Part shown: in pieces, positions 1 through 64,000 of the stretch
Layout: every line of letters starts with the position of its first letter
Position numbering within the stretch: the first letter of the stretch is position 1
Source: Lachnospiraceae bacterium
GTDB taxonomy: Bacteria > Bacillota > Clostridia > Lachnospirales > Lachnospiraceae
NCBI GenBank assembly: GCA_016281385.1
Contig: JAEEIN010000062.1
Span: 1,494 to 65,493, forward strand
Reading direction: 5' to 3'
DNA length: 64,000 bases
Position numbers and translations under genes: made by a program
Notes under the pieces: model-generated
Told to the model about the DNA's origin: nothing
Databases searched by the model: none
Seen by the model: the letters and a program-made list of their open reading frames with translations, nothing else

Positions 1-2
1 TC

Positions 3-1352
3 CGTCCGGCACTTTTCTATAACGATTACAACGAGTGGCAGAGTGAGAAGAAAGCTGCCATCATCGCAGCTCTCAAGAGGGAAGGCCACGGCCACGGCAG
101 CATTATCGGTGAAGGTCTCATAGACGGTATCGGAATGCAGGGCCACTTAAGCGACAATAACGATGTTGATGAATATATAAGTGCGTTAAGAGAGTACGCG
201 GCTTTGGTCCCTCAGGTTCATATCACGGAGCTTGACGTTAAATGCACCTGTACCAATGCAAATGCCGAGTACTATCAGGCAGTGTTCTATCAGAAGCTTT
301 TCGAAGGCCTTAAGAAGGCGGTTGAAGAGGGCGTGAACCTTACATCCGTGACTCTTTGGGGACTTACTGACGACAATTCCTGGATCAGGGGAGCAAATCC
401 CCTTCTTTTCAGAAAGGATCTGTCAACGAAGCGTTCCTTCGATGCTCTGGCAAGTGTCATCACCGGCGAAAGCATCGGCGAACCTCTTGACATCAAGGTG
501 GATATCTCCGACAGGAACTACACCTTTGAACCCGCAGGAGGAAAGCCCGCGGATCTTGAGGCTCTCGGTATCAAATACAGAGGCTTCGGTGAAGTTGAGG
601 TTCAGGACCGCGTATTCAAGACCGGAAGGCACGCTCTTGCAGCCGAGAAGCGCTTCAGCGACTGGGGCGGCATCTGCTTTGACGTTTCGGATTTCATCGG
701 TCAGAACATACACTTGTCCGGTCTTGTAAAAACAAACGCATTGGCTGTTCTTCTTGCGGAGGCAGTGGATCAGCCCAAGGGAAATATCGCGGAGATAACC
801 GCGGAAACGGAAGAGTGGATACCTTTTGACGTTACCTACAAGGTACCCAGAAGCTACAATTCCCTGTCACTTTGCTTTTCCACAAAGGAAGCAAAGGAAG
901 GGGTTCAGAGCCCTCTTTATATCGACAGCTTAAAGATCGAACTTCTTGGTATGGAGGAGAGCTTCGAAGAAGAAAAGAACATCGCTTCGGTTCGCGGTAT
1001 GGGACATCTGCCCATGCTGATGGTGAACAAAGAAGTGGCACACGAAGGCGGCAGCAGCCTCCTCATCACTCGTGCCGAGAAGGACGCAACGGTTAAATTT
1101 GACGTATCGCCCTACATCGGAAGAAAGATAGTATTTACCGCATTTGTTAAGACCGGGGATGAAAAGATCCGTCTCGGACTTGACGGACAGACACCCCTTC
1201 TTCTTTCGGAAACGGATTCCGTTAAGAATGATTGGACCGAAGTTAAGGCAGAGGTTTTGCTTGATGAGTCCTTAAAGTCCGCGGACATCTATCTTGAGAC
1301 CGAGGGCAAGGGTGACATATATATCGACGACATTTTTGTAAAGAGCATTTAA
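3..1352 (+). CDS. GH10 endo-1,4-beta-xylanase, 5'-truncated by the window edge, with two C-terminal CBM4_9/CBM22-like modules
   Basis: The frame is open from base 3 (RPALFYNDYNEW...). GH10 motifs YNDYN, DGIGMQGH, HITELD (nucleophile) and VTLWGLTDDNSW are present, followed by two beta-sandwich repeats ending LYIDSL and IYIDDI. Confidence 0.85.
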   Translation, partial: RPALFYNDYNEWQSEKKAAIIAALKREGHGHGSIIGEGLIDGIGMQGHLSDNNDVDEYISALREYAALVPQVHITELDVKCTCTNANAEYYQAVFYQKLFEGLKKAVEEGVNLTSVTLWGLTDDNSWIRGANPLLFRKDLSTKRSFDALASVITGESIGEPLDIKVDISDRNYTFEPAGGKPADLEALGIKYRGFGEVEVQDRVFKTGRHALAAEKRFSDWGGICFDVSDFIGQNIHLSGLVKTNALAVLLAEAVDQPKGNIAEITAETEEWIPFDVTYKVPRSYNSLSLCFSTKEAKEGVQSPLYIDSLKIELLGMEESFEEEKNIASVRGMGHLPMLMVNKEVAHEGGSSLLITRAEKDATVKFDVSPYIGRKIVFTAFVKTGDEKIRLGLDGQTPLLLSETDSVKNDWTEVKAEVLLDESLKSADIYLETEGKGDIYIDDIFVKSI

Positions 1353-1364
1353 AGCGGAGGGAGT

Positions 1365-3101
1365 ATGGCAGAATTAAAACCTGATAAACTTACCAGAGAT
1401 ACGAGATTTGATTCCTTTGAGGATACAAAGCCCCTTTTCGGTAAAAAGAAGGGGAATCTTCCGGCCATGGGCTGGAACAGCTGGAATGCCTTCGGAAGCG
1501 GAAACACCGAGGCGCTTACGAAGATGACCGCCGACCGCATGGTTGAGCTTGGACTTGATAAGCTTGGCTACAGTTTTGTTGTTCTTGACGACGGCTGCTA
1601 CAAGCAGGAGAGAGTGGACGGAAAGCTTTCAAACGAAGAAGTGAAGTTCCCTTCGGGCTTTAAGAAGCTTGCGGATTACATCCATAAAAAGGGCCTTAAA
1701 TTCGGTATGTACAACGATATCGGCACAAATCTCTGCGCCGGCGCCGCTGTGGGTACCTGCGGACATGAAGCTGACGATGCAAAGAGCTATATCGAATGGG
1801 ATGTGGATTTCCTGAAGGTTGATAACTGCTACTATCCCTTTGACAATGCAACCTTTTCAGATCCCGAGAATGCGCGGTTTGTTTTTGCTCCCAATATCAA
1901 GGGCATTAAGGTTGGGGATAAGAAGTACGGCCTTAAGGATCTGAAGGCAAAGGGCAGGGCTGCACACCTTCAGTCAACGGGCTACGTTAACGGTATCGGA
2001 ACCATCGACGGGACCGGGCCCAAATATTCACCGACTATGCAGGCAAGTAACGAGCTTATCTGCAAGGTGAATGCAAAAAGTGATACAGAAACAGCAATAA
2101 GCGTTGAATATGCCACCGGTAAGCGTGAAAACGTGGGTGAGTGGCTTCAGATAGCTGTCGGTGAGGATCTGATCTTTGACGGATGGGTTCCCGCTACGGA
2201 AAGCGAAGAATCCTTTGTATGGAGCAAGCCCCTTAAGATAAAGCTTAAAAAGGGTGAAAATGTCATTCGTCTCATGAACCACAGAAGACAGGAGAACACG
2301 CTTAATTCATACGCGAGGCTTTTAAAGCAGCTTAAGGAGATCGCACCGGATAAGGATATCGTTTATTCGGCCTGTGAATGGGGAAAGACCTCGCCTCACA
2401 ACTGGGGACATAAGGTCTGCGATTCCTGGAGGATCTTAAACGACATTACCTTCCGTGTGGGCAGTGACGGAGATCCCGGACACGGCGACTGGGTTTCGGG
2501 ATATACCAATTCCGTAACCTCCCAGTACAATAAGGCCGTTGTCATGGGGGAATATGCCGGCCTTGACAAGGGCTGGAACGATCCCGATATGCTGATGGTG
2601 GGAATGGAAGGTCTTAACCTTGCACAGAATAAGACCCACTTTGCAATGTGGTGCATGATGAACTCGCCTCTGATGCTGGGCATTGATTTCAGAAGGGTTA
2701 AAAAGGGCGACGACCTTTACAATATAATCGCAAACGAGGAGCTCATCTCCATCAATCAGGATCCTTTGGGTGTTCAGGCAAGGCGTATATTTTCTTCCAC
2801 CGGTGCTTCAAATCCCGTGAGAAGATATGTAAGGGACAACGACCGCGTAGATATCCTTGTGAAGCCCTTGGAAGGCGGAAAGTTTGCGGTAAGCTTCATC
2901 AACTTAAGCGACAAGTCCAAGTCCGAAGGATATGAAGCCGATATGGCTTATGCCGCAAAGAAAGTCAAGGGTATCAAGTCGGCGAAAGGCTATGAGATCC
3001 TTGATGTCTGGACCAAGAAAACAAAAGAAGTGAAGGCCCTGAAAGTGGCTAAGCTTGCTCCCTTCGAAAACGTGACATGGATCGTCACACCCCTTAAGTA
3101 A
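1365..3101 (+). CDS. GH27 alpha-galactosidase with an internal inserted domain
   Basis: Motifs PAMGWNSWN, VLDDG, DFLKVDNC, SACEWG, WRILNDI, GWNDPDML and INQDPLG. RBS GGAGG upstream. Confidence 0.9.
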   Translation: MAELKPDKLTRDTRFDSFEDTKPLFGKKKGNLPAMGWNSWNAFGSGNTEALTKMTADRMVELGLDKLGYSFVVLDDGCYKQERVDGKLSNEEVKFPSGFKKLADYIHKKGLKFGMYNDIGTNLCAGAAVGTCGHEADDAKSYIEWDVDFLKVDNCYYPFDNATFSDPENARFVFAPNIKGIKVGDKKYGLKDLKAKGRAAHLQSTGYVNGIGTIDGTGPKYSPTMQASNELICKVNAKSDTETAISVEYATGKRENVGEWLQIAVGEDLIFDGWVPATESEESFVWSKPLKIKLKKGENVIRLMNHRRQENTLNSYARLLKQLKEIAPDKDIVYSACEWGKTSPHNWGHKVCDSWRILNDITFRVGSDGDPGHGDWVSGYTNSVTSQYNKAVVMGEYAGLDKGWNDPDMLMVGMEGLNLAQNKTHFAMWCMMNSPLMLGIDFRRVKKGDDLYNIIANEELISINQDPLGVQARRIFSSTGASNPVRRYVRDNDRVDILVKPLEGGKFAVSFINLSDKSKSEGYEADMAYAAKKVKGIKSAKGYEILDVWTKKTKEVKALKVAKLAPFENVTWIVTPLK

Positions 3102-3104
3102 AGG

Positions 3105-3479
3105 ATGGATACCGGAACTTTTACGGAAAGTCTCCTTAAACTCTCCAAGGATAAAAGGGAAGATCTTTCCACATACTATGCCGGAATGTTTTCCGTAAAT
3201 TCCCTTAAGGAGCCCATTCGCAGAAAGAACGCTGCCAGGGCTGTACATGTTTTTATGACGATTGTCTTAAATTCAAGGGATGAGGACTGGGGAAGGTATT
3301 CGGAGCTTAAGGACATATATGACTGCAGGATATGTGCCAATGCCATCGCCCAGGTGTGTGTAAAGGGAATAATGGCTCCGGTCTCAAAGTCTGAATTCGG
3401 CTCAGATCTTGTTCTGACGGAGGAAGAAGCGGGAAAGATCCTTGGCAGGCTGGATGAATATTGGCAATATTTATCTTAA
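3105..3479 (+). CDS. Small hypothetical protein with an SLH-like segment containing CxxC
   Basis: KDIYDCRICANAIAQVCVKGIM...FG...LTEEEA resembles an S-layer homology repeat. It starts 3 nt after the GH27 stop. Confidence 0.5.
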   Translation: MDTGTFTESLLKLSKDKREDLSTYYAGMFSVNSLKEPIRRKNAARAVHVFMTIVLNSRDEDWGRYSELKDIYDCRICANAIAQVCVKGIMAPVSKSEFGSDLVLTEEEAGKILGRLDEYWQYLS

Positions 3480-3566
3480 TATCATACATTACTTTTTTTA
3501 CCTCGAAAAAGTAAATTTATTTCAGGTATGCCTTTGAAAATGGCGGAAAAACGGGGTAAGATGAGG

Positions 3567-4295
3567 ATGTACAGAGTTTATTTGGTTGATGACGACGAAC
3601 TGATACTGGACGACATGATAGCCATCACGCCATGGATGGAAGCGGGCTTTGAAGTCTGCGGTAAGAATACGAATCCGCTGGATGCCCTAAAGGAGATACC
3701 GGAGCTTGATCCAGATGCGGTATTTGTGGATCTTAAGATGCCGGATCTAAACGGAAACGAGCTTATCTTTGAACTTAAGAAAGCCGGGTGCAAGGCAGAA
3801 TTTGTAATGATATCCGCTTACGATGACTTTGAAAATGTCCGCAGCTTCTTTAAACAGACAGGCTTTGATTATGTATTGAAGCCCGTAGGTACGGAGGACA
3901 TGCGGGGTATCCTTGAACTTCTTTCCATGAAGCTTTCAAAGGATCGTCCATCCCAGCCCGCCGGGAATCCCACGGACAATCCCAACTTTAACGAACTGAT
4001 CGAGTATGTGAACGAGAACTTCACAGGCAAGATCCAGTTAGGCCCCCTTGCCGCCAGATTCGGCTTCAGCAAAGGCTATGTCTGTGCATTGTTCCAGAAG
4101 TATTACAACAAGTCCTTAAGCCTTTATCTCACGGATCTGAGAATGGAATATGCAAAGAAGCTTCTTGAGGAGAAGACACTTCTTGTCAAGCAGGTGGGAG
4201 CGATGTGCGGTTATGCCGATTACTATCACTTTTTTAAGGTGTTCAAGAATTATTTCGGGGTATCTCCCAAAGAAATGAGAAATTCGGCGGAATGA
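3567..4295 (+). CDS. YesN-like response regulator (REC + AraC HTH)
   Basis: MYRVYLVDDD, FVDLKMP and C-terminal AraC signature GYADYYHFFKVFKNYFGVSPKEMR. The start codon is uncertain (3528, 3561 or 3567). Confidence 0.9.
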   Translation: MYRVYLVDDDELILDDMIAITPWMEAGFEVCGKNTNPLDALKEIPELDPDAVFVDLKMPDLNGNELIFELKKAGCKAEFVMISAYDDFENVRSFFKQTGFDYVLKPVGTEDMRGILELLSMKLSKDRPSQPAGNPTDNPNFNELIEYVNENFTGKIQLGPLAARFGFSKGYVCALFQKYYNKSLSLYLTDLRMEYAKKLLEEKTLLVKQVGAMCGYADYYHFFKVFKNYFGVSPKEMRNSAE

Positions 4296-5710
4296 AGATA
4301 AGATCACATCAAATCTTAAAAAGCATTATTGTATTATCGTTATGTCTTTTCATAGCGGGCTGTGGTAAAAAACAGCCCGCTGTTTTGCATGTGGCGATCC
4401 CTTATTCCGACAATATTCAGGATTTAAAGACCAACTATTACGTAAGATGGCTGGAAGAAAAAACGGGTCTTTCACTTGACTTTACCATCGTTCACAACAG
4501 AAGATGCGATGATTATCTTGCGGAATTATTCAACTCCGACAGCGAGATTGACATCGTTTTGTTCGGAGAGGATTTTATCCCGGACGAAGAAAAAATACGT
4601 AAATATGCCGCTTCCGGAGAAGTTTACATTCCCGAGAAAACCACGGGGTATACCGGTTACGGTCAGAAGGAACTTGACGGAGCCGGTGAGATCATGTGGA
4701 TAAACTACGAATGGCTGGAAAACCTTGGGCTTTCAATGCCGAAGACAACGGATGAACTGGCAGCAGTCTTACGGTCCTTTAAGGAAAAGGATCCCAACGG
4801 AAACGGTATTGCGGATGAGATAGCCCTTATCGGGGCGGTGGGGGATTATTCCTGTGATCCCATTGAGTTTCTGCTTGAATCCTTTGTTTACAACGATCCA
4901 TACCACTCCAGATACGGAGCAGGCAGGGATGCGGACAAGCTTATGGCATCCACCGACGAATACCGGGAAGGGATCATGTATTGTAACGATCTTTTTAATG
5001 AGGGGCTCATCGACGAACGCAGCTTTTACGGTACCAGCCGGGATATATGTGAACTCATAAATTCACCCGTTGCACTGGTTGGAGCCTTTACCACCGATTC
5101 CATTTCAAATGCGGTATACCGGGGTAATCCCGAGATCATGGCGCGATATGTCCATGTTCCTCCACTGAAAGGACCAAAGGGGGCCTGCAATGCCCTCTAT
5201 ACATTAAGAACAACACGTACCGCTGCGATAATAACCGGATCGAGCAACATGAAAGAAGAAGCAAAACTCCTGCTTGATACGATGATGACGGAAGAAGCCT
5301 CCCTCATTGCCAGGTTCGGAGAACCGGAAGTGGACTGGACTTTTTCTTCCGGCCAGGATGTAAGTATATTCGGTACACCCTCAACGATAATCACAAAAAA
5401 CTATATCCGTAATACGCTTCAGAACAAGCATTTAAGCGGAATAGGTCCCATGGAAGTACCCGCAAAATACCTTATGGGTGTCACCTGGAACGGAATAAAT
5501 TCGGATACGGAGTATATAGATGCAGAGGCGCAGATAAGTTACAGGTATTATCTTCCGAACTTCGGCGATGATGAGCCTGTATTTCATGAGTATGACGAAA
5601 CATTGTCCGCATATCTTGACAGATCTCTTAAAGATTTTGTCAGAGGGAAAAAGGATGTAAGGAGTGATACGGAATGGGGAAAATACTTAAATGGAATAGA
5701 CACGCAGTAA
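4292..5710 (+). CDS. Extracellular solute-binding lipoprotein (LplA-like)
   Basis: Lipobox FIAGC; motif WINYEWLENLGLSMPKTTDEL...FKEKDPNGNG typical of LplA-type sugar-binding proteins. Confidence 0.85.
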   Translation: MKIRSHQILKSIIVLSLCLFIAGCGKKQPAVLHVAIPYSDNIQDLKTNYYVRWLEEKTGLSLDFTIVHNRRCDDYLAELFNSDSEIDIVLFGEDFIPDEEKIRKYAASGEVYIPEKTTGYTGYGQKELDGAGEIMWINYEWLENLGLSMPKTTDELAAVLRSFKEKDPNGNGIADEIALIGAVGDYSCDPIEFLLESFVYNDPYHSRYGAGRDADKLMASTDEYREGIMYCNDLFNEGLIDERSFYGTSRDICELINSPVALVGAFTTDSISNAVYRGNPEIMARYVHVPPLKGPKGACNALYTLRTTRTAAIITGSSNMKEEAKLLLDTMMTEEASLIARFGEPEVDWTFSSGQDVSIFGTPSTIITKNYIRNTLQNKHLSGIGPMEVPAKYLMGVTWNGINSDTEYIDAEAQISYRYYLPNFGDDEPVFHEYDETLSAYLDRSLKDFVRGKKDVRSDTEWGKYLNGIDTQ

Positions 5711-6870
5711 CCGGAACCGGCATGATCCTTCTTGCAGCGATCATGATGACAGGGCTGTCGGGCTGTAAAAACAAAGCCGATTCAAAGGACGAGTGGCTTT
5801 CATATGCTTTACTTGATGAATCGGAAACCCCGGAGGAACTCTACGAAAAGGCCCTTAAGGAGGATATTCTTGTTGTTTATTCCGTAACAACAAGGGTTAC
5901 CCAGACCAAGGATGCATTTGAAAAAGCATATCCGGGATTATGCGTGGAGATAAGGGACATGAGGAGCCCGAATCTCATTGAAGCGGCTGTGGACAACTAC
6001 GAGCGCGGTTATTCGGACTGTGATGTTATCCTGTGTAACGACAACAGCGGCGATTTCAAGGAAAAGATCGTGGATCGTAAGATCGCATATCCCTATGTTC
6101 CCGCTGACATAAAGGACAAGGTAAAAGAAGGAACAAATGAGGGAATGGGTTCTTTCTTAAATGAAGCCGAGATGCTCTTTTACGATGGGGCAAAGTACGA
6201 GACCTGTCCCATTGAGAATATCTGGGAACTGGCCGAGGAAAGATTCAGGGGAAAGGTCTATATGCCCAATCCTCTTCAGTCTTTCTCAACTTATGCGTTT
6301 TGCGGCGCAAGCTTTGAACATGCCGATGAACTTTCAAAAGCCTACGAGGATTATGCGGGTGAACCCCTTTCGATCCCCGAGGGAAGCAATGCGGCTGAAG
6401 TATTCTGGCGCAGCCTGTCGGAGAATATTGTTTTTACAAACAGTTCCGACGGCGTGGTGGAAGCCATAGGTGCGGGAGAGGCCGAATTCGGCATTCTTGT
6501 CTCAAGCAAGTTAAGGTTCAAAGGGATAGGATATGATCTGGAGCCGGTGTACAGGCTTGATCCCTTCTGCGGCTGCAAGGTCACCTTTTCCGTGATGATC
6601 GCAAGAAATTCGAAAAACGTGAACTCCGCAAAGCTTTTTGTTCGTTTCCTTATGGGTGAGGCCGACGGAAACGGGGAAGGATACAAACCTTTCGTAACTG
6701 ACGGAACATGGTCCTTCAGAACGGATGTTAAAGACGGCTCGAAAGTATCGATGGAGGAAATGGATCTTCTGACGCCGGATCAGGACTATCTCATCGCAAA
6801 CAGGAAATTCTTCGGGGATTTCTGGGCTGAGATAATAAGCAACGCAACGGGCAATTTTGTGGAGCAGTAA
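5674..6870 (+). CDS. ABC-type substrate-binding lipoprotein (Fe3+/thiamine-like SBP family)
   Basis: Lipobox LSGC; LYEKALKE..LVVYS, FEKAYPG and NSAKLFVRFLM motifs. Alternative start at 5722. Confidence 0.75.
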   Translation: MGKILKWNRHAVTGTGMILLAAIMMTGLSGCKNKADSKDEWLSYALLDESETPEELYEKALKEDILVVYSVTTRVTQTKDAFEKAYPGLCVEIRDMRSPNLIEAAVDNYERGYSDCDVILCNDNSGDFKEKIVDRKIAYPYVPADIKDKVKEGTNEGMGSFLNEAEMLFYDGAKYETCPIENIWELAEERFRGKVYMPNPLQSFSTYAFCGASFEHADELSKAYEDYAGEPLSIPEGSNAAEVFWRSLSENIVFTNSSDGVVEAIGAGEAEFGILVSSKLRFKGIGYDLEPVYRLDPFCGCKVTFSVMIARNSKNVNSAKLFVRFLMGEADGNGEGYKPFVTDGTWSFRTDVKDGSKVSMEEMDLLTPDQDYLIANRKFFGDFWAEIISNATGNFVEQ

Positions 6871-6876
6871 AAACAT

Positions 6877-8361
6877 ATGAAGGAAAAAGGCTTTACAAAC
6901 CGAATAAAGATAGCCGTCCCGGGAATATGTTTAAGCATCATATTTCTTATGGGTTTCTTCTTTGTGTTCACAGTGATCTTCATAAGAAAGAACATGGAGC
7001 TTCAGACCCAGGCGGCGGCAGAGACCATAATGGATACGGTTGAAAGCGAGTTAAACTCTCTGGAGGAGACCGCCTATCTGCTGGCAGGGGACCGTGATGT
7101 CAAGAATCTTGTAGGTGCTTTTGGTGTTGATTTCTTTGATCTGGGAGCGGAGGCTGCAGAAAAGATGGATTCGGTTCTGGGAAGGCTTACGAGCATAGAC
7201 AACGTGGTGGCATTCAATTCTTCCGGACAGTTTTACAGACTGAAGGGAACGGCACCCAACACGGTGTTAAACAGGGTCTTTTATCTTGCCGGAAACAATG
7301 ATGCCAGAACTTTAAATATCCCTTCGGGAAAAGAAGGATACATAGGTCTCAGCGAGAAGGTTGTGAAGAACGGTGAGGCTTCGGGCTATGTTGTTATTCT
7401 TGCTGAGCAGTCCCTTATACGACGGATGCTTGGAGCCTATGACGAACTTGACTATCTCGGAGCCTGCCTTTACTCGGGGGATGAGATGATCTGTTCAAAC
7501 CGCACGGAGAGTAAGGAGAAGATAGAGGAAAGCATCGGGAAGGCTTTGTTTGTGAAGGAAAAGGCAATAGGCATATCAGGCTTTAAGCTTCTGGTATTCT
7601 GCGACAATACGCTGGTACGCAACGTTGTGGCTTATTTTTCCGTGGCAATGCCCTTGATCATTTCTCTTCTGATAGTCTTGTTCATTGCATTTATGATGTT
7701 CATGAGACGGCATATGTTCACCGCTTATGAACTTGATATGCAAAGTACGCACCTTTCCCTTTTAAAGAAGCAGATAAGTGCCCATTTTACGGTTAATACC
7801 CTGAACGTTATCAGGGCCCTGGTGAACAAGGGTGAAAAAGAATCCGCTGCCAGCACCTGCGACGAGCTTTCAAAGCTTTTGCGCTATGCCAACGGCGGTG
7901 ATGAATACATTTCCCTTCTGGAAGAATTTAACGTTCTGTCCCAGTACGTTCTGATCATGCAGACCCGCTACCCCGGAAGGATAGAAGCAGATTTGGAAGA
8001 AGAGGATTTCTTCAGTGAAGTTTACATTCCCAGAATGCTTCTTCAGCCCATAGTCGAAAATGCCATCGTCCACGGCATTTCCTCAGGCAAAGGAACAATA
8101 TGCCTTAACGCAAGGCTCGAAAAGGACGACCTTTTCATAACCGTATCCGACAACGGCCGGGGCATGGGAAGCCGGACCCTTGCAGATCTTCTGGAAAGTA
8201 TCAATTCCGCTGATTCAGATTATAAGAAATTGGAATCCGTCGCCCTTCGCAACATTCAGCGAAGGATCCGTATCCTCTGCGGAGATGATTACGGCCTCTC
8301 CGTCACTTCAGAACTTGGCAAAGGCACCGAGGTGGTGGTTCACCTGCCGGTGAGAAAATAG
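6877..8361 (+). CDS. YesM/LytS-type sensor histidine kinase
   Basis: Two TM segments; QISAHFTVNTL H-box, LQPIVENAIVHG N-box, DNGRG G1 box and S..GKGT G2 box. Confidence 0.9.
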   Translation: MKEKGFTNRIKIAVPGICLSIIFLMGFFFVFTVIFIRKNMELQTQAAAETIMDTVESELNSLEETAYLLAGDRDVKNLVGAFGVDFFDLGAEAAEKMDSVLGRLTSIDNVVAFNSSGQFYRLKGTAPNTVLNRVFYLAGNNDARTLNIPSGKEGYIGLSEKVVKNGEASGYVVILAEQSLIRRMLGAYDELDYLGACLYSGDEMICSNRTESKEKIEESIGKALFVKEKAIGISGFKLLVFCDNTLVRNVVAYFSVAMPLIISLLIVLFIAFMMFMRRHMFTAYELDMQSTHLSLLKKQISAHFTVNTLNVIRALVNKGEKESAASTCDELSKLLRYANGGDEYISLLEEFNVLSQYVLIMQTRYPGRIEADLEEEDFFSEVYIPRMLLQPIVENAIVHGISSGKGTICLNARLEKDDLFITVSDNGRGMGSRTLADLLESINSADSDYKKLESVALRNIQRRIRILCGDDYGLSVTSELGKGTEVVVHLPVRK

Positions 8362-8441
8362 AAGGGAGCATATAACTGAAAAGTGTCGGAACTCATCATT
8401 TGTCGCGCACACCCCTCCGTTTAAAATAATAAAAATAAATG

Positions 8442-8470
8442 TGTCACTTTTTCTTCTTTCAAATCGTTAT
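8442..8470 (+). promoter_or_regulatory. Candidate ECF-sigma promoter
   Basis: TGTCAC (8442-8447), 17 nt spacer, CGTT (8465-8468), upstream of the membrane-protein gene at 8498. Confidence 0.35.
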
Positions 8471-8497
8471 TAATGATAGAGAGAAGGAGGCAGCAAA

Positions 8498-8953
8498 ATG
8501 GTACAGGTCATCGGAACGGTTGAGCTAAGTTCAATAAATATATTCGGAGGATTGATAGATCTTTTACTGATCTTCCCATGGGCGATATATGTATTTTCAA
8601 GCAAAAAGAAAAAGGACCTCGGATCATCATCGTTCTTTGATCTTGTGATGGTATCGTTGTTTTTCAGCCTGATGATCTTGAATATATGCTCTTTGGATCC
8701 GGGATTTTTATCCATAGAACTGTTTTTGATATATCTTTTCGGAAATATAGGGCTGCTTACGATCTACATTTTTGTATGGATCTCATTCCTTGTGAGACCG
8801 GACAAAAAGAAAGCGGTGGCTGCCATTTATATTGGGATATTCATATTTCTTCTTTGCGGGATAACATTGACCATCATTCCGCTTATCATCTGTTCGACGA
8901 TCACGATAGTGGCATATGCAGTACAGCAGAAGATAGAGATACGGGAATATTGA
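8498..8953 (+). CDS. Hypothetical multi-pass membrane protein
   Basis: Strong RBS AAGGAGG; 4-5 hydrophobic segments; AT-rich; followed by its own terminator. Confidence 0.7.
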   Translation: MVQVIGTVELSSINIFGGLIDLLLIFPWAIYVFSSKKKKDLGSSSFFDLVMVSLFFSLMILNICSLDPGFLSIELFLIYLFGNIGLLTIYIFVWISFLVRPDKKKAVAAIYIGIFIFLLCGITLTIIPLIICSTITIVAYAVQQKIEIREY

Positions 8954-8967
8954 GGCGATAAAAAATT

Positions 8968-9005
8968 AAGGGCTGTGTGTACATTTCGTACACGCAGCCC
9001 TTTTT
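8968..9005 (+). terminator. Intrinsic terminator
   Basis: AAGGGCTGTGTGTAC-ATTTC-GTACACGCAGCCCTT followed by a T-tract. Confidence 0.85.
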
Positions 9006-9117
9006 ATCTCGACAAAAAATGCACCTGTTCACAACACAAAATCGATGGTAATAAGCCTTCGGCGAATGTAAAATAATAACATGCATCGTACTCGCAGATC
9101 CCACAAGGAGGCCACAT

Positions 9118-10017
9118 ATGGAAAACTACAGATTTGATTCCAATCAGATAACCCGCGATTATTTTGACAGCCTGCTCATTGAGATGAGGCATATCGACAG
9201 TGAGATCCCTGATACATCGGTTGAACTGTTCGGACACAGATTCTCAACTCCCATCACCACGGCTGCACTTTCCCATCTTAACAATACGGCGCCGGAAGGC
9301 ATGAAAAAGATGGCACTGGGTGCAAAGATGGCCGACGCGCTTTGTTTTTCCGGAATGGGTGAAGAGCAGGAGCTTCGGGATATGTGTGACACCGGTGCAA
9401 AGGTCATAAAGATCGTGAAACCCCATGCGGACAATGCCACGGTTTATGCAAAGATAAGAGAGGCAGAAGAAGCAGGTGCCATAGCTGTGGGAATGGATAT
9501 CGACCACGCTTTCAACGGAAACGGCGATTATGATATCGTTGTGGGCCTTCCCATGAGACCGAAGTCCCTGGAGGAGATGAAAGCTTTCGTTGCATCAACA
9601 AAGCTTCCCTTTATCGTAAAGGGTGTCCTCAGTGTTCAGGATGCCGAAAAGTGCCTTGAGATGGGCGCTGCGGGCATCATAGTTTCCCATCACCACGGAA
9701 TCATGAACAATGCGATCCCTCCCCTTTTGGTACTTCCGGATATAAAAGAAGCCGTGGGGGACAAAATGACGATCCTTGTTGACTGCTGTGTCGAGTCGGG
9801 AATGGATGTGTTCAAGGCTCTTGCCCTGGGTGCGGATGCGGTCTGCGTCGGCCGGGCCATTATGGGACCGTTAAAAGAAAACGGTGCGGAGGGCGTCCGC
9901 GACAAGATGATGGCGATGAATAACGAATTGAAGGCTGTAATGGAACGTACTGCTTTTAAGACAATAGATGAGATAGATGACAGTGTTATCTGGGATAATC
10001 CCTGTTTTTCACGCTAA
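9118..10017 (+). CDS. FMN-dependent alpha-hydroxy acid dehydrogenase/oxidase family protein
   Basis: LPFIVKGVLS..DA, GIIVSHHHG and D..VESGMDVFKALALGADAVCVGR motifs. Confidence 0.85.
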   Translation: MENYRFDSNQITRDYFDSLLIEMRHIDSEIPDTSVELFGHRFSTPITTAALSHLNNTAPEGMKKMALGAKMADALCFSGMGEEQELRDMCDTGAKVIKIVKPHADNATVYAKIREAEEAGAIAVGMDIDHAFNGNGDYDIVVGLPMRPKSLEEMKAFVASTKLPFIVKGVLSVQDAEKCLEMGAAGIIVSHHHGIMNNAIPPLLVLPDIKEAVGDKMTILVDCCVESGMDVFKALALGADAVCVGRAIMGPLKENGAEGVRDKMMAMNNELKAVMERTAFKTIDEIDDSVIWDNPCFSR

Positions 10018-10037
10018 AGGCGGGTTTGGAGGAATGT

Positions 10038-10880
10038 ATGAGAATAGGCGGAGGAATCGAAAAACCTTATAAAAACCCCGAAGAATGGGTTTCTTACGCA
10101 AAGGATCTTCGTTACAGTGCGGTCCTTTGTCCAATAGACAGTAAAAGCGACAGCGCAACAAGGGCCGAGTACAAAAAGGCCGCAAAAGATGCGGATCTTC
10201 TTATCGGTGAGGTGGGCGTATGGAGAAACTGCCTTTCAAAGAATGATGAGGAACGCAAGGCTGCAATGGAATATGCCAAGGCCCAGCTTGCCCTGGCGGA
10301 TGAAATGGGAGCAAACTGCTGTGTCAATATCATAGGAAGCCACAGCGATACTGCCTGGGACGGCTTTTCACCGGACAATTATTCCGATGATTTCTATGCC
10401 CTTGCGGTGGACAGCGTCCGTGAGATAATCGACGCTGTTAAGCCGAAAAACACCTTTTATTCCATTGAACCCATGCCCTGGGTACTGCCCGATTCTCCCG
10501 AGCAGTATCTTAAACTCATAAAAGATGTGGACAGAAATGAATTTGCGGTTCACTTAGACTTCGTAAATATGATAAACTGTGCTGAGAGATATTGCCGCAG
10601 TACAAAATTCGTACAGCATTGCTTCGATCTTCTCGGTCCATACATCAAGAGTATCCACGGCAAAGATTCCTTAATGGAGCAGGCATATACAGCCATCATT
10701 AAAGAGACTATGCCCGGAAAGGGAACCCTTGATTATCCGAAGATCCTTGCAATGGTTGAAAAATTGGGCCCGGACACGCCTTTGTTCGTGGAGCATCTTC
10801 CCGACTATGAATCCTACAGGGAAGCTTCTTCTTACGTAAGAAGAAAGGCAGAAGAAAGCGGTATCTTCGTCAAGGGCTGA
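10038..10880 (+). CDS. Sugar phosphate isomerase/epimerase (AP endonuclease 2 TIM barrel)
   Basis: IEPMPW, HLDFVN, IHGKD, PGKGTLDY and VEH metal-binding motifs. RBS GGAGG before ATG 10038. Confidence 0.8.
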   Translation: MRIGGGIEKPYKNPEEWVSYAKDLRYSAVLCPIDSKSDSATRAEYKKAAKDADLLIGEVGVWRNCLSKNDEERKAAMEYAKAQLALADEMGANCCVNIIGSHSDTAWDGFSPDNYSDDFYALAVDSVREIIDAVKPKNTFYSIEPMPWVLPDSPEQYLKLIKDVDRNEFAVHLDFVNMINCAERYCRSTKFVQHCFDLLGPYIKSIHGKDSLMEQAYTAIIKETMPGKGTLDYPKILAMVEKLGPDTPLFVEHLPDYESYREASSYVRRKAEESGIFVKG

Positions 10881-10901
10881 TAAGGTCGCAGGGTAGATAT
10901 C

Positions 10902-11588
10902 ATGGGAATAAACGCAGCCATTCTTATAGTGGATGATGATGAAAATATCGGAAATATGCTGGAGGAAGCATTGAAAACGGAAGGATACAGACCCATCCGG
11001 GCTTATTCGGGGACGGAAGCTTTAATGATCCTTGAACGGGAAAAGCCGGATCTTATCCTGCTTGACTTAATGCTTCCCGGTCTTTCCGGAGAAGATGTCC
11101 TTTCAAAAATAAAGGGTATTCCCGCCATTATAATGAGCGCTAAATCCGACGTGGATCACAAGGTAAAGCTTCTTTATGAAGGTGCCTGTGACTATGTTAC
11201 AAAGCCCTTTGTCATTTCGGAACTTCTTGCCCGTATTGCCGTGGTATTAAGGCTCTATTCCTCAGCGGCTCCCCAGGCAACTGCCGCTCCGGAAAACGTT
11301 ATAAGCGCAAACGGAGTGGATCTTGACTATTCTCTCTTTACCGCAACCTGCGCAGGTAAGGAGGTTTCACTTACCAGAACGGAGACCGCCATCCTTCATA
11401 TCCTTATGTTAAATGCCGGCCGTCCCCTTGGTAAAAACACCATTCTTGACCGTATAATGGACAGCACCCCCGATTGTACGGATCGTTCTTTAAAACAGCA
11501 TATCAGTAACATCAGAAAGAAACTTGAAGCCGCCGACGGCAAGGATCACATCGAAGCTGTCTACGGTATCGGTTTCCGTTTTCTCTGA
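10902..11588 (+). CDS. OmpR-family response regulator
   Basis: ILIVDDD, LLDLMLP and YVTKPF motifs; winged-helix end HISNIRKKL...IEAVYGIGFRF. Confidence 0.92.
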   Translation: MGINAAILIVDDDENIGNMLEEALKTEGYRPIRAYSGTEALMILEREKPDLILLDLMLPGLSGEDVLSKIKGIPAIIMSAKSDVDHKVKLLYEGACDYVTKPFVISELLARIAVVLRLYSSAAPQATAAPENVISANGVDLDYSLFTATCAGKEVSLTRTETAILHILMLNAGRPLGKNTILDRIMDSTPDCTDRSLKQHISNIRKKLEAADGKDHIEAVYGIGFRFL

Positions 11589-11639
11589 TCGTCAAAAATC
11601 TTGACGATTTCTTGACACTTTTTTGGCCGCTTTCTTGAC
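11588..11639 (+). promoter_or_regulatory. Three TCTTGAC direct repeats, candidate OmpR-family operator of the ABC operon
   Basis: TCTTGAC at 11599, 11610 and 11633 (spacings 11 and 23 nt). The first copy also lies within the inverted repeat ATCGTCAA-N5-TTGACGAT (11588-11608). Confidence 0.6.
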
Positions 11640-11697
11640 CTTTGTTTCTTATTATGTCCATGTAAACAGGAAACAGATAAAGAGAGAGGTACAAAAA

Positions 11698-12612
11698 ATG
11701 GAATATGTTTTCAATGCAGACAATCTTTCAAAATCATACGGAAAGTTCAAAGCCCTTGACGGACTGAACATGTCGGTGGAAAAGGGTTCCATCTACGGTT
11801 TCGTCGGAAAGAACGGAGCCGGAAAAACAACACTGATCCGTCTTCTTTGCGGACTCCAGCGTCCCACAGGCGGCAGCTTTGAACTCTTCGGAACATCCAA
11901 TGAAGGTAATTCCCTTTCACTTGAACGCAGACGTCTCGGCGCTGTGGTTGAATCTCCCGCAGTCTACAAGGACATGACGGCAAGGGATAACCTTATCCAG
12001 CAGCATCTCATTCTCGGATTACCCGATTTCAAAGAAGTGGACGAACTTTTAAATATAGTAGGCCTTGCAGATACAGGGAGAAAGAAAGTACGTAACTTTT
12101 CCCTCGGTATGAAGCAGCGCCTGGGCATTGCCATCGCCCTTTGCGGACATCCCGATCTTGTGATCCTTGACGAGCCAACCAACGGACTTGACCCTCAGGG
12201 AATCATCGAGATCAGAGAGCTGATCTTAAAGCTTAACCGCGAAAGGGGCATCACCTTCATCATCTCAAGCCACATCCTTGACGAGCTTTCAAGACTGGCA
12301 ACTCACTACGGTTTCATCGACAAAGGACATATCGTAAGGGAGATGAGTGCGGAAGAGTTAAGAAAGGAATGCCGCAAAGCGGTTCGCATGACGGTAAGCG
12401 ATACCGGTATCCTTGCAAAGATCATGGAAGAAAAGAATATCGAATACAAGATCATCGATGATACCCATGCGGACGTGTATACGGAGCTTAACTTCTCGGA
12501 TATCGCAGCGGCATTTGCAAGTGCAAACTGCAACATCATAACAATGGAAGAACACGACGAAAGCCTTGAAGCTTTCTATCTCTCCCTGGTCGGAGGCGGA
12601 GAACATGCTTAG
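11698..12612 (+). CDS. ABC ATP-binding protein, LanF/BcrA type
   Basis: GKNGAGKTT, an E-loop (GAVVESP) instead of a Q-loop, FSLGMKQRL and LDEPTNGLDP. Confidence 0.9.
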   Translation: MEYVFNADNLSKSYGKFKALDGLNMSVEKGSIYGFVGKNGAGKTTLIRLLCGLQRPTGGSFELFGTSNEGNSLSLERRRLGAVVESPAVYKDMTARDNLIQQHLILGLPDFKEVDELLNIVGLADTGRKKVRNFSLGMKQRLGIAIALCGHPDLVILDEPTNGLDPQGIIEIRELILKLNRERGITFIISSHILDELSRLATHYGFIDKGHIVREMSAEELRKECRKAVRMTVSDTGILAKIMEEKNIEYKIIDDTHADVYTELNFSDIAAAFASANCNIITMEEHDESLEAFYLSLVGGGEHA

Positions 12613-13372
12613 GATACTATATTCTGACTTACACAAGATAATAAACAGCAGAGGACTTAAGTTTTCCCTTTGGTTCTGCCTTATCTATCCCGTCGTTCAG
12701 GCGCTGGTCCTCTATCTGGTGGTTCATACCTACATGGGCGATGAACTCGCAGGCGAAGATACGCTTTTCAGTTACGCTTCCATAGGAGCACTGCTTGTAT
12801 CGGCGGCAGTCCTTTATCTGACCGTTTCGGATTTTTCGGACGGAACCATAAAGAACAAGGTCATAAACGGTGCAAAAAGAAGCGACATCTTCTGTTCGGC
12901 GGTTTGCGGCGGAATGTTCGCGGGAGTGCTTACCTCCGTCTTCTGTGCGGCAGGGGAGCTTCTCGCAGGTTTCATTTTTACAAAGGGGTATGAAATACTC
13001 ACAAAGGCCGATATTGCGAAGTATTTCCTCGCACTTGCCCTGGCTTCGGCTGCTGTAGGCGCATTCGCAACAATGCTTGTCATGATCTTTGGAGGGAGCT
13101 TCTTTGCATATATTCCCGGGCTGGTGATCGCTTTCTTCTTCAGGGTCATCAGCATGCGGGTAGCGGATAAGCTATATCCCGAAAACGGCGTCACCACATT
13201 AACGGGAACCAGGCTTAAGGTATACACCCTTTACGACAGGTACTTTCCCTATGCGCACTTTACGAACTACTTAAGATGGGATCTTTTAAGCTACGTGATC
13301 GGAGCAGCGATACTTATTGCGATCTCCTTCATTTTGGGAGTCATCATCTTTAACAGAAAAGAATTCAAATAA
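12605..13372 (+). CDS. ABC-2 type permease (LanE/G-like)
   Basis: About 6 TM segments; SDFSDGTIKNKVINGAKR motif; overlaps the ATPase stop. Confidence 0.8.
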   Translation: MLRILYSDLHKIINSRGLKFSLWFCLIYPVVQALVLYLVVHTYMGDELAGEDTLFSYASIGALLVSAAVLYLTVSDFSDGTIKNKVINGAKRSDIFCSAVCGGMFAGVLTSVFCAAGELLAGFIFTKGYEILTKADIAKYFLALALASAAVGAFATMLVMIFGGSFFAYIPGLVIAFFFRVISMRVADKLYPENGVTTLTGTRLKVYTLYDRYFPYAHFTNYLRWDLLSYVIGAAILIAISFILGVIIFNRKEFK

Positions 13373-13384
13373 ACGGGGGCATTT

Positions 13385-14137
13385 ATGTTCAACAATTATA
13401 AAGCAGGAATGGTAAGACTTTTAAAAAACATATATTTTATCGGAGGATGCCTGATAGCATTTTTCGTAACCTTCTTATTCAGTTCGGGAAACTACACGCT
13501 TCCCTTCCTGGCAAAATATCCGCTGATTGAAAGCACGGTATTTGTCAGTGCAGCCATCACTTTGTACTTCAGCGCTTTCACTCCGCTTTTCATGGCATCG
13601 GAGTATACGGATGGTTTCATCAGAAACAGGATCATCAACGGATATTCGCAAAAAGAAATCTATTTTGCAATGCTTCTTTGCATGGAAAGTGCGTTATTCA
13701 TAATGACACTGGTATATCTTGTGGGCGGCGGTCTCGGCCTTTTGATCGCAGGTGAAAGCATGACTTCTGAGGCTCTTTCAAGGATCTTTATCTACATCAT
13801 CGCAGTCTTTGGATATGTTGCTTTGATGACTACGGTATCCTTCCGCATCACTAAGCTTTTGGGCAGCGTGATAACCTGTGTTGTCATCTTCAATATGACC
13901 TTTAATCTTGTACTTTTCGGTAATGCGCTTGTAGCCTTTTCAAGCGGAACCGTCTTCAAAGTGGCCCGCATCGTTTACAACATCAACGTCCTGGGGCAGT
14001 GGTTCATCGCCACGGGGCTTGCGGATCTTGAAGCAAATCCCGGAACTGCTTCTCAGATCGTGATATCTGTATGTGTGTTCGCAGTTTCTGTATTGGCCGG
14101 TATCTTCGGACTTTCAAAGAGAGACCTTAAGAATTAA
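13385..14137 (+). CDS. ABC-2 type permease (second subunit)
   Basis: About 6 TM segments; SEYTDGFIRNRIINGYS motif, paralogous to the preceding permease; C-terminal KRDLK. Confidence 0.8.
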   Translation: MFNNYKAGMVRLLKNIYFIGGCLIAFFVTFLFSSGNYTLPFLAKYPLIESTVFVSAAITLYFSAFTPLFMASEYTDGFIRNRIINGYSQKEIYFAMLLCMESALFIMTLVYLVGGGLGLLIAGESMTSEALSRIFIYIIAVFGYVALMTTVSFRITKLLGSVITCVVIFNMTFNLVLFGNALVAFSSGTVFKVARIVYNINVLGQWFIATGLADLEANPGTASQIVISVCVFAVSVLAGIFGLSKRDLKN

Positions 14138-14238
14138 AGGGATTTCAAGGACAACTTTACAGGGCTTATGGGTGAGGAATATACTGTTTTTATTGATATA
14201 TACGGAACTTACCGATCTTAAACACCCTTGGAGGTTTT

Positions 14239-15114
14239 ATGAAATACCTGTTGATCGTCAGTTTGTTATTTAACTTGTTGTTTTTACTGAAAATAGTGGC
14301 TGTCAGAAAATCTGTCCGTAACCTTCGGACAGATTTTTCAGCCGTTTCCGGGCTGGATTCCAATATTATCCTTGGAGTTACGGGAAGGGATAAAGAGATA
14401 TGCAGGCTTGTGTCTTCCATGAATGAGGTGCTTGTAAGATTAAGGGAATCCCATAACAAGTATATGCTCGGAGATGCGGAACTTAAGACAGCCATAACCA
14501 ATATCGCACACGATCTTCGTACCCCCCTTACTGCCATCTGCGGATATCTGGAGATCGCCATGAAAAAGGATATGGACGACGAGCTCAGAAAGTATTTAAG
14601 CATCATCGACGAAAGGGCCGTTTATATGAAGGGTCTTACGGAGGAGATGTTTGAATTCTCCATACTCAGCAGCGGCGAAGTTACCGAGGAGAAGCAGGAG
14701 ATCTTCTTAAACAGGATGCTTGAAGACTGTGTGATGAATTATTATCCCTCGCTCATGGAAAGGGGGATCGAGCCCGTGGTTGAGATCACCGAAAGCCGCG
14801 TGGTAAGAAGTCTTTATCCTTCATATACCGAGAGGATATTCAACAATCTTATAAGCAACGCCCTTAAATACAGCGCCGGGGATCTTGAGATCTCCCTTTC
14901 GGAGGACGGAGTCTTTACCATTGCCAATTCCGCTCCTTCTCTCTCGGGTGTTGAAGTGGGCAAGCTCTTTGATCGTTTCTTTACCGTTGAGAATGCCAGA
15001 AAGAATGCCGGAGGCCTCGGTCTTTCCATAGTAAAGACCCTTGCGGCCCGTATGGACTGTGCTTTGAAAGCACGTTACGAAGAAGGCAGGCTCATCATCG
15101 AGATCGATTTCTGA
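14239..15114 (+). CDS. Small intramembrane-sensing histidine kinase
   Basis: Single N-terminal TM; NIAHDLRTPLT H-box, NLISNALKYS, LFDRFF and GLGLSIV. Confidence 0.88.
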   Translation: MKYLLIVSLLFNLLFLLKIVAVRKSVRNLRTDFSAVSGLDSNIILGVTGRDKEICRLVSSMNEVLVRLRESHNKYMLGDAELKTAITNIAHDLRTPLTAICGYLEIAMKKDMDDELRKYLSIIDERAVYMKGLTEEMFEFSILSSGEVTEEKQEIFLNRMLEDCVMNYYPSLMERGIEPVVEITESRVVRSLYPSYTERIFNNLISNALKYSAGDLEISLSEDGVFTIANSAPSLSGVEVGKLFDRFFTVENARKNAGGLGLSIVKTLAARMDCALKARYEEGRLIIEIDF

Positions 15115-15134
15115 TCCTTTTCTTTTTGCAATAA

Positions 15135-15196
15135 CAAAAAATGACATAAACTCTGACAAGAATGAGATAGAAAACAGTTTTTTTCTGCTATAAAAT
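15135..15196 (+). promoter_or_regulatory. Activator-type promoter of the GH120 gene with 21-bp-spaced direct repeats
   Basis: ATGACATA (15141) and ATGAGATA (15162), each preceded by CAA(A/G)A. An extended -10 TGC-TATAAA lies at 15186-15194, with no consensus -35. Confidence 0.45.
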
Positions 15197-15238
15197 TATC
15201 CTGTTAAGAATTCAGTATCTTTTCATACGGAGGTTACA

Positions 15239-17239
15239 ATGGCAAAAAACTATTATGTGGATCAAAACGCGGCTGCAGGCGGAGACGGCAGCAAGGAAAG
15301 ACCTTTTAAGCGTATTCAGGAAGCGGCTGACATCGCAATGCCCGGGGACGAGGTCATTGTTCTTCCCGGTATCTATCGTGAATATGTCAATCCTAAGAAC
15401 GCAGGTACCGAGGACGCAAGGATCACATATCGTTCATCAGAGCCTTTGAAGGCAGTGATCACCGGTGCCGAGATTCCTGAAAAATGGGATCATTACAAGG
15501 ACGATGTCTGGACAACACGCGTAGATAATTCCATCTTCGGAGATTACAATCCATACACCACTTTCGTATACGGTGACTGGTATTTCGCTCCCAAGGTAAG
15601 GCACACGGGAAGCGTTTATCTCAACGATCGCATGATGTACGAGACCGTGACGCTTGAAGAGTGTCTGAAGGGTGAGAAGGATCCTTTCGCATGGAACGAG
15701 GAGGAATCCACCTATAAATGGTTCACCGAGCAGGACGGAAACACCACCGTTCTTTATGCAAATTTCCACGGCCTTGATCCCAATAAGGAGAGGGTTGATT
15801 TTGCCGCAAGAAGAAACTGCTTCATGCCTGATAAGAACGGCGTAAACTATATAACCGTAAGCGGCTTTGACATCAACAAAGCTGCAACCACCTGGGCACC
15901 TCCCGCCGCATATCAGGACGGAATGGTGGGTCCCCACTGGAGCAAGGGCTGGATCATCGAGGACTGCGAGATCAGCAACAGCCGCTGCTGCGGTATTTCT
16001 CTCGGTAAGTACTATGACGAAGAAAACGATATGTACTTTACAAAAAAGCGGGTAAAGAGCCCCACACAGATGGAAAGAGACGCCGTTTGCCGCGGACAGT
16101 ACCACGGCTGGCTTAAGGAAAACATAGGTCATCACATCGTAAGAAGATGCCACGTTCATCATTGCGAGCAGACCGGTATCGTAGGCAGAATGGGCGCTGT
16201 ATTCTCAACCATCGAGGATTGCCACATTCACCACGTATGTAACTCCCAGCAGCTTGGCGGAGCTGAGACCGCAGGTATCAAGCTTCATGCCGCCATCGAT
16301 GTCACCATAAGAAGAAATCACATCCACAACTGTATCATGGGTGTATGGCTTGACTGGGAAGCACAGGGAGCGCGCGTATCCCAGAACCTTATGCATGACA
16401 ACCACCGTCCCGACGGTCTCGGTCAGGCGCCCGGCGCAATGTTTAACTGCGACGTATTTATCGAGGTAGGACACGGTCCCACTCTTATCGACAACAACGT
16501 ACTGCTTTCAAAGGTTTCGGTCATCATACCCAGCGAAGGCATCGCATGTGTTCATAACCTTATGCTCGGTTCCTTCGGACTTATCAATTCCGGAGTTGAC
16601 AGTGTCATTAACGGTCAGCGTGAGCCCCGTTTCACCCCTTACCACATCCGTCACAGGACCGAGGTTGCGGGTTTCATGACCATACTTCACGGCGATGACA
16701 GGATATTCAACAATATCTTTGTTCAGCACTATCCCATCACCGACGATACAAAGACCGCCGCTGACAGCGATTACCAGCATGTAGGAACCGCATGCTTTAA
16801 TATCTTCCCCACCTACGATGAATGGATCGCACCCTTCAAAGTAGGCGAGAATCCTGACATGGGAGGCCTTGCAACGGCTCACTTCGGACATCTCCCCGTA
16901 TGGGTTGACGGAAATGCCTACTTCAACGGCTGTAACCTCTATGACAAGGAAAAGAACCGTCTTGTAAACGATTCCGACAAGGCGGATATAAGCTTTAAGT
17001 GTGATGCAGACAAGAGCGTTCTGGAAACCAACGTCTTCGATCTTCTCGGAAGCTTCAAAGACAGCCTCATCACCAGCGACGTTTTAGGCTGTGCATTCGA
17101 GCCCGAACAGCGCTTTGAAAGTCCCGACGGCTCCGAAATTATCTTTGACAAGGACTACTTCGGAAACCACCGCGGAAGCGACATCATTCCCGGACCTTTT
17201 GCAAAAGCGGGAAACCGGTTTGAGTTTGCGGAGAAATAA
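15239..17239 (+). CDS. GH120-like beta-xylosidase (DUF1565 + right-handed parallel beta-helix)
   Basis: GDGSKERPFKRIQEAA..AMPGDEVIVLPGIYREYVNP, ATTWAPP, GPHWSKGWIIE, GAETAGIKLHAAID, WLDWEAQG and FIEVGHGP. No signal peptide. Confidence 0.82.
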   Translation: MAKNYYVDQNAAAGGDGSKERPFKRIQEAADIAMPGDEVIVLPGIYREYVNPKNAGTEDARITYRSSEPLKAVITGAEIPEKWDHYKDDVWTTRVDNSIFGDYNPYTTFVYGDWYFAPKVRHTGSVYLNDRMMYETVTLEECLKGEKDPFAWNEEESTYKWFTEQDGNTTVLYANFHGLDPNKERVDFAARRNCFMPDKNGVNYITVSGFDINKAATTWAPPAAYQDGMVGPHWSKGWIIEDCEISNSRCCGISLGKYYDEENDMYFTKKRVKSPTQMERDAVCRGQYHGWLKENIGHHIVRRCHVHHCEQTGIVGRMGAVFSTIEDCHIHHVCNSQQLGGAETAGIKLHAAIDVTIRRNHIHNCIMGVWLDWEAQGARVSQNLMHDNHRPDGLGQAPGAMFNCDVFIEVGHGPTLIDNNVLLSKVSVIIPSEGIACVHNLMLGSFGLINSGVDSVINGQREPRFTPYHIRHRTEVAGFMTILHGDDRIFNNIFVQHYPITDDTKTAADSDYQHVGTACFNIFPTYDEWIAPFKVGENPDMGGLATAHFGHLPVWVDGNAYFNGCNLYDKEKNRLVNDSDKADISFKCDADKSVLETNVFDLLGSFKDSLITSDVLGCAFEPEQRFESPDGSEIIFDKDYFGNHRGSDIIPGPFAKAGNRFEFAEK

Positions 17240-17254
17240 ATAATGATCTGCATT

Positions 17255-17292
17255 AAAGCCCTTTGGATAAATCGTATCCAAAGGGCTTTTTT
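17255..17292 (+). terminator. Intrinsic terminator
   Basis: AAAGCCCTTTGGATA-AATCG-TATCCAAAGGGCTTT followed by TTT. Confidence 0.88.
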
Positions 17293-17379
17293 ATAATAAA
17301 CGGTTTATCCGAATATGATTGAATAAAGTGGGTGTCTGCCCGTATTGGCATACCAATAAGATCACATGAGGGGCCCGAT

Positions 17380-17880
17380 ATGGAAGAAAAAAAGATCGTG
17401 ATCAGAGAAAAAGGCGCAGATTTGACGGAAGCGCTGCCCGATGGGTGCGAGGGCGTTATCAACGCCGATCCGGATGCGGCCGTAAGTGAGCGGTTAAAAG
17501 GCATAAAGTCCGAGGACAGACGAAAGAAGATCCTCATCATAGATGACGATACCATCATGCTAAAGGTGGTGAAGGAGCAGCTTCAGGACAAATACGATGT
17601 CGCTGTTGCAATAAACGGCCGCATTGCCTGCAAATATCTTGAAAACAAGCAGGCTGACATGATCTTTCTTGATTATGAGATGCCGGAAGAAAAAGGACCT
17701 GAGGTTTATGAGAAGCTTCGGCTGATAAAGGGTGTCGATTCGGTGCCCGTTGTTTTTATGACCGGAGTTAAAGATCTTTCAAAGATATTCGGAGTGATGA
17801 GTTCGGATCCCCAGGGCTGCATTTTCAAACCGATAGATAACGGTGTTCTTACGGGGACCATTGAGTATTTTGTGGGATAG
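17380..17880 (+). CDS. Stand-alone response regulator receiver protein
   Basis: ILIIDDD, IFLDYEMP, VFMTG and IFKP motifs; no output domain. Start uncertain. Confidence 0.8.
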   Translation: MEEKKIVIREKGADLTEALPDGCEGVINADPDAAVSERLKGIKSEDRRKKILIIDDDTIMLKVVKEQLQDKYDVAVAINGRIACKYLENKQADMIFLDYEMPEEKGPEVYEKLRLIKGVDSVPVVFMTGVKDLSKIFGVMSSDPQGCIFKPIDNGVLTGTIEYFVG

Positions 17881-17906
17881 TATAGATTCGGGGGACAGTT
17901 AAATTT

Positions 17907-20900
17907 ATGAATGTCAGTGTATTCTTTTATGTATCGATAGTTTTATGCATACTTGCCGTCATATTCGGACTCAGGGCGCAGCGGAAAAATCCGGGGTACA
18001 TAGTGACGACGCTTCTTCTGATAATCATGGACATCATCTGCATACGACTCATCGCGTGCAGTTCGGTCAGGGAAGCGGGGACGCTTTTCTTCTTATACTA
18101 CTTTATCCAGGCATGGATGTTTGTCACAACCTTCTGGACTATCAAGGGAATGTTTCTCAAACGCTATTTCCGGGGATTTCTTATTGCGTTTTTGATAAAT
18201 TCTGCGATCTCAACCGCAGAACTGATCCTGTGCTTCAATACTCCCAGAGTCCTCGCTTTTGACAGGGAGATCTCTTTCGGAAAGCTGTGGTGGGTGGCCC
18301 ATGATATGATCGCCGGACCTCCGCAACTGATAAGCATTCGCGCATTCGGCCTGCTTTGTTCCGCATCCAGTATTCTTATGATGGTATTTTTTATCGTGTG
18401 TACTGTGGGAACACAGAGGATCTTCAGAGGAAAATACCTTGTCCTTACCATATTCCAGATGGTCATTGTCGCAATGGGCATCATAAGCTCTGCACTTCAT
18501 CTGCCGGTGTGGATCATGACCATGGTGATGAATCCCATCTGCTATCTGACATACTATTATGTTTTTGCCTATTCAAGGTTAAAACTTCGTGACCGGGTTA
18601 TCGAGTCCTTTGCGGATGAGATGAGTGACGGACTTATCCTCTACGACATGTTTGATGAACTCATACACGCAAACAGCCTTATAAAAACAAAACTGACCGC
18701 AGAACTTTTAGAGGACATAAAGGACATAAATAAGCTTGAAGAGCTCTTAAGCCACACGGAGACTGTTGAGAGCAAAGAAGTATTTCCCTACAGGTATCTT
18801 GACAAGACTCTTTATTTTACCGTGCACAAGAAAGTGTTGGGCGAGGGCAAGAACTTTGTGGGAACGGTATTCATCCTTCATGATTCCACCAACAGCATCC
18901 TCCAGATCCGCATGATCGAGGAGGTGAACAGGGAACTTGAGCAGACCACAAGGATGAAGTCGGATTTCCTTGCGAACATGTCCCACGAGTTAAGAACTCC
19001 CATGAACGCCGTTATCGGACTTACCCAGATCGCACTTAAGGAAGAACTTTCCGACAGGGCAAGGGATTGCTTAAAGCAGATAAGCAGCTCCGGAAAGAAC
19101 CTTCTTAACATCATAAATGACATTCTTGACTATTCGAAGATCGAAGCCGGAAAGATGGAGATCTTCCCCGACGCATACGAGCCCTGCTCAGAGATCTACG
19201 ATATCGCAAATATCCTTCAGTCAAGGGTAGGAGATAAGGATATAGAGCTGTTTTTCCTCGTTGATACCAATCTGCCTCATGAACTCATCGGAGACAGCAT
19301 GAGGATAAGACAGATACTCATCAATCTGGCAAACAACGCAGTTAAGTTCACCGATTACGGCTATGTAATGATCACCCTTGATTGCGAGAACATTTCCGAT
19401 GATGAAGTCATGCTCACCTATCATATATGTGATACGGGACAGGGCATTAAGGAAATGGATCTCCAAAAGCTCTTTACAAGTTTCCAGCAGGTCAACAGCA
19501 AACGTAACAGAACGGTTGAAGGAACCGGCCTCGGTCTTGCCATTTCAAAGAGCCTCTGCGAAGCAATGGGCGGTGAGATCGGTGTTAACAGCGAATACGG
19601 GAAAGGCTCCGACTTCTGGTTCAGACTTCCTCAGAAGATCTCAGATCCCACAAGAGAGCTTGTTATTGAAAACGCTTCCGATAAGTTCGGTTTCTGCATA
19701 AATGAAAAAGAAAACATGACGGAAGAGTTTACGGAAGAGTTAAGAAGACTGGGAATCGAAAACCGCCTTATAAAGGATGTTTCCGAATACAAGCCTACGG
19801 GTAAGCAGGATTATCTCTTCATAGAAGATATCCTGTGGTCGCCAAAGACAGAATGGTTTGCAGAAGAGCATCCTGATGTAAAGATCGTTGTTCTTACAAG
19901 ATTCGATTCCGACTTCAAGTGCGAGAAAAAGAACGTCATCATCATGCACAGGCCCCAGACCACCCTTGCAATGGTCATGGTATTGAACGGCAGGAGCATA
20001 GAATCCTACAACCAGGGGGATGCCTACAATGTAAGACAGACTTTTGAGGCACCGGGAGCAAGGATACTTGTTGTTGATGATAATGCCGTGAACTTAAGCA
20101 TTGTCGAAGGGCTGATGGAGCCTCTTAAGATAGAGAGCGTTCTTGTTGAGAGCGGAACCGAGGCACTCAAGGTATTGAGGAAGGAACACTTTGATCTTAT
20201 CTTAATGGATCACATGATGCCGGGAATGGACGGGATCGATACCACGAAGGCAATCAGAGAAGAGATACCTGAGGTTTCCGATGTGCCGATAGTAGCCCTG
20301 ACCGCCAATGTTATGGAAGGCAGCAAGGCCATGTTCATTGAAGCGGGAATGGTGGATCTGATACCCAAGCCCATAGAGATAAGACAGCTTTACGCCAAGC
20401 TAAGAAACTGGCTTCCCAAAGATAAGATAAAGGAAGTGGCCGAGAGCGAGGCTGCAAAGGAAAGATCGGAAGAAGAAGTTCTTTTTGCCTGCCTTGACTG
20501 TGACAGGGCCATTAAGGGCCTCGGTTCAGAATCTCTCTTTAAGAAGATAGTATTTGAATATTATAAAAATGCGCCCGAAATCAGAAATTCCATAGTAACC
20601 GCCTTTGAAAAGGAGGACTGGGCCAATTATGCCATTGAGACTCATGCCCTTAAGAGTACCTCAAGGCAGATCGGAGCATTCGATCTGGGTGATCTTGCCG
20701 AAAAGCTTGAGTATGCGGGCAAGAGCCGTGATCTTGAAAAGATACGGGAACTGAATCCCGTTGCTTTGCAGGTTTATGACAAACTCATAGAGGATCTTTC
20801 CGCATACTTTAACGAAGAGACGGAAAGGAAAGATCTTCCCATGATAACGGAAGGAAAGCTTTTTGAGATCTTTGAGAAGCTGAAAGAAGCCTGCGATGAA

Positions 20901-21050
20901 CTTGACATGGACGGCATGGAAAAATGCGGCGAGGAACTTGCAGGCTATTCATATCCCGAGGACAGGAAAGCCGGCGTTGAGAGAGTTTGCAAAGCCATCG
21001 AAAGAATGGACACGGAGGCCTGTGAAGAGGCAATAGAGGAATTTAAATAA
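17907..21050 (+). CDS. Hybrid sensor histidine kinase (multi-TM sensor, HisKA, HATPase, REC, Hpt)
   Basis: FLANMSHELRTPMN, QILINLANNAVKFT and GTGLGLAIS; REC ILVVDDN...LILMDHMMP; Hpt HALKSTSRQIGA. Confidence 0.92.
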   Translation: MNVSVFFYVSIVLCILAVIFGLRAQRKNPGYIVTTLLLIIMDIICIRLIACSSVREAGTLFFLYYFIQAWMFVTTFWTIKGMFLKRYFRGFLIAFLINSAISTAELILCFNTPRVLAFDREISFGKLWWVAHDMIAGPPQLISIRAFGLLCSASSILMMVFFIVCTVGTQRIFRGKYLVLTIFQMVIVAMGIISSALHLPVWIMTMVMNPICYLTYYYVFAYSRLKLRDRVIESFADEMSDGLILYDMFDELIHANSLIKTKLTAELLEDIKDINKLEELLSHTETVESKEVFPYRYLDKTLYFTVHKKVLGEGKNFVGTVFILHDSTNSILQIRMIEEVNRELEQTTRMKSDFLANMSHELRTPMNAVIGLTQIALKEELSDRARDCLKQISSSGKNLLNIINDILDYSKIEAGKMEIFPDAYEPCSEIYDIANILQSRVGDKDIELFFLVDTNLPHELIGDSMRIRQILINLANNAVKFTDYGYVMITLDCENISDDEVMLTYHICDTGQGIKEMDLQKLFTSFQQVNSKRNRTVEGTGLGLAISKSLCEAMGGEIGVNSEYGKGSDFWFRLPQKISDPTRELVIENASDKFGFCINEKENMTEEFTEELRRLGIENRLIKDVSEYKPTGKQDYLFIEDILWSPKTEWFAEEHPDVKIVVLTRFDSDFKCEKKNVIIMHRPQTTLAMVMVLNGRSIESYNQGDAYNVRQTFEAPGARILVVDDNAVNLSIVEGLMEPLKIESVLVESGTEALKVLRKEHFDLILMDHMMPGMDGIDTTKAIREEIPEVSDVPIVALTANVMEGSKAMFIEAGMVDLIPKPIEIRQLYAKLRNWLPKDKIKEVAESEAAKERSEEEVLFACLDCDRAIKGLGSESLFKKIVFEYYKNAPEIRNSIVTAFEKEDWANYAIETHALKSTSRQIGAFDLGDLAEKLEYAGKSRDLEKIRELNPVALQVYDKLIEDLSAYFNEETERKDLPMITEGKLFEIFEKLKEACDELDMDGMEKCGEELAGYSYPEDRKAGVERVCKAIERMDTEACEEAIEEFK

Positions 21051-21065
21051 AAAGAGGTGTAAAAA

Positions 21066-22283
21066 GTGAAAAGAAGGATCATATCCATAATTACCATCAT
21101 ATGTATGATCGCATCCCTGACGGGCTGCGCAGGCAAAGGCGGAGGAACAAAACTGACCCTTGCTTTAAGAGCGGGAACATATTCCGAAGTTATCAAATCC
21201 TGTCTTGCGGAGTTTGAAGCGGAAAACGGAGTTACCTGTGAGGTATTTGAGCTTTCCGAGGATGACCTCCACAGTTACGTGTTAAATGACATTGTAAGCC
21301 GGCACGGTGCATACGATCTTTGCATGGTGGACGGTTCCTGGGTAAGTGAATATCTCTCGGAAGGTGTGCTGGCGGACCTTGGAAAGCTGGGCTATTCTCT
21401 TGACGATGACATCATTCCCGCAACAACGACCATCTGCGTTCATGGCGGAACTACTTATCTTGTTCCCTATTACGGAAATGTGACGGTCATGATGTATAAC
21501 AGGGATATCGCAGAAGAACTTGGATATGGCAGTGATGATTTTTCTTCCCTTGACGACCTGCTTGATTTCTGCGAAGCGGCAAAGGCTGCGGGACACGGCG
21601 GTTTTGCATACAGAGGCGATACAGAGAACAACATGGTGGTGGACTTTCTGCCGATCTTAAGAGCCTTCGGCGGCTGGGTCATCGACGACGACAATGATCC
21701 CACCATTGATACGGATACCTTTAAAAATGCAATGGAATTCTACAGAAAGCTTGCAGCTACAGGCAAAGCCATGGCCAAGGATGAACTTATAGCGGCTATC
21801 GAGAGCGGCGACGCAGTTGCGGCAGTGGGCTGGCCCGGATGGTACAAAGCTGAAAATACCTCTTCCGAATACATCTCTTTCCCGGGAAGGGTGAGTGATG
21901 ATTCCGAAAACTACAACTCAAACATTTACGGGATATGGACTTTGGGAATACCCGACAACTCCGCCAACAAGGACCTTGCCTGCAAACTTCTTACATATCT
22001 TATGGATAAGGAAGTCCAGAAGAAAACCATCGACATAGGGGGCGTTCCCTGCCGTTATTCTTCCTTAAAGGATCAGGCTGCCATCGCCAAGGATCCCCAT
22101 CTTGAGGTAATCGGTACAGCCCTTGAAAACGGCATTTACAGACCTGTCATCAGCGAATGGCCCGGGTTTTATACCATTCTCGGCAGTGAGATGATGAAGA
22201 TCATGAATGACAGCGTCACCGTTGAAGACGGACTTATGCTGGCGGAAGATGAACTTGACGTGCTGATGGGTACTAAGAGATAA
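21066..22283 (+). CDS. Sugar-binding lipoprotein (SBP_bac_1/8)
   Basis: GTG start with RBS AGAGG; lipobox LTGC; YDLCMVD..W, VPYYGN...MYNRD motifs. No permease genes adjacent. Confidence 0.82.
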   Translation: MKRRIISIITIICMIASLTGCAGKGGGTKLTLALRAGTYSEVIKSCLAEFEAENGVTCEVFELSEDDLHSYVLNDIVSRHGAYDLCMVDGSWVSEYLSEGVLADLGKLGYSLDDDIIPATTTICVHGGTTYLVPYYGNVTVMMYNRDIAEELGYGSDDFSSLDDLLDFCEAAKAAGHGGFAYRGDTENNMVVDFLPILRAFGGWVIDDDNDPTIDTDTFKNAMEFYRKLAATGKAMAKDELIAAIESGDAVAAVGWPGWYKAENTSSEYISFPGRVSDDSENYNSNIYGIWTLGIPDNSANKDLACKLLTYLMDKEVQKKTIDIGGVPCRYSSLKDQAAIAKDPHLEVIGTALENGIYRPVISEWPGFYTILGSEMMKIMNDSVTVEDGLMLAEDELDVLMGTKR

Positions 22284-22321
22284 TATTTTACGTAAAAACA
22301 ACGAAACGGCTGGAATGATAT

Positions 22322-23206
22322 ATGGATCTGAGTACATACGAAACCTATGAATTTGACAATGTAAGTGCTTTTAACATGTCTACGGGCTACAAGGAGCGAA
22401 GCTACAAATATCATTGGCATTCCTACGGCGAGATCATTCTTGTGGGACCCGGAAAAACAAACATCTTCAGGGTGGGCAGGGAAACCTACAATCTTGTGGA
22501 AGGGGATTTTGTTCTTGCATGGCCCATGGAGATGCATTCCATCGTGGATGCGGACAGACAGGAATCCCTGGTCATTCAGTTCAGCAATGCCTTCATGAAT
22601 TCCCTTTTCGATCTTCGGAGGATAATGCATCTTTACAGAAACCTTCATGTGGTATGCGTCAACTCCCATCCGGAACTTGCGGCGGAGCTTAAAGAGATAG
22701 CCATGCAGATGAAGAAGACCTTCTTTTCGGAAAAAGAAGACAGGGAGATCCGATGCTGTATGCTCCTTATGGAGTTCATGCTTAAACTGAGTGAATACAG
22801 AAACGAACTGATCCCGGATATGAACGAGGAACATGCGGGGATCTATAACAGCGATGTCATGCACCGCATGGTGATGGTTACGGAATATATAAAGAACAAT
22901 CTTACCGCAGATGATCTGTCCCAGGGCACCATGGCAGAAATGGCGGGGATCAGTCGTGATTATTTTTCACGTATCTTTAAGAACGTAACGGGTATGAATT
23001 ACAGCAAATGGCTTAACTTGATAAGGCTGGATCGCGCATCGGAACTTCTTTCGAAGGAAAAGATCACTTTAACCGAAGTGGCCATGCTTTCGGGCTTTCA
23101 GAGTATCCCCAGCTTCAACCGCGTATTCAGGGAAGAAAAGGGAATGTCCCCCGGTGAGTATCGTGCCCTGTTCGAAAAAGAAGGCTTTTACGAAATGAAG
23201 AATTAA
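22322..23206 (+). CDS. AraC-family transcriptional regulator (cupin + HTH)
   Basis: HWHSYGEI cupin; YFSRIFK and GFQSIPSFNRVFREEKGMSPGEYR. Confidence 0.92.
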   Translation: MDLSTYETYEFDNVSAFNMSTGYKERSYKYHWHSYGEIILVGPGKTNIFRVGRETYNLVEGDFVLAWPMEMHSIVDADRQESLVIQFSNAFMNSLFDLRRIMHLYRNLHVVCVNSHPELAAELKEIAMQMKKTFFSEKEDREIRCCMLLMEFMLKLSEYRNELIPDMNEEHAGIYNSDVMHRMVMVTEYIKNNLTADDLSQGTMAEMAGISRDYFSRIFKNVTGMNYSKWLNLIRLDRASELLSKEKITLTEVAMLSGFQSIPSFNRVFREEKGMSPGEYRALFEKEGFYEMKN

Positions 23207-23217
23207 AAAATTTCCTG

Positions 23218-23270
23218 TTGACAGGACCGGTCTATTGCAGTAGACTTACATTAAGTCGATTGCAATAGAC
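23218..23270 (+). promoter_or_regulatory. Sigma-A promoter with tandem palindromic BlaI-type operators
   Basis: TTGACA (23218), 17 nt, TAGACT (23241). GTCTATTGCAGTAGAC (23230-23245) and GTCGATTGCAATAGAC (23255-23270) each differ by one base from the palindrome GTCTATTGCAATAGAC. Confidence 0.8.
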
Positions 23271-23321
23271 CATTTTTGTTTTTATGAAGGTTTCGCTCAT
23301 TTGCGAAATTCGGAGGTAATT

Positions 23322-23687
23322 ATGGAACACGAAAAGCTTTTTGAAGGCGAATACAGATTCATGCAGCTTATTTGGGACAAGGCTCCCGTCAATTCGGGAG
23401 AGCTGGTAAAGATGTGCGAGACCGCCTTCGAGTGGAAGAAATCAACTACTTATACGATGATAAAGAAGCTTTGTGAGAAGGGATACATCGCAAACAAGGA
23501 TGCGATGATCACGGTCCTTATCGGACGTGATACCGCGCAGACCGAGGTTTCAAGAGACTTTGTCGACAGAACTTTTTCGGGATCGATCTTTGATATGTTC
23601 ACCGCTTTTTACGGCGGCGAGAAGATCTCCGAGGAGGAAGCAAAGAAACTAATAGACCTCATCGACATGCACAGGGAGGGGAAATAA
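23322..23687 (+). CDS. BlaI/MecI/CopY family repressor
   Basis: LFEGEYRFMQLIW, WKKSTTYTMIKKLCEKG and FVDRTFSGS motifs; RBS GGAGG. Confidence 0.9.
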   Translation: MEHEKLFEGEYRFMQLIWDKAPVNSGELVKMCETAFEWKKSTTYTMIKKLCEKGYIANKDAMITVLIGRDTAQTEVSRDFVDRTFSGSIFDMFTAFYGGEKISEEEAKKLIDLIDMHREGK

Positions 23688-25216
23688 TGAACTGGCTTGA
23701 TACGATCTTAAACGAAGCGGTTCCCGCTTATCTTAACCGGAATGTGTCATTTGTTTTGTTTTTCGCGGTGATAATGCTCGCAAGGCTGACATTGACAAAA
23801 TTTCCGAAGAAGTATTCATATATGCTCTGGGGATTTTTGGGCATCAAAGCGGTATTTGATTTCGGTTTTACTCTGAAACTCGGAGAGTTTACTCATAAAG
23901 CCGGCGCAACGATGGTCGAAAAGGGCGAAGCGGTTTATGTGGGCAGGAAGGTCGGCGAACTTTTGCCTGTTTCCGAAAAGATTGCTGTTTCCGGCGAAAG
24001 TATTGCCGCGGGGAATCATTATATGCAGTACGTGATCCCCGGCATCTGGGCATTGGGTGTTATTCTTATACTCGCCTACGGTCTCATGGGATATGTGCGC
24101 TTAAAGCGCAGGGTGAAGCTTTCATTCGCAAACGGGAACGGTACTTATTCATGCGATTATATAGAATCTCCCATGGCATTCGGCATTTTGTCTCCCAGGA
24201 TCTACATTCCGACGGGTGTGGACGCTTCCGGCCTCGATCATGTCATCGGACATGAGATGGTGCATTTAAGGAGGCATGATACGCTGTTTAAGCTTCTGGC
24301 CTATCTGATCCTTGCATTTTACTGGATCAATCCCGTGGCCTGGCTTGCGTTTAAGTTCTTCAACCTTGACATGGAATTGTCCTGCGATGAGGCAGTCCTC
24401 AAAAAGGCCGACACCAAGGCGATAGAAAATTACGGAAAGTGGCTCGTGTTCTTTGCATCTAACGGAAAGGTATTCGGCCCACTCCCCACTGCCTTCGGGG
24501 AGACCGATATCGAAAAGAGGGTAAAGAATATGAAAAAAGACAAGAAGATAAAGGGCGCACTTGCCATAGTGGCATCCCTTATAGTTGCGGTAACGGCGAT
24601 CCTTTGCATGCTGAAGGCTCCCGAAGTTTTTGCAAAACAGTCGGATAAGACGACGATCCTCTCAGCAGAAAGCGTATCCGGCAGCGACATTTCCACGGGT
24701 GAAGACGTTTCGGAAGAAGAAAATGACCCGGAAGAAGAGAATGACGAGGCAGAGGCCGCGGAAACCGAAACTGCCGAGCCCGAAGAAGCTCCTTCCGAGC
24801 TTGTTGCAACCGATGAGACATGGCTATGGCCCATGGAGACTAAGGGATTCATAACCAGCGGTTTCGGAGAAAGAAAGCCACTTAGCGGTGAAGAGGGTGA
24901 AACCCAATATCACGACGAAGTGGATGTGGCCGCCGAGGAAGGAACTGCCGTACTTGCAGCCCGCTCCGGTATTGTGGAAGAAGCCGGATGGGATTTTGAA
25001 GACGGTTACCGCGTAACCATCAAAGTGGATGACTCCGTTAAGATCGTTTACAGCCATTTGCTTGAGGAGTTAAGCGTTAAAGCGGGTGATCCTGTAGAGC
25101 AGGGTACAAAGGTCGGAGAAGTCGGTTCAACGGGACTTTCCACCGGTCCTCATCTCGCCTTTAAGATAATCGTAGACGGTGCTGCCGTCGATCCGATGCA
25201 GTTTTTTGAAGAATAG
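23687..25216 (+). CDS. BlaR1-like M56 peptidase fused to a C-terminal M23 (LytM) domain
   Basis: SPMAFG...PRIYIP, HEMVHLRRHD, WINP and ELSCDE (M56); acidic linker; WLWP..GFITSGFG, HDEVD, YSHL and GSTGLSTGPHLAF (M23). Confidence 0.88.
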   Translation: MNWLDTILNEAVPAYLNRNVSFVLFFAVIMLARLTLTKFPKKYSYMLWGFLGIKAVFDFGFTLKLGEFTHKAGATMVEKGEAVYVGRKVGELLPVSEKIAVSGESIAAGNHYMQYVIPGIWALGVILILAYGLMGYVRLKRRVKLSFANGNGTYSCDYIESPMAFGILSPRIYIPTGVDASGLDHVIGHEMVHLRRHDTLFKLLAYLILAFYWINPVAWLAFKFFNLDMELSCDEAVLKKADTKAIENYGKWLVFFASNGKVFGPLPTAFGETDIEKRVKNMKKDKKIKGALAIVASLIVAVTAILCMLKAPEVFAKQSDKTTILSAESVSGSDISTGEDVSEEENDPEEENDEAEAAETETAEPEEAPSELVATDETWLWPMETKGFITSGFGERKPLSGEEGETQYHDEVDVAAEEGTAVLAARSGIVEEAGWDFEDGYRVTIKVDDSVKIVYSHLLEELSVKAGDPVEQGTKVGEVGSTGLSTGPHLAFKIIVDGAAVDPMQFFEE

Positions 25217-25222
25217 GTCGAA

Positions 25223-25256
25223 AAAAACGTTCCGGTGTTTAAACCGGAACGTTTTT
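25223..25256. terminator. Bidirectional terminator between convergent genes
   Basis: AAAAACGTTCCGGT-GTTTAA-ACCGGAACGTTTTT. Confidence 0.85.
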
Positions 25257-26798
25257 CTATTTTGCTCTGAGTTTTATGACTACTACATCATTCACCATCT
25301 TTACAGATCCGTCATCGGGATAGAAGGGCATTTCTTCAATGGCATCCGTATCGGAGATATCGGATATTTCAGCAAATCCCGGTTCAAAGCCCGTAAGGAC
25401 GGTCATAAGATTGAGCCAGTTATAGTCAGTTGTAAGAGAATCGATATTGTAGGGATAAACATTCACCTCCTGAGCAAATTCGGGATAAGTGAATACCGTA
25501 TCTTCAAGGCTGTGATCATAGTTTACGAAGAGGACCGGTGTCTGTGAGGTGTAACCGGGAACGGATTGGATCCGGGTCACCATGGTGGTGAAATAGGATC
25601 CGGCGGCCTCCTGCATGAAATCGGCCTTAAGATAGCATATATTTGAAAGTCTGGAATACATCAGTGCAAAGAAAAGAATCACACAAGGAACCGATGATGC
25701 GGCTATACGTTTTGCTCTTTCCTGCTTGAGACCTGACAGGATCGATCCGGACCTTTCCGACAATGAGATGAGTACGGGGAAAAACAGACATTCGCAATAC
25801 ATCATCAGAGTGTAGATATCTTCCGAAACGATAACGTAGACAACATTGAATGCAAGGGGGAGCAAGGCGGAAGAAATGAGCATCAGAATACCTGCCGCAG
25901 CATTTTTCTTTATCCTCTTTGCCGAAAGGTATACCGTCAGTACCATCCAGACGATCAGAAGAATAAAATAAAGATATCTCAAAAGGCCGGGGTACATATT
26001 GTCGGTGGAATGAGAAGGGATAAAGAAACGGCTGTAAGCCGTAAGCACTCCGCCAAGTTTTGAAAGGATTCCGCTTCCTTCGGATGAGATCCCGCGATAA
26101 CCGGAGAGAGTGGTGCTGTAGTGTTTAAGGCAGACAAAGAGACAAATGCCGTAAACGGCCATGATGGCGGCGGCTGAAAGTATATAATACAGAGCGCGGA
26201 AAATAAGATCCTTAAAGCTTTCTTTTTCTTCGCTGTCGTTGCATTCATAAAAATAACAGATCAGGAAAAGGGCAAGAAATACCGAGATGTATGCCTGATA
26301 GATTCCGACACCGCAGGCAACCTGGAACATGCCGATGATCCGATACGGCCATTTAGCGCTTTTGCAGATAAGGCAAGATCCCAGAACCGTGATGAACAGA
26401 CCGAAACTGTAAACCCCTGCTGTAAACATAAAAGCATAAAGGCTGATCATTGCGGGGAAGGTGACCATAACGGCGCCGATGGCGACACATCCGCAAGGAT
26501 TCTTTATTTTGAAAAACTCCGTAACAAGTACGGCTGAAAGAGCAGTAAAAACAAGGGAAATGACTCCGATGAACAAAGGCGCGGGATAGTGAAGCCAGTT
26601 GCCGGTTATCTTGTTAAGAAAGGCCGATACCAGTCCAAGCATCCATCTTCCGGAGGAAAAGGTTCCGCCAAAATAGAAGTTGTAGACATTGTCATGGATC
26701 TGGAAATTATGAAAATAAACATATCCGTGGGCAAATATTCCGCAGATCATTGCGGCGAGGAATGTTGTTTTACAGTTCTTTTTATCGATGTTGTTCAC
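25257..26798 (-). CDS. GtrII-like (Glucos_trans_II) integral membrane glycosyltransferase
   Basis: About 10-11 TM segments; HDN...SSGRW, GIYQAY and C-terminal MPFYPDDGSVKMVNDVVVIKL typical of this family. Confidence 0.75.
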   Translation of the reverse strand: MNNIDKKNCKTTFLAAMICGIFAHGYVYFHNFQIHDNVYNFYFGGTFSSGRWMLGLVSAFLNKITGNWLHYPAPLFIGVISLVFTALSAVLVTEFFKIKNPCGCVAIGAVMVTFPAMISLYAFMFTAGVYSFGLFITVLGSCLICKSAKWPYRIIGMFQVACGVGIYQAYISVFLALFLICYFYECNDSEEKESFKDLIFRALYYILSAAAIMAVYGICLFVCLKHYSTTLSGYRGISSEGSGILSKLGGVLTAYSRFFIPSHSTDNMYPGLLRYLYFILLIVWMVLTVYLSAKRIKKNAAAGILMLISSALLPLAFNVVYVIVSEDIYTLMMYCECLFFPVLISLSERSGSILSGLKQERAKRIAASSVPCVILFFALMYSRLSNICYLKADFMQEAAGSYFTTMVTRIQSVPGYTSQTPVLFVNYDHSLEDTVFTYPEFAQEVNVYPYNIDSLTTDYNWLNLMTVLTGFEPGFAEISDISDTDAIEEMPFYPDDGSVKMVNDVVVIKLRAK

Positions 26799-26914
26799 GT
26801 CGGTCTCCCCTGATATCGAAAGGTTTTATCAGAGACTATCATATAACAGGAAAATATCTAAGTAAAGTTTCTGAAAAGAGCCGGGGTGTTAAGCCCGGGA
26901 TCGTTCTGAACCAT

Positions 26915-28822
26915 TTATCGGAATTCTCCGTTTTCGTAATCAAGAATGATGGCTTCCGCACCGGGAGTCATGACGCTTGCTCCGGCATTGTTTACCACAT
27001 GTTTCATACCGGGATTTCCGGTGAGCATTACGGTTATCACATGATGGAGGGAAACTCCTTTCCTGTCGGGGAGCTCTATCGCACTTTCGAGAAGGACGGG
27101 AACATCGCGGTTATAGAGGTAAATACCTATGCCCTCTCCGTGAAAGTCCTTAACGTCATCGTTTACGAAGATGGAAGCATATCCGTGACGCTTTCCGTCC
27201 CTGCTCATCCATACTTCCTGTGAGGTTACGTCATAGGGGATTTCGCTCTGGTACATATAAAGACTTCCGCCTTCGCCGTTCCATACGGTCTGGTATTCGT
27301 GGAAATGCTCCACCATAAGCGCATACATGGTCACGTTGTTTCCGTTTATCACGATACCGTTTTCGGTTTTGTTCTTATCCCATGCCACCTGATCGCCGTG
27401 ATCGGCTCTCCATACCCAGAGATTGTCACCGATGACATTGTCCGCATCTATAGTTATGCAGCGTTTTGCTTCAGCCGGTTTATCCGTTGGTGTTCCTCCG
27501 ACACGGAAGTAAAGATCGTTAAGTACCACATTTTCACCGTGACCTATGTGAAGAAGATTTTCCGAAACATGGACAGCTCCGCCGATATCCTTAAGTGCGG
27601 GACCTGCGTCAAACAAAAGACCGCAAAGCATTATGTTATCACCCTTTGTTTCTATGCACACATTACCCGCTACGGCCTTAAGGCTTGCAAGTCCAAGCCC
27701 CAAAAGGATCCGATCGTTTTGATCTGCGACTATGGGTTCGTCTAATTCATAAACCCCGGGAGTAAAAAGAATATTCTTTCCCTTCTTCAGGGCTTCATTT
27801 ATGGTGACGGCGGTATCTTCATCGGGAAAGGCGATGTACCAGCCCGTCATTTTGCCGATGGTGCCAAGTTCGGAAGGAAAATCCGAAAACCTTGTTTTTG
27901 TTTCAGGGGAGATCGAATCGGCATATTCCCTTATCTTGTCAACATCCCATCCGACGGAATCGTAATCAACTTCGCCTGCATCCGCCCAGGAAATACCAAC
28001 AGCGTTGTTTCTTCTTGCGGGAACCATTATTCCGGGGCCTTCCTTGGATTCGGGATCGGGCCAAAGGAGGAGAGGCTTGTCCTGAATCGTCGGTGCCTCG
28101 GAAACGGTTGTGTATGCAAGAAGGGGCCAGGTTCCCGTGGGGAGGCCGGAAGGTTCATCCCCAACAAAGACCATGTTCCAGTTCTCGTTCATCCAGGTGT
28201 GATATTGGTTGTTTCTGGAAAGCCACTGCTGCTGAGAACCGGAATCGATCATGGCAAGTATCCTGCTGTCGGAAAGGAAGCCACCGCTTGCCCATCCGAA
28301 GTTGTCATGAAGATGGAGAGATCCGTCGATCTGAACCCTGCGCATGTCGGTGGCCTGAGAGACCGCCCACATGGTATTTGAAAGGATCTCCACATTTTCA
28401 ACGCTTCGCCAGAAATTCTGAGTCGCATTGTGATTGTGATCGTCTCCAAGCCAGGTGGCACTGCAGTTTATTTTTCCTATCTTAACATCCGTGGGCATGA
28501 GCCCCAGGCCCAGAACCTGTGTGTAGAAGCCCACATTTACGGTTATATCTTCGTAATTACCCGGGAAAAAACAAAAAGCGTAGCGTTCTTCCCCAAACTG
28601 GTTTGTTTCCTGTTTTCCGTAAACGGAATCGATGATCTTCTGAATTTGTGAATGATCGTCGCTTTCCCTGAAAAGAAATACATTCTCTCCGAGAAGCTTT
28701 GTGTGAAAATCTTTGATGTTCATTTTTTCTTTCTCCGTTCTGTGAATTGTGATCCCCGCAAGGAAGATCAGTGGGATTGCGATCAGTATCGCCGCAAGTG
28801 CCATAAATCCGCGATCTTTCAT
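26915..28822 (-). CDS. Bacterial GH55-like exo-beta-1,3-glucanase, membrane-anchored
   Basis: N-terminal TM; QETNQFG..RYAF.F.PG, VGFYTQVLGLG, NATQNFWRSVEN, WAVSQA, GWASGGF, SGSQQQW, WVWRADHG, VEHF and YQSEIPYD. Confidence 0.82.
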   Translation of the reverse strand: MKDRGFMALAAILIAIPLIFLAGITIHRTEKEKMNIKDFHTKLLGENVFLFRESDDHSQIQKIIDSVYGKQETNQFGEERYAFCFFPGNYEDITVNVGFYTQVLGLGLMPTDVKIGKINCSATWLGDDHNHNATQNFWRSVENVEILSNTMWAVSQATDMRRVQIDGSLHLHDNFGWASGGFLSDSRILAMIDSGSQQQWLSRNNQYHTWMNENWNMVFVGDEPSGLPTGTWPLLAYTTVSEAPTIQDKPLLLWPDPESKEGPGIMVPARRNNAVGISWADAGEVDYDSVGWDVDKIREYADSISPETKTRFSDFPSELGTIGKMTGWYIAFPDEDTAVTINEALKKGKNILFTPGVYELDEPIVADQNDRILLGLGLASLKAVAGNVCIETKGDNIMLCGLLFDAGPALKDIGGAVHVSENLLHIGHGENVVLNDLYFRVGGTPTDKPAEAKRCITIDADNVIGDNLWVWRADHGDQVAWDKNKTENGIVINGNNVTMYALMVEHFHEYQTVWNGEGGSLYMYQSEIPYDVTSQEVWMSRDGKRHGYASIFVNDDVKDFHGEGIGIYLYNRDVPVLLESAIELPDRKGVSLHHVITVMLTGNPGMKHVVNNAGASVMTPGAEAIILDYENGEFR

Positions 28823-28856
28823 AGATTCCTTCTCCTTTTGGCTGCTTTACGGCTTA

Positions 28857-28985
28857 AGGTTAAGGCAAAAAGGAAGAGCTTATAAGGCTGTTTTTTATAA
28901 GTTGGTGTCTTTTTTTTATTTGCTGAAAAAATAACACTTTTTCAAAAAAACTGACCTTAATGACAATAGAAGGTTTCTCTATCAT
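28857..28985. promoter_or_regulatory. Divergent promoters of GH55 and GH94, each with an A-tract + A(T/A)(G/A)ACAC box
   Basis: Minus strand: AAGACAC (28911-28905) with TAACCT at 28862-28857. Plus strand: ATAACAC (28931) with TATCAT at 28980. Both offsets are 49 nt. Confidence 0.6.
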
Positions 28986-29034
28986 TGGGATGTGTTCTTA
29001 TGGTAAAATCCATAGTAACGGAGGCAGAGACGAC

Positions 29035-31731
29035 ATGAATAACAAACCTGTATTTATCGAACAAAACGCAACCTTCGAACTGGAAGATGCGGATCTTTGC
29101 AACAATCTGTATTTCCCTCTCGCAGGCGAGAGCGGCCTTAAGAGCTGTGTGACGCCCCTTCTTTCGGGTGATTCAAAGCTTGATCAGAACCATTTCCTTT
29201 TGGAACCTCAAAGTATAGAGAATTTAAACAATAACAGGCTTACCAGAAACTTCTGGTGTGTCATGGACGGTAAGACCGTGTGGTCCGCAAGCGGAAACAG
29301 TGCGCTTCAGAATGCCGAAAGGCTTTCCGGGGAAAAAGAAAAATGCAAAGTGACCGCAGGCTTTATGTGGCACAGGGTTGAACGTGAGAATGAAAGGGCA
29401 GGCATAAAGAGTTCCATACTTTCCTTTATTCCTTATGATAAAAATGTTGAGATCCATGTGGTCACCCTTACCAATACCGGTGCGGACAAGGAACTGGATA
29501 TCATTCCGTCATTTCCGATTTACGGCCGCAGCGCCGACAATATCCGTGACCACAGGCATGTAACTTCCCTGCTGTCGAGAACAAAGGTCACTGATAAGGG
29601 AATGATCGATCATCCCACATTCTCCTTTGATGAAAGGGGGCATCGGCTTTGCGATGCTTTCTATTTTGCCGAAGGATATATGGAAGGCGGAGAACTCCCC
29701 ATTGAGTTCTACCCTGTATTGGACGATTTTATCGGCTCCGGAACTCCCGACTGGCCCGAAAGTGTGGTAAATAAGGATAAAGCCGTGGCCTTTCACCCGG
29801 GAGACTCTGTGAACGGGCAGGAGATCGCCGGTGCTTTCCGTTTTAAGACGGTGAAGCTTAAGTCACAGACCTCCTTAAGATATGTGGTTTATGCCGGTAT
29901 TTCTTCCGATGAAGAGGAATATGAGAAGGTAAGAGAGGAGATCGATACCTTAAACAAGGTTGAGATCCTTTTTGAAAAAACAAAGAAATACTGGCTTGAA
30001 AAGATAAATATAAAGATCGCGACAGGTGATCCTTATTTTGACAATTTCATGCGCTGGGTAGCTTTCCAGCCGGAACTCAGAAGGATCTTCGGATGCTCCT
30101 TCCTTCCGCACCACGACTACGGAAAGGGGGGACGAGGCTGGAGAGACCTCTGGCAGGACTGCTTAGCCCTTCTTCTTATGGATCCTTCCGGTGTAAGGCG
30201 CATGCTTCTTGGCAACTACCTCGGAACCAGGATCGACGGCACCAATGCCACCATCATCGGAAGCGGTGTCGGAGAATTCAAGGCCGACAGAAATTCCATC
30301 ACCAGGGTTTGGATGGATCACGGTGTATGGCCCCTTATCACCACCGCGCTTTACATCGGACAGACAGGCGATGCGGACATACTGATGGAAGAATGCGGTT
30401 ATTTCTGCGACCGTCAGATCTTCAGAGGAAGAAAGATGTCGGACCGTCCCGAAAGCGAGGGCACTTGTCAGAAGGATGAAAACGGTGCTCTTTACAAAGG
30501 AACCGTCCTTGAGCACATCCTTGTCCAGAACCTTACCGCTTTCTGGGAAGTGGGCGAGCACAATATCTGCCGCCTGCGTGACGCCGACTGGAACGATGCC
30601 CTTGACATGGCAGGAGAGCGGGGCGAGAGCGTTGCCTTTGCCTGCGCATATGCGGGCAATCTGGAGACCATCGCGGATATCCTTGATTCCGGAGTTTTGC
30701 CGGAAAGAAAGATCCGGATTCTTGGCGCACTGGAGCTTCTTCTTGAGGATGACGACAGGATATACGATGATGTTGCGGCCAAGAAGGAACTTCTTGATGC
30801 TTATCTTGAAAAGGTTGCAAAGGATCTTCCCGATCACAAGTCGGAGATCGATGTTAAGGAGCTTTCTTCCAATTTAAGGAGCAAGGCTTCATGGTTAAGA
30901 AACCACATAGCTTCTTCCGAATGGATAGAAGAGGGTGAGGACGGATGGTTCAACGGCTACTATGACAATAACGGCCGTACCCTTGACCTTTCGGTTCCCG
31001 GCAAAAAGAACATGACTCTCACCGGCCAGGTATTTTCCGTAATGAACGGTATCGCCACCGACGAGCGTGTTAAGAAGATCTGCGCAAGCGCCGACAGAAG
31101 GCTCTTTGACGAGAAGTGCGGCGGCTACAGATTAAATACCGATTTCGGCGAAGTAAAAACCGACATGGGCAGAATGTTCGGCTTTGCCTTCGGGGAAAAA
31201 GAAAACGGCGCGGTATTCTCACACATGGCAGTGATGTATGCCAACGCTTTATATAAGAGAGGATTCGCCAAGGAAGGCTTCAAAGCCCTTAATGCTTTAT
31301 ATAAGGCTTCCGCTGATTTTGAAACCTCACAGATCTATCCCGGCATTCCCGAGTATTTCGGCCGGGGCGGAAAGGGACTCTACAGTTACCTTACGGGAGC
31401 TGCAAGCTGGTATCTTATGACCGTTGTCATGAACATGTTCGGTGTCGGCGGTGAGTACGGAGACCTTGTTGTTTCTCCGAATCTGTTGAAGGACCAGTTT
31501 GATGAAAACGGCCTTGCATCCATAAGGCTTGAATTTGCGGGCAAGCCCGTAAAGATCGACATCATAAACAAAAAAGCCCTGGATCCGGGTGAATACACAA
31601 TTGCCTCCTGCCTGACAGACGGCGTTGAAAAGGCAGAAAATAAAGGCGAAAGAAGCATACGCATCCCTGAGGATGAGATCGCTTCATGGAATTCAACGGT
31701 GAGACATCATATAGAAATAACACTTGAATGA
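29035..31731 (+). CDS. GH94 glycoside phosphorylase, laminaribiose-phosphorylase-like
   Basis: RSADNIRDHRHVTSLL, SFLPHHDYGKGGRGWRDLWQD, ADWNDALD, GESVAF, KENGAVFSH and YLTGAASW; about 900 aa; sits next to GH55. Confidence 0.8.
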   Translation: MNNKPVFIEQNATFELEDADLCNNLYFPLAGESGLKSCVTPLLSGDSKLDQNHFLLEPQSIENLNNNRLTRNFWCVMDGKTVWSASGNSALQNAERLSGEKEKCKVTAGFMWHRVERENERAGIKSSILSFIPYDKNVEIHVVTLTNTGADKELDIIPSFPIYGRSADNIRDHRHVTSLLSRTKVTDKGMIDHPTFSFDERGHRLCDAFYFAEGYMEGGELPIEFYPVLDDFIGSGTPDWPESVVNKDKAVAFHPGDSVNGQEIAGAFRFKTVKLKSQTSLRYVVYAGISSDEEEYEKVREEIDTLNKVEILFEKTKKYWLEKINIKIATGDPYFDNFMRWVAFQPELRRIFGCSFLPHHDYGKGGRGWRDLWQDCLALLLMDPSGVRRMLLGNYLGTRIDGTNATIIGSGVGEFKADRNSITRVWMDHGVWPLITTALYIGQTGDADILMEECGYFCDRQIFRGRKMSDRPESEGTCQKDENGALYKGTVLEHILVQNLTAFWEVGEHNICRLRDADWNDALDMAGERGESVAFACAYAGNLETIADILDSGVLPERKIRILGALELLLEDDDRIYDDVAAKKELLDAYLEKVAKDLPDHKSEIDVKELSSNLRSKASWLRNHIASSEWIEEGEDGWFNGYYDNNGRTLDLSVPGKKNMTLTGQVFSVMNGIATDERVKKICASADRRLFDEKCGGYRLNTDFGEVKTDMGRMFGFAFGEKENGAVFSHMAVMYANALYKRGFAKEGFKALNALYKASADFETSQIYPGIPEYFGRGGKGLYSYLTGAASWYLMTVVMNMFGVGGEYGDLVVSPNLLKDQFDENGLASIRLEFAGKPVKIDIINKKALDPGEYTIASCLTDGVEKAENKGERSIRIPEDEIASWNSTVRHHIEITLE

Positions 31732-31738
31732 CTCACTA

Positions 31739-31798
31739 AAAAAATGACACCTTTTTAAAAATCGAATAATTTTTTCACCATTGTTACCCTCCTATAAT
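31739..31798 (+). promoter_or_regulatory. Promoter of the ABC transporter operon carrying the same box
   Basis: AAAAA-ATGACAC (31744) and TATAAT at 31793, again a 49-nt offset; no consensus -35. Confidence 0.6.
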
Positions 31799-31847
31799 CG
31801 AACCATGAAGCACGAAGGTCGTGCTCGGATTATAGGAGGGTAAATCT

Positions 31848-33248
31848 ATGAAATTGAAAAAGTTGTTAGCAGTAACTCTGGCAACCGTCATGGTAGCAGG
31901 TCTTGCGGCATGCGGCGGTCAGGAAACCGGTTCCGGTTCAAACAGTGACGCGGGAACCAAAACAGAGCAGTCATCCTCAAAGACTGATGCAAAGGGCGAC
32001 AAGCTCGTAGTCTGGACACTGGCAGCAGACCTTCAGCAGTTTGCTGAGAGATACACAGAGAAGACAGGCGTTAACGTTGAAACAGTCATCATCGAGCCTG
32101 CGGATTATCCCACAAAGGTTCAGACCGCACTTATGGGCGGAGAGAAAGAGCCCGACATCATCGTAGGCGAGCCTCAGATGCTTGAGGACTTCTACACCAA
32201 CGGATTCTTTGCAAGCCTTGATGATCTTGGCGCAAAGGATTTTGACGGAAAGATCGTTGACTATGTCTGGAAGGTCGGACAGGACGCAGACGGCGTTCAG
32301 AGAGCCATCTCCTACCAGATCACACCCGCAGGTATCTACTACAGAAGAGATATCGCACAGAGCGTATTCGGAACCGACGATCCCGTTGAGATCGGAAAGA
32401 AGTTCGCTGATTACGACACGATCCTTGAGACAGCTCAGACCTTAAAGAATGCGGGCTACAGGATCTTTGCTTCCGACTCCGAGATCAACTATTTCTCAGG
32501 CGACAGCGCATGGGTTGTTGACGGAGCACTTAATGTATCCGATGCAAGATTTGAGTACATGGACCTCGTTATCTCCCTTTATCAGGACGACCTGACCGCA
32601 TATGCAAACCAGTGGTCAACTCCCTGGTTCCAGGCTATGAGCGGCGATGTTCCGATCCTTACGGCTGAGATCCAGAACTACGAAGATGACAGCGTTAACG
32701 TATGGGATGCGGAATCCTTCGCAGAAGCAACCGCAGGTCTTGAAAGAACAACGGTATTTGCATACGGGCTTCCTTCATGGGGCGTTCTTACCATGAGAGA
32801 CAATGTAGGCGAGACATCCGGTAAGTGGGGCGTTTGCGCAGGACCCGCATACGGTTTCGGCGGCGGTACTTACATCGGTATCTCTTCTCTTTCCGAGAGA
32901 AAGGATCTTGCATGGGATTTCATCAAGTTCTGTACTCTTAACGAAGAGACCGCTGACTGGTGGATCGAAGCATCCGAAGGTGACACCGTTTCCCTTATCT
33001 CCGCACTTGACAAGCACAAAGACGACGAGAATTCCGTTTACGGCGGCGAAAAGCTTTACAGCTTCTGGCTTGAGCAGGCAAAGGGTATCGACTACTCCAA
33101 GGTAACAAATTATGACAAGTTCATCGGCGATGCCTGGGGTGCATCCATCGGTTACATTAATACCGGTCAGGCTACAAGAGAAGATGCTCTTGCAACATTC
33201 TATGATACTGTTGAATCTACTTATCCCGAGATCACGGTAACAAGATAA
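31848..33248 (+). CDS. Carbohydrate ABC transporter substrate-binding lipoprotein
   Basis: Lipobox LAAC; YYRRDIA, GKWGV..GP and GGGTYIGI; strong RBS; biased codon usage suggesting high expression. Confidence 0.9.
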   Translation: MKLKKLLAVTLATVMVAGLAACGGQETGSGSNSDAGTKTEQSSSKTDAKGDKLVVWTLAADLQQFAERYTEKTGVNVETVIIEPADYPTKVQTALMGGEKEPDIIVGEPQMLEDFYTNGFFASLDDLGAKDFDGKIVDYVWKVGQDADGVQRAISYQITPAGIYYRRDIAQSVFGTDDPVEIGKKFADYDTILETAQTLKNAGYRIFASDSEINYFSGDSAWVVDGALNVSDARFEYMDLVISLYQDDLTAYANQWSTPWFQAMSGDVPILTAEIQNYEDDSVNVWDAESFAEATAGLERTTVFAYGLPSWGVLTMRDNVGETSGKWGVCAGPAYGFGGGTYIGISSLSERKDLAWDFIKFCTLNEETADWWIEASEGDTVSLISALDKHKDDENSVYGGEKLYSFWLEQAKGIDYSKVTNYDKFIGDAWGASIGYINTGQATREDALATFYDTVESTYPEITVTR

Positions 33249-33259
33249 TCTCAATCTGA

Positions 33260-33301
33260 AAGATCGGGGAGGACCGGCAAAGTCGGTTCTACCCCGATCT
33301 T
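33260..33301 (+). other. Intercistronic stem-loop after the SBP gene (likely mRNA-stabilising or partial termination element)
   Basis: AAGATCGGGG...CCCCGATCTT enclosing GGACCGGC-AAA-GTCGGTTC; no T-tract. Confidence 0.6.
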
Positions 33302-33336
33302 CCAAATAACCTGTAAAGAAAGTCAGAGGTATAAAA

Positions 33337-34254
33337 GTGTTTAAGAACAGACGAAAATTAACAGCCTACAACAATTGGGGTTATTTCTTTGTTGCGCCTT
33401 TTGTCATTGTTTTTCTTATATTCAGCGTATATCCGGTATTGAGGACTTTATACCTTAGCTTTACGGATCTTAAGGTAATGGGTGACGCCAAATTCATATG
33501 GTTTGCCAACTATAAAAGGGTGTTCACCGATAAGTTTTTCTGGAAGGCTTTGGGAAATACGCTTCGCATCTGGGGCGTGAATATCGTACTCCAGCTGGGA
33601 CTCGCATTTCTTCTTATGATGGTCTTCAGCGATGTCAAATACAAAATGTCCGGACTTCCGGTGTTCCGTGTTCTTTATTATCTGCCGAACCTTATCGCGG
33701 CCACTTCCGTAGCGTTTCTTTTCAATACGTTACTTGACTGGAGATACGGAACCTTCAACATAATGATCTCTCAGATCTATAAGCTTTTCGGGGCAAGATA
33801 CTCGCCCGTTGACTGGCTTGGCAATGTAAGTACCGCGGGACATACCATAGCGGTGATCCAGTCCTGGATGTGGTTCGGTAACTCCTTCATCATGCTCATG
33901 GCAGGCGTCCAGGGAATCTCCAAGGATTATTTTGAAGCGGCAGCCATAGACGGAGCGGGAAGATGGACCATATTCGGAAAAATAACACTTCCACTCATCA
34001 GACCGATAATGATGTACGTGGCCATCACATCCCTGATCGGAGGCCTTCAGATGTTCGACCTTCCGTTCCTTATGTCCAATGCCGCATCCGCATCTTACGG
34101 ATCCATCCAGACGGTAATGATGTACCTTTACAAATTCGCATTCACTGCCGGCACCATACAGACGGGCTTTGCATCGGCGATAGCATATGCACTTTTCCTG
34201 ATCATTCTGTCGGCTTCACTGATACAGTTAAAGATATTCAACAGAAAGGAGTAA
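33337..34254 (+). CDS. Carbohydrate ABC transporter permease (MalF/UgpA type)
   Basis: GYFFVAPF; EAA motif YFEAAAIDGAGRWTIFGKITLPL. Confidence 0.92.
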   Translation: MFKNRRKLTAYNNWGYFFVAPFVIVFLIFSVYPVLRTLYLSFTDLKVMGDAKFIWFANYKRVFTDKFFWKALGNTLRIWGVNIVLQLGLAFLLMMVFSDVKYKMSGLPVFRVLYYLPNLIAATSVAFLFNTLLDWRYGTFNIMISQIYKLFGARYSPVDWLGNVSTAGHTIAVIQSWMWFGNSFIMLMAGVQGISKDYFEAAAIDGAGRWTIFGKITLPLIRPIMMYVAITSLIGGLQMFDLPFLMSNAASASYGSIQTVMMYLYKFAFTAGTIQTGFASAIAYALFLIILSASLIQLKIFNRKE

Positions 34255-34258
34255 GGAC

Positions 34259-35089
34259 ATGGTGGGATATAAGATCAAAAAAGGCATCCTTTACGTATTG
34301 CTTGTGATACTTGCGATATCATGCCTTCTTCCTTTCATGCTCATGGTGGTAAACTCCACCAGAAGCGGAGCCGAGATATCGACCTCTTTCACACTGATGC
34401 CAAGTAATCATCTTGTGGAAAACTGGGAGATAATGTCGGGATACTTCAACCTCTTCAGAGGAATGTTAAACAGCCTTCTGGTGGCTGTTCCCGCAACTTT
34501 GCTCGGAGCATATTTCTCCGCACTTACGGCTTACGGCCTTGCAATGTACAAGTTTAAAGGCAACAAAGTCATATTTATGGCGATACTGATATTCATGATG
34601 ATCCCGGGGCAGCTTTCACTGATCGGTTTTTACCAGCTGTGTACAAAGCTTCATCTGGTAAACTCCTACATTCCCCTGATCATTCCTGCCATCGCTTCTC
34701 CGGGTACGGTTTTCTTTTTGCGGCAGTACATCCTTTCCTCCCTTTCAAACTCTCTTGTGGAGGCTGCAAGGATAGACGGAGCTCATGAACTGTACTCCTT
34801 CCACAAGATAGTGATGCCCATCATTTCACCTGCGCTGGCGACCATGGGTATCATGGGCTTCATCGGAAACTGGAACAGCTACCTTCTTCCGATGATCATA
34901 CTTAACAAAAACGAGAAATTCACTCTCCCCGTAATGATGGCGACACTGAGGGCCTCCCTGGATATGGTAAGAAACCAGGGTGCCACCTACCTTGCGGTCA
35001 CGATCTCCGTGGTACCCATACTGTTTGTTTTCTGTTTCTTCTCAAAGTATATAATAAGCAGTATATCCGCAGGTGCCGTCAAAGAATGA
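34259..35089 (+). CDS. Carbohydrate ABC transporter permease (MalG/UgpE type)
   Basis: EAARIDGA, WNSYLLP and C-terminal GAVKE. Confidence 0.92.
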   Translation: MVGYKIKKGILYVLLVILAISCLLPFMLMVVNSTRSGAEISTSFTLMPSNHLVENWEIMSGYFNLFRGMLNSLLVAVPATLLGAYFSALTAYGLAMYKFKGNKVIFMAILIFMMIPGQLSLIGFYQLCTKLHLVNSYIPLIIPAIASPGTVFFLRQYILSSLSNSLVEAARIDGAHELYSFHKIVMPIISPALATMGIMGFIGNWNSYLLPMIILNKNEKFTLPVMMATLRASLDMVRNQGATYLAVTISVVPILFVFCFFSKYIISSISAGAVKE

Positions 35090-35102
35090 TCTCCCCAAAT
35101 TG

Positions 35103-35148
35103 TATTGAAGGATCCGGAAGTGCCTGTCATTTCCGGATTTCTTCAATA
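35103..35148 (+). terminator. Hairpin ending the ABC transporter operon
   Basis: TATTGAAG-GATCCGGAA...TTCCGGATT-T-CTTCAATA imperfect inverted repeat. Confidence 0.55.
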
Positions 35149-35230
35149 TTGGAGACTATATTTACTATTAAAAAGGGTGAAAATATCTTAAAATATCAAT
35201 ATGGACGGATGGCTTTACAAAGGAGCGAAC

Positions 35231-36823
35231 ATGCATAAAAAAGCTTTCGTAAAAAGAATACTTGCGCTTTTGATCGCAGCTTCCACATTTTTGGGCTGCG
35301 GACTGAAGGCCGGTCCCGAGAGTGCCATGAAGGAGGCGGCTTCAAAGCCCATAACCCTGGACTGGTACGTAAACTACTCCTGGTTCGTTGCGGGCTGGGG
35401 CGGGAATATGGTCTCCGATGCGATCACCGAGAAGACGGGAGTATCCCTTAATTTCATAGTTCCAATGGGTAACGAGGAGAACAAACTGACCACTCTTATC
35501 GATTCCGACTCCCTGCCTGATATAGTTACCATAGGCTGGTGGGAGCCCCAGATACAGGAGATGATCGACAGGGATCTGGTTTACCCCCTAAACGAGCTTG
35601 GAGAGCGTTACGATCCTTCTTTTTTTGAAGTGACGGACGAGCGTGTGAGGGACTGGTACACCTTAAGCGACGGCAATATCTACGGCTATCCCAATTCAAG
35701 CTACACCCCGGAAGACGTAAAAAATAATGACAATATCGCTTCAAATCAGACTTTTCTGGTAAGAAAGGATATTTATGAGGCCATAGGCTCACCGGATATG
35801 AGTACCCCCGAGGGCTTTTACGATGCAGTGGTAAAGGCGAAGAAGATGTTCCCGGAGGTTAACGGAAAGCCCCTTATTCCCGTGGGTTCACACGAGTTCA
35901 ATTTTGACGGCTGCGTTTCCTTTGACCAGTATCTTCAGAACTTTCTTGCCGTTCCTTTTGAAAAGGACGGAAAGAAGTACGACCGGAACACAGATCCCGA
36001 ATATATCACCTGGCTTAAGATGTTCAGGAAGCTTGCGGAAGACGGATATCTTGCCAACGACATCTTTGTGGATCAGCGTATGCAGACCAGTGAGAAGGTT
36101 GCGGAGGGCAGATATTTCTGCATGCTCTATCAAAGAACCGATATAGCCGATCAGCAGAAACTCCTTTATGCGGAGGATCCCAACAGGATATATATCGCTG
36201 TTGACGGACCGAGAAACAGTAAAGGCGATGATCCGGTCCTACCCGTGAACGGTATCGTCGGCTGGACACTTACTTTCATTTCAAAGAACTGCAAGGATCC
36301 CGAAAGGGCCATAAAGTTCATTGATTATCTGATGAGTGGGGAAGGACAGAAACTCACATATCTGGGGATCGAAGGAGAGACTTATGACGTGGTTGACGGT
36401 GAAGTTGTAATAAAGGATGAGGTAATGAAGCTCCTTTCAACCGACCGTCAGACCTATGATTCGATATACGGAGCGGACAATCAGTACTGGATGCTTCAAA
36501 ACAATGTAATGCAGCTTAAATGGGGCATCGGACTTGAAGAGCCCCTTTGCCAGATGGCGGAATGGACCTATCCATACGCAACATATCTCGGTCAGTATGA
36601 TGTGAGCATTAAAGAGAATTCGGAGCTTGGACGTATCAATTCCGCCAACAAAAATCTTTGGGGCAGGACGCTTCCGAAGCTTCTTCTGGCTTCCTCCGAC
36701 GAGGAATTTGATGAGATACTTTCCGCGTATATGGAGGAAAGAAATGCCCTGGGCTATGAGAAACTCATGGAAGAAGAAACAAGGCAGATGCAGGAAAACA
36801 AAGAAAAACTCGGCATAAAGTGA
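35231..36823 (+). CDS. Extracellular solute-binding lipoprotein (LplA-like), probably sensory
   Basis: Lipobox FLGC; ITEKTGV, SDSLPD, FLVRKDIYE and ISKNCKDPERAIKFIDYL; overlaps the kinase start. RBS AAGGAG before ATG 35231 (alternative start 35201). Confidence 0.85.
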   Translation: MHKKAFVKRILALLIAASTFLGCGLKAGPESAMKEAASKPITLDWYVNYSWFVAGWGGNMVSDAITEKTGVSLNFIVPMGNEENKLTTLIDSDSLPDIVTIGWWEPQIQEMIDRDLVYPLNELGERYDPSFFEVTDERVRDWYTLSDGNIYGYPNSSYTPEDVKNNDNIASNQTFLVRKDIYEAIGSPDMSTPEGFYDAVVKAKKMFPEVNGKPLIPVGSHEFNFDGCVSFDQYLQNFLAVPFEKDGKKYDRNTDPEYITWLKMFRKLAEDGYLANDIFVDQRMQTSEKVAEGRYFCMLYQRTDIADQQKLLYAEDPNRIYIAVDGPRNSKGDDPVLPVNGIVGWTLTFISKNCKDPERAIKFIDYLMSGEGQKLTYLGIEGETYDVVDGEVVIKDEVMKLLSTDRQTYDSIYGADNQYWMLQNNVMQLKWGIGLEEPLCQMAEWTYPYATYLGQYDVSIKENSELGRINSANKNLWGRTLPKLLLASSDEEFDEILSAYMEERNALGYEKLMEEETRQMQENKEKLGIK

Positions 36824-38502
36824 GCAAGGCCTTTACGATGAAGAGAAAAAGATTCTTTGCAAAGTACAAACTGAATAGCAGGCTCACTCCCATAACCATT
36901 GCCCTGATATTCATCCCCATAGCCATCTTTTCGGGGATACTCTTTCGCAATATCGAGGTAAACGTGGTAAGGGAAAACCGTGACAATATGGAAGCGAGGA
37001 TCGCCAGGGATTACGATCAGACCGAGACGAACATCGAGTCCATAAACATGTCAACCAGGTTGTTTTTATCGGACGAAGAACTGTCGGATTTTTTAAAGGA
37101 TGCGTACGACGGTGCGGATCCCGACGTTGAGACCATCAGGGATTTTTACCGTTCGAAGATCTCCGACCTTGAGCGTCTTGTGAACAACAACCCTCTTCTT
37201 TATGCGGTAAGGGTGTATTCGGTGACGGACAATATTCAGGAGATGATGCCCATCCTTTATACCGGTTCAAGGATGAAGAAGCTTGAATGGTACGGAAACG
37301 ATATGGAGGGCTGGCACTTCGGATATTACGATACGCTTTTTTCTTCCCTTATATCCAAGCAGGGAGCGGAGCTTGCGTCGCTGGTGACCGCCGTTACGGA
37401 TTATGACAGGGGCGTTGTGGGCTATATAGAATCCGTAATGACCATGGAGAAGATGTTTCCCGAGATCTATGCGGATATTGAAGATGAGTGGAGTTTCTTT
37501 GCCGACAGAGAAGGCAATATCCGTTTCGGAAACGGGGATCCCCTTGAGGAACTGCAGGTTCTTTCCATGTTTTCTGAGGAATATGAAGGCTCCGGCAGCA
37601 GTGTGATCTACAGAAAGACCGGCGGAAAATATCTCATCATCGCAGGCTATCCCATAAGGGGAATGAACGGAATGATGTATTGTGTAAGGGATATCAGTCG
37701 GGAAATAAAGGATGTTTATAGCAGAAGGAACACTTTTGTTGCGATAATGACGGTGGTGCTTGTTGTTGCGGCAGTACTGATAGACCGGATGATCGGACGC
37801 TATCAGAAGGAGGTCCTTGATAAGAACGCGGAGCTTCGTTCCCTTCACAATCAGATAAATGCCCATTTTATACATAACGTGCTGGAGTCCATAAAGATGA
37901 TGGCTGAGATCGATGAGAAGTACGAGATATCCGATGCCATAACATCTTTGGGTAAGCTGATGCGTTACGGGATACGCTGGAATTTCGAAAACGTCAGCCT
38001 TGCGGATGAACTTGAATATATCAGGAACTACATTCTTCTTGTGAATCTGCGTTATGACTTTGAGGTGATCCTTTCCGTAAATGTTCCCAAGGAACTTATG
38101 GACCAGGAGATCCTTAAGATGTCCCTTCAGCCCGTTGTCGAAAACGCTGTGATCCACGGGATCGAACCATCCTGCTCGGATACGACGGTGTATATAAAGG
38201 CCTGGGAAAAGGAAGGACGTTTTACCATAGAAATAACGGATTCCGGCCAGGGAATGAACCCGGAGGAACTTGAAAGATTGAGAAAGAGGATCCACGGAGA
38301 GATCGATGAAGCCGGCGGTGACGGAAGCGGCATAGGACTAAAGAACGTTGAAGACCGCATAAAGATGACCTTCGGTAACGAATACGGCATGGAGGTCTAT
38401 TCGGAGCCGATGAAATATACTAAGGTTTCGATGGTGCTTCCCAGGATGATTTTCAGGAGAAAGAATTTATCGGATGAAAAAATTGCTGATAGTAGAAGAT
38501 GA
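36820..38502 (+). CDS. YesM-type sensor histidine kinase
   Basis: Two TMs; QINAHFIHNVLESI, LQPVVENAVIHG, DSGQGM and GIGLKNV. Confidence 0.9.
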   Translation: MSKAFTMKRKRFFAKYKLNSRLTPITIALIFIPIAIFSGILFRNIEVNVVRENRDNMEARIARDYDQTETNIESINMSTRLFLSDEELSDFLKDAYDGADPDVETIRDFYRSKISDLERLVNNNPLLYAVRVYSVTDNIQEMMPILYTGSRMKKLEWYGNDMEGWHFGYYDTLFSSLISKQGAELASLVTAVTDYDRGVVGYIESVMTMEKMFPEIYADIEDEWSFFADREGNIRFGNGDPLEELQVLSMFSEEYEGSGSSVIYRKTGGKYLIIAGYPIRGMNGMMYCVRDISREIKDVYSRRNTFVAIMTVVLVVAAVLIDRMIGRYQKEVLDKNAELRSLHNQINAHFIHNVLESIKMMAEIDEKYEISDAITSLGKLMRYGIRWNFENVSLADELEYIRNYILLVNLRYDFEVILSVNVPKELMDQEILKMSLQPVVENAVIHGIEPSCSDTTVYIKAWEKEGRFTIEITDSGQGMNPEELERLRKRIHGEIDEAGGDGSGIGLKNVEDRIKMTFGNEYGMEVYSEPMKYTKVSMVLPRMIFRRKNLSDEKIADSRR

Positions 38503-39937
38503 AAAAATGATCCGTCAGGGTATCAGGACCATGGTTCAGCGAAGCGGCGTTCCCATTGAGGAGATCCTTGAGTGCTCAAACGGAAACGATGCTTTAAAGA
38601 TCCTTGGCGAGCAGAAGATAGATGTGATGTTTACGGATATCAGGATGCAGAAGATGGACGGGATCGAGTTATGCCGCAGGGTAAATGAAATGGATCACAA
38701 ACCCCTGATCGTTGCCATAAGCGGATATGATGATTTCACTTATGCCGTAGAGATGCTCAGAAACGGTGTAAGGGAATATATGCTAAAGCCTGTGGAACGT
38801 GAGAAGATCGCCGAGATCTTAAAGAAGCTTGACAGCGAAATAGAAGAAAGAAGCACGGAACAGTCAAAAGAGATCGAACTTGGGATCAGGCAGATCCGTG
38901 CACTGGTTGAGAATAAAACAATTACAGATGCTGAAAGAAAGCTTATAATAAACAAGTATGAACCCTATTTTTATACGGGTGAGTACAGGATCTGCATTTT
39001 CAGTCCCGATGATGAATACGATGCGGGAGATGCTTTCATGATAGACGATACTTCGGCGGGAGCTTTGGCGGTCCTTAAAGATGAGAATGTGGATGCTTTT
39101 CTCAATAACGAAATGTCGGGGAAAGACTATGGCCTCGGAGGCAGACATAAAGGTCTGTCGGAACTCAACGAAGCTTTCTTTGAAGCATCGTTGATGAGGC
39201 AGCTTGCCTTCATTCGCGCAAAAGCCTGTGTATACGGCGAGGACGAGCCGGTCAAAGTCAACGAGGAATTAAGGAAAAGAGCACTGGAATATCTTTCTTC
39301 TTCCGAAAGAACAAAACGTGTGCAGGTTTTGGGAACCGACAAGACAGATGATGTGATACAGCGCTGGAAAGCCTTTTTTACGACTCTCGAGCGGGAAATG
39401 CTGAATGTGTGGGAATTTTCGGCGGAACTGTCCGAGGACATTGACCGGATACTCGAAGTATATGCCGAGAACATAACGGAGGCGGACAGAAAGACTGCGG
39501 AAAAGTGCAGAGAGATGCATCTTTTCGAGAACCTGAGCGATTATAGGGACTATTTTACGGACTGGCTGCTGGATCTGAACAAGCGTCTCGGTGACAGGCC
39601 CGACGATATCAATATCCGCCAGAAGATAATACAGGCAAGGCAGTACATTGACGAACACTACGACTCGGATCTTAATATGGCGGTGGTATCCAATCACGTT
39701 TCGATGAACTATTCGCTTTTTTCTTACTCCTTTAAGCAGTATACGGGGATGAACTTCGTGAACTACCTTAAGGAGATAAGGATAGCCAAAGCCAAGGAAC
39801 TGCTTGAGACCACGGATCTCAGAGTCAATGAGATCAGCAGGCAGGTGGGTTATGATAACGAAAAGAATTTCATGAAGATATTCAAAGCTTACTGCGGGGT
39901 TACACCCGGAGAGTACAGAAAGAACATGATGAAATAA
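38474..39937 (+). CDS. YesN-type response regulator (REC + AraC)
   Basis: LLIVEDE, FTDIRM and YMLKP; C-terminal GYDNEKNFMKIFKAYCGVTPGEYR. Confidence 0.92.
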   Translation: MKKLLIVEDEKMIRQGIRTMVQRSGVPIEEILECSNGNDALKILGEQKIDVMFTDIRMQKMDGIELCRRVNEMDHKPLIVAISGYDDFTYAVEMLRNGVREYMLKPVEREKIAEILKKLDSEIEERSTEQSKEIELGIRQIRALVENKTITDAERKLIINKYEPYFYTGEYRICIFSPDDEYDAGDAFMIDDTSAGALAVLKDENVDAFLNNEMSGKDYGLGGRHKGLSELNEAFFEASLMRQLAFIRAKACVYGEDEPVKVNEELRKRALEYLSSSERTKRVQVLGTDKTDDVIQRWKAFFTTLEREMLNVWEFSAELSEDIDRILEVYAENITEADRKTAEKCREMHLFENLSDYRDYFTDWLLDLNKRLGDRPDDINIRQKIIQARQYIDEHYDSDLNMAVVSNHVSMNYSLFSYSFKQYTGMNFVNYLKEIRIAKAKELLETTDLRVNEISRQVGYDNEKNFMKIFKAYCGVTPGEYRKNMMK

Positions 39938-39949
39938 AGGAGAGATCAT

Positions 39950-42361
39950 ATGAAGAAATGGGCAAGAGCATTGTACCAGCCGTCACTTCCCTTATACGGT
40001 GACAGGCATGTTACGGGAAGCGCGGAGCATATAGCGCTTTCAAGAGAGGCTGCATCGGAGGGTATCGTTTTACTTAAGAACGAGGAAAAAACCCTGCCCC
40101 TTGAGAAGAAAACAAAGACCGCGCTGTTCGGAAAGGCAGTGTTTGACTATGTAAAGGGCGGAGGCGGAAGCGGCGACGTGTATGCAAAGTATGTGCGCAA
40201 TTTCTATGAAGGCTTCAAGGAGATCGGAGCCGAAGTATTCGAGCCTGCATGCGACTTTTACAGGGATTATGTTGAAAAAATGTATAAAGAAGGTGCTGCG
40301 CCGGGAATGATGGCAGAGCCCGCACTTGATAAGGATCTGATAGAAGACGCAAGGAAGTTTTCCGATACGGCGATCCTTTTCATCAGCAGATTTTCGGGTG
40401 AAGGCTGGGACCGTTCCGATGTGGAATTTACCGGAGAACCCAATCCCTGGGAATCGGAAGTCACGATGCCCAGACTTGCGGGAAAGATCTTCCCCAAGGG
40501 AGATTTCTATCTTACGGAAAGCGAGGAGAAGCTTCTTTCCGATTTAGCAGAAGCCTTTGACCGCATTATTGTTGTTCTTAACGTGGGCGGAATGATCGAT
40601 ACGAAATGGATCTGCGCAAACCACAAGGTCAAGGCAGCTCTTTTACCCTGGCAGGGCGGCATGGAAGGAGCGGTAGCGGCCGCTTTGGCGATCTTCGGAG
40701 ATGTTAATCCAAGCGGAAAGCTTCCCGACACATTTGCGGGCGAACTGGAAGATTATCCTTCAACCGAGGGCTTCCACGATTCCTTCGAATATGTGGATTA
40801 CAAAGAAGATGTTTATGTGGGATACCGTTACTTCGAAACCTTTGAGGCTGCGAAGCAGAAGGTTGTTTTTCCTTTCGGATACGGACTTTCCTATACCGAT
40901 TTTGAAATGAGATGTGTTTCCTCCGAACTGATAACCGGGGCAACACGTTTTACCGTTAAAGTGACCAATACCGGCAAAGTGCCCGGTAAAGAGGTTGCTG
41001 CCATTTATGCTTCCGCTCCTCAGGGTAAGCTTAAAAAGCCCGCAAGAGAGCTGGTTGCCTTTGAAAAAACAAAGCTTCTCGCTCCCGGTGAGTCCGAAGA
41101 ACTGAATCTTACGGTCTTTGACTATCAGCTTTCTTCTTACGACGATCTGGGCAAGATCGCGGAGGCTTCCTATGTCATGGAAGCGGGAGATTACCACTTC
41201 TTCCTCGGCGGTGATGTACGAAGTGCGGTTAAGCTCGATCTTGTGCGCAGTGTTGCGGAGGATAGGGTATTAAAGACGCTTTCCCACCGGCTTGCGCCCG
41301 TATCCTTGAAGGAAAGGCTCACATCCGACGGAACATACGAAGGGCTTCCTCAGGGAGCCGCCCGGAATATAAACGAATGCATATTTGAAAAGATGACGCC
41401 CGGTTCCGAGGAGGGAATGGTTCCTGCAGCGAAAGGCAGAGAGTCATATATGCTGATGCACCCTTATGCGGAAGGAGTCAAGCCCCTTGAAGCGGTGGCT
41501 AAGGGTGAGATAACCGTTGACGAATTCATCAATCAGTTAAGTGACGACGATCTTGTGGATATCCTCGGAGGACAGCCCAATGTGGGTGTTTCAAATACCT
41601 GGGGCATAGGAAACAATCCCGCTTTCGGCATCCCCAACGTAACTACGGCGGACGGTCCTGCGGGCATAAGATTAAGCCCGGACTGCGGCATTCCCACAAC
41701 TGCATGGCCCTGCTCCACACTTCTTGCATCCACATGGAACAAGAACCTGCTGTACGCAGTAGGTAAGGCCGGTGGCGAGGAACTTAAGGAAAATAACTTA
41801 CAGATCTGGCTTGCTCCCGCGGTAAATATCCACAGAAGCCCTCTTTGCGGAAGAAACTTCGAGTACTATTCAGAGGATCCTTTCCTTACGGGCAAGATGG
41901 CTTCCGAGTTTGTAAAGGGAGTTCAGTCAAACGGCGTTTCTGCCTGTGTAAAGCATTTTGCGGCGAACAACAAAGAGACCAACCGAAAGAACTGCGATTC
42001 AAGAGTTTCGGAGCGTGCTCTTCGCGAGATATATCTTAAGGCCTTTGAGATAATAGTTGCCGAAGCGGATCCCTGGATGATCATGACCTCATACAATCCC
42101 ATCAACGGGCAGAGGGCCTCGGAATCATACGACCTTCTTACGGGAATCCTCAGAGGTGAGTGGGATTTCAAGGGCGCGGTAACCACCGACTGGTGGAACA
42201 GAGGCGAACAGTACAAGGAGATCCTTGCCGGAAACGATGTTAAGATGGCCAACGGTTATCCCGAACGTGTAAAGAAAGCCATGGCAATGGGAGCCCTCGG
42301 CCGCGACGATCTTAAGAAGTGCGCAAAACGCATTGTTGAGATGATACTTAAACTCGATTAA
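39950..42361 (+). CDS. GH3 beta-glucosidase with inverted domain order
   Basis: The usual C-terminal domain comes first (EGIVLLKN, NPSGKLPDT, VGYRYF, FPFGYGLSYT). The TIM-barrel half comes last (DGPAG, GRNFEYYSEDP, KHF, LREIYL, VTTDW). Confidence 0.9.
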   Translation: MKKWARALYQPSLPLYGDRHVTGSAEHIALSREAASEGIVLLKNEEKTLPLEKKTKTALFGKAVFDYVKGGGGSGDVYAKYVRNFYEGFKEIGAEVFEPACDFYRDYVEKMYKEGAAPGMMAEPALDKDLIEDARKFSDTAILFISRFSGEGWDRSDVEFTGEPNPWESEVTMPRLAGKIFPKGDFYLTESEEKLLSDLAEAFDRIIVVLNVGGMIDTKWICANHKVKAALLPWQGGMEGAVAAALAIFGDVNPSGKLPDTFAGELEDYPSTEGFHDSFEYVDYKEDVYVGYRYFETFEAAKQKVVFPFGYGLSYTDFEMRCVSSELITGATRFTVKVTNTGKVPGKEVAAIYASAPQGKLKKPARELVAFEKTKLLAPGESEELNLTVFDYQLSSYDDLGKIAEASYVMEAGDYHFFLGGDVRSAVKLDLVRSVAEDRVLKTLSHRLAPVSLKERLTSDGTYEGLPQGAARNINECIFEKMTPGSEEGMVPAAKGRESYMLMHPYAEGVKPLEAVAKGEITVDEFINQLSDDDLVDILGGQPNVGVSNTWGIGNNPAFGIPNVTTADGPAGIRLSPDCGIPTTAWPCSTLLASTWNKNLLYAVGKAGGEELKENNLQIWLAPAVNIHRSPLCGRNFEYYSEDPFLTGKMASEFVKGVQSNGVSACVKHFAANNKETNRKNCDSRVSERALREIYLKAFEIIVAEADPWMIMTSYNPINGQRASESYDLLTGILRGEWDFKGAVTTDWWNRGEQYKEILAGNDVKMANGYPERVKKAMAMGALGRDDLKKCAKRIVEMILKLD

Positions 42362-42398
42362 AAAAATCGTGCATTTTTCAATGAAATAGCGGATAATG

Positions 42399-42426
42399 TA
42401 GAAGGAAACCGGAAGGTTTCCTTCTA
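42399..42426 (+). terminator. 12-bp hairpin with GGAA loop after GH3
   Basis: TAGAAGGAAACC-GGAA-GGTTTCCTTCTA; weak T-tract. Confidence 0.55.
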
Positions 42427-42488
42427 TTGAGTTTAGCGCCGGCGATATCGATAGACGGGTGGCAGCAGAGAAGTGAAAGGAGTTAAGA

Positions 42489-43100
42489 TTGGACTACAAT
42501 TTTCCGCACGTAGACGGAATAGACTGGGAAAAAGCATATCACTATATGCCCACGAAGGAAGTGCTTCTTGAGATCCTCAAGGAATTTGTGGCTTCCTGCG
42601 ATGAACAGATAGCGGAATTAAAGAAATTCGAGAAGGCGGTGGAGGAGGATCCAAGCCGGGAGAGCTATTCTTCTTACAGGATCCAGGCTCATGCCATGAA
42701 GGCGGGACTTCGATCCATCGGCTCAAACCTTTTTGATATGGCGCTGATGCTTGAAGAGGCCGGAAGGCATTGCAACGGTGTGATCATCAGCGAAAAAACA
42801 GAGATCTTTATACAAAGATACAGAGAACTCGCAGACCGGCTTGTTTTTTTGACGGGAACGGGAGAAGAAACGGAATTTGACACATCCCGCTTTTTTGAAC
42901 TGGTGGATAATGTCAGAAAAGGCATGGATTCCTTTGACATATCCCTTCTTCAGAATTCCATGCGTGATATAAAATGCATGACGCTTCCCGACAAATATGC
43001 GGACGAGGTCGGGAAACTCGAAAATGCGGTAAGAGACCTTTCTATGGAGGACGTATTTGCGTCCTGCGACAGGATCAGGGTATTGGGAGATAATAAATGA
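42489..43100 (+). CDS. Stand-alone Hpt domain protein
   Basis: TTG start with RBS AAGGAG; YRIQAHAMKAGLRSIG Hpt motif. Confidence 0.8.
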   Translation: MDYNFPHVDGIDWEKAYHYMPTKEVLLEILKEFVASCDEQIAELKKFEKAVEEDPSRESYSSYRIQAHAMKAGLRSIGSNLFDMALMLEEAGRHCNGVIISEKTEIFIQRYRELADRLVFLTGTGEETEFDTSRFFELVDNVRKGMDSFDISLLQNSMRDIKCMTLPDKYADEVGKLENAVRDLSMEDVFASCDRIRVLGDNK

Positions 43101-44551
43101 GATTTGTTCCGGTAGAAGAATTAAAGCCCGGCATGAAGCTGGGGCGAAGGATCATAAACAGGGTAAGCACATCGATGCTGGAAAAGGGCGTCGAGCTTTC
43201 GGAAGTAAACATAGAGCGCCTGAAATCCAACGGTTATCTGGGTGCTTACATTGCCGACGCCTTTTCCGAAGACATTGAGATACAGGAAACAGTTCAGGAA
43301 AAGAACGTCATGGACGGTATCGATGCCGTTGCCAACGCGGACGTGGGAAGCATCATTGACGTAGCTTCCGAACTGGTAAACGATATTTCCGCTCTTGACA
43401 GGATAAGCGTCGACCTTCTGGATCTTCGAAGCTTCGATGACTATACCTATCACCACAGTGTTAACGTTGCGGTCTACGCCGCTGCGGTCGCAACAAGAAT
43501 GGGACTTCCCGAGGAGCAGATACAGGAGATCACGGTAGCAGCCCTGTGTCATGACCTTGGAAAGGCAAGGATCCCAACAGAGATCATAAACAAAAAGGAC
43601 CGGCTGACGGATGAAGAGTTTGCGGAGATAAAGAACCATCCGAGATACGGATTTGACATGCTCTATGATAACCCCCGGATCTCTTCCGTTGTTCGCCAGG
43701 CCGTTATCTGTCATCACGAAAACGAAAACGGTTCCGGATATCCTCTCGGCAAGACCGGTGATGAGATCCCGTTATATGCAAAGATCATCCATGCGGTGGA
43801 TGTTTATGACGCTCTCACCAGCAGGCGGCCTTATAAGGAGCCTTATGCGCCCGTTGATGCCCTTGAATATCTCACCGGCGGTATAGATATATTGTTTGAC
43901 AGAAAAGTGGTTGATATCATGCTCAAGGTAATCCCCGCATATCCTCCCGGAATGGATATCGGTCTTTCAAACGGCGAGAAGGCGGTTGTTATTGCACATA
44001 CTTCAGACGGCAGACGCCCGAAGATCAAGATCTACGATACGGCGAAGGAAGTGGATCTGAGTTCGGATCCCGATTACAGGCAGGTATTTATTACCGCTTC
44101 CGGTATCCTTATGCAGGAAAATTCCGAAGGTGTGGAGACCCTCAACGAAGACCGCATGAAGCCAAAACAGAAGGAGATAAATATCGTTGTTGTTGATGAC
44201 AGTGCCATCGCTCTTAAGCAGGCTCAGTCTATTCTCGGCGACGAATACAAGGTCACCCTTCTTGAAAGCGGAATGGCATGTCTTAACTATATAAAGGTCA
44301 AGGGCGAGCCGGATCTTCTCATCATGGATATCGACATGCCCGTCATGAACGGCGTTGTTACGGTCGAGAAGTTAAGAGAGAGCGGCTACAGACATCTGAA
44401 TGTTATCTTCCTTACCGCCATAGCCAACAGGGAAGTGGTTTTAAGATGCAACAAAGCCGGGGCCAGCGACTACATATTAAAGCCCGTTAACCCCATCTAT
44501 TTAAAGGAGCGTGTAAAGATCGCTCTTGATAACAATCTGGACCGGGTATAA
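43097..44551 (+). CDS. HD-GYP phosphodiesterase with a C-terminal REC domain
   Basis: YTYHHSVNV, HDLGK, HHENENGSGYP and DVYDALTSRRPY; then IVVVDDS, LLIMDIDMP and YILKP. Confidence 0.9.
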   Translation: MRFVPVEELKPGMKLGRRIINRVSTSMLEKGVELSEVNIERLKSNGYLGAYIADAFSEDIEIQETVQEKNVMDGIDAVANADVGSIIDVASELVNDISALDRISVDLLDLRSFDDYTYHHSVNVAVYAAAVATRMGLPEEQIQEITVAALCHDLGKARIPTEIINKKDRLTDEEFAEIKNHPRYGFDMLYDNPRISSVVRQAVICHHENENGSGYPLGKTGDEIPLYAKIIHAVDVYDALTSRRPYKEPYAPVDALEYLTGGIDILFDRKVVDIMLKVIPAYPPGMDIGLSNGEKAVVIAHTSDGRRPKIKIYDTAKEVDLSSDPDYRQVFITASGILMQENSEGVETLNEDRMKPKQKEINIVVVDDSAIALKQAQSILGDEYKVTLLESGMACLNYIKVKGEPDLLIMDIDMPVMNGVVTVEKLRESGYRHLNVIFLTAIANREVVLRCNKAGASDYILKPVNPIYLKERVKIALDNNLDRV

Positions 44552-44554
44552 CAT

Positions 44555-46756
44555 ATGTGGATCTATCTAAGTGCAGCGCTGCTTATCATGGGCGCTTTCT
44601 CAATCGTATACGGGATAAGGTTTTTCAGGAAAGAGAGAAACGCCGGAGGCATCAGACTTACCATGCTCTGGCTTGGATTGTCATCGGGTATCTGGCAGAT
44701 CGGTTACGGTCTTCTGGGGCTTGAGGATAATTTCATTGTCTGCGGGTATATAAGGCGTGTCGCCCTTATCGGCGTTATTGCGTATCCCATAATCGAAACA
44801 AACCTTGCTTTAAGCAGGGCAAATATAAAAAAGGTCACACAGCGTGTTATTCTTATAGGCCTTACTTTGTTTGCCGTGGTTAACTGGATCCTTTTTTCGG
44901 ATCCGACGGTGGATCGTTTTTCAAGGGTTGGAAACTGGACCGCTTTCAGTGCGTTGCAATGCCCCCAGAGAACCTTTCACAACTGTTTTGTCATCACGGT
45001 TTTTTCCTGCGCGCTCATAGCCTGGATACGGTGGTTCAGACAGGTTAAATACAAACGTGAAAAGACTCTTATGTATGGTATTCTTTTTGCAAATCTGGCC
45101 ATAATGCTGGCTGCATTCCCGGATACTTTCCTTGTAAGCATATTAAGCTACAGTCTTCCCACTTCCGGTTTCGGAGCGGGACTTTCCTATGTCTTATGGT
45201 ATGTTGCCTGTGAGAAGTACAACACCTTTTCGATTTCCTCAAGGACTCTCGGTAAATATGCCCAGAAGGTTTTAAACGAAGGTATCGTCATATTTGACGA
45301 AGATAGGAAAGTGGTTGAATTAAACGACTACGCGGAAAAGGAACTGGGATTTGCAAAGGGCGACAGATTCGGAACACACCTTGTTCTGGATAAGACTCAG
45401 GAGCAGATCTATAACATATTAAAGCGTGACCATGTATACAGATTTAAAGGAAAGATCGACGGTCGTAGCGAGACCTATATGGCCAACCTGCGTGTGGCCC
45501 TGGACAACTACAACGAACCGTATGGTCTGATGATGAGCCTTACGGATATTACCAAGGAAGAAGAACTGGTATATGAAGCCGAAAGCTCGAACCGGGCAAA
45601 GAGCAATTTCCTTGCCAATATGTCACATGAGATCCGTACTCCCATGAATGCCATCTGCGGAATGGCGGAATTCATCCTGCGTGACAGTGAAGACGAAGAA
45701 GCGAAGAAGAATGCGAAGATGATACTCAAGGCTTCCAATTCCCTTCTCTATATAATCAACGATATCCTGGACTTTTCGAAGATCGAATCCGGAAAGATGG
45801 AGATCATCGACGATCGTTACATGATGGGATCACTGGTCAATGACGTATTGATGATCATCATGATCAGGCTTGAAGGCAGGCATGTGAGCCTGAATCTGGA
45901 CATAGATCCCGAAATACCGGGAGAACTCATAGGTGACAATGTCAGGATCAAGCAGGTCCTTATCAATCTGCTGAGCAACGCCGTCAAGTTCACAAAGGAC
46001 GGTTCAATAACCCTGAAGATGAATTATGAGAAGCTTTCGGCAGATAAATGCCGTGTTCTTTTTTCGGTCATCGACACGGGTATCGGTATCAGGGAAGCTG
46101 ATCTTGAAAGGATCTTTGACAGCTTTACCCAGGTGGATACAAAAAGAAACCGTTCGGTGGAAGGAACGGGACTGGGACTTACGATATCAAAGCGTCTTGC
46201 ACAGGCCATGGGGGGAGACCTTTATGCAAAGAGTGAATTCGGTAAAGGCTCGGAGTTTTCCTTTGACGTCGTAAACCGGGTGGAGAACTGGGCCGGAATG
46301 GGCCCGATAGAAGACAATTATTCCGCTTTAAGGACCGAGTCCTTCAGAGCGGGATTCAGGGCACCCGATGCCAAGATCCTTCTGGTGGATGATAACGATC
46401 TTAACCTTAAAGTGGCGGAAGGTCTTTTAAATGCTTACGGAATATCGCCAATCTCTGTTTCAAGCGGTATCGCTTCCGTAAGGTGTTTTGAAAGACTGAA
46501 GCCCTTTGACATCATCTTTATGGATCATATGATGCCTGAGATGGATGGTGTAGAGGCTGCGGGAAGGATAAGGAGTATGGAAGGCGGAAGGGATGCGGTC
46601 ATCATTGCACTTACCGCAAACGCAACGGGAAATGCGGAGCGGAAGTTTAAGGATGCAGGTTTTGACGGTTTTCTCCCCAAACCCGTGGATCCCGTAAAGC
46701 TGGAAGATACCCTGAGATGTTTCCTTAGGCCGGAACTTATTGAAACAATGACGTGA
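44555..46756 (+). CDS. Hybrid sensor histidine kinase (7TM-like sensor, HisKA, HATPase, REC)
   Basis: FLANMSHEIRTPMN, NLLSNAVKFT, GTGLGL and IIFMDHMMP. Confidence 0.92.
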   Translation: MWIYLSAALLIMGAFSIVYGIRFFRKERNAGGIRLTMLWLGLSSGIWQIGYGLLGLEDNFIVCGYIRRVALIGVIAYPIIETNLALSRANIKKVTQRVILIGLTLFAVVNWILFSDPTVDRFSRVGNWTAFSALQCPQRTFHNCFVITVFSCALIAWIRWFRQVKYKREKTLMYGILFANLAIMLAAFPDTFLVSILSYSLPTSGFGAGLSYVLWYVACEKYNTFSISSRTLGKYAQKVLNEGIVIFDEDRKVVELNDYAEKELGFAKGDRFGTHLVLDKTQEQIYNILKRDHVYRFKGKIDGRSETYMANLRVALDNYNEPYGLMMSLTDITKEEELVYEAESSNRAKSNFLANMSHEIRTPMNAICGMAEFILRDSEDEEAKKNAKMILKASNSLLYIINDILDFSKIESGKMEIIDDRYMMGSLVNDVLMIIMIRLEGRHVSLNLDIDPEIPGELIGDNVRIKQVLINLLSNAVKFTKDGSITLKMNYEKLSADKCRVLFSVIDTGIGIREADLERIFDSFTQVDTKRNRSVEGTGLGLTISKRLAQAMGGDLYAKSEFGKGSEFSFDVVNRVENWAGMGPIEDNYSALRTESFRAGFRAPDAKILLVDDNDLNLKVAEGLLNAYGISPISVSSGIASVRCFERLKPFDIIFMDHMMPEMDGVEAAGRIRSMEGGRDAVIIALTANATGNAERKFKDAGFDGFLPKPVDPVKLEDTLRCFLRPELIETMT

Positions 46757-46836
46757 CAAGGATATTTCCTGTTTTCTTTTTGAAACATTTATTGTAGATT
46801 TATAGATGTATAAATAAAACATACGGAGGTATTTTT

Positions 46837-47820
46837 ATGGGAGAGTTAAGAAGACCGGACAATATGGTCCGCATCACAACCCCGGAGCTTGCGGATGCGT
46901 TCATCGCAGAGCAGGTTAAAGAGATAAAGGAGCAGGTGGGGGACAAAAAGGTACTGCTTGCGTTATCGGGCGGTGTTGATTCTTCCGTGGTTGCGGCGCT
47001 TTTGATCAAAGCCATCGGTCAGCAGCTTGTCTGCGTACATGTTAATCACGGACTTCTTCGAAAGGGCGAGCCCGAGCAGGTTATCGAGGTTTTCCGTAAT
47101 CAGATGAAAGCAAACCTCATCTACGTTGACGCAACGGATCGTTTCCTTGACAAGCTTGCGGGAGTTTCCGATCCCGAAACAAAGAGAAAGATCATAGGCG
47201 GAGAATTCATCGAAGTATTCGCCGAAGAAGCAAAGAAACTTGACGGAATTGAGTTTCTTGCACAGGGAACCATCTGGCCCGACATTCTGGAAAGTGAAGC
47301 GGGCATCAAGGCTCATCACAATGCCGGAGGTCTTCCCGAGGATATGAAGTTTGAACTTGTTGAGCCCGTCAGGATCCTGTTTAAGGACGAGGTACGTGTA
47401 GTGGGAGACCGTCTCGGACTTCCCGCAAACATGGTTTACCGTCAGCCCTTCCCCGGTCCCGGACTGGGAGTAAGATGTCCCGGTGCCATTACCAGAGACC
47501 GTCTTGAAGCGGTTCGCGAATCCGATGCCATCCTTCGCGAGGAGTTTGAAAAGAACGGCCTTGCAGGCAAGGTATGGCAGTATTTCACCGTTGTGCCCGA
47601 TTTCAAGTCAACGGGTGTAAAGGATGGAAAGCGCACCTTTGACTGGCCCTGCATCATCCGTGCCATCAATACAACTGACGTTATGGAAGTTACCGTTGAG
47701 CATTTATCCGACGAACTCATAGATCATCTTGTAAAAAGGATCATCTCCGAGGTTCCCGGTATCAACCGTGTTCTTTTTGATTACACACCCAAGCCTCCGG
47801 CTACGGTTGAATACGAATAG
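46837..47820 (+). CDS. guaA: GMP synthase ATP-pyrophosphatase and C-terminal domains only (no glutaminase domain)
   Basis: ALSGGVDSSV PP-loop, IKAHHN, FKDEVR, RQPFPGPGLGVR and KPPATVEYE; 327 aa with its own RBS. Confidence 0.88.
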   Translation: MGELRRPDNMVRITTPELADAFIAEQVKEIKEQVGDKKVLLALSGGVDSSVVAALLIKAIGQQLVCVHVNHGLLRKGEPEQVIEVFRNQMKANLIYVDATDRFLDKLAGVSDPETKRKIIGGEFIEVFAEEAKKLDGIEFLAQGTIWPDILESEAGIKAHHNAGGLPEDMKFELVEPVRILFKDEVRVVGDRLGLPANMVYRQPFPGPGLGVRCPGAITRDRLEAVRESDAILREEFEKNGLAGKVWQYFTVVPDFKSTGVKDGKRTFDWPCIIRAINTTDVMEVTVEHLSDELIDHLVKRIISEVPGINRVLFDYTPKPPATVEYE

Positions 47821-47830
47821 GCCGAAAATA

Positions 47831-47990
47831 TTGACCGAAAGCCTGTTTTGCGATAAAATCATCATGTTCCGCCAAGCGGTACTTAAGGTCCCAGAAGGGA
47901 TCGTTTTACAGTAACATTTTTCATTAGCTATGAGTATATCACGAAGGTATACGCTGCTCTGAAGGGCAGCCTGCCTTCGTGATTTTTTTT
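47831..47990 (+). promoter_or_regulatory. Promoter plus structured leader ending in an intrinsic terminator before the nickel transporter/lar operon
   Basis: TTGACC (47831), 17 nt, TAAAAT (47854). Hairpins CCGC/GCGG and GGTCCC/GGGATC. Terminator ATCACGAAGGTA...TGCCTTCGTGAT + T-tract (47938-47990), ending 30 nt before ATG 48020. Confidence 0.6.
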
Positions 47991-48019
47991 GCAAAAAACT
48001 ATAATATTGGAGGTACATT

Positions 48020-49048
48020 ATGCACATACCCGAGAATTACTTAAGCCCCATCACCTGTGGTGTGATGACCGCCGCAATGGCACCTGTATGGGTACATTCG
48101 GTAAAGAAAGTCGCAAAGGAGCTTCCCAAGGAGAAGATCGCTCTTATCGGAGTAGGCGCAGCATTTTCATTCGTAGGAATGATGTTCAACGTTCCCCTTC
48201 CGGGTGGCACCACGGGACATGCTACCGGCGGAATGCTCATTGCCGCAGTACTGGGACCGGAGGCAGCCTGCCTTGCCATGTCGGCAGCTTTGCTTTTACA
48301 GGCCCTTTTGTTCGGAGACGGAGGCATTCTTTCCTTTGGAGCAAACTGCTTCAACATGGCCTTTGTCCTTCCCTATTTCGGATATTTCATATATCAGCTG
48401 ATCTTAAAGCTTCTTGCAAAGAAGCGGGAGGCAACCTCATCTCAGAAGGTGATCGCTTCGGGTATCGGAGCTTACGCTGCCATCAATGCCGCTGCATTAT
48501 GTGCCGCCATTGAGTTTGGCGTTCAGCCTTACCTGTTCAAGGATGCTGCAGGTCAGGCACTCTATTGTCCTTACGGACTTGATGTTGCCATCCCTTCCAT
48601 GATGATCGGACATCTGACATTGTTCGGTATTGCCGAGGTCGTATTTACAACGGCGATCCTTGCATACATACTAAAGACAGCTCCCGGAGCCGTTAAGAAC
48701 GAGACAGCGGATGATGCGGGAAAGAAGAAGGGCATTACCGCAATATCCATTCTTCTTGCGGCACTTATTGTTCTTGTTCCTTTGGGACTTCTGGCTGAAG
48801 GAACCGCATGGGGCGAATGGGGAACCGATGAGATCGCCGAGATTGAGACAAACGGAGTTGCCCTTGGTTATACACCCGCCGGAATGGAAAACGGCTTTTC
48901 AATGGAAGCACTGATACCGGATTATGCCATAAACGGTCTTCCGGATATTGCGGGATATATTGTTTCTGCTATCATAGGAGTAGCGGTAATGGTAATTTTG
49001 TTCCGTTTGGCAGGAGCAGCATTTAATGGAAAGAAACAAAAAGCTTGA
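48020..49048 (+). CDS. cbiM: Ni/Co ECF transporter substrate component CbiM/NikM (LarMN-like) with a PDGLE-like C-terminus
   Basis: N-terminal MHIP metal-binding motif; MFNVPLPGGTTGH, QALLFGDGG, GTAWGEW and PDY. Confidence 0.88.
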   Translation: MHIPENYLSPITCGVMTAAMAPVWVHSVKKVAKELPKEKIALIGVGAAFSFVGMMFNVPLPGGTTGHATGGMLIAAVLGPEAACLAMSAALLLQALLFGDGGILSFGANCFNMAFVLPYFGYFIYQLILKLLAKKREATSSQKVIASGIGAYAAINAAALCAAIEFGVQPYLFKDAAGQALYCPYGLDVAIPSMMIGHLTLFGIAEVVFTTAILAYILKTAPGAVKNETADDAGKKKGITAISILLAALIVLVPLGLLAEGTAWGEWGTDEIAEIETNGVALGYTPAGMENGFSMEALIPDYAINGLPDIAGYIVSAIIGVAVMVILFRLAGAAFNGKKQKA

Positions 49049-49832
49049 TGAACTTCCGGACTGGATGCTTGAGAAGACCGTTTATGAGCCTGTAAAGGGC
49101 AGGGACGGATTTCTTGCGGGCAGCATGCTCAGGTTCATGAAACTGTTCAGACATTTTCATATGGAGGGGGATTCTTCCGTCACTTATGCGCGCGCAGGTA
49201 TGAGACTTTTGCTGTGCTTAGGTGTTATCGTGATGCTTGCATTGTCCCACAATCTGTTTTACAGCGCATGTGTGGCGGCGGGATTTCTTCTGTATTTATC
49301 TTTTCAGAGGATAGAGGTCATCAAAAGGGTGATCTCATCCTCTTTTTCTGCGTCTTTATTTACACTTCTTGTTATGCTCCCGGCTTACTTTGCATATGGT
49401 TCCGATGCCTTTATCACCATTACGATCAAGGTATTTCTGTCCGTGGGTTCCCTTGCTTTGCTGACGGGGATAACACCCTGGAACAAGATCACGGCAAGTC
49501 TTCGGATGATCAGGATACCAAACGTTGTCATTTTCATTCTGGATATGACGATCCACTACATCCTGCTTCTGGGAAACATCGCCTTTGAAATGCTGGAAGC
49601 CCTGAAAGTACGCAGCATTGGCAGAAACAGGAACAAAAAGGGCAGCTTTTCCGGAATCCTTGGTACGGTTTTTCTTAAAGCGACGGAGATGTCCGAGGAA
49701 ACAAGGCAGGCGATGGAATGCCGGCTCTTTAACGGAAATTATGAAAGAAGAAAAGAAACTTTGCGTTTCGAAAGCTTTATTCCTTCTGTATTTTTGCTGA
49801 TTTATATAGTACTATTGTTGTATCTGAGGTAA
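49026..49832 (+). CDS. cbiQ: ECF transporter T component (CbiQ/NikQ/LarQ)
   Basis: Multiple TMs; ALKVR and AMECR XRX motifs. Confidence 0.82.
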   Translation: MERNKKLDELPDWMLEKTVYEPVKGRDGFLAGSMLRFMKLFRHFHMEGDSSVTYARAGMRLLLCLGVIVMLALSHNLFYSACVAAGFLLYLSFQRIEVIKRVISSSFSASLFTLLVMLPAYFAYGSDAFITITIKVFLSVGSLALLTGITPWNKITASLRMIRIPNVVIFILDMTIHYILLLGNIAFEMLEALKVRSIGRNRNKKGSFSGILGTVFLKATEMSEETRQAMECRLFNGNYERRKETLRFESFIPSVFLLIYIVLLLYLR

Positions 49833-49840
49833 CAAGGCGA

Positions 49841-50506
49841 ATGCTCATAGAATTACGGGATATCAATTTTGAATATGAAGATTCGGTGGCGTTGAAAGAT
49901 ATCACCCTTTCCGTGGAGAAGGGGGAATGCATCGGTCTGGAGGGAGATAACGGAAGCGGAAAATCCACCCTTTTGAAGCTCCTCAACGGGCTTGTTTTTC
50001 AAAGCAGCGGCACTTATCTTTTCAACGGAACGAAGATCGACGGAAAGGTTCTTCAGGATGAGCGATTTTCCAAGGCTTTTCATCAGAGGATAGGGTATAT
50101 CTTCCAGAATCCCGATACCCAGCTTTTCTGCGGAAGCGTAAGGGAAGAGGTCGAGTTCGGTCCGCGACAGATGGGACTTTCCGAGGAAGAGATAAGGAAG
50201 CGGGCTGACGATGTGATCGCCATGATAGGTCTTGAAAAACTTGAAGAAAGACCGCCATATCATTTAAGCGGCGGCGAAAAGAAGAAGACCGCCATTGCCT
50301 GTGTGCTTTCCATGAATCCGGAGATACTTATGATCGACGAGCCCATGAGCGGCCTTGACCGCAAGACCCGGGAATGGATGCTCGGATTTTTAAAAGCATG
50401 GAAGAAAGCGGGAAAAACGCTGATCATAGTCACACATGATGAAAAACTGTTGACCGAGATCGCCGACAGGGTTGTCACTATCGGCGAGGACCACAGGATC
50501 GTCTGA
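49841..50506 (+). CDS. cbiO: ECF transporter ATPase (CbiO/NikO/LarO)
   Basis: GDNGSGKST, FQNPDTQLF, HLSGGEKK and IDEP. Confidence 0.88.
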   Translation: MLIELRDINFEYEDSVALKDITLSVEKGECIGLEGDNGSGKSTLLKLLNGLVFQSSGTYLFNGTKIDGKVLQDERFSKAFHQRIGYIFQNPDTQLFCGSVREEVEFGPRQMGLSEEEIRKRADDVIAMIGLEKLEERPPYHLSGGEKKKTAIACVLSMNPEILMIDEPMSGLDRKTREWMLGFLKAWKKAGKTLIIVTHDEKLLTEIADRVVTIGEDHRIV

Positions 50507-50521
50507 TCGGAAAGGCTGTTT

Positions 50522-51277
50522 ATGGATAAAAACGAATTGAGAGTCCTTTTGGAAGCCTACAAAGAAGGGGCTGTAACTGAGGACGAGATCATCTTGAAGA
50601 TAAAGGAGGCGCCCTTTGAAGATCTTGGTTATGCCAGGATCGATACCCACAGAGGTTTAAGACAGGGCGTGAATGAAGTCATCTACGGGGCGGGCAAGAC
50701 ACCCGAGCAGGTGCTTGGCATTGCAAGGGCGATGCGCGAAAAGAGTGACCGCCCGATACTGATCACCCGGATGAAACCCGATGCGGTGGAACTGATGGAG
50801 GGACAGCCCGACATACAGTTTAGCTACGACCCTGCAAGCAGGATCGGTATCTGCGGCACGATCCCCGAACCTGACGGACTTGGGAAGATCGTTGTTGTTA
50901 CGGGTGGGACCAGTGACATGCCTGTAGCCGAGGAAGCCGCAAAAACCGCTGAGTTTCTCGGAAATGAAGTGGAAAGGGTGTATGACGCGGGTGTCGCAGG
51001 TCTTCACAGACTCCTCTCCAAGCTTGACGTGCTGATGAGCGCAAAGGTTGTTATTGCCATTGCGGGAATGGAAGGGGCCCTTGCCAGTGTCGTTGGCGGA
51101 CTCGTTGACTGTCCTGTCATCGCAGTGCCCACCAGTATCGGTTACGGAGCAAGCTTCAACGGACTTTCCGCACTTTTGTCGATGCTTAATTCCTGCGCCA
51201 GCGGAGTGAGCGTGGTCAACATAGACAACGGGTTCGGCGCTGCCTATCAGGCAAGTATGATCAATCACGTGAAATGA
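50522..51277 (+). CDS. larB: Nickel pincer cofactor biosynthesis protein LarB
   Basis: [56 protein letters not shown] and [11 protein letters not shown]. Confidence 0.93.
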
Positions 51278-51284
51278 GGCATGA

Positions 51285-52592
51285 ATGAAAACTTTATATA
51301 TCGAATGTAATATGGGCGCAGCCGGAGACATGCTGACTGCGGCACTGCTGGAGCTGCTTCCCGAAGAGAAGCAGAAAGCTTTTTTTTCAAAATTCAATGA
51401 TCACGTTCTTGAAGGAGTGGCTGTTTCCTGCGAGAAGGTCACAAAATGCGGCATCGAAGGCACCCACATGATCGTGACCGTCAACGGCGAGGAAGAAGAA
51501 AGTGTGGATGAGCACGCTTATCACCATCATGACCATGAGGAACATGATCACCACCACCATCACGATCACGAGGAACATGATCATCACGAGCATGAACATC
51601 ATCATGACCATGAAGAGCACGATCATGATCACGGGCATCACCATCACCACTACAGTATGAAGGATGTTACGAATACGATCCGTTCCATGGATGTTCCCGA
51701 AAATGTGAAGGAAAAGGCCATAAAGGTATACGGGCTCATAGCTGAAGCCGAAAGCCATGCTCACGGAAAGCCCGTGGAGGAAGTTCATTTCCACGAGGTC
51801 GGAAGCAAGGATGCGATAGTCGATGTTACTGCCGTCTGCTATCTTATGAATGAGATCGGGGCAAAACGGGTTGTTGTTTCACCCATACATGTGGGGTCGG
51901 GACAGGTTCGCTGCGCTCACGGAGTAATGCCGGTTCCCGCACCTGCTACGGAGTATATCCTTCGGGGTGTGCCCACATATCAGGGAAAGATAAAGGGAGA
52001 GCTCTGTACTCCCACCGGTGCCGCACTTCTTAAATCCTTTGCGGATGATTTCGGCCCTCAGCCTTTGATGAAGGTTGAAAAGACCGGTATCGGCTGCGGA
52101 AAGAAGGATTTCGAGGCTGCAAACTGCGTGAGGGTATTTCTCGGTGAGACCGTGTCGGAAAGAAGCGGTGATTCCATCATTGAACTTGATGCAAATGTGG
52201 ATGACATGACTGCCGAAGAGATCGGCTTTGCCATGGACAGGCTCTTTGCCGCAGGGGCAAGAGAGGTATTTACTATCCCGGTCCAGATGAAGAAGAACCG
52301 TCCGGGAACGCTCATTACCGTTATCTGTACGGAAGATACAAAGGAAAGTGTTGTTTCTGCATTCTTTAAACATACCACTACCATCGGTATCCGCGAGAAG
52401 AAGTGTGAGAGATACGTTTTGTCAAGGACGGCGGGAGTGATCCGCACGGAGTTTGGGGATATGCGGACAAAGACTTCGGAAGGCTATGGAGTGAAGCGTA
52501 CAAAGATCGAATTCGACGATGCGGCCAAAATCGCTGAAGCGACGGGAATGTCACTTCGTGAAGTGAGGGCCTTGCCGGAAAAGAATGATTGA
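51285..52592 (+). CDS. larC: Nickel pincer cofactor biosynthesis protein LarC (single fused ORF)
   Basis: GAAGDM, His-rich tract, HFHEVG, HGVMPVPAPAT, GELCTPTGAA, ANVDD, MKKNRPG and TTIGIR. Confidence 0.93.
   Translation: MKTLYIECNMGAAGDMLTAALLELLPEEKQKAFFSKFNDHVLEGVAVSCEKVTKCGIEGTHMIVTVNGEEEESVDEHAYHHHDHEEHDHHHHHDHEEHDHHEHEHHHDHEEHDHDHGHHHHHYSMKDVTNTIRSMDVPENVKEKAIKVYGLIAEAESHAHGKPVEEVHFHEVGSKDAIVDVTAVCYLMNEIGAKRVVVSPIHVGSGQVRCAHGVMPVPAPATEYILRGVPTYQGKIKGELCTPTGAALLKSFADDFGPQPLMKVEKTGIGCGKKDFEAANCVRVFLGETVSERSGDSIIELDANVDDMTAEEIGFAMDRLFAAGAREVFTIPVQMKKNRPGTLITVICTEDTKESVVSAFFKHTTTIGIREKKCERYVLSRTAGVIRTEFGDMRTKTSEGYGVKRTKIEFDDAAKIAEATGMSLREVRALPEKND
51513..51650 (+). repeat. His-rich coding repeat in larC
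   Basis: HDHEEHDH occurs three times within a His/Asp/Glu tract of about 46 codons. Confidence 0.85.
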
Positions 52593-52665
52593 TACATAGA
52601 GGGGGTTCTTGATAAGATTGACAAATAATTGACGATTTTTGTCCAATATTTCGTTATGGGGTAAA

Positions 52666-52721
52666 TTGACAACGGGTAACAATAAAATTACGCTATAAAC
52701 AAAGACAGTGATATCACTGTC
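52666..52721 (+). promoter_or_regulatory. xfp promoter with a perfect 18-bp palindromic operator
   Basis: TTGACA (52666), 17 nt, TACGCT (52689). GACAGTGATATCACTGTC at 52704-52721, just downstream of the predicted start site. Confidence 0.7.
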
Positions 52722-52748
52722 GCCATCAAAAAAAGAAAGGCGTTTATC

Positions 52749-55130
52749 ATGAGTTCAATTATCGAAGAAAAAGGCCCTATAACAGACGAACTGTTGGCCA
52801 AAATGGACAAGTACTTCCGTGCGGCAAACTATTTATCCGCAGGACAGCTCTATCTTCTTGAGAACCCTCTTCTTAAGAAGCCCCTTACCATGGATATGGT
52901 AAAGAAGAAGATCGTAGGTCACTGGGGAACTGTTCCCGGACAGAACTTTGTTTTTACACATCTTAACCGTGTCATCAAGAGATACGATCTTGACATGATC
53001 CTCCTCTCCGGCCCCGGACACGGCGGAAATTTCTTTATTGCAAACGATTATATCGACGGCTCCTACAGCGAGATCTATCCCAACGTTTCAAGGGATGAAG
53101 AGGGTATGCAGAAGCTCTTTAAGCAGTTCTCATTCCCCGGCGGAGTTCCCAGCCACTGTGCTCCCGAAACTCCCGGTTCCATCCATGAAGGCGGAGAGCT
53201 TGGTTATTCCATCGCTCACGGCTGCGGAGCTATCTTTGATAACCCCGATCTTATAGCAACCGTTGTTGTAGGTGACGGTGAGGCTGAGACGGGTCCTCTT
53301 GCCACTTCCTGGCAGTGTAACAAATTCATCAACCCCGTTGGAGACGGTGCGGTACTGCCCATCCTCCACTTAAACGGATACAAGATCGCCAACCCCACCA
53401 TTTTCGGAAGACTTTCCAAGCAGGAGTTGACCGATTTCTTCCATGGAAACGGCTGGGAGCCTTACTTTGTTGAAGGCGACGATCCCATGACCATGCACAG
53501 ACAGATGGCAGAGACCATGGACAAGGTCATCGAGAGCATCCTTGCGATTCAGAAGAATGCCCGTGAGAACAACGATGCAACCCGTCCCGTATGGCCCATG
53601 ATCGTTCTTCGTACACCCAAGGGATGGACAGGTCCGAAGGTTGTTGACGGAAACCGCATCGAAGGCAACTTCCTTGCTCACCAGGTTCCCATCACAATGG
53701 ACAAGCCCGAACATCTCGGAATCCTTACCGACTGGCTTAAGAGCTATCATCCCGAGGAACTTTTCGATGAAAACGGAGCTCCCATTCAGGAGATCGTTGA
53801 TCTTGCACCCAAGGGAGATGCACGTCTTGGTATGAACCCTCATGCTAACGGCGGTAAGCTTCTTCGCGACTTAAGACTTCCCGATTTCCGTAATTATGCA
53901 TTTGATATCGGAAGCCATGGTGCCAAGGAAAGCCAGGATACATCAAACCTCGGAAATTACATCCGTGACGTATTCAAGCTTAATGCCGAGGCAAAGAACT
54001 TCCGTATCTTCTCACCGGATGAAAACAACTCCAACCGTTTCAGCGCAGTATTCGAAGTTGAGAACAGAGACTGGAACGCAGATCAGACCGATCTTGACGA
54101 TCATCTTTCGAGATTCGGCCGCGTAATGGATTCAATGCTTTCAGAGCATATGTGTGAAGGCTGGTTAGAGGGATATCTTCTTACCGGACGTCACGGTTTC
54201 TTCAATACATACGAGGCATTTTCAAGGATCATCGACTCCATGGCAGCCCAGCACGCAAAGTGGCTTAAGGTTTGCAGCCAGCTTCCCTGGAGAGAGGAGA
54301 TCGCATCTCTTAACCTCCTTATGTGCTCCACCGTATGGCAGCAGGACCACAACGGATTCACACACCAGGATCCCGGTTTTATGGATCACCTTGCAAACAA
54401 GAAAGCAGACGTTGTCCGCATCTACCTTCCCGCTGACACCAACTGTCTCCTTTCAACAATGGATCACTGCTTAAGAAGCCGTGATTATGTGAACGTTGTT
54501 ATTGCCAGCAAGCATCCCCGTCCCCAGTGGCTTTCAATGCCCGAGGCAGTAAAGCACTGTACACAGGGTATCGGTATCTGGGACTGGGCTTCCAACGATC
54601 AGGGTCAGGAACCCGACATCGTATTTGCCTGCGCAGGTGAGACTCCTACACTTGAAGCTCTTGCAGCAGTATCGATCTTACGTGAAGAACTTCCCGAGCT
54701 TAAGATCCGTTTCATAAATGTCGTAGACTTATTCAAACTTCAGCCCGCAAGTGAGCACCCTCACGGACTTACAGATGCTGAGTACGATATGCTCTTCACG
54801 ACAAACAAGCCCGTGATCTTCAACTTCCACGGTTATGCAACCCTGGTACATGAGCTTACCTACCGTCGTCACAACAACCGTCTGATGCACGTTCGCGGTT
54901 ACAAAGAAGAAGGAACCATCACAACCTCCTTCGACGTACGTGTTCAGAACGACATAGACCGTTTCCATCTTGTTCAGGACGCTCTCAAGTTCCTGCCTCA
55001 GCTTGGAAACAAGGGCGCTTACCTCTACCAGAAGATGAGCGACAAGCTTGTTGAGCACAAGCAGTACATCCACGACTTCGGTGTAGACCTTCCCGAAGTA
55101 GCAGAGTGGAAATGGAAAGACTGCAAGTAA
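52749..55130 (+). CDS. xfp: Xylulose-5-phosphate/fructose-6-phosphate phosphoketolase
   Basis: [56 protein letters not shown] and [10 protein letters not shown]. Confidence 0.95.
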
Positions 55131-55143
55131 TCGTATAATGAAA

Positions 55144-55178
55144 CACCCCGCGAATGTCTTTCGCGGGGTGCTTTTTTT
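55144..55178 (+). terminator. Intrinsic terminator after xfp
   Basis: CACCCCGCGAA-TGTCT-TTCGCGGGGTG-C-TTTTTTT. Confidence 0.9.
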
Positions 55179-55199
55179 CTGTATAAGTTTTATGCTTGA

Positions 55200-56186
55200 T
55201 TATTCTTTTTCTATGAAGATCTTACAGATTCCAATGAATGCCGCATATATGATTCCGGCAACAGGGAAGATGATCCCTGCAAGCTGCCACTTGTTGTAAC
55301 CGAGACCGAACACCATGAACACCGCAACCACGAGGCACCAGTAAGCGCCGCTGAGCTTTGATGATATCCTGTCCGCCCTTTTCTGTTCGGGAGTAGGCAT
55401 GTCCTCTTTAAGGAGCTTCTTATAGATCCCCTCGGTCCTTCCGGTGTAAATGAGGATTCCGACACCGCATGCAACCATAACAAGAAGAAGACTTACCATG
55501 GATACGATCACCAATGCGGGAGCGCTCAGGATTCCCGAGGTAACAACACCGATGGGGCTTAAGATGAACAAAGCAACCGCAAGTGTTGTAAGTAAAAGGC
55601 GCTTCTTTTCAAAAGCATTTTTCTTTTCCTTTACCATTCCGTCAACGCCGTAAAGTGTGTCATATTCTTCTTTTTCCATGAAGGCCATATCCTTTTCCTT
55701 GGCTTCTATGGTGATCCACATGATCACTCCTACGACAATACATATAAACAAACAGATCAGACCCAAAGCTGCGGCTGCAACTTCAGAGATCACATTGGGC
55801 ATAACGGATGACACGCCTGCCAGTTCTATGAGGATCACCGGGCATAAAACAAAGAGCATTGTTGCGATAACTGCTGCGGGGGTATTTCTTTTTACGATCT
55901 CTATATAAGATGAAGCATCTTCAAGAGAAACCTTTCTTACGTTTACAATTTCTGACACATCTGTCGCAACGTTTCCGGGTTCAGCCTCAATCTCATCTTT
56001 TAAAAGGTAATCCGTGCTTACACCGAAGATTTCGGCAAGCTTTATTATCTTCGCAAGATCGGGAACCGCCTGTGCGCTTTCCCATTTGGAAACCGACTGT
56101 CTTGATACCGAAAGCATCTCTGCCAGCTCCTCCTGTGACCATCCGTTCTTTTTTCTTTCGTTAATAATTTTGTCTGCAAGTATCAT
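55200..56186 (-). CDS. XRE-family HTH regulator with C-terminal membrane segments
   Basis: MILADKIINERKKNGWSQEELAEMLSVSRQSVSKWE...PDL..IIKLAEIFGVSTDYLL, then about 6 TM segments. RBS AAAGGA before ATG 56186. Confidence 0.88.
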   Translation of the reverse strand: MILADKIINERKKNGWSQEELAEMLSVSRQSVSKWESAQAVPDLAKIIKLAEIFGVSTDYLLKDEIEAEPGNVATDVSEIVNVRKVSLEDASSYIEIVKRNTPAAVIATMLFVLCPVILIELAGVSSVMPNVISEVAAAALGLICLFICIVVGVIMWITIEAKEKDMAFMEKEEYDTLYGVDGMVKEKKNAFEKKRLLLTTLAVALFILSPIGVVTSGILSAPALVIVSMVSLLLVMVACGVGILIYTGRTEGIYKKLLKEDMPTPEQKRADRISSKLSGAYWCLVVAVFMVFGLGYNKWQLAGIIFPVAGIIYAAFIGICKIFIEKE

Positions 56187-56420
56187 TTTTATATCCTTTC
56201 CGGGCTTTGCCCTGTGTATTTCACCGGGCAAATTCATTTTAACGTTTTGCCCTTTCGTTTACAATGCGATCATACAAAAATCCCCGGTTGCATTCTAACA
56301 ATCAGGCTTTTCAATTTGTCAACCGACGGTTGCAATTGCGCATTTTGGGGGCAAAAATGAAGCGCAAATCCTTCATACGAGAAATTTGCACAGGAGATAT
56401 AAGCAATGGTTAAAAAGTGT

Positions 56421-56450
56421 TTGACACGAACAAATGTTCAGGGTTAAAAT
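56421..56450 (+). promoter_or_regulatory. Sigma-A promoter with a Firmicutes LexA (SOS/Cheo) box in the spacer
   Basis: TTGACA (56421), CGAACAAATGTTCA (56427-56440), TAAAAT (56445). Confidence 0.8.
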
Positions 56451-56540
56451 AATCTTGGGCATTACCTAAAACGGTAAGCGGTTCGCCTTTTGCACCGGAT
56501 AGACTGTATCCGCACTCCCAGTTTAAAGGAGGTGTTGCGT

Positions 56541-56714
56541 ATGGGAAATCTGAAGAAAGGCAGGCTTTACAGTAGTTGTATGGACTTACTGGCAATACTT
56601 GGTTCCGTAGCTTCGATTGTGGGAACGATCCTTACAGTCGTCTATAGGATCATGGACGTCAGAAGTAAAAAACATAGAACGAAAAAAAGCAACCGCCATT
56701 TCGCCAAGGACTAA
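56541..56714 (+). CDS. Putative type I toxin: small single-TM peptide with a basic C-terminus
   Basis: SD AAAGGAGGTG then MGNLKKGRLYSSCMDLLAILGSVASIVGTILTVVYRIMDVRSKKHRTKKSNRHFAKD (57 aa; 44 aa from Met 56580). The mRNA ends are complementary to each other. Confidence 0.75.
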   Translation: MGNLKKGRLYSSCMDLLAILGSVASIVGTILTVVYRIMDVRSKKHRTKKSNRHFAKD

Positions 56715-56776
56715 GTTGCTTTTTTTCGTAACTATAAACTAAGGCGAACCGTTTGCTATAGGTAATGCCTTTTTGC
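56679..56776 (-). ncRNA. Putative antisense antitoxin RNA (about 100 nt)
   Basis: Minus-strand promoter TTGATT (56811-56806), 17 nt, TATTCT (56788-56783) with extended TG. It ends at the 15-bp inverted repeat 56679-56693/56715-56729 and overlaps the toxin 3' end. Confidence 0.65.
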
Positions 56777-56823
56777 ACTTAAAGAATAGCATTATAATCT
56801 GAAAAAATCAATAGATAGGGGAT

Positions 56824-56868
56824 AACACAAAGATCCGGCGGGAATTGCTTCCGCCGGATCTTCGTGTT
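56824..56868. terminator. Strong hairpin terminating the minus-strand microprotein gene and insulating the TA locus
   Basis: AACAC-A-AAGATCCGGCGG...CCGCCGGATCTT-C-GTGTT. Confidence 0.8.
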
Positions 56869-56883
56869 GAAAGGAACTATAAT

Positions 56884-57003
56884 CTATCGTGCTGTAGTCT
56901 TTTTCATTTCATCCCATGCGATGGAACCGAAGATAACCAGTCCTGCGCCTGCAATGATAATTGTTGCTGCTATAGAAAGGATGCTTCCTAATAAACTTAA
57001 CAT
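56884..57003 (-). CDS. 39-aa hydrophobic membrane microprotein (absent from the ORF track)
   Basis: MLSLLGSILSIAATIIIAGAGLVIFGSIAWDEMKKTTAR*. SD GGAGGT 6 nt upstream, promoter TTCACT-17-TATACT (57078-57050) and a downstream terminator. Confidence 0.75.
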   Translation of the reverse strand: MLSLLGSILSIAATIIIAGAGLVIFGSIAWDEMKKTTAR

Positions 57004-57160
57004 ATGTATACCTCCCGGATAAACCGAATTGTTTTCTTCTTACACTTACAGTATAAGATGGGAACTGCGAAAAGTGAAACGACAAAAAGTTATGTTTGTG
57101 ATAAGTAACACTTGAGGCAAAAACGGTTTGTTGTTACAATAAAGTCAAGGAGAAAATGAA

Positions 57161-58060
57161 ATGGACAAGATAAATGCAGAGGTATTTTTATCGGTTGTTG
57201 AAACCGGAAACTTCAGAAAAACCGCGGACCTTTTGGGCTACACTCAGGCGGGCATAAGCTACATAATCGGCTCCATGGAAAAAGAAACCGGGCTGACACT
57301 GTTCATTCGTGAACACAACGGTGTAAGGCTGACCCGGGAAGGCGAGGCTCTGATACCTTACATGAAGCAGCTGGAGGTATGGGACCGACAGTTTGACCAG
57401 ATTGTTGGCGAACTCAATGGGCTTGAGAAGGGAAATCTCAGGGTTCAGATCTTTGACAGTATTTCCGTTCACTGGATCCCGGGCATAATCCAGCGGTTCA
57501 ATCACGATTATCCCGGCATAAACATTGAACTGATCACGGAAGAGGACAGTGCAAGGGCGGAAGAAATGGTATTGAGCGGCGAAGTGGACTGCGGTTTCTT
57601 TTTGACAAACGTCTCGGCGGATATAGATTATTATCCCTTGATGGAGGAGAACCTCCTTGCGGTTGTGGCACCGGATCACCCGCTGGCGAAACTTGAGAAG
57701 TTTCCCATAAAGGAACTTGGCAAGCACCCCTACATAGCCATGAAATACGATGCCCACACCGGTATAGGTCGTATCTTCAGCAAGCGCGGCATCGTTCCGC
57801 AGATAGCCTACTCGCTGGATAACGACTACGCGGCCATGGCCATGGTCAACAAGGGCCTGGGCTATACCATATTCCCGCAGCTTCTTCTTACATATAAGCC
57901 CTGTGAGCTTCGTTGCATGGAATTCGACGAACCCGTAAAAAGAACCATAAGTGTCGGAACCGCATCCATGTCGACCTGTTCCAAGGCCTGCGCGAAATTT
58001 ATCGAGTATACTCGGGAATGGGTGGAGGAGTATAAGGAGACCAATCGGCAGGAGGCATGA
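57161..58060 (+). CDS. LysR-family transcriptional regulator
   Basis: FLSVVETGNFRKTADLLGYTQAGISYII..MEKETGLTLFIR...VRLTREG and a LysR substrate-binding domain. Confidence 0.93.
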   Translation: MDKINAEVFLSVVETGNFRKTADLLGYTQAGISYIIGSMEKETGLTLFIREHNGVRLTREGEALIPYMKQLEVWDRQFDQIVGELNGLEKGNLRVQIFDSISVHWIPGIIQRFNHDYPGINIELITEEDSARAEEMVLSGEVDCGFFLTNVSADIDYYPLMEENLLAVVAPDHPLAKLEKFPIKELGKHPYIAMKYDAHTGIGRIFSKRGIVPQIAYSLDNDYAAMAMVNKGLGYTIFPQLLLTYKPCELRCMEFDEPVKRTISVGTASMSTCSKACAKFIEYTREWVEEYKETNRQEA

Positions 58061-58075
58061 GCCTCCTGTTTTTTT
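58049..58075 (+). terminator. Intrinsic terminator overlapping the LysR stop
   Basis: CAGGAGGC-ATGA-GCCTCCTG-TTTTTTT. Confidence 0.85.
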
Positions 58076-58088
58076 ATGCAAAAAGGGG

Positions 58089-58146
58089 TTGAAAAATCGA
58101 ACGAATGTTCATATAATGAAAATCAAGGAGAGCGAACGTATGTACG
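58089..58146 (+). promoter_or_regulatory. Sigma-A promoter with LexA box(es)
   Basis: TTGAAA (58089), 17 nt containing CGAACGAATGTTCA (58098-58111), TATAAT (58112). A second degenerate box CGAACGTATGTACG (58133-58146) lies over the start codon. Confidence 0.82.
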
Positions 58147-59636
58147 AAATTCAACCCGGACCGGATCTTAAGGAGAAACTTGAAATATTGTCGGATGCAG
58201 CCAAATACGACGTGGCATGTACGTCCAGCGGAGTGGACAGGGCAGGCAAGGAGGGATTTATCGGCAACTCTGTTTCTGCGGGTATATGCCATACTTTTGC
58301 GGCGGACGGCAGGTGCATTTCCTTATTAAAGGTCCTTATGAGCAATCACTGTGTTTATGACTGCAAATATTGTAAGAACAGGGCATCAAACGATATCCCG
58401 AGGGCGACTTTTACTCCCGACGAGCTTTGTTCTTTAACTATTGAGTTCTATAAACGTAATTATATAGAGGGGCTTTTCTTAAGTTCGGGTGTCATTAAGA
58501 ATCCCGACTATACCATGGAGAAGATGTGTGAGACCCTGCGTCTGTTACGTACCAAATACAGGTTTAACGGTTATATACATGTTAAGGCGATTCCCGGGGC
58601 TTCGGGAGAACTGTTATATTCGGCGGGTCTTCTTGCGGACAGGGTCAGCATCAATATGGAGCTTCCTACCCAGGCAAGTCTTTCCGCCCTTGCACCAAAC
58701 AAGAATATGTTAAACATATTAAATCCCATGAACCGTATCAGCGGTACCATTGCGGCACATCGTGTTGCCATCGGCAAGGAGGCAAGGCTCGAAAGGGCGG
58801 GGATAAACGATCACCTTGTGAACAGTATCTTCGGTAAGGGAAGCAAGGTCACCAAGGAGGCTATTGCAGGGGCTGAACATATCGGGATCGAAACGGCGGG
58901 ATCTCAGCTTCCGGCGATAAACGATACCTTTATGTATCCCGCTGACAGAAAGGATGCGCTCCTTAAGCGCCCCTTCGCCCCCGCAGGGCAAAGCACCCAG
59001 ATGATAATCGGAGCTTCAGGTGAGACGGATCTTGAACTTGTCCGTACAAGCCAGGAACTGTATAAGAGTTTTGACCTTAAGAGGGTATTTTACTCTGCCT
59101 ATATTCCATTAAACGAGGATCCGGCCCTTCCGGCCCTGGACACGGCGGTTCCGATGAAGCGGGAGCACCGGCTGTATCAGGCGGATTTTCTTTTGAGATA
59201 TTACGGCTTTCAGGCGGATGAACTTCTGTCGGCGGACAGGCCCTTCTTTAATGACAGAGTGGACCCAAAGTGTGACTGGGCAGTGCGCCATTTGGGAGAT
59301 TTCCCGGTGGAGGTGAATACCGCTTCCTATGATGCACTTCTTCGTGTGCCCGGTATAGGGCCCAAGGGCGTTATGCGGATCATGAGTGCCAGAAAGTACT
59401 CAAGTGTAAATTTTCAGATGCTTAAAAAGATGGGCATAGTCCTTAAACGTGCCCAGTATTTCATTACCTGTAATGGCAGGATGATGTTCAATATTCCAAT
59501 GGAGGAGAGGTTCATACTTTCGCAGCTTGCCGATGTGGAGCAAACATCGGAGCGAAAACTCTTGATCAGGAACGATGACCAAAACGCACAGATGGATCTC
59601 TTCTCAGACTTTAATTTAACGACCGGTGTTGTGTGA
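58140..59636 (+). CDS. Putative DNA modification/repair radical SAM protein (TIGR03916-like)
   Basis: KLEILSDAAKYDVAC, GICH, DGRCISLLK, CVYDCKYC (CxxxCxxC), FAPAGQSTQ, REHRLYQADFL and HhH LLRVPGIG. RBS AAGGAG before ATG 58140. Confidence 0.9.
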   Translation: MYEIQPGPDLKEKLEILSDAAKYDVACTSSGVDRAGKEGFIGNSVSAGICHTFAADGRCISLLKVLMSNHCVYDCKYCKNRASNDIPRATFTPDELCSLTIEFYKRNYIEGLFLSSGVIKNPDYTMEKMCETLRLLRTKYRFNGYIHVKAIPGASGELLYSAGLLADRVSINMELPTQASLSALAPNKNMLNILNPMNRISGTIAAHRVAIGKEARLERAGINDHLVNSIFGKGSKVTKEAIAGAEHIGIETAGSQLPAINDTFMYPADRKDALLKRPFAPAGQSTQMIIGASGETDLELVRTSQELYKSFDLKRVFYSAYIPLNEDPALPALDTAVPMKREHRLYQADFLLRYYGFQADELLSADRPFFNDRVDPKCDWAVRHLGDFPVEVNTASYDALLRVPGIGPKGVMRIMSARKYSSVNFQMLKKMGIVLKRAQYFITCNGRMMFNIPMEERFILSQLADVEQTSERKLLIRNDDQNAQMDLFSDFNLTTGVV

Positions 59637-59644
59637 GGTGCGTT

Positions 59645-60403
59645 ATGAGAATATATACATGCAGCCGCAACTGGGATGCCATGCTTACCTGTATATACGA
59701 AGCATGGACCAGTCGGCTCGGACAACAGAATATCCGGCTTGAACTTGAGCCGGTGGAACAATATACCCTTTTTAACGAATACATCCATGTGGATGTAAAC
59801 AAAGGCAAGGCCGACAGCGTCGCCGACGCCATCGTTGAGAAGATATCCTCCTATGTCTATTACGAGCTTACCTTTTGCTCCATGGCCTGTGAGAAGGATG
59901 TACTGGATAACATTTATCGCGTCCTTATTCTCGGCTTTGCATATGGGCCGAAGGTTCTTGAAATGGTTCAGTTCAAGGACGTGATGCGAAACAATGAGAT
60001 AAGGCGCCGCCTTGGCCGGGAAGTTTCGCGTTTCACCGAGGCTGTCAGGTTTCAGAAGGTAAACGATTCCTTTTATGTGGCACATATAGAGCCTAAGAGC
60101 AATCTTGTGCTTGCACTGGGACGGCATTTTCAGGACCGGATGCCTTCGGAAAACTGGATGATAGTGGATGATGTGCATCTTGAGGCGGTGGTTCATCCCG
60201 CCAATGAGGATTTCTATCTTCGCCTTTTATCCGAGATTGAGCTTGAAGCCCTCAAGCGAACGGAGCGGACCCGTGATGAATATACGGATCTTTGGAAGGT
60301 ATTCTTTGACACCATAGCCATAAAGGAACGCATAAATCCCAAACTTCAGAAGAACCTGTTCCCTCTGTGGGCAAGAAAGCATGCAGTGGAGTTTATGGAT
60401 TGA
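59645..60403 (+). CDS. TIGR03915/DUF4130 putative DNA repair protein
   Basis: MLTCIYEAW, VRF, IEP..N, HFQDRM..ENWMI.D and LWKVFFDTIAIKERINPKLQ; usual partner of the radical SAM protein. Confidence 0.85.
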   Translation: MRIYTCSRNWDAMLTCIYEAWTSRLGQQNIRLELEPVEQYTLFNEYIHVDVNKGKADSVADAIVEKISSYVYYELTFCSMACEKDVLDNIYRVLILGFAYGPKVLEMVQFKDVMRNNEIRRRLGREVSRFTEAVRFQKVNDSFYVAHIEPKSNLVLALGRHFQDRMPSENWMIVDDVHLEAVVHPANEDFYLRLLSEIELEALKRTERTRDEYTDLWKVFFDTIAIKERINPKLQKNLFPLWARKHAVEFMD

Positions 60404-60437
60404 AAAATAACGCGTTTGTCCTTATGATTGATATATG
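60400..60437 (+). promoter_or_regulatory. Promoter placed to give a leaderless mRNA
   Basis: TTGAAA (60400), 17 nt, TATGAT (60423), 6 nt, ATG (60435); no Shine-Dalgarno. Confidence 0.6.
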
Positions 60438-61715
60438 GAAATCGAAACGGCAAAGGCCGAAGAATATGCCAAAAGAATAATGCGTCTTGCCAGAGACACC
60501 ATAACCGTGCGTTACCGCTTTTTTGACAACGCACTTGCCAAGTACAGCCTTGTCATGGAGCCGGGGCTTAACTGTTATGTTGCGGACGGCGAGACATTGC
60601 GGGTGGATCCTGTAAAGCTTGTTACGGATTACGCAGAGGAGCCGGGTTTGGGGATCAGGCTTTATCTGCATGTAATGCTTCACGGGATCTTTTTGCATCC
60701 TTATCGTTACGACAAAACAAATGAAGCATATTGGAATCTTGCTTCCGATATAGCTGTTGAAAATATAATTCTTGATATGAAGGTCCCGGGAGCGGATATG
60801 ACAAGGGACGATGAACAAAGGACCGTCATACAGCGTCTTAAAAAATGGGTTCCGGAGCTGACGGCCGAGAAACTGTACAGAGAATTCGCAGCAAACGGCA
60901 TCTCAATGGATGCCGAAAGTTCATACAGGCGGCTGTTCACCTTTGACAGGCACAGGGTAAGGATGTCCTATAAAGAAGAACCGGAGACCATCCTTACGGA
61001 AGCGGACTGGGAGAAGATAGCCGAGCGAGTCAAAGCTGAGCTTGAATCTTTTTCAAACAGTGGAGCGGGCGGCGATTCCGTTCAGGCTAACTTAAAGGAA
61101 GCCACGAGGAAACGTTACGACTACGAAATGATCTTAAGGCGCTTCGCCATAGTAGGTGAGGAGATAAAGGTAAACCCTGATGAATTTGATTATATCTACT
61201 ACACCTACGGGTTGAAGGAATATGGAAACATGCCCCTGATCGAACCTCTTGAATATGCGGAGCGAAAGAGTGTCAGGGAGTTTGTTGTTGCGATAGATAC
61301 CTCCGCTTCCTGCAGAGGCGAGGTGGTAAAGGACTTTCTTCAGAAAACCTATGATATACTGAGCGTATCGGGAATGTTCTTTACGGATATAAATATCCAC
61401 ATAGTCATGTGTGACTCAAAGGTCGAATCCGATACCGTGATAAAGAATCAGAGCGACCTGAAGGCCTTTAAAGACAATGTGGAGATCAAGGGCTTTGGAG
61501 CCACGGATTTCCGCCCTGTATTTGAATACGTGGATGAACTTCGGGAGAAGAAGGAACTAAAGGATTTAAAGGGACTGATCTATTTCACCGACGGTATCGG
61601 CATCTACCCCGAAAGATGCCCTGATTACGATGTGATGTTTGTTTTTAACGGAATAAACGAGATGAGGCCGAAACTGCCCGGATGGGCCATCGAAGTCATA
61701 TTGGAGGATGTATGA
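60435..61715 (+). CDS. DUF2201-like metallopeptidase-domain + VWA protein
   Basis: ADG..L..DP, HVMLHGIFLH, WNLASDIAVE; VWA MIDAS IDTSAS, GATDFRPVF and LIYFTDG. Confidence 0.8.
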   Translation: MEIETAKAEEYAKRIMRLARDTITVRYRFFDNALAKYSLVMEPGLNCYVADGETLRVDPVKLVTDYAEEPGLGIRLYLHVMLHGIFLHPYRYDKTNEAYWNLASDIAVENIILDMKVPGADMTRDDEQRTVIQRLKKWVPELTAEKLYREFAANGISMDAESSYRRLFTFDRHRVRMSYKEEPETILTEADWEKIAERVKAELESFSNSGAGGDSVQANLKEATRKRYDYEMILRRFAIVGEEIKVNPDEFDYIYYTYGLKEYGNMPLIEPLEYAERKSVREFVVAIDTSASCRGEVVKDFLQKTYDILSVSGMFFTDINIHIVMCDSKVESDTVIKNQSDLKAFKDNVEIKGFGATDFRPVFEYVDELREKKELKDLKGLIYFTDGIGIYPERCPDYDVMFVFNGINEMRPKLPGWAIEVILEDV

Positions 61716-63196
61716 ATATAGCAGAAGCAAAGGAATATATAAAGAACACGGTTTCAATCTATCTTAAAAAGGACGAGTACGGAGATTACCGGATTCCTGT
61801 CATGAGACAGAGACCTATATTCATGATCGGCGCACCGGGAATCGGAAAGACCGCCATAATGGAGCAGGTGGCTTCGGAACTGGGGATTGCCCTTGTGAGC
61901 TATTCCATGACACATCACACGAGGCAGTCGGCTCTGGGCCTTCCCTTCATTGAGAAAAAAGAATACGGCGGCAAGACCTACGACGTTTCCGAATACACCA
62001 TGAGCGAGATAATCGCTTCGATCTACGAGACCATGGAAAGAAGCGGAGTTAAGGAAGGAATCCTTTTCCTTGACGAGATAAACTGTGTATCGGAGACTCT
62101 GGCTCCTTCAATGCTTCAGTTCCTTCAGTACAAGGAGTTCGGACGTCACAGTGTCCCCGAAGGCTGGGCGATAGTCACCGCCGGAAACCCTCCGGAGTTT
62201 AACCGTTCGGTCCGTGAATTCGACGTGGTAACCCTTGACCGTTTAAAGGTACTTGAGATTGAAGCGGATTATCCTGCATGGAGATCCTATGCAACGGATA
62301 AGGGGATCCACAGCTCCATCCTTAATTTCCTTGATATCAAGAAGGATTATTTCTACCATGTGGAGACCACAAGCTCGGGCATGTCCTACACCACTGCCCG
62401 TGGCTGGGAGGATCTTTCCGATATAATCTACCTTTACGAAGAGTCGGGCTACAAGGTAACCGAGACACTTATAGGTCAGTACATCAGAAATGACAAGGTC
62501 GTGCGCGAATTCGGCGCCTACTACGATCTGTTTAACAAGTATAAAGAAAGCTACCGCGTAAGCGAGATCTTAAAGGGAGATATTCCCGAGGATACCATCG
62601 TTAAGGCCTCCGAAGCGCCCCTCGACGAGAAACTTTCGCTGGTTGGAATTCTTCTTGATACGGTCAAGACGGAGCTTAAGGATATAATGAATGCCACAAC
62701 GGATCTTAAGGAAATGCGTCCCGGGCTTAAAGCTGTGCGTGAGTCCGATGACATAAAGGATGCGATCTCTAAGCAGATCGGTGCAAGGACAACGATCCTG
62801 GAAAGCCGCGCGAAGGCAGGTGCACTTCCTGCGGATGAAGCGGCCAAGCACAAGCGCATAAGGGCATTTTACAATACATTGCTTACAAGGCTGACGGAAG
62901 AAGAACCCGCAGATCAGGGCGAATTCATTACTGCTGTATTCAATGAAAAACTTTCTGAATTAAAGTCAAAGACGGTGAAGGAGCAGGAAAGGATACACAA
63001 CCTCTTTACCCTTATGAGCAGAGCCTTTGGAGACGAGAGCAACGAGATGCTCATCGCCGTTACAGAACTTACGGTACACAAACAGTCCGCCGAATTCTTT
63101 GCGACCTTTGGTTCGGAGGATTACAACAGATATAACGAGATCCTGATGGTAACGGACAGAAAGGATTCCTTAAGACAGGAAATACTCAGTCTATGA
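61712..63196 (+). CDS. MoxR/dynein-related AAA+ ATPase
   Basis: Walker A GAPGIGKT, Walker B ILFLDE, TAGNPP, DR arginine finger and TTARGWE. ATGA overlap with the upstream gene. Confidence 0.88.
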   Translation: MNIAEAKEYIKNTVSIYLKKDEYGDYRIPVMRQRPIFMIGAPGIGKTAIMEQVASELGIALVSYSMTHHTRQSALGLPFIEKKEYGGKTYDVSEYTMSEIIASIYETMERSGVKEGILFLDEINCVSETLAPSMLQFLQYKEFGRHSVPEGWAIVTAGNPPEFNRSVREFDVVTLDRLKVLEIEADYPAWRSYATDKGIHSSILNFLDIKKDYFYHVETTSSGMSYTTARGWEDLSDIIYLYEESGYKVTETLIGQYIRNDKVVREFGAYYDLFNKYKESYRVSEILKGDIPEDTIVKASEAPLDEKLSLVGILLDTVKTELKDIMNATTDLKEMRPGLKAVRESDDIKDAISKQIGARTTILESRAKAGALPADEAAKHKRIRAFYNTLLTRLTEEEPADQGEFITAVFNEKLSELKSKTVKEQERIHNLFTLMSRAFGDESNEMLIAVTELTVHKQSAEFFATFGSEDYNRYNEILMVTDRKDSLRQEILSL

Positions 63197-64000
63197 GATT
63201 TGAATACTCGGTAAAAAACAATGAAGCCGTCATAACCGGCGGAAGCGATATAGGAACGAGCCTTGTGATCCCTGAAATGTTAGACGGAGTGAAAGTGACC
63301 GCTGTGGAAAGAAAGGCATTTCTGGGAATAAAGGGTTTAAGAAGTGTAACGGTTCCCGAATCGGTGAACTCCATAGGTGACTGGGCCTTTGCCCAGTGCA
63401 TACATCTTCGCGAGGTATCCATAGGCGGAGCAGGAGCGGGTAAGCTGGGAAAGGGAGTGTTTGAAGGCTGCACAAGGCTTGAGAGCCTGCATTTTGACTC
63501 AAACGCCGATGCCGACAGTGATGTCATGGCGGCAATGACCGTGCACCGCCTTGAAGCGGAATATCTTTTGAGGGATCCGGATCTTGGAACGGAGAACTGG
63601 TACAGGAAATGGGATCTGGCATTGGCGAATCTTCTTGCAAGGGACGACATGGAAGGCTACTCCGACAGGGCTCTTTGCGGCGAGGAGGATATCTCATACG
63701 ACGGCATCGGCTCGGTGGACGGAGAACTTCCGGGAGAATCGGCTTCATACATAATAGAGCAGAATAAAAATAAGTGTTACCTGTGCCTCGTTCGGCTTAT
63801 GAATGCCGGATTTCTTGATAAAGACACAGGAACACTTTTTAAGAAATACCTCAAACGTCATGCCAAAGGCTGCGGAAACGAGTCCGCCTGGCTGACGGTC
63901 AAGGAAGATTTTAAGGACAACATCGAATATCTTAAACTCTTCATCGATGTGACGGAGCCTGACAGCGATGCCATAAAGGACATGATCGCTGACGCCGGCA
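63193..64000 (+). CDS. BspA-type leucine-rich repeat (LRR_5) protein, 3'-truncated by the window edge
   Basis: MRFEYSVKNNEAVITG...LVIPEMLDGVKVTAVERKAFLG..GLRSVTVPESVNSIGDWAFAQCIHL...GVFEGCTRL. ATGA overlap with the AAA gene; no stop seen before 64000. Confidence 0.8.
   Translation, partial: MRFEYSVKNNEAVITGGSDIGTSLVIPEMLDGVKVTAVERKAFLGIKGLRSVTVPESVNSIGDWAFAQCIHLREVSIGGAGAGKLGKGVFEGCTRLESLHFDSNADADSDVMAAMTVHRLEAEYLLRDPDLGTENWYRKWDLALANLLARDDMEGYSDRALCGEEDISYDGIGSVDGELPGESASYIIEQNKNKCYLCLVRLMNAGFLDKDTGTLFKKYLKRHAKGCGNESAWLTVKEDFKDNIEYLKLFIDVTEPDSDAIKDMIADAG

Follow-up and report, generated by a model that had tools for sequence, protein, structure and literature searches.

A conserved, apparently uncatalogued family of probable type I toxin-antitoxin cassettes in Lachnospiraceae with a LexA-boxed clade and a predicted two-state mRNA

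What is encoded by a cassette of ~390 bases that is flanked by a LysR gene and by a divergent gene for an HTH_3 membrane protein in a Lachnospiraceae genome, and does it answer to DNA damage? The window analyzed here is a 64,000-nt stretch of Lachnospiraceae bacterium (GCA_016281385.1, contig JAEEIN010000062.1, positions 1,494-65,493 of the forward strand), and all coordinates below are positions in it. An initial annotation, made from the letters of the window, had read the cassette as an SOS-controlled type I toxin-antitoxin (TA) locus with a fold-back mRNA, and all of the elements that it named (promoter, arms, anti-Shine-Dalgarno (anti-SD), Shine-Dalgarno (SD), open reading frame (ORF), inverted repeat, and convergent promoter) were found where it had placed them. 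Our comparative analyses suggest that the locus is very probably a type I TA system, and the explanation that best covers the whole, which we hold with moderate confidence, is an SOS-inducible module made of a single-helix membrane peptide (likely toxin) and a predicted antisense RNA that overlaps the 3' end of the mRNA.

The mRNA promoter is of sigma-A type (56421-56450, + strand; TTGACA at 56421, an 18-nt spacer, and TAAAAT at 56445), matches the consensus at 11 of 12 bases, and occupies the same position in homologues of the clade to which the window belongs (clade A, see below), with a LexA (SOS) operator, CGAACAAATGTTCA, between its -35 and -10 elements (56427-56440). Transcription would start near 56457 and yield a putative mRNA of ~319 nt (56457-56775), and folding this stretch, as had been proposed, gave -115.3 kcal/mol (z = -7.7), with 0 of 100 shuffles as good. 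At its 5' end lies an arm (56457-56490, comprising 56458-56468 and 56474-56489) whose partner in the full-length RNA is the 3' arm (56741-56756 and 56759-56769, extending with the mRNA U-tract over 56741-56774) and which is predicted to form a CCUUU:GAAAGG pairing instead if the 3' arm is missing or blocked. There follow, on the same strand, a small conserved 5'-UTR hairpin (56496-56512; two-sided changes in 3 of 5 pairs), an anti-SD (56513-56520) that can pair with the SD or, alternatively, with the region of the first start codon (UGGGA), and the SD itself, GGAGGTG (56528-56534). Two start codons in one frame, ATG 56541 and ATG 56580, share the stop at 56712-56714, such that a 57-aa ORF (56541-56714) fuses a conserved leader to a 44-aa peptide (56580-56714), the putative type I toxin, which has a single transmembrane (TM) segment (hydropathy 2.4 over 19 aa) and a basic tail with 9 K/R. 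Within the leader sits a conserved, SD-like GAAAGG element (56555-56561), the candidate switch element.

The 3' part of the cassette appears to serve two transcripts. A 15-bp inverted repeat (56679-56729, arms 56679-56693 and 56715-56729) holds the stop codon in its loop and would terminate the antisense RNA, and possibly the mRNA prematurely; 4 of its 10 compared pairs show two-sided changes. From the minus strand, a convergent promoter (TTGATT-17-TATTCT, 56783-56811) would produce an antisense antitoxin RNA of ~98 nt with two hairpins (56679-56776, fold z about -3) that covers the 3' arm entirely. In the window this promoter scores 4/6 + 4/6, below the threshold of the promoter scanner and absent from its output, and its support comes from position-matched, mostly TTGACA-type promoters in homologues. 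These dimensions agree with the size ranges for type I systems in the available part of PMC8594479 (mRNA 150-400 nt, hydrophobic peptide 20-60 aa, cis antisense RNA 60-200 nt), with the antisense RNA gene recognized by its gene signals (promoter and covarying terminator) and the SD predicted to be sequestered in the primary transcript, in both its nascent and full-length forms.

To place the cassette among relatives, we collected homologues from metagenomes with an 18-mer of the 5' arm (at least 120 matches) and ran a profile built from the first copies on the collected loci, which gave 153 matches, 88 of them full length and falling into 45 clusters at 93% identity. These split into clade A (19 clusters, including the window) and clade B (26 clusters) with 100/100 support on a tree of 43. 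Most homologues were recruited through the exact 18-mer, so that invariance there is by construction, and the copies are related to one another. The complementarity of the two mRNA ends, which the initial annotation had pointed out, is retained in these homologues: in an alignment (A1) of 40 of the 45 clusters (five near-duplicate, N-containing or deleted ones omitted), pairing is kept in 96.9% of cells and both partners are changed in 15 of the 44 pairs, a level reached by 0 of 500 shuffles, with slid controls at 38-52%. The invariance of the inner stem is partly owed to its use as the search seed; in two distant relatives that were found otherwise (L401 and G000:C31), both strands of the core stem carry changes. 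Of the 33 copies with enough flank, 32 have a TTG-17-TAnnnT promoter pointing towards the mRNA 3' end (0.5 expected), the sole exception being a partly deleted copy, and the TM ORF bears the mark of codon-level selection (clade A identity 0.78/0.93/0.54 by codon position). Covarying stem, antisense promoter and covarying terminator thus lend comparative support to the type I anatomy, which, on this sequence evidence, is under selection. Separately, the loop of the internal hairpin (56695-56712) keeps CGCC and CCAAGG and varies between them, even between tandem copies (L158), which makes it a candidate specificity determinant for antitoxin pairing; many copies repeat CCAAGG where the 3' arm begins.

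Two features go beyond the initial annotation, namely a conserved leader ORF and a predicted switch in the 5' arm. The strong SD serves the upstream ATG in all copies at a spacing of 7-10 nt (43 of 43), within the SD peak of the genome, and all 43 leaders stay open at least to 9 nt before the TM start (shuffled sequences would give 21 early stops), counts whose significance is overstated by the kinship of the copies. Of the 45 copies, 13 fuse leader and TM ORF in frame, and 11 of these are among the 19 in clade A, the window copy included; in 25 of the 30 copies without fusion, the leader ends between -9 and +10 nt relative to the TM start, a layout that by analogy is of the translational-coupling type, like mok/hok.

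Evaluating the promoter further, we scanned the 2.67-Mb genome with a strict LexA pattern (GAAC[AG]NN[CT]GTTC), which revealed only 4 sites: one in the cassette promoter and the others upstream of recA, of uvrB, and of a TIGR03916/TIGR03915 repair operon. The genes that we take to be recA and uvrB were recognized from their translated starts; lexA is present as well, preceded by looser boxes. Because the strict sites are shared with recA, uvrB and the repair operon, we infer that the cassette box is the organism's SOS operator, and because the mRNA promoter carries this operator, overlapping it and matching the recA, uvrB and lexA sites, the cassette is most likely SOS-inducible. Among homologues, the box is found in 13 of the 18 clade A copies with enough upstream sequence and in 2 of 24 in clade B, against an expectation of 0.02 for either clade; in 6 of the 19 copies of clade A, about a third, it is either absent or no longer intact. 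In 13 copies it lies in the -35/-10 spacer amid variable flanks and unrelated neighbors and, since the flanking genes differ between copies, it appears to travel with the cassette. Antisense promoter regions carried no LexA box in any of 45 copies. Mapping boxed and unboxed labels on the tree requires 7 changes, counted without direction since the tree (43 copies) has no outgroup. The box that had been noticed in the promoter was thereby borne out, with comparative evidence tying operator to promoter; its conservation holds in clade A and fails family-wide, and LexA control, as judged from these boxes, is a feature of one clade and not of the whole family. That this copy is under LexA control we consider very likely indeed. 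A side observation concerns the strict site of the repair operon, a LexA box at 58098-58111, 1.7 kb off and directly before the TIGR03916 radical-SAM / TIGR03915 genes, which places that operon in the SOS regulon of this genome.

The distribution of the family is patchy. A pattern search gave 5 true matches in 401 genomes of the bacterial family (two of seven pattern matches, L389 and L391, were chance), and a class-wide sample gave 4 matches in 251 genomes, with the RNA scaffold confined to the window and one genome of the same family; matches in G023:C4 and G008:C16 were fragments. Scans with 16-mers returned mostly chance hits, with 1 of 16 viral matches and, among the genome matches listed, 5 of 120 being genuine (L064, L069, L096, L110, L113). 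Three homologous loci were assigned to Lachnospiraceae. Each copy has its own, unrelated neighbors (flagellin, bile-salt hydrolase, glycosyltransferases, transporters), tandem arrays occur at four loci (L158, L180, L237, L246), 1-2 copies lie in viral contigs, and blastn against plasmids and phages gave no match. By these sequence comparisons the unit is a self-contained cassette. The viral contig L283 has a clade B copy, reversed, at about 1700-2035, flanked by genes whose products match nothing in Pfam.

Decay of the cassette is one-sided. The TM ORF is deleted and the antisense half retained at four distinct junctions, and 13 decayed matches consist of the 3' half only, with the single 5'-only match having lost both; such a bias would be expected if the peptide were harmful without the antisense RNA. 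A distant relative (G000:C31, about 11490-11745, - strand; also L395:990-1243) shares the RNA scaffold, its core stem showing compensatory changes, and carries a single 30-aa TM ORF without leader and without LexA box; a decayed 3'-half copy lies near C31:18940-19040. This type suggests, on sequence grounds, a wider superfamily with exchangeable peptides. Searches for further copies of it gave 5 chance viral matches and 0 in 150 genomes of the bacterial family.

Database comparisons revealed no named family for either RNA or peptide. In Rfam, nothing came near a gathering score for the window and 9 other loci; Pfam and NCBIfam gave best E values of 0.002 and 0.004, both to unrelated TM families; and PHROGs held no family accounting for the peptide, in line with the remark of the initial annotation that it did not recognize it. 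The family is thus apparently uncatalogued in Rfam, Pfam, NCBIfam and PHROGs. A peptide profile scored over 7987 candidates gave 677 proteins at E <= 1, forming 320 clusters at 50% identity, whose database names are "hypothetical protein" of Waltera and Lachnospiraceae; a direct peptide search returned only 2 near-identical proteins and none in viral contigs. We also considered an identity with Hol_Tox (PF16935), for which the sole lead was a chance-level Atlas feature score of 0.80 for one homologue, all of whose scores were below 0.9; no Hol_Tox match appeared among the best 25 of 26 Pfam families for 37 members.

RNA-library contigs that are 95-98% identical to the window span 56447-57035 (X1 and X2, probably one data set), 56470-56753 (X3), 56472-56636 (X5) and 56491-56653 (X12), and several begin or end near the predicted mRNA ends. 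Being blind to strand and level, and selected with the window stretch, they give a weak hint of transcription; no sequencing run contained half of the words of the element. Such contigs also cover an unannotated hydrophobic ORF of 39 aa (57003-56884, - strand) that is convergent with the cassette and has its own SD, a promoter-like site (57078-57050) and a terminator hairpin (56824-56868), with no match in Pfam or NCBIfam. One contig of run X15 joins 55200 to 56397 on opposite strands, which suggests that a segment with the HTH membrane-protein gene is inverted in another strain. Elsewhere in the window, at 48020-52592, lie what we take from ORF translations to be nickel/cobalt ECF transport genes followed by LarB- and LarC-like genes, the LarC-like product being His-rich.

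We next consider how the mRNA itself may be controlled. The GAAAGG element in the leader is complementary to the CCUUU of the 5' arm, and this alternative helix can pair in 97.1% of cells; it is mostly invariant, and its single two-sided column is partly an alignment-register effect. The helix is predicted at about 0.9 probability in the nascent and internally terminated forms, and the predicted probability that GAAAGG is unpaired rises from 0.04 in the short form to 0.60 in the full-length form in 42 of 42 copies (three with Ns or a deletion omitted). Forcing the antitoxin target to be single-stranded in the window RNA brought back the closed fold, with GAAAGG unpaired falling from 0.69 to 0.01. 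Opening the leader ribosome site is likewise predicted to cost less in the full-length RNA: all 19 clade A copies show this, by 3.5 kcal/mol on average, as do 22 of the 23 in clade B, and in the window the cost goes from 14.8 kcal/mol (short) to 10.5 kcal/mol (full-length). The initial annotation had expected a shorter, more translatable isoform ending at the internal hairpin, and the predictions run the other way in every clade A copy: the short isoform is modeled as more closed than the full-length RNA, and the end-to-end fold as loosening, not locking, the ribosome entry site. At full length the leader site still costs about 10.8 kcal/mol to open, and a further activating step may therefore be needed.

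The two clades differ in what the switch would expose. In the full-length RNA, the TM start is predicted to open more readily in all 23 clade B copies but in only 9 of 19 in clade A, and GAAAGG lies 7-14 nt from the TM start in clade B and 16-21 nt in clade A. As the AAAGG spacing peak of the genome is 6-13 nt (240 of 313 sites), the clade A distance falls outside it and GAAAGG there is not the SD of the peptide ORF; only in clade B does it stand at SD distance from the peptide start. A spacer hairpin that might move GAAAGG into SD range in clade A proved weak (mean -0.6 versus -0.4 kcal/mol in shuffled sequences, none in the window). In the C31 relative, the SD is predicted to be paired in all three forms.

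Among described systems, the cassette shares the convergent, 3'-overlapping antitoxin of TxpA/RatA, BsrG/SR4, Fst/RNAII, SprG/SprF, YonT and the C. difficile modules. According to the available parts of PMC4147584 and PMC6563280, TxpA/RatA, BsrG/SR4 and YonT/SR6 of Bacillus subtilis and CD2517.1-RCd8, CD2907.1-RCd9 and CD0956.2-RCd10 of C. difficile likewise have a convergent antisense RNA over the mRNA 3' end (~75-120 nt), far from the start codon, and a small peptide whose TM helix is N-terminal and whose tail is rich in lysine. The cassette differs from TxpA-type modules by its leader ORF, by the 29 bp of its 5'/3' stem and by a 5' arm predicted to take two states; LexA control goes unmentioned in the accessible descriptions of TxpA-type and C. 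difficile modules (sigma-B and c-di-GMP in the latter). We found no sequence homology to TxpA/RatA, BsrG/SR4, Fst/RNAII, SprG/SprF, YonT or C. difficile models, the best hit being YonT at E 0.08 in 1 of 37. As far as the descriptions at hand go, SprG1/SprF1 of S. aureus resembles the 57/44-aa pair in that SprG1 makes two peptides from two in-frame starts, whereas in most relatives of the cassette the upstream start is out of frame or stopped, and Fst/RNAII of E. faecalis has a bidirectional terminator common to Fst and its convergent antitoxin.

The initial annotation had likened the locus to TisB/IstR, and of this likeness the LexA control stands. TisB/IstR-1, DinQ/AgrB and SymE/SymR of E. 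coli, in the parts of PMC5848175 and PMC8309996 available, also carry a LexA box on the toxin promoter and none on the antitoxin promoter, and TisB and DinQ are single-TM peptides like that of the cassette. However, IstR-1 is divergent and targets the 5' UTR, whereas the antitoxin here is convergent and overlaps the 3' end as in TxpA/RatA, BsrG/SR4 and the C. difficile type; tisB and dinQ are activated by 5' processing; the operator is of the Firmicutes GAAC-N4-GTTC type, unlike those of E. coli; the peptide gave no TisB family match; and a mok-like leader ORF is added. In the accounts accessible to us, the cassette has in common with Hok/Sok (mok), Ldr/Rdl (ldrX) and AapA/IsoA the long-distance 5'/3' pairing, silencing by a structure formed during transcription, and coupling of the toxin to a leader ORF, yet in those systems the fold-back locks the ribosome-binding site, 3' trimming activates and the antitoxin acts on the 5' region, whereas in the cassette the 5' end is predicted to close when the 3' arm is lost, and it is the 3' arm that the predicted antitoxin, at 56679-56776, covers. 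The predicted behavior also resembles that of TimP/TimR of Salmonella, where, in the available part of PMC11295053, a conformational change activates without processing and the antitoxin undoes the active fold; TimP has a 5'-UTR pseudoknot and a divergent sRNA, with LexA control undescribed in that part. By sequence features, then, the module resembles a Gram-positive 3'-overlap system of TxpA/RatA type to which a promoter like that of tisB and a leader like that of hok have been added. Every LexA-controlled type I system named in the accessible portions of PMC8594479, PMC6563280, PMC11295053, PMC8167048, PMC4147584, PMC5848175, PMC8309996 and PMC6733600 is from E. coli, and a 2019 review, in the part available, lists validated clostridial type I modules from C. 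difficile only. Our literature search found no description of the cassette family or of a LexA-boxed Firmicutes type I system, and supplements of small-protein and structured-RNA surveys may list members; in the accessible part of one (Fozo 2010, PMC2887945, supplement file 6), two rows with a similar basic tail are marked "probable false positive", and we make no link to them since their N-termini differ.

Combining these features, we propose the following course of events. LexA would repress the mRNA, and the boxless antisense promoter would stay on. In nascent RNA the 5' arm is predicted to pair with GAAAGG, a pairing potential that is conserved, and the resulting closed domain would cage the leader SD and start codon. 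Once complete, the 3' arm would capture the 5' arm and give a stable fold-back RNA, in which opening the ribosome site is predicted to cost ~3.5-4 kcal/mol less, with the anti-SD still masking part of it. Ribosomes would then enter at the leader start, making the 57-aa form here and, in relatives with an out-of-frame leader, coupling to a 41-45-aa peptide. The antisense RNA is predicted to pair with the 3' arm and re-close the 5' end 200 nt away, probably followed by RNase III decay. After DNA damage the mRNA would outnumber the antisense RNA, and the peptide, by analogy with TisB and DinQ, would perturb the membrane and slow growth. We put the modeled capture of the 5' arm by the 3' arm as the real activating event at somewhat under an even chance. 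More tentative still, and in our estimate rather doubtful, is the full picture of an SOS-wired Firmicutes type I family with inverted RNA logic, in which fold-back would activate, only complete mRNAs carrying the antitoxin target would be translated, and the antitoxin would silence from 200 nt away by strand displacement.

An unlikely, classical version keeps LexA control and type I anatomy and makes the fold-back RNA an inert store from which cleavage generates the translated form, either by 5' trimming, as in tisB and dinQ, or by RNase III in the long stem; the pairing of 5' arm and GAAAGG would then be a co-transcriptional safety catch comparable to the metastable hairpins of aapA3. It would fit the high opening cost of the full-length leader site, the predicted masking of SD or start codon by the anti-SD in both forms, the predicted closure of the C31 relative at full length, and the rule, stated in the available part of PMC6733600, that primary transcripts in type I systems are inert. 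Set against this are the prediction that 3' trimming of the Hok/AapA kind would close the 5' end further and the statement, in the accessible part of PMC11295053, that the Gram-positive fst and txpA mRNAs have no known processed form.

The nature of the peptide and the meaning of the box could also be read otherwise. Chromosomal location, patchy occurrence and ordinary neighborhoods, and weakly the RNA contigs over the mRNA region in gut samples without recorded treatment, would suit a mild SOS-induced membrane modulator, such as a brake on division or proton-motive force, for which the antisense RNA sets a threshold and speeds shut-off after repair. We think this improbable, as the ORF is repeatedly lost with the antisense half kept, tandem arrays and a viral-contig copy occur, and several layers of translational silencing fit a harmful product. 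Least credible to us, and quite improbable, is an addiction-type cassette with no link to DNA damage, in which the LexA-like box is incidental or belongs to the divergent HTH membrane-protein gene: most of the family is indeed boxless, clade B nearly throughout and clade A in part, but the box keeps its place in the promoter spacer of 13 copies with variable flanks and unrelated neighbors, matches the recA and uvrB operators of the genome, and lies ~165 nt from the predicted promoter of the divergent gene. We therefore retain the SOS-inducible type I module as the preferred reading, with the membrane peptide, by analogy, the likely toxin.

In E. coli, LexA-controlled type I toxins are a main route to fluoroquinolone-induced persistence. 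What we describe is a real, conserved and, as far as the sequence comparisons reach, apparently uncatalogued type I TA family whose copy in the window belongs to a LexA-boxed clade, and DNA damage would likely switch on this boxed branch. The family thus offers candidates in gut bacteria, for which sister copies with and without the box could act as natural controls, and a concrete hypothesis for how a 3'-overlapping antitoxin might control a distant start codon and how an mRNA might be kept silent before its antitoxin target exists. As the family is unannotated, hundreds of "hypothetical proteins" would gain a function. If the proposal is true, gut Lachnospiraceae would possess a TisB-like dormancy switch for DNA damage, independently built from Gram-positive parts, and the switch would provide a mechanism for how unprocessed Gram-positive toxin mRNAs, such as fst and txpA, become active.
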